The position numbers and the translations under genes are program-made. Of a stretch of DNA of 6,572 nucleotides, positions 1 to 6,572 are shown piece by piece. How positions within the stretch are numbered: the stretch's first letter is position 1; each line of letters opens with the position of its first letter. The notes under the pieces were generated by a model that saw only the letters and a list, made by a program, of their open reading frames with translations, did no database searches and had not been told where the DNA came from. The DNA is taken from the IMG/VR virus record IMGVR_UViG_2663762849_000010, positions 1-6,572 of that record; one strand, written 5' to 3'. Source of the stretch: a virus (lineage: Duplodnaviria > Heunggongvirae > Uroviricota > Caudoviricetes).

Positions 1-1
1 A

Positions 2-277
2 CACATCCTGCGCCTCTAAAATTACGGGGCGCTTTTCCGGCAACGGTTCGTTCCCTTCACATAACCCGGCAGCAACATCCATGAAAAACTGCTTCGCCTG
101 CTTTTTCGCCTCAGCTTCGTAACACTCCAGCGTGGCATCTTCAGTACGGTCAAGACTAATCGCCACATCTGGCAACAACAGTGACGGATACCCACCAATT
201 TCCAGTGCCACAGTAACAGTAATCTTATTCGGGTAATTATTTATCCCTTTAACAACCAGTTCGTATTTTTTCTTCAT
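2..277 (-). CDS. Partial CDS (N-terminal 92 codons, continues past window start); uncharacterized lambdoid-prophage protein directly downstream of the holin, in the position YdfR occupies in prophage Qin; not an endolysin
   Basis: ATG at 277..275 lies 4 nt after the S stop codon, preceded by GGAGAG (SD). Frame is open to position 2. Translation MKKKYELVVKGINNYPNKITVTVALEIGGYPSLLLPDVAISLDRTEDATLECYEAEAKKQAKQFFMDVAAGLCEGNEPLPEKRPVILEAQDV is soluble-looking, with no SAR or lysozyme motifs. The YdfR/DUF1327 comparison is from memory of Qin gene order only. Confidence 0.6.
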   Translation of the reverse strand, partial: MKKKYELVVKGINNYPNKITVTVALEIGGYPSLLLPDVAISLDRTEDATLECYEAEAKKQAKQFFMDVAAGLCEGNEPLPEKRPVILEAQDV

Positions 278-281
278 CGCT

Positions 282-497
282 TTACTCTCCCCGCGCCGCC
301 TTACGACGGTCCTCTCTGATTTTGAAATACAGGTTAGTCAGATATGTCAGCAGCCCAAACAGCAGACTTCCCAGTACGCCTATTGCCGCCCACTGAGACG
401 GGGAAACCCTGTCCAGCAGCTGCAGGAACCAGTAGCCCGTCCCCACCGCTGACGTGGTGTATGACACACCTGTTGTGATTTTTTCCATCTGGTACAT
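282..497 (-). CDS. S: Class II holin / pinholin, S21-like (71 aa), with dual-start motif M-Y-Q-M
   Basis: ATG at 497..495 with GGAG 7 nt upstream; second in-frame Met at codon 4 (488..486) gives the 71/68-aa antiholin/holin pair typical of S21-type pinholins. Hydrophobic core and C-terminal [13 protein letters not shown] tail match the S21/EssQ family as recalled. Confidence 0.85.
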
Positions 498-572
498 ACC
501 CCGTCTCCCGCAATCCGGAAGCTCACAACAACAAGAGGGGCATCAGCTCACACCGACAGCCCCTGCGCATGG

Positions 573-842
573 TTACATCATCATTTCGCCGTCAGGCTGA
601 GGCTCACTGCTACCATCAGGCTGAGACCCGACGCCATCTGAAACAGCACTGTCATCCGCAATGCCTTCCGGCTCCGGAACAGTCGGTGCGCCCAGCAGTT
701 CATCCAGAATGGCATCCACTTCTGCATCAAGACGCTCCTCAAGGTTCTGCCGAAGTTGCTGTTTCAGTGCGCTTCTGACTTCTTCAGAGCGCAGGACTTC
801 CTTCACTGCTTCAGCAGTGACCAGCGATTTTATTTCTGACAT
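573..842 (-). CDS. Hypothetical acidic protein (89 aa), helical N-terminal half and Asp/Glu/Pro/Ser-rich C-terminal tail
   Basis: The track ORF 573..956 begins with TTG; the first ATG (842..840) gives MSEIKSLVTAEAVKEVLRSEEVRSALKQQLRQNLEERLDAEVDAILDELLG... Only a weak SD (GAGAAAA). Sits between nanS-p and S on the same strand. Confidence 0.45.
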   Translation of the reverse strand: MSEIKSLVTAEAVKEVLRSEEVRSALKQQLRQNLEERLDAEVDAILDELLGAPTVPEPEGIADDSAVSDGVGSQPDGSSEPQPDGEMMM

Positions 843-879
843 GGTATTTTCTCGTTGAAAGGTGTTGTTAAGAAAGTTG

Positions 880-1062
880 CTACGGAATGAGAGGCTCTTC
901 GGGTTTTGTTCCGGCTGACTGACTGGCACTGATTTTCTCAGCGGCCCTTTTGTCAATCTGTCTGCGCCAGAAATCTCTCACGACTCTGTACCCACCAGAA
1001 AGAAGATACAGCACACAAACTGCTGTACAGAAATACAACATAATCAGCTGTAAAAATGTCAT
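880..1062 (-). CDS. Small membrane protein (60 aa), one N-terminal transmembrane helix then a basic tail
   Basis: ATG at 1062..1060 with GGAG 7 nt upstream. MTFLQLIMLYFCTAVCVLYLLSGGY is hydrophobic, followed by RVVRDFWRRQIDKRAAEK. Same strand and operon context as the lysis genes. Confidence 0.55.
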   Translation of the reverse strand: MTFLQLIMLYFCTAVCVLYLLSGGYRVVRDFWRRQIDKRAAEKISASQSAGTKPEEPLIP

Positions 1063-1211
1063 TATTCATCTCCATTATTGACATGGTCAATGCCTGCCAG
1101 TAAAAAACTCCTGCATTTTTTGCTCAGCATATTTTTGCTAAGGATGTAGCGACTTCTGCCGCCGGTTCTGGCTCCTTGTTTTCCCTGCCACGGCGGTCTT
1201 TTTTTTCCTGC

Positions 1212-3155
1212 TTACGGGTTATTCACTTCCACTGTTATACTTTCAATCAGCACCGTATACGTCGCCGCTTTTGTGATATCCGTTACACGTAATTTGTCTG
1301 CCGCAAAAGAACCTACCGGAGACTGCGACAGCATGAACGGTGCACCATCCTGACCATCAATCACCGGCGTCACCTGAATGCTGTTATTACCGGCAAAACG
1401 GAAGCCCAGCGTATGCCATTCGTTGTCAAATGCGCCGAATGACCCCAGCTTCGTGTTCTGGTCAGCGTTACCCTTGTGGTACATCACGTTGAGGTCTGTG
1501 GCATCGCTCTGTACGTAAAACGACGCCAGCAGATTGTTACCGGCATTACCTTCCAGTGTGACACCCTGAGGCAATGAAGAAACCGGCCAGTACAGCGCCA
1601 GTGCGTACTGATTAGCCGTAAGCGCGCCATCGAGTTTAAAACGACAACTGACAAGACCACCTTTACCCAGCAGGTCCGCACCATTACCAGCATCATGCTC
1701 AAGGTACCAGGGGGCTCTTCCTGTTTCCTTGGTCAGTTTCATTGCCTTACCCCCGCTGGCTCCGGCATCATCCACGATTTGAGCCTTGCCACCTCCAGCA
1801 GCCCAACCCTGTGGTGTCAACCGTCCTTCAGACTCAGATGCCCGGTAAGCAAATAGCGTACTCATCGTCGTGGTGTCTGCGGGTGGCGTGGACGGTTTTG
1901 ATGGTGTATCAGGTGACGGCTTCTCATCCGGTGGTGTCACGGTCTGCCCGCGCATCAATTCAGCCGTGCGCCCTGCATGGAGCATAATAGCTGAGGCCAG
2001 ACGGTCTGAAATGACGCCCCTGCGTGCCCATGAGCTGAAATGGCTGTCACGCTGTGTCGAAACAAAACTGCCCTGGGTTCGGGATGCTGCACCGTAATAC
2101 CCGACAGCCACAATATCCGGGTCTTCCGCCGGAGCATTCGTTGGCGTGCTCTGTCCATTCTCATCCGTCAGGAACGGTACAAAGAAAATATTCTGTGCTT
2201 CCCTGCCCTTGTAACCGCCATATACCGCCTCATATTTATCGGCGTTAAGATTCTTCCAGTAATACGTGGTGTCACCACAAATCCACGGCACCGAGCCAGC
2301 ACTTCCGCCAACACACTGTGCAGAATATGCAGCCATATCAGCCCTGAACTGCTGCACCATAGTGGTAAACAGGCCGCTGTGCTGCTGACTGCCGTCCGCA
2401 AGATCATTTTCCCCCTGCATCCATACCACGGCCAGAAGCCTGTTTTTCGGGTTCTTCGACAGCGCCGCTTTTGTACGGAAGAGAAAATCCTGATACAGCG
2501 GTTTACCCACTCCCCAGCGGGCTGAATTTGCCGATGCGCCAGACGTTTCGCTGAACGTGCCGTCATTACCCACGGTTAAACCAGACCCGCCACGGCAACA
2601 GGGCACCAGAAGAATCCCGGCATTCTGCGGGATATAAGGCAGCAGTTTTTTGGCAATATGCAGCCCCTGACCGACAGTCCCGTACTGGCCCTTACTCAGG
2701 TCTGCATGAGGATGGTTAAGTGCGCTCATGTCCTGAACATCATGCAGACAGTGGTCTGCCGGAATAACGTCATTGTATGCACAGATATCACCACCCGGCG
2801 TCACAGTGCTGCGACGGGCCAGCTGCTTAATACGGGAGTCAGGGCGATCATAGGTCTCCGGCAGAGGAAGCCCCTCACCATAGGCCATACCGTTCGACTG
2901 CCCGGCCAGGGGAATAACGTAGTAATACTCCGGTTCAGTGGTAGCCACTCCCGGAGAGCCACCAGCCCCTGTGTCGGGCACAACCACAGGCGTGGTCACA
3001 TCACCCTCTGCGGCAATGGCCTGCATCAGTGTATAAGGCGTGATAGCCACAGGACTGCCAAACGGCTGCCAGCCTTCCTTCAGTTTTTGTGTCAGTCGCT
3101 CCGCAAGGTCTGACGGCGACGCCGCCCTGACCACGTCATAGTGTTTAAATGCCAT
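1212..3155 (-). CDS. nanS-p: Prophage 9-O-acetyl-N-acetylneuraminic acid (sialate) O-acetylesterase, NanS-p type: DUF1737-like N-terminal domain, SASA/SGNH esterase core, Pro/Thr/Ser-rich linker, C-terminal beta-rich domain (647 aa)
   Basis: The track ORF starts at a TTG (3185); the real start is taken as ATG 3155..3153, preceded by GGGGAGGAATA (strong SD), giving MAFKHYDVVRAASPSDLAERL... Contains the esterase nucleophile motif IPLAGQSNGMAYGEG, a linker PPDEKPSPDTPSKPSTPPADTTT, and stop TAA at 1214..1212. Architecture matches the large ORF found downstream of stx2 in Stx phages (L0105/Z1466 type) as recalled. Confidence 0.9.
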   Translation of the reverse strand: MAFKHYDVVRAASPSDLAERLTQKLKEGWQPFGSPVAITPYTLMQAIAAEGDVTTPVVVPDTGAGGSPGVATTEPEYYYVIPLAGQSNGMAYGEGLPLPETYDRPDSRIKQLARRSTVTPGGDICAYNDVIPADHCLHDVQDMSALNHPHADLSKGQYGTVGQGLHIAKKLLPYIPQNAGILLVPCCRGGSGLTVGNDGTFSETSGASANSARWGVGKPLYQDFLFRTKAALSKNPKNRLLAVVWMQGENDLADGSQQHSGLFTTMVQQFRADMAAYSAQCVGGSAGSVPWICGDTTYYWKNLNADKYEAVYGGYKGREAQNIFFVPFLTDENGQSTPTNAPAEDPDIVAVGYYGAASRTQGSFVSTQRDSHFSSWARRGVISDRLASAIMLHAGRTAELMRGQTVTPPDEKPSPDTPSKPSTPPADTTTMSTLFAYRASESEGRLTPQGWAAGGGKAQIVDDAGASGGKAMKLTKETGRAPWYLEHDAGNGADLLGKGGLVSCRFKLDGALTANQYALALYWPVSSLPQGVTLEGNAGNNLLASFYVQSDATDLNVMYHKGNADQNTKLGSFGAFDNEWHTLGFRFAGNNSIQVTPVIDGQDGAPFMLSQSPVGSFAADKLRVTDITKAATYTVLIESITVEVNNP

Positions 3156-3243
3156 TATTCCTCCCCTTTCCGGGATTTTCCTCAACAGTTGCGGGCCACG
3201 GTCCGGCTACACGGAGAATCAAAAGAGGAGAACCGCAGCCCGC

Positions 3244-3274
3244 AAAACGAAAAAGGCCGCGCAGTTGCGCAGCC
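3244..3274 (-). terminator. Intrinsic terminator-like hairpin on the minus strand, about 90 nt upstream of the nanS-p start
   Basis: Minus-strand RNA GGCUGCGC-AACU-GCGCGGCC (8-bp stem with one G.U pair) followed by UUUUUCGUUUU. The plus-strand version has a C-A mismatch and no U tract. Confidence 0.5.
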
Positions 3275-3338
3275 TTATCACAGATGGTAAAAATCAGAAC
3301 ACGATAATAAAAATACCTGATGTATATTCATGCGACCC

Positions 3339-3366
3339 GCCCGCCACTCACTGCGGGCTTTTTTTT
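3339..3366 (+). terminator. Strong intrinsic terminator on the plus strand
   Basis: GCCCGC-CACTCACT-GCGGGC followed by eight T (3359..3366). On the minus strand the hairpin follows an A-run and has no U tract, so it is plus-specific. No annotated plus-strand gene lies upstream. Confidence 0.55.
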
Positions 3367-3374
3367 GCCCATAG

Positions 3375-3401
3375 AAAAGCCCCTCCGGAGAGGGGCTTTT
3401 T
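3375..3401. terminator. Bidirectional terminator hairpin
   Basis: AAAA-GCCCCTC-CGGA-GAGGGGC-TTTTT: 7-bp GC stem flanked by an A4 and a T5 run, so a U tract follows the hairpin on either strand. Confidence 0.5.
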
Positions 3402-3641
3402 ACAGTGGTAGTGTAGACAATTTTGCATGGTGCCGGGTGCCTCCCGGTGAGTTCAGTATCAGCACCTGAACCCGCACAGAAAGGATAAGGGTCGGTGACA
3501 AAACACCAGTTGCTGATTGCCCCTCCGCTTAGGGGGATTCACCATGCCAGTTTCTTTTAACAAACTCCCCGCAAACCAGACAACAGTCAACCGCCTGAAT
3601 TGTGAGGTATTTAAAAATTTCAACGGGTAACTGATACCCTG

Positions 3642-3803
3642 CTAATCGCCTGATGCTTTCTTTTTCAGCAACGGGAAAGCAACAACCACCACACCCGCCA
3701 CCAGCACACCGTCAGCCAGCACTGACATTATCCGGCTGCTGAAGTCCACCATCACCACCATCACCACCAGAAACAGCAGGAGCGCAACCACAGCCAGACG
3801 CAT
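3642..3803 (-). CDS. Possible small hydrophobic peptide (53 aa, two predicted transmembrane segments) directly downstream of the TerB-like gene
   Basis: ATG at 3803..3801, 8 nt after the TerB-like stop; translation MRLAVVALLLFLVVMVVMVDFSSRIMSVLADGVLVAGVVVVAFPLLKKKASGD, stop TAG at 3644..3642. No good SD (possible coupling). Below the 60-aa cut-off of the supplied track. Contains rare codons CGG and ATA. Confidence 0.3.
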   Translation of the reverse strand: MRLAVVALLLFLVVMVVMVDFSSRIMSVLADGVLVAGVVVVAFPLLKKKASGD

Positions 3804-3811
3804 TTTTACCG

Positions 3812-4243
3812 TCACAGATGATTCTCCAGACGAAGGCCCAGAACACCGGCAATCTCTTCCAGCACCTTGCGCTCTTCCGGCTCTATTTCGCCGTCTGCTT
3901 CGGCAATGGCCACCGCCACATCCAGCACGTCTTCCGCTTCACGCGTATCGTGTTTCACATCCTCGATCTCACGTAACGCCGCTCGACGACCAATTTTAAA
4001 GTTCGTATCCAGCTGACCGATAATGGTTGCGCTAATCGCATTAATTTCTGACGTAAACGCGGACAACGCAGGCTGGTTACGCAAGACCTGCTCGATCTTC
4101 GCTTTCTCTGAAGCCTCACATTCACCATCTGCATAGGCCACCAGATAGGCAGCATTAATAACCGCCTGTGCCAGATCACGTTTCTCAAACTTTTTAATTT
4201 CCACTGCCGCTCGGCGGGCTTTTTTACCAAAAATACCAAACAT
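3812..4243 (-). CDS. TerB-like (tellurite-resistance TerB family) protein, 143 aa
   Basis: Start taken at ATG 4243..4241 with AAGGAA SD 7 nt upstream; the upstream ATG at 4315 has poorer context and would add 24 non-domain residues. Two repeats of the acidic TerB-type motif (AAYLVAYADGECEASEKAKIEQVL and VLDVAVAIAEADGEIEPEERKVLEEIAGVLGL) and an N-terminus MFGIFGKKARRAAVE resembling TerB N-termini, judged from memory of the family. Confidence 0.7.
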   Translation of the reverse strand: MFGIFGKKARRAAVEIKKFEKRDLAQAVINAAYLVAYADGECEASEKAKIEQVLRNQPALSAFTSEINAISATIIGQLDTNFKIGRRAALREIEDVKHDTREAEDVLDVAVAIAEADGEIEPEERKVLEEIAGVLGLRLENHL

Positions 4244-4375
4244 CGTGACGTTCCTTTGGGTGGGTGAGCCAACGCCCGGGAGCGATCTGCCCACAGAGAA
4301 AGTCACACTGACCATTCCGTAAGCTCACCCCCGAAAGGCTCTGTGGTTGATATGCGCCGGGCGTGGCGCGGATAC

Positions 4376-4402
4376 AAAAAAGGCCCGCAAAAGCGAGCCG
4401 GG
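4376..4402 (-). terminator. Intrinsic terminator immediately downstream of the tRNA cluster
   Basis: Minus-strand RNA GGCUCGC-UUUU-GCGGGCC (7-bp stem with one G.U) followed by UUUUUU; begins about 12 nt after the CCA end of the last tRNA. Confidence 0.65.
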
Positions 4403-4413
4403 AAAAATAAGTC

Positions 4414-4490
4414 TGGCGCGTTGTACTGGATTCGAACCAGTGACCGATTGCTTAGAAGGCAATTGCTCTGTCCGGCTGAGCTAACAACGC
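4414..4490 (-). tRNA. argO: tRNA-Arg (anticodon UCU, decodes AGA/AGG), 77 nt with encoded CCA
   Basis: Hand-folded cloverleaf: acceptor GCGUUGU/ACAACGC, D-arm GCUC/GAGC, anticodon stem AUUGC/GCAAU with loop CUUCUAA, T-loop UUCGAAU, 3' GCCA. Symbol assigned by synteny with the ileZ-argN-argO cluster of Stx phages, not verified. Confidence 0.88.
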
Positions 4491-4504
4491 AGAATGCCGA
4501 TAAA

Positions 4505-4581
4505 TGGACCGCCATCGAGGACTCGAACCCCGCGCAACCAGCTTCGAAGGCTGGCGCTCTTTCCTGATGAGCTAATGGCGG
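4505..4581 (-). tRNA. argN: tRNA-Arg (anticodon UCG, decodes CGA/CGG), 77 nt with encoded CCA
   Basis: Cloverleaf: acceptor CCGCCAU/AUGGCGG, D-arm GCUC/GAGC, anticodon stem CCAGC/GCUGG with loop CUUCGAA, T-arm CGGGG/CCUCG with loop UUCGAGU. Unusual C1 and U73 discriminator noted. Symbol by synteny only. Confidence 0.8.
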
Positions 4582-4588
4582 TATGTGA

Positions 4589-4664
4589 TGGTGGCCCTTG
4601 CTGGATTTGAACCAGCGACCTGGCGATTATGAGTCGCTCGCTCTCACCACTGAGCTAAAGGGCC
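4589..4664 (-). tRNA. ileZ: tRNA-Ile2-like (anticodon CAU, presumed lysidine-modified to read AUA), 76 nt with encoded CCA
   Basis: Cloverleaf: acceptor GGCCCUU/AAGGGCC, D-loop AGUGGUGA, anticodon loop CUCAUAA, T-loop UUCAAAU, discriminator A. Closely resembles E. coli tRNA-Ile2 (ileX) rather than initiator or elongator tRNA-Met, judged from memory of that sequence. Confidence 0.85.
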
Positions 4665-4670
4665 GGGCAT

Positions 4671-4702
4671 AGGATAATAACGGTACGTAACTAATTCTGC
4701 AA
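4671..4702 (-). promoter_or_regulatory. Candidate sigma-70 promoter for the tRNA cluster
   Basis: On the minus strand TTGCAG (-35), 17-nt spacer, TATTAT (-10), ending about 9 nt before the mature 5' end of tRNA-Ile. Hexamer match only. Confidence 0.4.
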
Positions 4703-4713
4703 TCTCATCCGTT

Positions 4714-5040
4714 TCAAACGATTAAATCCTGAACTTCCCTGACTGTCTGCTCAAAACGTCCGGTCTCCAGTTCAACGCCAATCGCACGACGCCCGAGCGC
4801 CAGTGCCGCTTTTACCGTTGAACCTGAGCCCATAAAAAAATCTGCAACCTGGTCTCCCGGACGACTGCTCGCGTTGATTATCTGCTGCAACATTTCTGCC
4901 GGTTTTTCGCACGGATGTTTCCCTGGATAGTACTGCACCGGTTTATACGTCCACACATCCGTGTACGGCACCTGCGCCGTCACGCCAAAATACCGCCGCA
5001 GTCGGCATTCACAACCACCAGCGCATTTAACGTTCAGGCA
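4714..5040 (-). pseudogene. 3' remnant of a beta-class N6-adenine/N4-cytosine DNA methyltransferase: C-terminal AdoMet-binding part only, N-terminal DPPY catalytic part absent
   Basis: Translation contains HPCEKP and DFFMGSGST(V)...GRRAIGVELE (FxGxG motif I). There is no in-frame ATG upstream of the internal Met just before the motif; the open frame runs back through the tR' terminator to the Q stop codon. Stop TGA at 4716..4714. Confidence 0.5.
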
Positions 5041-5067
5041 CAAAAAAACCCGCTCATCGGCGGGTTT
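5041..5067 (-). terminator. tR'-like intrinsic terminator downstream of Q
   Basis: Minus-strand RNA AAA-CCCGC-CGAUGA-GCGGG-UUUUUUU; on the plus strand the hairpin is followed by only TTTAAG, so it is minus-specific. Its 3' end lies about 85 nt after the Q stop. Confidence 0.65.
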
Positions 5068-5160
5068 AAGCTGTGTGGCGTAGTAACCACTCTTAACATA
5101 CTGACATACTTTTTGCGGACCGCGCTAATCATTTTTTACTTTTTTGGGCAGCCAGTCGTC
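5068..5160 (-). promoter_or_regulatory. Putative late promoter pR' / Q-utilization (qut) region overlapping the 3' end of Q
   Basis: Position only: the Q stop-to-terminator interval is too short to hold a promoter plus leader, so the promoter probably overlaps the Q 3' end. No convincing -35/-10 pair found (weak candidates ACGACT and AAAAAT/TATGTT). Confidence 0.3.
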
Positions 5161-5517
5161 CATCTCCAGCCTTACACCCAGCATCGACAGACATCCGTCA
5201 ATAAATCCTTCAGCAATCTGCATCTCAATTCGTATTGCCTTTTCGCTCTTCTTTCTTGTTCTGGCAATCTGCCTTTTTGATATGCGCAGCAGATAATGAG
5301 CTACCAGCAGCGAATACTCGTCCGGTTTTTTCTTCTTCAGGCGCGTAAGGCAGTTTTCGATGATAAGGCCGTCATCATCGCTGCAGGCCGGGCGAGGTTT
5401 AGCGGTGGATGGTAAAAGGCCTTTAAATCCAGCAGCTATCGGAGAATAGTCCACCCCGGCGTTACCACTTGCCGCCCATGCCCCCCAGCGTTCGAGAACC
5501 ATCTGAATATCACGCAT
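5125..5517 (-). CDS. Q: Late-gene antiterminator Q (phage 82 / Stx-phage type), 130 aa
   Basis: The track ORF begins at a TTG (5532); the first ATG (5517..5515) has GGAG 7 nt upstream and gives MRDIQMVLERWGAWAASGNAGVDYSPIAAGFKG... Stop TAG at 5127..5125. Basic C-terminal region; located just upstream of the tR'-like terminator and tRNA cluster, the canonical Q position. Confidence 0.85.
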   Translation of the reverse strand: MRDIQMVLERWGAWAASGNAGVDYSPIAAGFKGLLPSTAKPRPACSDDDGLIIENCLTRLKKKKPDEYSLLVAHYLLRISKRQIARTRKKSEKAIRIEMQIAEGFIDGCLSMLGVRLEMDDWLPKKVKND

Positions 5518-5534
5518 CAACTTTCTCCACAAAA

Positions 5535-6530
5535 TCAGGACAGCACACCAATCGCCAGCGCGCGATCGATAAAACGAAATATCAGCTCCAGTTGGGAACC
5601 ATACTTATCTTCAAATGCCACGGTATCCGCATGCAGTTTGTCATGGTGTTTTCTGCACAACGGCAACACAAAAAGGTCATGCGATTTTGTCCCCATACCA
5701 CCCTGGCCGTGACCAATCAGATGATGCGGATCATCAGCTGGCTTTCCACAACATGCACACGGCTGCGTCTTAACCCAGCGAGTGTACTTTTCATTAACCC
5801 AGCGACGACGTTTGGGGCGTAACATAAAAGACTCCGGCGACTCCGGATCCACTTTCAGCGCCAGCACCTTTTTCGCTTTATCCCGGATAATACTGGTGGC
5901 AGTAACCGAAGGCACAAGGTCACTCTCCCGGGTGACAGACGGCAAAACAGGCTTCGGTAATCTCAGGGCCTTACGGGCTGCACTTTCCGGTAAGGCATCC
6001 GCCAGGTCATTACGAACCAGCCACCAGCACAGTTCCGGCATTGTCACAACGTGACTGTCATCAAAACCAAGATCACGGCGCACAACAGACAACACCCAGC
6101 GGGCACAGTTATCCGTTGCCATTGATTCCAGCCGTTCCGTGAACTGGTCACGGAGGAGATTGTCACAGTGCCAGCACAGACGGATTGCGCCCGGAGCGTG
6201 TCGCATTGTGGTCATGTTCTCGCTGTGCCATCCGGAATGAGGCCACTGGCAGCCTTTTTCACGAAGTAACCAGCTTTCAAGACATTCCACGCCACCAGCA
6301 CGACGGATCACTGCCTCATGGCGGAACACGGCCCGAACGGCAGGATCATCCGCCAGCGGTTGTGATGCCGCCGGAACGGCACCACTGGCGAAAGATGAAT
6401 AACGCTCCGGCTCAGGCTCCAGCAGGACACGCCCCTGCATAAACAGGGGCATCAGCTCTGAACCTGGCCTGAACAATACGATCCCCATACGCGGGGCAAT
6501 TTCAGGGGTCAGTAGTGCTCTCACAGTCAC
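5535..6530 (-). CDS. DUF968 / YdfU-like prophage protein with C-terminal HNH-like Cys/His motif (about 330 aa)
   Basis: C-terminal motif CACCGKPADDPHHLIGHGQ...LPLCRKHHDKLH. Immediately upstream of Q, as ydfU is to quuQ in prophage Qin (recalled). Start uncertain: GTG at 6530 or 6524 (GAGG SD 5 nt upstream of the latter); an in-frame stop lies at 6557..6555. Confidence 0.75.
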   Translation of the reverse strand: MTVRALLTPEIAPRMGIVLFRPGSELMPLFMQGRVLLEPEPERYSSFASGAVPAASQPLADDPAVRAVFRHEAVIRRAGGVECLESWLLREKGCQWPHSGWHSENMTTMRHAPGAIRLCWHCDNLLRDQFTERLESMATDNCARWVLSVVRRDLGFDDSHVVTMPELCWWLVRNDLADALPESAARKALRLPKPVLPSVTRESDLVPSVTATSIIRDKAKKVLALKVDPESPESFMLRPKRRRWVNEKYTRWVKTQPCACCGKPADDPHHLIGHGQGGMGTKSHDLFVLPLCRKHHDKLHADTVAFEDKYGSQLELIFRFIDRALAIGVLS

Positions 6531-6572
6531 CTCAATGAACGGTATCGAGCAGCTTTAACAGCTCAGGAAATC

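Follow-up and report, generated by a model that had tools for sequence, protein, structure and literature searches.

The late regions of Stx2-converting phages such as 933W, Sp5, Stx2a_1447, and Stx2_EH2201 follow a common order: a gene on the DUF968/NinG side, Q, pR'-qut-tR', in some cases a methylase gene, the tRNA genes ileZ-argN-argO, a terminator, a slot holding the toxin genes, a region of STnc100 and anti-sRNA genes, nanS-p, several small ORFs, and holin S. In lysogens, transcripts from pR' end at tR' (PMC8065619). Tree et al. (2014) described a moron insertion site that lies 3' of pR' and is accompanied by convergent sRNAs, both in Sp5 and in the non-Stx prophages Sp3/4/9/10/11/17; the cargo is situated between pR'/Q and a pair of convergent sRNA genes, which are followed by a conserved phage ORF, nanS-p (PMC4104026). 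The nanS-p gene is found in Stx and non-Stx prophages alike (PMC8065619), and its presence in non-Stx prophages has been reported separately (PMC10462455). A further point of comparison is the tciA-tciB(-tciC) operon of P1, in which a TerB-like protein (PMC9603915) is followed by a small hydrophobic TciB-like one (phrog_632 and phrog_1470) and in which tciA and tciB are non-essential (PMC10695390).

The stretch of DNA analyzed here in full (the window, 6,572 bp) is an entire draft-assembly contig. We consider it very probable (roughly 0.88) that it represents the late regulatory region, from Q to S, of a non-Stx lambdoid E. coli prophage, with mosaic halves, a slot carrying a translationally coupled TerB-family/DUF3927 cassette resembling P1 tciA-tciB, and a mode of operation that would depend on Q read-through. 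Its features run along the minus strand in the order DUF968, Q, pR'/qut/tR' homologue, truncated DNA methylase, ileZ-argN-argO, terminator, TerB and DUF3927, STnc100 sRNA, nanS-p, DUF1378, DUF826, and holin S, and all coordinates below refer to that strand unless stated otherwise. The landmarks listed in the initial annotation as a Stx-phage-type layout (Q, tR', tRNA-Ile/Arg/Arg, cargo, nanS-p, and S) are therefore all present in the order claimed. Holin S lies outside the 1212-5517 span covered by that annotation, yet within the window; the annotation had passed over the methylase remnant, the STnc100 sRNA, and the fact that the window is a whole draft contig. The novelty it implied does not survive comparison: hundreds of E. 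coli genomes already carry annotations of this layout, slot, and cargo, and all three have been published, the slot as the moron insertion site that Tree et al. placed 3' of pR' (PMC4104026). That nanS-p occurs in non-Stx prophages is likewise well known (PMC8065619, PMC10462455).

At the upstream end, a DUF968/HNH-like, ydfU-like gene (5535-6530; PF06147, E = 5e-80) lies directly upstream of Q and has counterparts at the equivalent position in two Stx2a phages (L004, L037) and two non-Stx prophages (L001 and UPEC-245U, L002). The late antiterminator Q (5125-5517; PF06530, E = 3e-52; phrog_79) is 130 aa long from its ATG, with an alternative TTG start at 5532. It aligns along its length with Q of the Stx2a phage Stx2_EH2201 with few substitutions, the Q modules as a whole being about 92-93% identical, and has conserved blocks in common with Q of 933W. 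Directly downstream of Q, homology to 933W points to a late promoter region and first intrinsic terminator (pR'/qut/tR', 5037-5124). Positions 5037-5099 are 84% identical to the 933W segment annotated as the pR' 3' end, qut, and terminator (L005 1693-1754), and this resemblance suggests that the putative pR' is an active promoter. The tR' homologue forms a hairpin with its stem at 5067-5046 followed by a run of 7 T, as seen by terminator scan and folding. Next comes a 5'-truncated N6/N4 DNA methylase pseudogene (4714-5043), which matches PF01555 over profile positions 135-219 of 221 only. Compared with L037 it has lost 1,182 bp (7638-8819 of that locus), with the junction at about 5001-5003 of the window. 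UPEC-245U has the same truncation, annotated as a pseudogene, whereas the methylase deletion in 933W is a different and larger one.

The three tRNA genes, called by ARAGORN, lie upstream of the slot as they do in Stx phages and share 97-100% identity with their 933W counterparts. The first (4589-4664, anticodon CAT; Rfam tRNA, 72.5 bits) is labeled Met(CAT) by ARAGORN, but it is identical at 76/76 positions to 933W ileZ, annotated as an AUA-reading tRNA-Ile, and the PGAP label of its orthologue is tRNA-Ile, so that we regard it as ileZ by homology. It is followed by argN (4505-4581, anticodon TCG; 74/77 identical) and argO (4414-4490, anticodon TCT; 76/77 identical). An intrinsic terminator found by scan after argO (4376-4399; -14.0 kcal/mol, z = -3.9) is the homologue of the terminator annotated upstream of stx in 933W, and the cargo slot is bounded proximally by its T-run.

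What the slot lacks is the toxin. The initial annotation had reported no StxA- or StxB-like ORF, and tblastn of Stx2A and Stx2B against the window (word size 2) bears this out, with a best E of 0.39 and short fragments of at most 21 aa. Neither stxA nor stxB lies between Q/pR' and the lysis genes, and the 1,228 bp from argO to nanS-p are wholly taken up by other features. When the alignment against 933W-type Stx2 phages proposed in that annotation was run, homology with 933W, Stx2a_1447, and Stx2_EH2201 was found to end at 4365 and to restart at 3605 with identical breakpoints that bracket exactly stxAB: it is lost 11 nt past the argO terminator T-run and regained 46 nt past the stxB stop. In 933W and the two Stx2a phages 1,328 bp of stx2AB occupy this interval, whereas here 755-759 bp of TerB/DUF3927 stand in their place (759 bp by the Stx2-phage breakpoints). 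A third, empty allele (L013) has the argO terminator joined directly to the sRNA region, with homology ending at 4373 and restarting at 3617. The stx2AB allele (L004, L005, L037), the empty allele (L013 and 937 genomes), and the TerB allele thus share boundaries that agree within 8-12 nt, as would be expected of alternative occupants of the moron site. The stx2 and TerB cassettes also begin alike, the 11 nt that follow the terminator T-run (RTATCYGCGCC) being common to both and missing from the empty allele, and short T-runs lie on either side of the TerB cassette.

The cassette (3618-4372 by homology breakpoints; missing from the empty allele) contains two genes between 3642 and 4243. The first encodes a 143-aa TerB-family protein resembling P1 TciA (3812-4243), which matches PF05099 (E = 1e-15; 58.5 bits against a cut-off of 24.4) and, over its full length, the phrog_632 "tellurite resistance" moron family (E = 3e-69); an AAGGA Shine-Dalgarno motif lies 8 nt upstream. 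Its orthologues in UPEC-245U, S1-CAM-01-A (L003), and the O157:H7 Z1833 prophage (L006) are annotated as TerB family proteins. The second gene (3642-3815; PF13064, E = 9e-20; phrog_1470, TciB-like) encodes a 57-aa DUF3927 protein with 2 hydrophobic stretches and starts at a GTG that overlaps the stop codon of TerB (GTGA). The order is that of the P1 operon, although no equivalent of tciC was seen in the window and P1 is a plasmid prophage, whereas this pair sits in a lambdoid late operon. A Pfam profile search found none of the ter operon partners terC, terD, or terZ within the window, and PADLOC gave only a marginal match to TerB/DUF3927 (E = 0.003). By analogy with tciA/tciB of P1, the pair most likely serves a membrane-associated accessory (moron) function that the phage does not need for growth. 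The resistance names attached to TerB/TciA (tellurite, colicin, phage inhibition) are historical annotations.

Beyond the cassette lies an STnc100-family sRNA gene (3367-3576; Rfam RF02076, full length, 144 bits against a gathering score of 47, E = 8e-33) with its own terminator at 3393-3370; in 933W, STnc100-homologous sequence comes after stx2B. On the plus strand, a candidate convergent anti-sRNA of the AsxR/AgvB type (3302-3366) has a terminator at 3339-3358 followed by a run of 8 T (scan and folding). Its position agrees with the convergent sRNA pair of Tree et al. (PMC4104026), but in contrast to the strong STnc100 match it stays below the Rfam threshold (RF02703 AsxR, 22.2 bits against a gathering score of 63). 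A strong intrinsic terminator conserved in 933W (3247-3276; -19.2 kcal/mol, z = -4.1) precedes nanS-p (1212-3155; DUF1737, SASA, and DUF6645 domains; phrog_143), which encodes a prophage-type sialate O-acetylesterase of 647 aa from its ATG, in an ORF that reaches a TTG at 3185; orthologues in related loci are annotated as yjhS or SASA esterase. The region closes with genes for a small DUF1378 protein (880-1062; PF07125, E = 1e-37), a DUF826 protein (573-842; PF05696, E = 2e-36; annotated as an 89-aa protein in UPEC-245U and S1-CAM-01-A), and a class II holin S of the phage 21 type (282-497; PF04971, E = 9e-33), which begins the lysis cassette. The esterase and class II holin therefore lie downstream of the slot as in Stx phages, with DNA only 71-75% identical to 933W, L004, and L037.

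If this region operates as 933W and lambda do, transcripts from pR' would stop in the lysogen at tR' (5067-5039), and upon induction Q would be loaded onto RNA polymerase at qut. Scan and folding place 4 intrinsic terminators on the late strand, and the Q-loaded polymerase would be expected to read through tR' and the three others (4399-4376, 3393-3370, and 3276-3247), so that three rare-codon tRNAs, TerB/DUF3927, nanS-p, and the lysis genes would be co-transcribed. On the late strand, a simple scan of the stretch from the tRNAs to TerB detected no sigma-70-like promoter, weak cargo-specific or non-sigma-70 promoters being beyond its reach; together with the homology, this suggests Q-dependent late transcription of the cargo.

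The two sides of the slot have different closest relatives. The half from DUF968 through Q and tR' to the tRNAs has about 92-93% identity with Stx2a/Stx2d-converting phages, whereas the half from cargo to holin is 97.5-99.5% identical to non-Stx prophages. The O157:H7 Z1833 prophage, UPEC-245U, S1-CAM-01-A, and PPyecE_EH1910 share with the window the tRNAs, TerB, DUF3927, SASA esterase, DUF1378, DUF826, and holin; the order from tRNAs through TerB, DUF3927, and esterase to holin thus recurs in a UPEC genome, a commensal genome, and a non-Stx prophage of O157:H7, with the cargo between pR'/tR' and tRNAs on one side and the sRNA pair and nanS-p on the other. UPEC-245U has in addition the truncated methylase and the same Q type. 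We suggest that a Q/tRNA half common to Stx2a phages and a cargo-to-holin half common to non-Stx prophages were joined by recombination within the conserved tRNA/terminator sequence flanking the slot.

The initial annotation had offered either a toxin-free relative with exchanged cargo or an stx-replaced derivative. The identity of the Q-tRNA half to Stx2 phages, the breakpoints bracketing stxAB, and the empty allele at the same boundaries support the former. The latter, in its strong form a true Stx2 phage that recently exchanged stx2AB for a TerB/DUF3927 cassette, could draw on the same half and breakpoints and on the 11 nt common to the stx2 and TerB cassettes, but an identity of 92-93% does not indicate a recent split, downstream of the slot the identity to those Stx phages falls to 71-75% against 97.5-99.5% to non-Stx prophages, and the same Q type occurs in the non-Stx prophage PPyecE_EH1910 (93.4%). 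Moreover, both the TerB allele and the empty one are so common, in hundreds of complete genomes (790-969 and 937, respectively), that no polarity of exchange can be assigned, and replacement of stx is for that reason not demonstrated; we consider this origin improbable. We would treat as a long shot the proposal that the slot is a discrete site of cassette exchange and did not arise through homologous recombination in its flanks, a view that would draw on three sharply bounded alleles that run from the argO terminator T-run to just before TCACAATTCAG. If it were correct, a specific insertion or replacement mechanism would act on the T-run or on the 11 nt common to the stx2 and TerB cassettes, and this would bear on the transfer of stx genes from one prophage backbone to another. 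To a short-read assembly chimera of two prophages, joined through repeated argO/terminator sequence, we give hardly any credence: the window is a whole draft contig whose closest relatives switch in sequence found in as many as 12 copies per genome, and such artefacts have been warned of in STEC assemblies (PMC8065619), but the same contig, one base different, occurs in at least 2 other assemblies, the complete genome S1-CAM-01-A covers 26-4680 across the junction in one alignment at 97.5% identity, UPEC-245U is colinear over 1954-6572 including the truncated methylase, and a MAG contig carries the methylase remnant, tRNAs, and TerB together.

A mosaic non-Stx prophage thus remains our preferred reading, and its slot content is widespread. 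Among 5,426 complete E. coli genomes, 969 have the argO-to-TerB junction, 790 the whole TerB cassette at 80% coverage or more, and 937 the empty allele; TerB/TciB-like cargo in the late operon is thus very common. Since layout, slot, and cargo have been annotated and published before, the locus carries little weight as a discovery. It does offer a clean worked example, with base-level boundaries, of the stx-slot allelic series (stx2AB, TerB/DUF3927, and empty), and cautions that toxin carriage should not be concluded from Stx-phage-like Q/tRNA/nanS-p signatures on a short contig. Among the complete genomes of the collection, none gives a single-piece match at high identity to the whole window, the best covering about 80% at 92%, and the combination of this Q half with this cargo half is therefore lineage-specific. 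Such lineage-specific mosaic combinations are normal for lambdoid prophages.

The toxin-free arrangement of the window at the stx slot, the cargo site between the argO terminator and the STnc100 region where Stx phages carry stxAB, is real, but it is ordinary and already known. Tree et al. (2014) described moron insertions tolerated 3' of the Q-antiterminated pR', with Stx2 in Sp5 as an example, and convergent sRNAs between the moron and a conserved downstream ORF, an organisation that recurs in the non-Stx prophages Sp3, Sp4, Sp9, Sp10, Sp11 and Sp17 (PMC4104026). The nanS-p genes are known from Stx prophages and non-Stx ones alike (PMC8065619, PMC10462455), and TerB is one of the genes that a 2026 preprint lists as conserved around prophage sRNAs beside the esterase-holin block. 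Residual interest lies only in the base-level bounds of a slot with three alleles and in what its abundant TerB/TciB-like cargo does.

All sizeable features are on the minus strand of the window, and their calls reproduce the order of landmarks proposed in the initial annotation. A DUF968/HNH-like gene (6530-5535) is followed by the Q antiterminator (5517-5125; PF06530, E 3e-52), an 88-bp spacer with a strong intrinsic terminator (stem 5067-5046 plus T7), and a 5'-truncated N6/N4 DNA methylase remnant (5043-4714) whose Pfam profile is matched over its last third only. Next come three tRNA genes, one with anticodon CAT (4664-4589) that ARAGORN calls Met(CAT) and that is identical at 76/76 positions to 933W ileZ, annotated as an AUA-reading isoleucine tRNA, then argN (TCG; 4581-4505; 74/77 identical to 933W argN) and argO (TCT; 4490-4414; 76/77 identical to 933W argO), with a second terminator after argO (4399-4376). 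The cargo consists of a TerB-family gene (4243-3812) and a gene for a 57-aa DUF3927 protein (3815-3642), which starts at a GTG that overlaps the TerB stop. Beyond it lie a full-length STnc100 sRNA (3576-3367; Rfam RF02076, 144 bits against a gathering score of 47), a strong terminator (3276-3247) upstream of the nanS-p type esterase (3155-1212; DUF1737, SASA and DUF6645), and then DUF1378, DUF826 and the class II holin S (497-282). The proposed tR' is supported by homology, since the 63-bp stretch 5037-5099 shares 84% identity with the part of 933W in which the pR' 3' end, qut and the first terminator are annotated.

The likeness to the layout of Tree et al. extends to the sRNAs, with the strong STnc100 match accompanied on the opposite strand by a candidate convergent anti-sRNA of the AsxR/AgvB type (3302-3366, plus strand), which is sub-threshold (Rfam AsxR, 22.2 bits against 63), has its own terminator (3339-3358 plus T8) and is placed as described for the anti-sRNAs of EHEC prophages. 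Between nanS-p and the holin, Rfam gave no match to Pas-type sRNAs.

If homology with lambda and 933W is a guide, pR' just 3' of Q would be constitutively active, and in the lysogen its transcript would end at tR' as a short RNA, the species named StxS in Stx phages (PMC8065619). On induction, Q would modify RNA polymerase at qut, and the modified polymerase would pass tR' and three further late-strand terminators and transcribe the tRNAs, TerB/DUF3927, nanS-p and the lysis cassette. The four late-strand intrinsic terminators between Q and nanS-p (5039-5067, 4376-4399, 3370-3393 and 3247-3276, all on the minus strand) would be consistent with downstream genes that strictly require Q antitermination; on its two strands together the region holds 7 terminator-like sites against 2.9 expected, and 2 of the 4 late-strand sites fold with z of about -4. 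No sigma-70-like promoter for the cargo was found on the late strand across 3100-5300, and TerB is preceded by a good Shine-Dalgarno motif, which together would fit expression of TerB within the late operon, exactly as for stx2.

The majority of the 465 matching phage records are Stx-converting phages, as judged by organism name. Across the DUF968-Q-tR'-tRNA half, the window is about 92-93% identical to Stx2a and Stx2d phages such as Stx2_EH2201, whereas its sRNA region, nanS-p and holin are homologous to those of Stx phages at only 71-75% identity. Comparisons with 933W, Stx2a_1447 and Stx2_EH2201 share an end of homology at window position 4365, which is 11 nt past the argO terminator T-run and, in 933W, 42 nt before the stxA ATG; homology restarts at 3605, 46 nt past the stxB stop. 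Between these bounds the window carries 759 bp of TerB/DUF3927 where 933W carries 1328 bp of stx2AB, and in 933W an STnc100-homologous sequence likewise sits 3' of stx2B. A TTGAC motif lies just 5' of STnc100, at the distal edge of the slot. Two histories had been offered for the window: the alignments bear out a toxin-free relative with exchanged cargo, while descent from an Stx phage by replacement of stx goes beyond what can be established and is the less probable of the two.

A third allele is the empty slot. In E. coli 23CRST049 (NZ_AP045822; 6470-6540 of the locus compared) the argO terminator T-run joins directly to TCACAATTCAGGCGGTTGAC, the sequence just 5' of STnc100; window positions 3618-4372 are missing, and the T-run abuts TCACAATTCAG. 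At the filled site the cassette starts directly after the terminator T6 and finishes in ATTTTT, so that short T-runs stand on both flanks, an arrangement that could result either from insertion or from deletion between short repeats. The first 11 nt (RTATCYGCGCC) are common to the stx2 and TerB cassettes and missing from the empty site; they are suggestive, but too short to give the polarity of exchange. When features were counted at a coverage of at least 80% in 5426 complete E. coli genomes, the TerB/DUF3927 cassette was present in 790 (up to 8 copies per genome), the argO-to-TerB junction in 969 and the empty junction in 937.

Two NCBI draft assemblies (GCA_000941195.1 and GCA_000936105.1) each contain a 6572-bp contig that corresponds over its whole length to the window, with 1 base different, and the window presumably begins and ends in sequence that recurs among co-resident lambdoid prophages. 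Since it is a complete short draft contig whose halves have different nearest relatives, with the switch point inside the repeated argO/terminator sequence, a short-read assembly chimera is conceivable. We consider this highly improbable, because both joins are crossed colinearly by complete genomes and one MAG contig holds the methylase remnant, the tRNAs and TerB together. No complete E. coli genome matched the whole window in one place at high identity and at least 80% coverage; the window is a lineage-specific mosaic, with both joins verified separately. Its left half (41-4438) is 99.5% identical to the TerB-to-holin block of another draft contig; there the Q is another one, of 162 aa and downstream of NinG and a metallophosphatase, and tRNA-Asn/tRNA-Gly replace Ile/Arg/Arg. 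Homology to that contig (its positions 4394-4627) stops within the argO/tRNA-Gly 3' end (window 4414-4490), an indication of recombination within tRNA 3' ends.

Hidden or degenerate stx genes were rejected, since tblastn with Stx2A and Stx2B of phage Stx2a_1447 against the window (word size 2, E up to 100) returned only noise. Its best E-value was 0.39, with fragments of at most 21 residues, in agreement with the absence of stx reported at the outset. The 1228-bp argO-nanS-p interval is taken up by TerB, DUF3927, the sRNA region and terminators, leaving no space for a 1.24-kb stxAB operon.

The cargo is homologous to the tciA/tciB pair of P1 (phrog_632 and phrog_1470), of which tciA is TerB-like (PMC9603915) and both genes are non-essential (PMC10695390); the function names are historical guesses. 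An anti-phage defence role for the cargo found no support: the PADLOC match of TerB was marginal (PDC-S48, E 0.003, no passing stretch), and DUF3927, nanS-p and DUF968 had no PADLOC match at all. The methylase remnant does match PADLOC's type II methyltransferase models, but is truncated. Base composition gave no sign of a foreign cassette (GC 0.534 against 0.528 for the window), and rare-codon enrichment in the cargo or nanS-p, as an explanation for the tRNAs, was nothing striking.

Annotations show the tRNA-TerB-DUF3927-esterase-holin order in a UPEC genome that has the truncated methylase pseudogene and Q type of the window as well, in the genome of a human commensal with 97.5% identity across window 26-4680, and in a non-Stx prophage of O157:H7 strain Z1833. 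Elsewhere the Q-to-S region, a textbook mosaic, carries TolA-like genes instead of nanS-p, a toxin-antitoxin-like pair instead of the tRNAs, or tRNA-Asn/Gly instead of Ile/Arg/Arg. A moron with the anti-adaptor gene iraM, encoded on the opposite strand, separates the sRNA region from nanS-p in the non-Stx prophage of 23CRST049 (5915-6250 of that locus) and also in the Stx2a phage Stx2_EH2201 (5098-5421 of its locus), with no insert there in the window; this position is a second, independent cargo site in the same interval. The methylase junction at about 5001-5003 corresponds to a 1182-bp deletion relative to Stx2_EH2201 that also takes out a 198-bp ORF; the annotation of UPEC-245U shows this truncation too, and the deletion of the gene in 933W is different and larger.

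The TerB gene has a wider range than the complete set of genes found in E. coli. A cross-species search recovered relatives with 90-92% amino acid identity in Pantoea, Pseudescherichia and Franconibacter; neither DUF3927 nor nanS-p was found near these genes, and the full arrangement thus seems to be confined to Escherichia. Two of these TerB genes have a DUF968 match upstream of them, and one has a weak holin match after it.

Follow-up and report, generated by a model that had tools for sequence, protein, structure and literature searches.

Through prophage-encoded anti-sRNAs, a lysogenic phage can rewire the core sRNA network of its host. To our knowledge, AsxR and AgvB are the only prophage anti-sRNAs with known targets. 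AsxR antagonises FnrS and AgvB antagonises GcvB (PMC4104026). Both are members of the 'convergent sRNAs' that Tree et al. 2014 (PMC4104026) described in lambdoid prophages, where they occupy the interval from the moron CDS that follows PR' to a conserved phage ORF. The short pair members, AsxR (EcOnc02), AgvB (EcOnc01) and EcOnc03, are primary transcripts of 51-60 nt antisense to the late operon; the evidence for AsxR, EcOnc03 and AgvB comes from crosslinking to Hfq, northern blots and 5' RLM-RACE, and the family combines a conserved 3' part with a variable 5' part (PMC4104026).

The stretch analysed here (the window) comprises 6,572 nucleotides of a Caudoviricetes virus (IMG/VR record IMGVR_UViG_2663762849_000010, positions 1 to 6,572). 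It represents the late part of a lambdoid prophage of the Stx type, transcribed on the minus strand, and an identical chromosomal locus in RefSeq carries a matching gene annotation. Its features are as follows.

1212-3155, minus strand: nanS-p-type esterase gene with DUF1737, SASA and DUF6645 (Pfam scan; RefSeq annotation of the identical locus)
3243..3276, minus strand: hairpin 1, predicted intrinsic terminator; stem 3253-3262/3267-3276, loop 3263-3266 (AGTT), U-rich tail 3252-3243 (folding, conservation)
3265..3294, plus strand: putative promoter of the plus-strand sRNA; -35 TTGCGC at 3265-3270, TG at 3285-3286, -10 TAAAAA/AAAAAT at 3288-3294 (alignment)
3302..3366, plus strand: predicted sRNA of ~65 nt, 'class D' (sub-threshold Rfam matches, custom model R1, position as AsxR in 933W)
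3339..3366, plus strand: hairpin 2, predicted terminator and probable Hfq-binding 3' module; GCCCGC 3339-3344, loop CACUCACU, GCGGGC 3353-3358, T8 3359-3366 (folding)
3367..3576, minus strand: STnc100-family sRNA, 210 nt (Rfam RF02076)
3375..3400, both strands: hairpin 3; GCCCCUC 3379-3385 and GAGGGGC 3390-3396, with A4 and T5 flanks, extended by A/U pairs (STnc100 model positions about 175-206)
3642-3815, minus strand: DUF3927 gene
3812-4315, minus strand: TerB-family gene
4382-4399, minus strand: terminator directly 3' of the tRNA cluster
4414-4664, minus strand: tRNA cluster Met-CAT, Arg-TCG, Arg-TCT
4714-5043, minus strand: methylase gene fragment, a 109-aa ORF (Pfam N6_N4_Mtase positions 135-219 of 221)
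5046-5067, minus strand: strong terminator AAACCCGCCGATGAGCGGGTTT followed by a T run, ~60 bp downstream of the Q gene
5125-5532, minus strand: Q antiterminator gene
5535-6530, minus strand: DUF968 gene

On the minus strand, nanS-p is the first late gene 3' of the hairpin cluster, and DUF826 and holin genes lie beyond it in the late order. The terminator at 5046-5067 is probably the tR' of the late promoter, and StxS-type short RNAs arise at that place in Stx phages. The methylase ORF between tR' and the tRNA cluster represents the C-terminal part only. In Sakai Sp4, the tRNA-cluster terminator stands directly ahead of STnc100; because the two are adjacent there, the TerB and DUF3927 genes of the window look like an insertion between them.

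A reading of this DNA made from the letters alone (the sequence-only reading) had noted three terminator hairpins within 160 bp between the cargo genes and nanS-p. Folding and a consensus scan place all three exactly where that reading put them, and they are conserved in the homologous loci, across hundreds of related prophages, where they vary by compensatory or wobble changes. Across the window, 18 terminator-like sites were flagged by the scan, versus 7.0 +/- 2.6 in shuffled sequences; 3-4 of these 18 fall inside the 160-bp stretch (expected about 0.2-0.4), and hairpins 1-3 rank among the best sites of the window. A G+C-rich stem-loop followed by a U run, as in an intrinsic terminator, is present for hairpin 1 on the minus strand, for hairpin 2 on the plus strand and for hairpin 3 on both, so that termination is predicted in these orientations.

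The cluster probably represents a 'convergent sRNA pair' module in the moron slot of lambdoid (Stx-type) prophages, with hairpin 1 as an extra terminator and with the plus-strand RNA as a divergent anti-sRNA. Like the published pairs, the plus-strand element lies downstream of PR', between a cargo CDS and the esterase ORF, is antisense to the late operon and is convergent with a longer sRNA. The structures are present and conserved, and the locus is homologous and syntenic with those of experimentally mapped RNAs; by analogy with these, the plus-strand RNA would be transcribed, bind Hfq and act as a sponge, and the hairpins may terminate efficiently. The architecture has been known since 2014, and what is new here is a rare, unannotated and divergent member, probably with a different target. 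The locus is no new kind of system, but it illustrates the insulation of a moron slot by nested terminators.

Six phage loci, 70-78% identical to the intergenic region of the window, were used for comparison, and the convergent layout is common to the six phages. In 933W, AsxR (88 bits, plus strand of the locus) abuts STnc100 (208 bits, minus strand), which is the geometry of the pair in the window. BP-4795 and phage 7888 carry an EcOnc03-type RNA at the AgvB threshold (56.6 bits). The slot, the -35 hexamer, the aligned -10 and a CGAU start are common to 933W, BP-4795, phage 7888 and Sakai Sp10.

The longer member of the pair is the STnc100-family sRNA, whose Rfam match reaches 144 bits (gathering score 47, E 8e-33) and spans model positions 1-206, that is, the full model. 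This gene had been missed by the sequence-only reading, which described hairpin 3 as a bidirectional hairpin. That description stands insofar as hairpin 3 folds stably in either orientation (-19.8 and -22.8 kcal/mol, z about -4.4) and both strands carry a flanking run; it is, however, primarily the terminator of STnc100, being the last stem of the Rfam model. The 3' ends of STnc100 and of the convergent plus-strand sRNA abut at 3366/3367. As a minus-strand partner, the window thus has a full-length member of the STnc100/EcOnc27 group with hairpin 3 as its terminator. EcOnc27 of Sakai Sp5 appears at about 235/247 nt on northern blots, and the published EcOnc27 northern probe maps within the STnc100 match of 933W. 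According to a 2026 survey of Pas sRNAs, the STnc100 family is related to PasD and adjoins the prophage esterase gene. The window copy follows TerB/DUF3927 cargo and not stx, and most relatives do not have its plus-strand T5 on the 3' flank. This T5 (3397-3401) is confined to the lineage of the window, the minus-strand U run being general among the relatives, and we may speculate that hairpin 3 could serve in this lineage as a back-up terminator for the plus-strand sRNA. A weak minus-strand promoter candidate for STnc100 (TTAGCA 3647-3642, 17-nt spacer, TGAAAT 3624-3619) overlaps the DUF3927 stop codon and would give an RNA of ~246 nt, near the ~247 nt of EcOnc27. Pairing in trans between STnc100 and the plus-strand RNA was no better than with shuffled sequences (z +1.3).

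Hairpin 1 lies between the sRNA pair and the 5' UTR of nanS-p. Its minus-strand form consists of 10 bp and then UUUUUCGUUUUG (-19.2 kcal/mol, z -3.9), whereas the plus-strand form contains a C.A mismatch and lacks a T run (-14.9 kcal/mol). It is the best-conserved piece of the intergenic region and nearly invariant in alignment A1 of seven loci. Six of the seven types of stem variant form a G.U pair on the minus strand and a mismatch on the plus strand, one singleton shows the opposite strand preference, and in the class E loci (see below) the outer half of the stem is missing. Since a U run follows it on the minus strand alone and the wobble changes favour the minus-strand RNA, hairpin 1 is best regarded as a minus-strand RNA structure. 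We infer that it keeps transcription from the promoters of STnc100 or of the cargo from reading through into nanS-p and the lysis genes. The earlier suggestion that the minus-strand hairpins would stop non-antiterminated transcription ahead of nanS-p appears reasonable. Mitomycin C induction raises nanS-p by 1-2.4 log (PMC10462455), which is consistent with Q-dependent read-through.

In several respects this recalls classical lambdoid Q antitermination (PR'/tR'): intrinsic terminators separate the cargo from the lysis genes on the late strand, only Q-modified polymerase would be expected to get past them, and nanS-p is induced together with stx. The difference is that here an sRNA gene owns one of the terminators, and another sits within the promoter of an opposing sRNA, as the plus-strand -35 hexamer is part of hairpin 1. 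No specific mention of a named terminator ahead of nanS-p turned up in a search of the literature, and a conserved minus-strand terminator doubling as the -35 region of an opposing sRNA promoter was not found in the literature searched.

On the plus strand, the promoter candidate named in the sequence-only reading (TTGCGC, a 17-nt spacer, TAAAAA at 3288-3293) is present, and it also has a TG at 3285-3286, as in an extended -10. It agrees with the consensus at 3/6 and 4/6 positions, and because only 7/12 positions match together, the consensus scan missed it. The candidate aligns with the AsxR, EcOnc03 and AgvB promoters (TTGCGC, 18 nt, TAAAAT). In alignment A1, hairpin 1, TTGCGC, the -10 and the CGAU start are all kept, the -10 element being TGGTTAAAAT in most loci and TGGTAAAAAT in the window. 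This conservation argues that the window promoter is homologous to promoters that drive mapped RNAs. It would be a weak sigma-70 promoter with an extended -10.

The RNA predicted from this promoter would start at 3300-3302 and end at 3366, giving about 65-67 nt as compared with 51-60 nt in the published relatives. It would be laid out as an A-rich 5' region, CGAUAAUAAAAAUACCUGAUGUAUAUUCAUGCGACCC, followed by the terminator. A plus-strand RNA of ~65 nt, divergent from nanS-p, had already been suggested from the letters alone; homology to mapped RNAs now supports this prediction. The strong plus-strand terminator (GCCCGC stem plus T8) assigned to its end is likewise borne out by folding (-12.5 kcal/mol, z -2.5). 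Hairpin 2 would be a terminator on the plus strand only, the minus strand having no U run after the stem. In related loci its stem shows the compensatory variants GCCCGA/UCGGGC, GCCCGC/GCGGGC, GCCCGCG/CGCGGGC and GCCCGCAU/AUGCGGGC; this comparison relied on inspection and folding of the stems, as the MAFFT alignment A3 misplaced the 5' arms between classes. The U8 after hairpin 2 and the AAU-AAA-AAU repeats at 3306-3314 are compatible with binding of Hfq.

The evidence on family membership is mixed. In a permissive Rfam search, the plus strand at 3302-3363/3365 matches AsxR (RF02703) with 22.2 bits (gathering 63) and AgvB (RF02702) with 13.9 bits (gathering 56), both below the curated scores. 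The Rfam models are narrow, since the validated EcOnc03 just passes that of AgvB (56.6 vs 56) and fails that of AsxR (46.8); for this reason the plus-strand RNA is treated here as a divergent family member despite its scores. A covariance model, R1, made from AgvB, AsxR, EcOnc03 and class C with the variant of the window left out, finds only 3302-3365 on the plus strand, at full length (28.9 bits, rough E 9e-6), the next match in the window having 6.6 bits. The published conserved 3' region of ~42 nt (GUAUCUCAUGC..UUGCCCGAACCCACUCGGGC and a U run, after a variable 5' part of 14-18 nt) is partly kept: the window RNA has GUAUAUUCAUGC and then differs in the linker, the closing pair and the loop. 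Taken together, we regard the predicted RNA as a rare, unannotated, divergent relative of the AsxR/AgvB/EcOnc03 anti-sRNAs. Weak Rfam matches to STnc370, Leu_leader, SorY, MicC, OmrA-B and isrK on either strand were rejected as far below threshold and caused by the terminator hairpins alone.

AsxR (EcOnc02, RF02703) of the Stx2 phages Sp5/933W shares several features with the window RNA: the slot between cargo and nanS-p, the antisense orientation to the late operon, a 3' end abutting STnc100, the -35 TTGCGC, the aligned -10, the CGAU start, an A-rich 5' end (CGAUUAUUAAAAC vs CGAUAAUAAAAAU), a GUAU..UCAUGC core, a GCCCG-type terminator and the U run. Unlike AsxR, the window RNA is ~11 nt longer, contains an extra ACCUGA-like insertion and reads AUUCAUG where AsxR has AUCUCAUG; the closing pair and loop of its terminator are GCCCGC/CACUCACU and not GCCCGA/ACCCAC; it scores 22 bits in Rfam as opposed to 88 bits for true AsxR; and it accompanies TerB/DUF3927 and not stx2. 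AgvB (EcOnc01a/b, RF02702) and EcOnc03 of Sakai Sp10/Sp17/Sp9, together with class C, have the same architecture and promoter as the window RNA. AgvB differs in carrying the GcvB-target mimic CACAACA, with strong pairing to GcvB, and in its terminator type.

The slot has held a variety of RNAs. Two IMG/VR pattern scans and the loci of the phages and of Sakai together yielded 194 module copies, in which no fewer than six or seven RNA bodies (AgvB, AsxR, EcOnc03, classes C, D and E, and a singleton class F) use one promoter and a GCCCG-type terminator, that is, a single promoter-and-terminator cassette carries all of them. On the 5' side, the window RNA is closest to class C (CGAUUAUAAAAAUGUAUAUCUCAUGC...), the two being alike over the 5' two-thirds; the window RNA differs from it by an insertion of 6 nt and by AUUCAUG replacing AUCUCAUG. 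The terminator of the window RNA (CCGCCCGC...GCGGGC) resembles those of classes E and F. Because its 5' two-thirds are class C-like and its terminator class E/F-like, the window RNA looks recombinant. Class E (EcOnc08/21/42 of Sakai Sp4/Sp15 and VT1-Sakai) shares with the window the slot, the -35 hexamer and a related terminator, CCGCCCGC...GCGGGC with a U run, to which that of the window is closer than to the AsxR type. It is unlike the window in its unrelated body CCAGCUGAAAUAUUACUUCACGUUUUGUUGUUUAUUCC, its strong -10 TATTAT and the ~271-nt northern species reported for it. The class E body lies at 539-702 of the Sakai Sp4 locus (L130), occurs also in Sp15 and equals the EcOnc08/21/42 Hfq peaks. 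Two further prophage sRNAs were considered and set aside: HnrS (EcOnc10-12), of 66 nt, belongs to another locus about 5 kb away, and the coordinates of EcOnc15 in Sp15 fall between Q and stx1A and not in the slot downstream of stx1B.

The module in the window probably works as follows. In the moron slot, which is bounded by nanS-p and by the cargo that the Q-dependent late promoter precedes, the 210-nt STnc100-family sRNA on the late-operon strand would end at hairpin 3. On the plus strand, the weak promoter with its -35 inside hairpin 1 would drive the ~65-nt RNA to its end at hairpin 2 and U8. Judging from its homologues, this RNA most likely acts as an Hfq-dependent anti-sRNA of lysogeny: its U tail and A-rich 5' region would bind Hfq, and its variable 5' region would base-pair with an RNA of the host, probably one of the core sRNAs, and sequester or destabilise this partner. 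Hairpin 1 would block read-through from STnc100 and the cargo into nanS-p and the lysis genes, and Q-modified polymerase from the late promoter would pass all these terminators.

The distribution of the variant bears on whether such a regulator is still made. The variant of the window is found in 6 IMG/VR loci and in 17 of 5426 complete E. coli genomes (0.3%), most of which come from animals, water or human commensals. It scores below both Rfam thresholds and is unannotated in all 17 genomes, which points to an annotation gap. Three of the 17 copies are identical to that of the window, three have another single change and 11 have C3354A, a change also present in the loci L208 and L089. E. coli NMBU-W12E19, JKHS016 and S1-CAM-01-A are carriers of the identical locus, and OkiPb01678 is an example with C3354A. 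C3354A turns GCGGGC into GAGGGC and breaks the terminator stem (MFE -8.1 vs -13.3 kcal/mol), and its presence in 11/17 genomes argues against strong purifying selection. One IMG/VR copy has the -10 change A3290G. These two mutations, together with the rarity of the variant and the weak match of its promoter to the consensus, are what would be expected if the plus-strand element were a decaying relic of an anti-sRNA, with hairpins that still insulate STnc100 and the late operon but with no functional regulator made. In the window copy, however, the promoter is intact and the 6-bp stem, with its U8, is perfect, and the plus-strand T5 of hairpin 3, found in this lineage only, could terminate the RNA where hairpin 2 is weakened. 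Moreover, some of the RNAs that are most abundantly bound by Hfq in EHEC are close relatives driven by the same promoter. We therefore consider decay an unlikely account of the element.

It appears quite improbable that the plus-strand product is a long transcript of ~270 nt, possibly made beside the short form, which would run from the 5' end of nanS-p across its ribosome-binding site and hairpin 1 to 3366 and act as a cis-antisense regulator. The precedent is class E: EcOnc08/21/42 in Sakai Sp4/Sp15 give two adjacent Hfq peaks, one of them antisense over hairpin 1, and a northern band of ~271 nt, a length which implies that this species begins within the 5' end of the esterase gene and is antisense to the ribosome-binding site there. 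The window, in contrast, has the promoter and the 5' start of the AsxR/EcOnc03/AgvB group, whose members have primary 5' ends at CGAU and lengths of 51-60 nt. Its nanS-p 5' UTR is of another sequence type than that of Sp4, and the consensus scan found no plus-strand promoter upstream.

A small plus-strand protein with the hairpins being incidental, for which mechanical ORFs of 48-49 aa exist (3265-3411 and 3320-3469), can be dismissed as extremely improbable: each ORF spans two strong terminators, no stop codon separates the ATG at 3320 from the U8 terminator, and no reading frame is conserved because the variants differ here by indels of 1 nt and 6 nt, which destroy the frame.

If the plus-strand RNA is indeed a divergent anti-sRNA, its variable 5' region may reveal a partner. 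The RNA was screened against 17 core K-12 sRNAs taken by coordinate, with duplex and cofold energies compared with those of shuffled sequences. The positive control AgvB-GcvB gave a duplex of -26 kcal/mol (z -2.5) and a cofold ddG of -16.2 (z -3.0). The window RNA showed no complementarity to GcvB beyond that of shuffles (z +1.4). For FnrS, whose terminator loop is the target of AsxR, the AsxR-FnrS control was itself not separated from the background by duplex energy. The best partner among the 17 sRNAs was OmrB (ddG -13.0 kcal/mol), a value matched by 1/1000 shuffles of the sRNA 5' region and by 14/1000 shuffles of OmrB nt 1-56, and not robust to correction for 17 tests. As 17 targets were tested, OmrB is a lead and not a result. 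The duplex would join nt 16-37 of the RNA (window 3317-3338, CCUGAUGUAUAUUCAUGCGACCC) with OmrB nt 32-56 through 20 bp, including seven perfect pairs, AUUCAUG/CAUGAAU, in the stretch specific to this variant. OmrB nt 32-56 form the OmrB-specific central region, outside the 5' seed common to OmrA; OmrA with the window RNA gave -8.1, and the other family members on OmrB gave -6.5 to -10.7.

These observations allow a more specific but doubtful proposal: an unnamed anti-sRNA may have acquired its specificity by recombination, joining a class C/AsxR-type 5' half to an EcOnc08-type terminator, and it may sponge or destabilise OmrB and not OmrA, while hairpin 1 has a dual use as terminator and -35 region. 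If so, this dual use would make read-through or late transcription and expression of the anti-sRNA mutually exclusive. OmrB offers a testable target hypothesis; the practical value of the locus as a whole is modest. Of 5426 genomes, 5333 carry OmrB at 99% identity or more, and if the proposal is true, its sponging would retune the control of the outer membrane, curli and motility in lysogens.

Follow-up and report, generated by a model that had tools for sequence, protein, structure and literature searches.

Between the phage tRNA genes and nanS-p, where Shiga toxin phages carry stxA and stxB, the lambdoid prophage analysed here has a gene for a TerB-like protein followed by a short hydrophobic reading frame. 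What is this pair, does it truly share the toxin slot, and at which stage of the phage life cycle is it likely to act? The window (the whole stretch of DNA that was analysed, 6,572 nucleotides) covers the late-regulatory to lysis part of the prophage, and all its genes lie on the minus strand. The first gene in transcription order encodes a DUF968 protein (6530..5535), followed by the gene of the Q antiterminator (5125..5532; PF06530, E=3e-52). Downstream of Q lies a late-promoter and tR' region (5037..5099), homologous to the VT2-Sakai segment right after Q, inside which a strong hairpin with a T-run, the tR' terminator, maps to 5067-5046. Next come a truncated ORF for an N6/N4 DNA methylase (5043..4714) and a cluster of three phage tRNAs (4414..4664), namely tRNA(CAT), tRNA-Arg(TCG) and tRNA-Arg(TCT), the first of which is called Met by ARAGORN and has homologues annotated as Ile in RefSeq. 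An intrinsic terminator (4382..4399) closes the tRNA cluster. Beyond the TerB gene and its small companion, approximately 450 nt of non-coding sequence precede a nanS-p-type sialate O-acetylesterase gene (1212..3185; DUF1737, SASA and DUF6645 domains), which is homologous to VT2-Sakai orf42 and is followed by DUF1378, DUF826 and a class II holin. This non-coding stretch includes an sRNA of the STnc100/PasD family (3367..3576; Rfam RF02076, 144 bits against a gathering score of 47), a prophage sRNA family already known from the literature.

The original prediction placed the pair in the slot that holds stxAB, between the phage tRNAs and nanS-p, and alignment with VT2-Sakai bears this out. Positions 4815..4365 of the window align with the VT2-Sakai phage tRNAs, the terminator and the first nucleotides beyond, and positions 3605..274 align with a stretch that begins shortly after stx2B, includes nanS-p and extends to the holin. 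Since both flanks align with VT2-Sakai around stx2AB, the intervening segment replaces stx2AB to within about 20 nt. In phage PPwrbA_EH2201 the slot is empty: window positions 274..3622 and 4378..4815 align contiguously and 3623-4377 is absent, thus defining a 755-bp cassette at 3623-4377. As delimited by these blastn junctions against PPwrbA_EH2201 and VT2-Sakai, the cassette consists of a 134-nt leader, the TerB gene, the peptide gene and a 19-nt tail, with the STnc100/PasD-family sRNA directly downstream. Among the phages compared, the slot thus holds stx2AB in VT2-Sakai, nothing in PPwrbA_EH2201 and the same cassette in E. coli prophages. One further match (H29) was discarded as uninformative for the slot comparison, being situated in another prophage of its record. 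By these alignments, the 755-bp segment is interchangeable cargo, inserted between Q and the lysis genes of lambdoid prophages at the place that stx2AB takes in Stx2 phages.

The first gene of the cassette (3812..4243; ATG at 4243, TGA at 3814-3812) encodes a protein of 143 aa. Its reading frame extends upstream to an ATG at 4315, but all homologues start at the MFG.. methionine and RefSeq annotates 432 nt, and so ATG 4243, which has an AAGGAA Shine-Dalgarno motif upstream, is the right start. The predicted membership of the TerB family is confirmed by Pfam TerB PF05099 (58.5 bits against a cut-off of 24.4, over residues 50-162 of the 167-aa ORF), by a full-length match to PHROG 632 (1-143, E=3e-69) and by a profile of 20 homologues that retrieves the solved Klebsiella TerB 2JXU (E=8e-15, residues 13-137). 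Structure prediction of the protein alone, a check suggested with the original prediction, yielded an all-helical AF2 model (mean pLDDT 88.9) whose top Foldseek matches in the PDB are the TerB-like entries 2h5n and 2ou3. As the Foldseek E-values are weak (TM approximately 0.55), the assignment of a TerB fold derives mainly from the sequence-profile matches. The paired acidic A-D-G-x(5)-E motifs (ADGE...E) are invariant, comprising D39, G40 and E46 in the first copy and D117, G118 and E124 in the second. At the N-terminus lies a basic amphipathic helix: residues 1-22 have a net charge of +6, and nowhere else in the protein is the helical hydrophobic moment as high. The remainder forms an acidic core with a net charge of -13. 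TerB has been described in the literature as amphitropic and membrane-associated.

The second gene had been predicted as a possible 53-aa peptide starting 8 nt past the TerB gene. That a genuine and conserved partner lies there is upheld, but its start is not the one proposed. The peptide matches Pfam DUF3927 PF13064 (70.8 bits against 25) and belongs to PHROG 1470, 'TciB-like'; its exact 57-aa sequence is on record from 443 contigs. In 164 of the 167 related loci, the ORF that comes after TerB is TciB-like and has a start overlapping the TerB stop. This set of loci was gathered with single-protein queries, consists mostly of close relatives and is dominated by two allele groups; independent support for the pairing is provided by the hand-picked diverse phages described below. 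A tblastn search of phage genomes with the 53-aa peptide returned nothing, almost certainly through the low-complexity filter, and an HMM built from aligned homologues was used instead. The ATG at 3803, 8 nt past the TerB stop, is found in a minority of loci only. Across the loci it is the GTG at 3815 that is conserved as the start, with GGAG 8 nt before it; in the P1-type allele the start is an ATG that overlaps the TerB stop by one base (TAATG). Hence the peptide (3642..3815) most likely starts at GTG 3815 and has 57 aa rather than the 53 aa from ATG 3803, and the overlap of its start with the TerB stop (GTGA, 3815-3812) implies translational coupling to TerB.

Hydropathy of the peptide indicates two hydrophobic stretches with DFSSR between them. 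The AF2 monomer model is one continuous long helix, which does not decide between a hairpin and a single helix. Conserved residues are K4, R6, D24-F25, D35-G36, P48 and K51; the N- and C-terminal tails are basic, and conserved Asp residues lie in or beside the hydrophobic segments. Clustering of 1.84 billion representatives at 50% identity gives 163 clusters for the DUF3927 family, which stands alone apart from chimeras and frameshifts. Apparent TerB-TciB fusions, considered as 'Rosetta stone' evidence, were rejected: three candidates (P0127, P0185 and P0351) are frameshift read-throughs and two (P0300 and P0372) are chimeras with truncated unrelated genes. Pairwise dN/dS values of 0.06 for TerB and 0.43 for the peptide indicate that both genes are under purifying selection, which is strong on TerB.

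On these matches the pair is almost certainly the phage tciA/tciB module. It is not an unrecognised unit, since this P1-type pair is already catalogued in Pfam (PF05099 and PF13064), PHROGs (632 and 1470) and RefSeq, the last under the names "tellurite resistance TerB family protein" and "DUF3927 family protein". Moreover, 789 of 5426 complete E. coli genomes (~15%) carry at least 80% of the 602-nt unit, in up to 8 places per genome. The carriers include O157:H7, O103 and O111, and EHEC often has several copies. Truncated DUF3927 remnants from which TerB has been deleted occur in many other genomes. The names tciA and tciB derive from phage P1, whose tciA-tciB(-tciC) annotation reportedly goes back to Lobocka et al. 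2004. In P1, tciA, tciB and tciC are non-essential by CRISPRi, and their knock-down does not affect plaquing (PMC10695390). The authors describing the N4-like phage Pollock state that TciA has no known role in a lytic phage. We found no experiment in the literature consulted that ties tciA or tciB to a phenotype, the tci name having been given by homology only.

When would such a module be expressed? The original prediction saw moron cargo bracketed by terminators. All three terminators exist, but they belong to the backbone or to the sRNA. The hairpin at 4399-4382 is conserved both in VT2-Sakai and in the empty-slot phage, that at 3375-3401 is the 3' end of the STnc100-family sRNA, and the inserted segment 3623-4377 contains none of the flanking terminators; by this comparison, all three are part of the shared phage backbone, outside the cassette. 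A scan of the 134-nt leader found no match to the sigma-70 consensus, although the scan was crude and would miss weak or non-sigma-70 promoters, so that some expression in the lysogen is conceivable. A moron would have its own promoter and its own terminator within the insert, and the cassette does not have this composition, the promoter half of that statement being suggestive only on so crude a scan. The arrangement of the window instead supports a place for tciAB in the Q/pR' late transcript, as for stx2. Given that it has no recognisable promoter and lies downstream of Q, pR' and tR', the pair would be transcribed mainly in a Q-dependent manner, by Q-modified RNA polymerase after induction, like stx2. 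Antitermination by Q would carry transcription on into the tRNAs, tciAB, nanS-p and the lysis genes.

The same question can be asked of other phages. In P1, tciA and tciB belong to the ban operon and lie behind its promoters, which C1 represses. Homologues of TerB were found in 131 phage records, and strictly virulent phages are among them: Erwinia and Salmonella jumbo phages, N4-like phages of Salmonella, Escherichia, Vibrio and Pseudomonas, and several other Pseudomonas phages. Three lines of evidence point to use in the lytic phase: the cassette lies behind Q, pR' and tR' and no promoter of its own was detected, the P1 pair lies in the ban operon, and homologues occur in phages that do not form lysogens. 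As far as gene order and phylogenetic spread can tell, they point to a Q-dependent lytic-phase function at the inner membrane rather than to lysogenic conversion. A role resembling superinfection exclusion is possible, during lytic growth rather than in the lysogen.

This weakens the emphasis that the original prediction had laid on lysogenic conversion, abortive infection or defence. In such a scenario the module would be expressed in the lysogen, TerB sensing the perturbation of the membrane by an incoming phage and the peptide acting as the effector, whether by abortive infection or by exclusion. In favour of this scenario, the validated anti-phage systems Bunzi, Shango and Dionysus contain TerB domains and are proposed to survey the membrane; a small hydrophobic partner might make the membrane permeable; and many intact copies persist in E. 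coli prophages under purifying selection. However, PADLOC detected no relationship to Bunzi or Shango, its sole match being to PDC-S48 at 14.6 bits, a chance-level score, with no match for the peptide, and the defence partner genes are absent from the window. Also against it are the location behind tR' in the late operon, with no promoter found in the crude scan, and the fact that strictly virulent phages have the pair too, as does P1 in an operon under C1 repression. We thus regard a lysogen-expressed defence module as unlikely.

The association of TerB with a membrane partner extends far beyond the lambdoid phages. The DUF3927 start overlaps or abuts TerB in P1, in the Erwinia jumbo phage ChrisDB, in the N4-like Salmonella phage SP-076, in Pantoea phage LIET2, in a Klebsiella phage, in an Actinobacillus phage and in Pseudomonas phage ZY21, and the pairing persists at TerB identities as low as 32%. 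In phages that have no DUF3927 gene, another membrane protein usually takes its place beside TerB. In Pseudomonas phages AF and Zuri this neighbour belongs to a single-TM family of 67-73 aa; in a Paracoccus phage it is a hydrophobic ORF of 51 aa, and in Vibrio phage MS02 a TerC/Alx-family membrane protein directly upstream of TerB. Among the phages inspected, only PMBT3 and K481 have no membrane neighbour of TerB. These comparative data (membrane neighbours, the charge distribution of TerB and the tails of TciB) support, though they do not prove, a membrane-associated complex of the two proteins.

In this context, we put forward that tciAB encodes a membrane module of the lytic phase, a reading that we favour tentatively and to which we give a little less than an even chance. 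TerB and TciB would form a membrane-associated complex, in which TciB may serve as the anchor or partner and TerB would be positioned on the cytoplasmic face of the membrane. The complex would be a non-essential accessory of the lytic cycle, and its most likely task would be to guard the inner membrane during infection or to condition it. Such guarding could amount to the exclusion of superinfecting phages or of pore-forming colicins; alternatively, the membrane and its ion balance might be kept intact until the holin is triggered. Exclusion or membrane protection in the latent period would be in keeping with the phage inhibition and colicin resistance attributed to the plasmid ter cluster.

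Two other explanations invoke the same membrane location. The pair might be a toxin-regulator pair or a lysis-timing device, in which TciB is a holin-like or depolarising micro-protein that TerB restrains or times. TciB has several attributes of such a protein: it is short (approximately 55 aa), has two hydrophobic segments and conserved membrane-embedded Asp residues, and ends in a basic tail. Its coupling to TerB fixes the stoichiometry of the two products. In lambdoid phages, and likewise in the Actinobacillus phage, the lysis genes come shortly after the pair, and both of the decayed loci that we examined have a truncated peptide along with the loss of TerB, no intact lone TciB being seen. 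Nevertheless, the remnant evidence comprises these two loci only, TciB has no match to a holin or toxin family in Pfam, the pair lies away from the lysis genes in P1, N4-like and jumbo phages, and the P1 knock-down leaves plaquing unchanged (PMC10695390). We consider a toxin or timing function quite unlikely. The second explanation is cation homeostasis (Mn2+, Ca2+ or similar), with TerB and its membrane partner adjusting the metal or ion balance of the infected cell, as has been proposed for TerB and TerC in ter operons. It draws on the TerC/Alx-family neighbour in Vibrio phage MS02, on the invariant paired acidic motifs of TerB and on the conserved Asp residues within the hydrophobic stretches of TciB. 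Yet a peptide of 55 aa is an unlikely transporter unless it oligomerises, and TerC is missing from the enterobacterial versions, so that to this possibility we assign a lower probability still.

The membrane-guarding role that we prefer for the lytic phase might be a general one. A phage TerB together with a micro-membrane partner (TciB, an analogous small TM protein or TerC) would then act as an inner-membrane guard during the lytic phase of temperate and virulent phages alike, a generalisation that we offer as speculation and would not ourselves expect to hold. The secondary attacks to be countered would be the entry of a superinfecting genome, pore-forming colicins and the pore-forming abortive-infection effectors of the host, and the module might even be a decoy for TerB-based membrane surveillance by the host. 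The TerB domain is widespread, being present in ter operons, DjlA, several anti-phage systems and many phages, and its molecular function is a long-standing question. The cassette is a minimal form, with one TerB protein and one 57-aa membrane peptide, and is therefore a tractable system for TerB function; if the general scenario were true, these two genes would be the first clean experimental handle on the domain.

How does the cassette compare with named systems? The nearest relatives are in other lambdoid phages. Escherichia phage JLK-2012 has the same cassette at 95% nucleotide identity, annotated as tciA/tciB, and the lambdoid prophages of E. coli and EHEC in RefSeq have it at 95-100% nucleotide identity in the same tRNA-to-nanS-p slot. 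The differences from these are allelic only (e.g., a 3-aa VVM duplication in TM1 of the TciB of the window), with other tRNAs and Q types around the cassette. The tciA-tciB pair of P1 (GenBank AF234172) is more distant. It shares a TerB-fold protein of approximately 141-143 aa that is 41% identical over its full length, a DUF3927 peptide directly after it that is 44% identical and whose start overlaps the TerB stop, adjoining tRNA genes and an accessory, non-essential character. In contrast, P1 alone has a third gene, tciC (35 aa, single-TM), and its pair belongs to the C1-repressed ban operon instead of a Q-dependent late operon. No tciC-like ORF is present here, the cassette ending 19 nt past the tciB stop.

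With the TerB of terZABCDEF (2JXU), the protein encoded here shares fold, size and the paired acidic motifs. The family name and this homology to the TerB of ter operons could be taken to indicate a genuine tellurite resistance determinant. However, TerC, TerD, TerE and TerZ are absent here and the membrane partner is a 57-aa peptide; no terC, terD, terE or terZ gene was found in the window or beside the pair in the enterobacterial loci examined. To our knowledge, TerB alone is insufficient for tellurite resistance (R478 and EHEC ter clusters). With the rest of the ter system absent, we reject tellurite resistance as the function and regard it as highly improbable. In the literature, the plasmid ter cluster has been linked to phage inhibition and colicin resistance.

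Bunzi, Shango and Dionysus have the TerB domain in common with the pair, sometimes together with transmembrane or pore-forming partners. They differ in that the cassette has no helicase/ATPase, MAEBL or four-TM pore-forming partner and is encoded by phages, virulent ones included. Finally, the comparison with the stx2AB cassette of VT2-Sakai and 933W brings us back to the slot itself. The two cassettes share the slot to within about 20 nt, the upstream tRNAs and terminator, the downstream backbone of sRNA and nanS-p, and presumably the dependence on Q and pR'. The tciAB cassette thus lets one ask which non-toxin cargo lambdoid phages express at the stage at which Shiga toxin is made. The proteins are unrelated: Stx, an AB5 toxin, is secreted and targets the animal host, and the products of tciAB would be intracellular or membrane-bound.

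Immediately 3' of the cassette carrying tciA, the gene of the TerB protein, and tciB, which encodes the DUF3927 membrane peptide TciB, we found a strong match to the STnc100 family of prophage sRNAs (window 3367-3576, minus strand; RF02076; 144 bits, with a gathering threshold of 47), to which a 2026 preprint ties the PasD sRNAs of EPEC and EHEC. The 3' end of this match is the downstream terminator of the original prediction, at 3375-3401. A terminator-like hairpin with a T8 run on the plus strand (3339-3358) faces the sRNA terminator (3393-3380, minus strand), the two lying back to back. In relatives, RefSeq shows small plus-strand pseudogene fragments near the equivalent position, which suggests the presence of a decayed convergent gene.

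The minus-strand segment directly after Q (window ~5037-5099), including its terminator hairpin (5067-5046), is 84% identical to the sequence immediately 3' of Q in VT2-Sakai, and presumably comprises pR' and tR', i.e., a short StxS-like leader transcript. Between tR' and the tRNA genes, a 109-aa ORF (4714-5043, minus strand) aligns only with positions 135-219, the C-terminal third, of the 221-position profile for N6/N4 DNA methylases; it is a truncated methyltransferase remnant. The first tRNA gene (4589-4664) is called Met(CAT) by ARAGORN, whereas homologous genes are annotated as tRNA-Ile in RefSeq. This conflict is the usual ambiguity of the lysidine-modified tRNA-Ile2, the ileZ-type of Stx phages.

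tRNA genes adjoin tciAB across unrelated phage types, namely lambdoid prophages (window 4414-4664), JLK-2012 (4964-5197 of its locus), P1 (1616-1769 and 3201-3276), the Erwinia jumbo phage ChrisDB (886-1354 and 2947-3277) and the Pseudomonas phage ZY21 (1469-1546). The identities of these tRNAs vary from phage to phage. The adjacency could merely reflect shared "accessory" regions or, alternatively, tRNA genes could act as recombination junctions.

Within tciB, a 9-nt in-frame tandem duplication (GTGGTGATG x2; window ~3751-3768, minus strand) lengthens the first hydrophobic segment of TciB by VVM when compared with most homologues, a feature common to a few other E. coli alleles. In many E. 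coli prophages TerB has been deleted and all that is left of the DUF3927 gene is a 3' fragment, as in two chromosomal loci (L169, 3524-3610; L170, 3486-3617), with iraM, coding for an anti-adapter protein, on the opposite strand of the same slot.

Other membrane proteins neighbour TerB elsewhere. In Pseudomonas phages, TerB is followed by small single-TM proteins of 67-73 aa that form a second, unrelated family (phage AF, 1932-2153 of its locus; Zuri, 1943-2146), with the conserved motif C..YG.QTERET.YA.FVGCMV, and in phage AF the GTGA stop/start overlap is also found between TerB and the single-TM gene. In the Vibrio phage vB_VpaP-MS02, a gene for a TerC/Alx-family membrane protein (378-1397 of its locus) lies directly upstream of the TerB homologue, forming a phage-borne TerC-TerB pair, whereas enterobacterial phages carry a TerB-DUF3927 pair instead.

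Follow-up and report, generated by a model that had tools for sequence, protein, structure and literature searches.

The region studied here is the ileZ-argN-argO tRNA cassette known from the Shiga-toxin-type lambdoid prophages of E. coli. Its three genes were reportedly named by Plunkett et al. in 1999, who are said to have explained them by the supply of tRNAs for rare codons. The same rare-codon idea, together with the description of an ileX-like gene beside stx2, is credited to Schmidt et al. (1997) in the part of PMC3636060 that cites their work. The passage of PMC7946995 that deals with the cassette cites the codon-compensating model of phage tRNAs (Bailly-Bechet, Vergassola and Rocha 2007), and the tRNA promoter is taken as a known feature in PMC2858043. 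Literature and GenBank annotation have covered the cassette, its putative promoter and terminator, and the explanation by rare codons since the late 1990s. It is also common. Matches are found in 292 phage records, which are mostly Stx2-converting phages and in many cases annotated with ileZ, argN and argO; most of these matches are 90–95% identical to the query and 268 cover at least 80% of it. Of 5426 complete E. coli genomes, 3061 carry it, at up to 13 places per genome. As it is carried by more than half of the complete genomes of the species, finding it once more has little discovery value. Its surroundings, on the other hand, allow the DNA to be placed confidently as the late region of a non-Stx but Stx-phage-like prophage, with a TerB gene in the toxin slot.

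The window, by which we mean the whole stretch of 6,572 nucleotides that was analysed (IMG/VR record IMGVR_UViG_2663762849_000010), carries all of its genes on the minus strand, in the late-region layout of a lambdoid, Shiga-toxin-phage-type prophage. It is not covered to 80% or more at a single place in any complete E. coli genome. A gene for a DUF968 protein (5535-6530, minus strand) is followed by the gene for the antiterminator Q (5125-5532, minus strand; PF06530, 135 aa, Pfam E=3e-52). Directly after Q, the terminator scan finds a tR′1-like intrinsic terminator (5046-5067, minus strand; -16.4 kcal/mol, z=-2.75) whose homologue in phage 06-3462 is annotated as the first terminator following pR′. 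Between tR′1 and pT, the candidate promoter of the tRNA genes, lies the N-terminally truncated remnant of a DNA methyltransferase (4714-5043, minus strand) matching only positions 135-219 of the 221 in PF01555; phiP27 has a full-length methyltransferase gene at the same place. On the other side of the tRNA genes are a TerB-family gene (3812-4243, minus strand), recognized by Pfam (TerB, E=4e-16) and by comparison with 06-3462 and the prophage of E. coli S1-CAM-01-A, then DUF3927 (3642-3815, minus strand), a SASA/DUF6645 esterase (1212-3155, minus strand) and a class II holin of the P21 S family (282-497, minus strand; Pfam PF04971, E=9e-33). Genes for DUF1378 and DUF826 stand between esterase and holin, and the start of a DUF1327 protein lies beyond the holin. 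The tRNA module is thereby situated after pR′/tR′1 and the methylase remnant and before the accessory ('moron') slot and the lysis genes, and this arrangement of Q, tRNAs and holin matches that of 06-3462, the S1-CAM-01-A prophage and phiP27.

The likeness to the cassette of the Stx2 phages (933W, VT2-Sakai/Sp5 and relatives) is close. Gene order and anticodons are the same, DNA identity over promoter, tRNAs and terminator is 92–96%, and the pT hexamers, their spacing and the terminator are identical. In the Stx2 phages, too, the cassette is found between Q/pR′ and the lysis genes, after a methylase remnant. The two nevertheless differ in several respects. TerB and DUF3927 occupy the slot downstream of the cassette that is held by stx2AB in Stx2 phages, and Q of the window (PF06530, 135 aa) is a different allele from theirs. 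The methylase remnant is longer in the window, and position 37 of argO is an A in the window and a G in the Stx2-phage copy.

The existence of three tRNA genes and their anticodons, which an earlier note had read from the sequence alone, is borne out. ARAGORN finds three tRNA genes in the window, all on the minus strand and with the anticodons CAT, TCG and TCT, and each of them exceeds the gathering score of 29 for the Rfam tRNA family RF00005. The first, ileZ (4589-4664, minus strand; 72.5 bits, E=6e-15), has a CAU anticodon and is a tRNA-Ile2 that is presumed to be lysidine-modified and to read AUA. The second, argN (4505-4581, minus strand; 55.7 bits, E=3e-10), is a tRNA-Arg whose UCG anticodon reads CGA and CGG, and the third, argO (4414-4490, minus strand; 70.1 bits, E=3e-14), is a tRNA-Arg whose UCU anticodon reads AGA and AGG. 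The genes follow one another on one strand in the order CAU-UCG-UCU, which is the same in two other loci (L001 and L002), and are separated by spacers of 7 and 14 nt. In all three the 3′ CCA is encoded and the acceptor stem is fully paired. The minimum-energy fold of argN is a cloverleaf; the gene is identical to the argN of the Stx2 phages at 74 of 77 positions, and argO is identical to its Stx2-phage counterpart at 76 of 77 and to the L002 copy at all 77. The arginine tRNAs of E. coli K-12 carry the anticodons ACG, CCG, UCU and CCU, and no chromosomal tRNA of that strain is known to have the UCG anticodon of argN. The UCU anticodon of argO is that of the chromosomal tRNA-Arg gene argU as well. 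Four open reading frames that overlap the tRNA genes (4303-4515, 4325-4462, 4343-4567 and 4347-4484) were dismissed as mechanical ORFs. Two further Rfam matches in or near the tRNA region, both below threshold, were dismissed as antisense or fortuitous: Plastid-ycf2, which scores 36 bits on the plus strand where the gathering score is 65.7, and Six3os1.

The CAU gene requires separate comment since ARAGORN labels it 'Met'. This label was set aside in view of the ileX-like sequence of the gene, its C4/C5 where metT has U4/A5, and the tRNA-Ile annotation that PGAP gives to the identical CAU gene in related genomes. Its identity to K-12 ileX is 68/76 (89.5%), compared with only 52/77 (67.5%) to metT/metU. 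The anticodon loop is shared with chromosomal ileX, and so are the C4-G69 and C5-G68 pairs, which in ileZ belong to the acceptor stem GGCCCTT/AAGGGCC and which the E. coli lysidine synthetase TilS requires (PMC1635315). The two genes differ in that ileZ has U6-A67 and A27/C43 in place of the C6-G67 and G27.U43 of ileX. Compensatory changes in the stems relative to ileX maintain pairing. The evidence thus favours a tRNA-Ile2 of the lysidine type, with the modification of C34 presumed. That presumption, which was already made in the earlier note, is well founded because the likeness to ileX, the two pairs needed by TilS and the PGAP call all agree with it.

Upstream of the three genes lies pT, a candidate sigma-70 promoter of the tRNA operon (4674-4702, minus strand) recognized from its sequence, its conservation and phage annotation. 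It consists of a -35 hexamer TTGCAG (4702-4697), a 17-nt spacer and a -10 hexamer TATTAT (4679-4674), and it is 9 nt upstream of ileZ. It agrees with the consensus at 8 of 12 positions, and because the -35 hexamer matches at only 3 of 6 it is absent from the list returned by a generic promoter scan of the window. What leads us to accept pT as a promoter is therefore its conservation and a published transcription start site, not a consensus score. The 29-mer is identical in the 933W-like Stx2 phage 06-3462 and in phiP27, and the annotation of 06-3462 calls it 'pT; putative tRNA promoter' and places after it three tRNAs and then a terminator. Six contexts with differing upstream DNA were aligned (the window, VT2-Sakai, 06-3462, phiP27, PPompW and the S1-CAM-01-A prophage). 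All six share the TTG of the -35 hexamer, the -10 hexamer TATTAT and a spacing of 17 nt, whereas the sequence of the spacer and of the flanks varies. The pT of the Sakai Stx2a prophage differs from that of the window by one spacer base, and in an uninduced O157 Sakai lysogen a primary transcription start site driving the homologous tRNAs of this prophage has been mapped (Sy et al., PMC7547250).

The operon ends in a predicted intrinsic terminator (4376-4399, minus strand) that is supported by the terminator scan, by its fold, by conservation and by the annotation of 06-3462. Its sequence, GGCTCGC-TTTT-GCGGGCC-TTTTTT, gives a 7-bp stem with six G-C pairs, a TTTT loop and a T6 tail, with a folding energy of -14 kcal/mol, and the exact 24-mer is also present in four other loci (L001, L002, L006 and L010). 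It lies just beyond position 4414, at which the range considered in the earlier note begins. The promoter and terminator that this note had assigned to the tRNA genes are thus present and conserved as sequence elements, the known start site being that of the homologous tRNAs in Sakai only. Together with the three genes they make up a module that spans roughly 340 bp (4365-4702, minus strand). For almost all Stx2 phages, homology to the window breaks at 4365 (query position 586), and in phage 2851, WGPS4 and PPompW it sets in at 4702 (query position 249), which is the first base of the -35 hexamer; in an alignment to another phage the DNA differs on both sides of the module. Because homology breaks at both of its edges, the module can be regarded as a mobile and discrete block, one that stands behind at least three unrelated types of Q and has differing cargo downstream.

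The earlier note had proposed that the anticodons match rare codons which the prophage over-uses and which are concentrated in its regulatory and lysis genes. The codons it listed are exact, both for the holin (AGG, ATA and AGA, to which one CGG can be added) and for a 24-codon stretch of Q, LLRISKRQIARTRKKSEKAIRIEM, which contains ATA, AGG, AGA, AGA, ATA and CGA. Codon use in nine genes of the window (1,642 codons) was compared with a small host baseline of 30 core genes (9,250 codons); they were taken from an E. coli strain that has a closely related prophage and is not the window's own host. Against this baseline AGA is used 7.3 times per 1000 codons in the window and 1.0 times in the core genes (odds ratio 7.6, p=1e-5), and AGG 6.7 and 0.4 times (odds ratio 15.6, p=7e-7). 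No significant enrichment in the window over the 30 core genes is seen for ATA, which is marginal (6.1 and 3.1 per 1000, 2.0-fold, p=0.07), or for CGA (4.3 and 3.0 per 1000, odds ratio 1.4, p=0.47). A larger sample is provided by L002, a 44.7-kb stretch of E. coli S1-CAM-01-A that holds a related complete prophage (11,474 codons). No codon in this prophage is more enriched than AGG (9.4-fold), AGA (7.3-fold) and ATA (2.9-fold, p=5e-8), which rank first to third, and CGG (2.2-fold) and CGA (1.8-fold, p=0.01) also exceed their use in core genes. Enrichment over host genes is thus found for AGA and AGG in the window and for AGG, AGA and ATA in L002, and the proposed match to over-used codons holds to that extent, but not for ATA and CGA in the window itself.

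Within the window, the four codons AUA, AGA, AGG and CGA make up 9 of the 135 codons of Q, or 66.7 per 1000, compared with 20.6 per 1000 in the other genes (p=0.004). In the 24-codon stretch of Q, six of the nine arginine and isoleucine codons are rare ones (p=0.004). The four-codon content of the holin, on the other hand, is 3 of 71 and not significantly different from that of its neighbours (p=0.25).

Richness in these codons is not peculiar to phages that carry the tRNAs. An ORF-based count, which reproduced the annotation-based values for lambda and L002, gives 31.0 of the four codons per 1000 in lambda and 31.2 in HK97, neither of which has tRNA genes, compared with 28.2 in phiP27, which has ileZ and argO, and 26.4 in L002 and 24.8 in the window, which have all three. 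In this small sample of five genomes, then, no greater codon demand is found in the three carriers (24.8–28.2) than in the two tRNA-less phages (31.0 and 31.2). The same holds for Q. For its homologues in 80 other Enterobacterales species (51–78% identity) the median is 51.5 per 1000, with 22.5% of them reaching the value of the window, in a comparison that mixes hosts of differing codon usage. In 75 of the 80 species there is no tRNA gene within 2.5 kb downstream of Q, and an Ile2-Arg-Arg trio is found there in none of the 80. Richness in rare codons is a general trait of lambdoid phages and of the Q family, with or without linked tRNAs. Real as it is, the match between codons and anticodons is thus nothing special among lambdoid phages, as tRNA-less phages and Q homologues are equally rich. 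Since the codon excess is no smaller in phages that lack tRNAs, codon demand alone cannot explain which phages carry the cassette. Of the idea that the phage supplies decoding capacity for its own Q and holin, the match and the enrichment of Q stand; a special tie to these two genes is not supported, and a match between anticodons and codons is by itself insufficient to establish that the cassette was acquired for either of them.

Taken together, it is likely that ileZ-argN-argO, embedded in the late operon that depends on Q, forms a tRNA operon of its own that tops up the decoding of rare codons. In the lysogen, pT would make the three tRNAs constitutively, while the terminator would keep transcription from pT out of the downstream genes, including the accessory gene. 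Upon induction, Q-modified polymerase coming from pR′ would read through the module and phage replication would raise gene copy number; tRNA supply would rise during translation of the late genes because of both read-through and copy-number gain. The additional tRNAs would supplement the minor host isoacceptors argU and ileX/ileY, with argN adding a Watson-Crick reader of CGA, and would allow faster decoding of codons that are 2–10 times commoner in the prophage than in core genes. Beneficiaries would include Q in the window and stx2A in the Stx2 phages. Any gain is probably small and common to horizontally acquired genes at large, with no specific requirement by Q or holin, and may fall to phage genes in general, to the adjacent accessory gene or to other acquired genes of the lysogen.

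A related explanation regards the cassette as a factor of lysogenic conversion. The tRNAs, made constitutively from pT during lysogeny, would chiefly benefit the lysogen together with the neighbouring accessory gene and other AT-rich acquired genes, rather than Q and holin. It overlaps with the explanation preferred here and differs from it only in the beneficiary. The supply of tRNAs was reportedly proposed by Plunkett et al. in 1999 (J Bacteriol 181:1767) for stx2 and the kinase of 933W. The cassette is always immediately upstream of the accessory-gene slot, stx2A (81.5 of the four codons per 1000, including 15 ATA) is richer in them than Q (66.7 per 1000), and the tRNA start site was seen in uninduced Sakai cultures (PMC7547250). 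This fits less well with the gene that actually fills the slot here, as TerB has only three of the four codons among its 143 (21 per 1000) and neither AGA nor AGG; nor does stx2B have any of the four, and thousands of non-Stx prophages retain the cassette. Lysogenic conversion thus deserves serious consideration while falling short of being probable. Clearly less credit is due to the cassette as a near-neutral passenger or recombination linker, a highly conserved block that hitch-hikes with its neighbours in the stretch from Q to the lysis genes, in which lambdoid phages swap modules, and that has little or no effect on translation; this we hold to be unlikely. Mosaic junctions exactly at the edges of the cassette, at least three unrelated Q types upstream with varied cargo downstream, and the same codon usage in tRNA-less lambdoid phages would all be expected of such a passenger, and decayed copies do exist. 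The cassette of phiP27 has kept ileZ and argO without argN, that of PPompW has a damaged middle gene with a TTT (Lys) anticodon, and stx2i prophages have a pseudo-tRNA in theirs, all of which argues against strong selection on every member. However, the promoter hexamers and their spacing are invariant while spacer and flanks diverge, four other loci carry the terminator unchanged, ileZ and argO are 99–100% conserved between contexts with unrelated flanks, and the stem changes relative to ileX preserve pairing. These four points speak for purifying selection on function, and such selection on promoter, terminator and tRNA stems argues against a purely neutral passenger.

Two further roles appear highly improbable. 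The phage tRNAs could replace host tRNAs lost to anticodon nucleases or toxins, such as the tRNA-Arg-directed colicin D. In favour of this, arginine tRNAs make up two of the three, and tRNA-Lys, to which the TTT anticodon of one cassette variant corresponds, is a classic target of such nucleases; this is circumstantial. Nothing in the window points to anti-defence, the anticodons fit the rare-codon pattern precisely, and the TTT gene of PPompW, with C33 and a one-base deletion that damages the D arm, looks decayed and was set aside as a functional switch of anticodon. The tRNAs could also act chiefly as processing signals during antiterminated late transcription, at which RNase P and RNase E would split the pR′ leader from the mRNA of the accessory and lysis genes. 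In favour of this role, the late transcript does contain the module, at a place that follows the pR′ leader and precedes the first late genes, and the leader of Stx phages is itself a substrate of RNase E, which releases from it the sRNA StxS (PMC7547250). For such a purpose, however, a promoter and terminator of its own would be unnecessary, and there would be no need to conserve particular anticodons. Only a little more weight can be given to the tRNA operon as a dosage-dependent gate on the translation of Q, setting the threshold and timing of late-gene (and toxin) expression instead of only making translation more efficient overall. It comes into question because the Q family is rich in AUA, AGA, AGG and CGA everywhere, and we consider it a long shot. 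Were it true, the prophages of a lysogen in which the cassette is matched at up to 13 places could be primed to induce faster.

The supply of tRNAs for rare codons, which we prefer, places the cassette beside other tRNA genes of phages. Under the general model of codon-compensating phage tRNAs, these serve codons that are used more by the phage than by its host, as is the case here. The cassette of the window departs from the model in that tRNA-less relatives show a codon excess at least as large. The slot after Q is used by other lambdoid phages as well; SfI, Sf6, ST64T and P21 have tRNAs (Asn/Thr) in it, for which the same supplementation rationale has been given (PMC3636060), and a few loci of the Q family in other species have still other tRNAs there. 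Across these phages and species the post-Q tRNAs are those for Asn, Thr, Ser, Gly, Phe and Gln, in contrast to the Ile2-Arg-Arg set that the window shares with the Stx2 phages.

Across Enterobacterales, Q genes of the PF06530 family are rich in rare codons: in homologues from 80 species, ATA, AGA, AGG and CGA together reach a median of 51.5 per 1000, with ATA alone accounting for 21 per 1000. Among these same homologues a tRNA gene at most 2.5 kb downstream of Q is almost always absent. Two explanations are possible for this richness of Q in rare codons: selection to keep Q expression low or gated, or simply the AT-richness of acquired DNA.

The middle slot of the ileZ-argN-argO tRNA cassette is variable between prophages. 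In PPompW prophages it holds an argN-derived gene (positions 3116-3191 of the PPompW locus, 62/77 identical) with a TTT anticodon. This gene is probably decayed, since its nucleotide 33 is C and its D arm has lost one base. In strain LH50-c (NZ_CP100500.1, hit H104) the cassette is annotated as tRNA-Ile, tRNA-Thr and tRNA-Arg, and the phiP27 cassette has no middle gene. The argO gene differs at position 37, adjoining the anticodon, which is G in the 933W-like Stx2 phage (2723-2799 of that locus) and A in the window (4414-4490), the S1-CAM-01-A prophage and PPompW. This difference could alter both the modification of position 37 and the decoding of AGA/AGG. Compared with K-12 ileX (1099-1174 of its locus), ileZ (4589-4664, minus strand) has the compensatory change U6-A67 instead of C6-G67, and the G27.U43 wobble of ileX is replaced in the phage tRNA-Ile2 by A27/C43, marked by Rfam as a non-standard pair.

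Downstream of the cassette, a TerB-family gene and a DUF3927 membrane peptide (3642-4243, minus strand) exactly fill the slot occupied by stx2AB in Stx2 phages, the pair starting 139 nt past the hairpin of the tRNA terminator. The S1-CAM-01-A prophage has the cassette followed by the same TerB and DUF3927 pair, with a different Q upstream. At 3367-3576 (minus strand), within the late operon and flanked by DUF3927 and the SASA esterase gene, the Rfam sRNA family STnc100 is matched over its full length, with 144 bits (gathering score 47) and E=8e-33.

The leader that follows Q (5035-5125, minus strand), which contains a strong terminator (5046-5067, -16.4 kcal/mol), shares homology with the pR' leader found in Stx2 phages, where this region yields the sRNA StxS, even though Q itself is a different allele. 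A pR' promoter could not be placed confidently. Of the methyltransferase gene that phiP27 carries at full length in the same place (16059-17117 of its locus), the window's ORF (4714-5043, minus strand) keeps no more than the C-terminal third (PF01555 positions 135-219 of 221). In Stx2 phages the remnant is even shorter, with homology from window position 4815. At its start, the 933W-like phage 06-3462 has the second of the terminators annotated after pR'.
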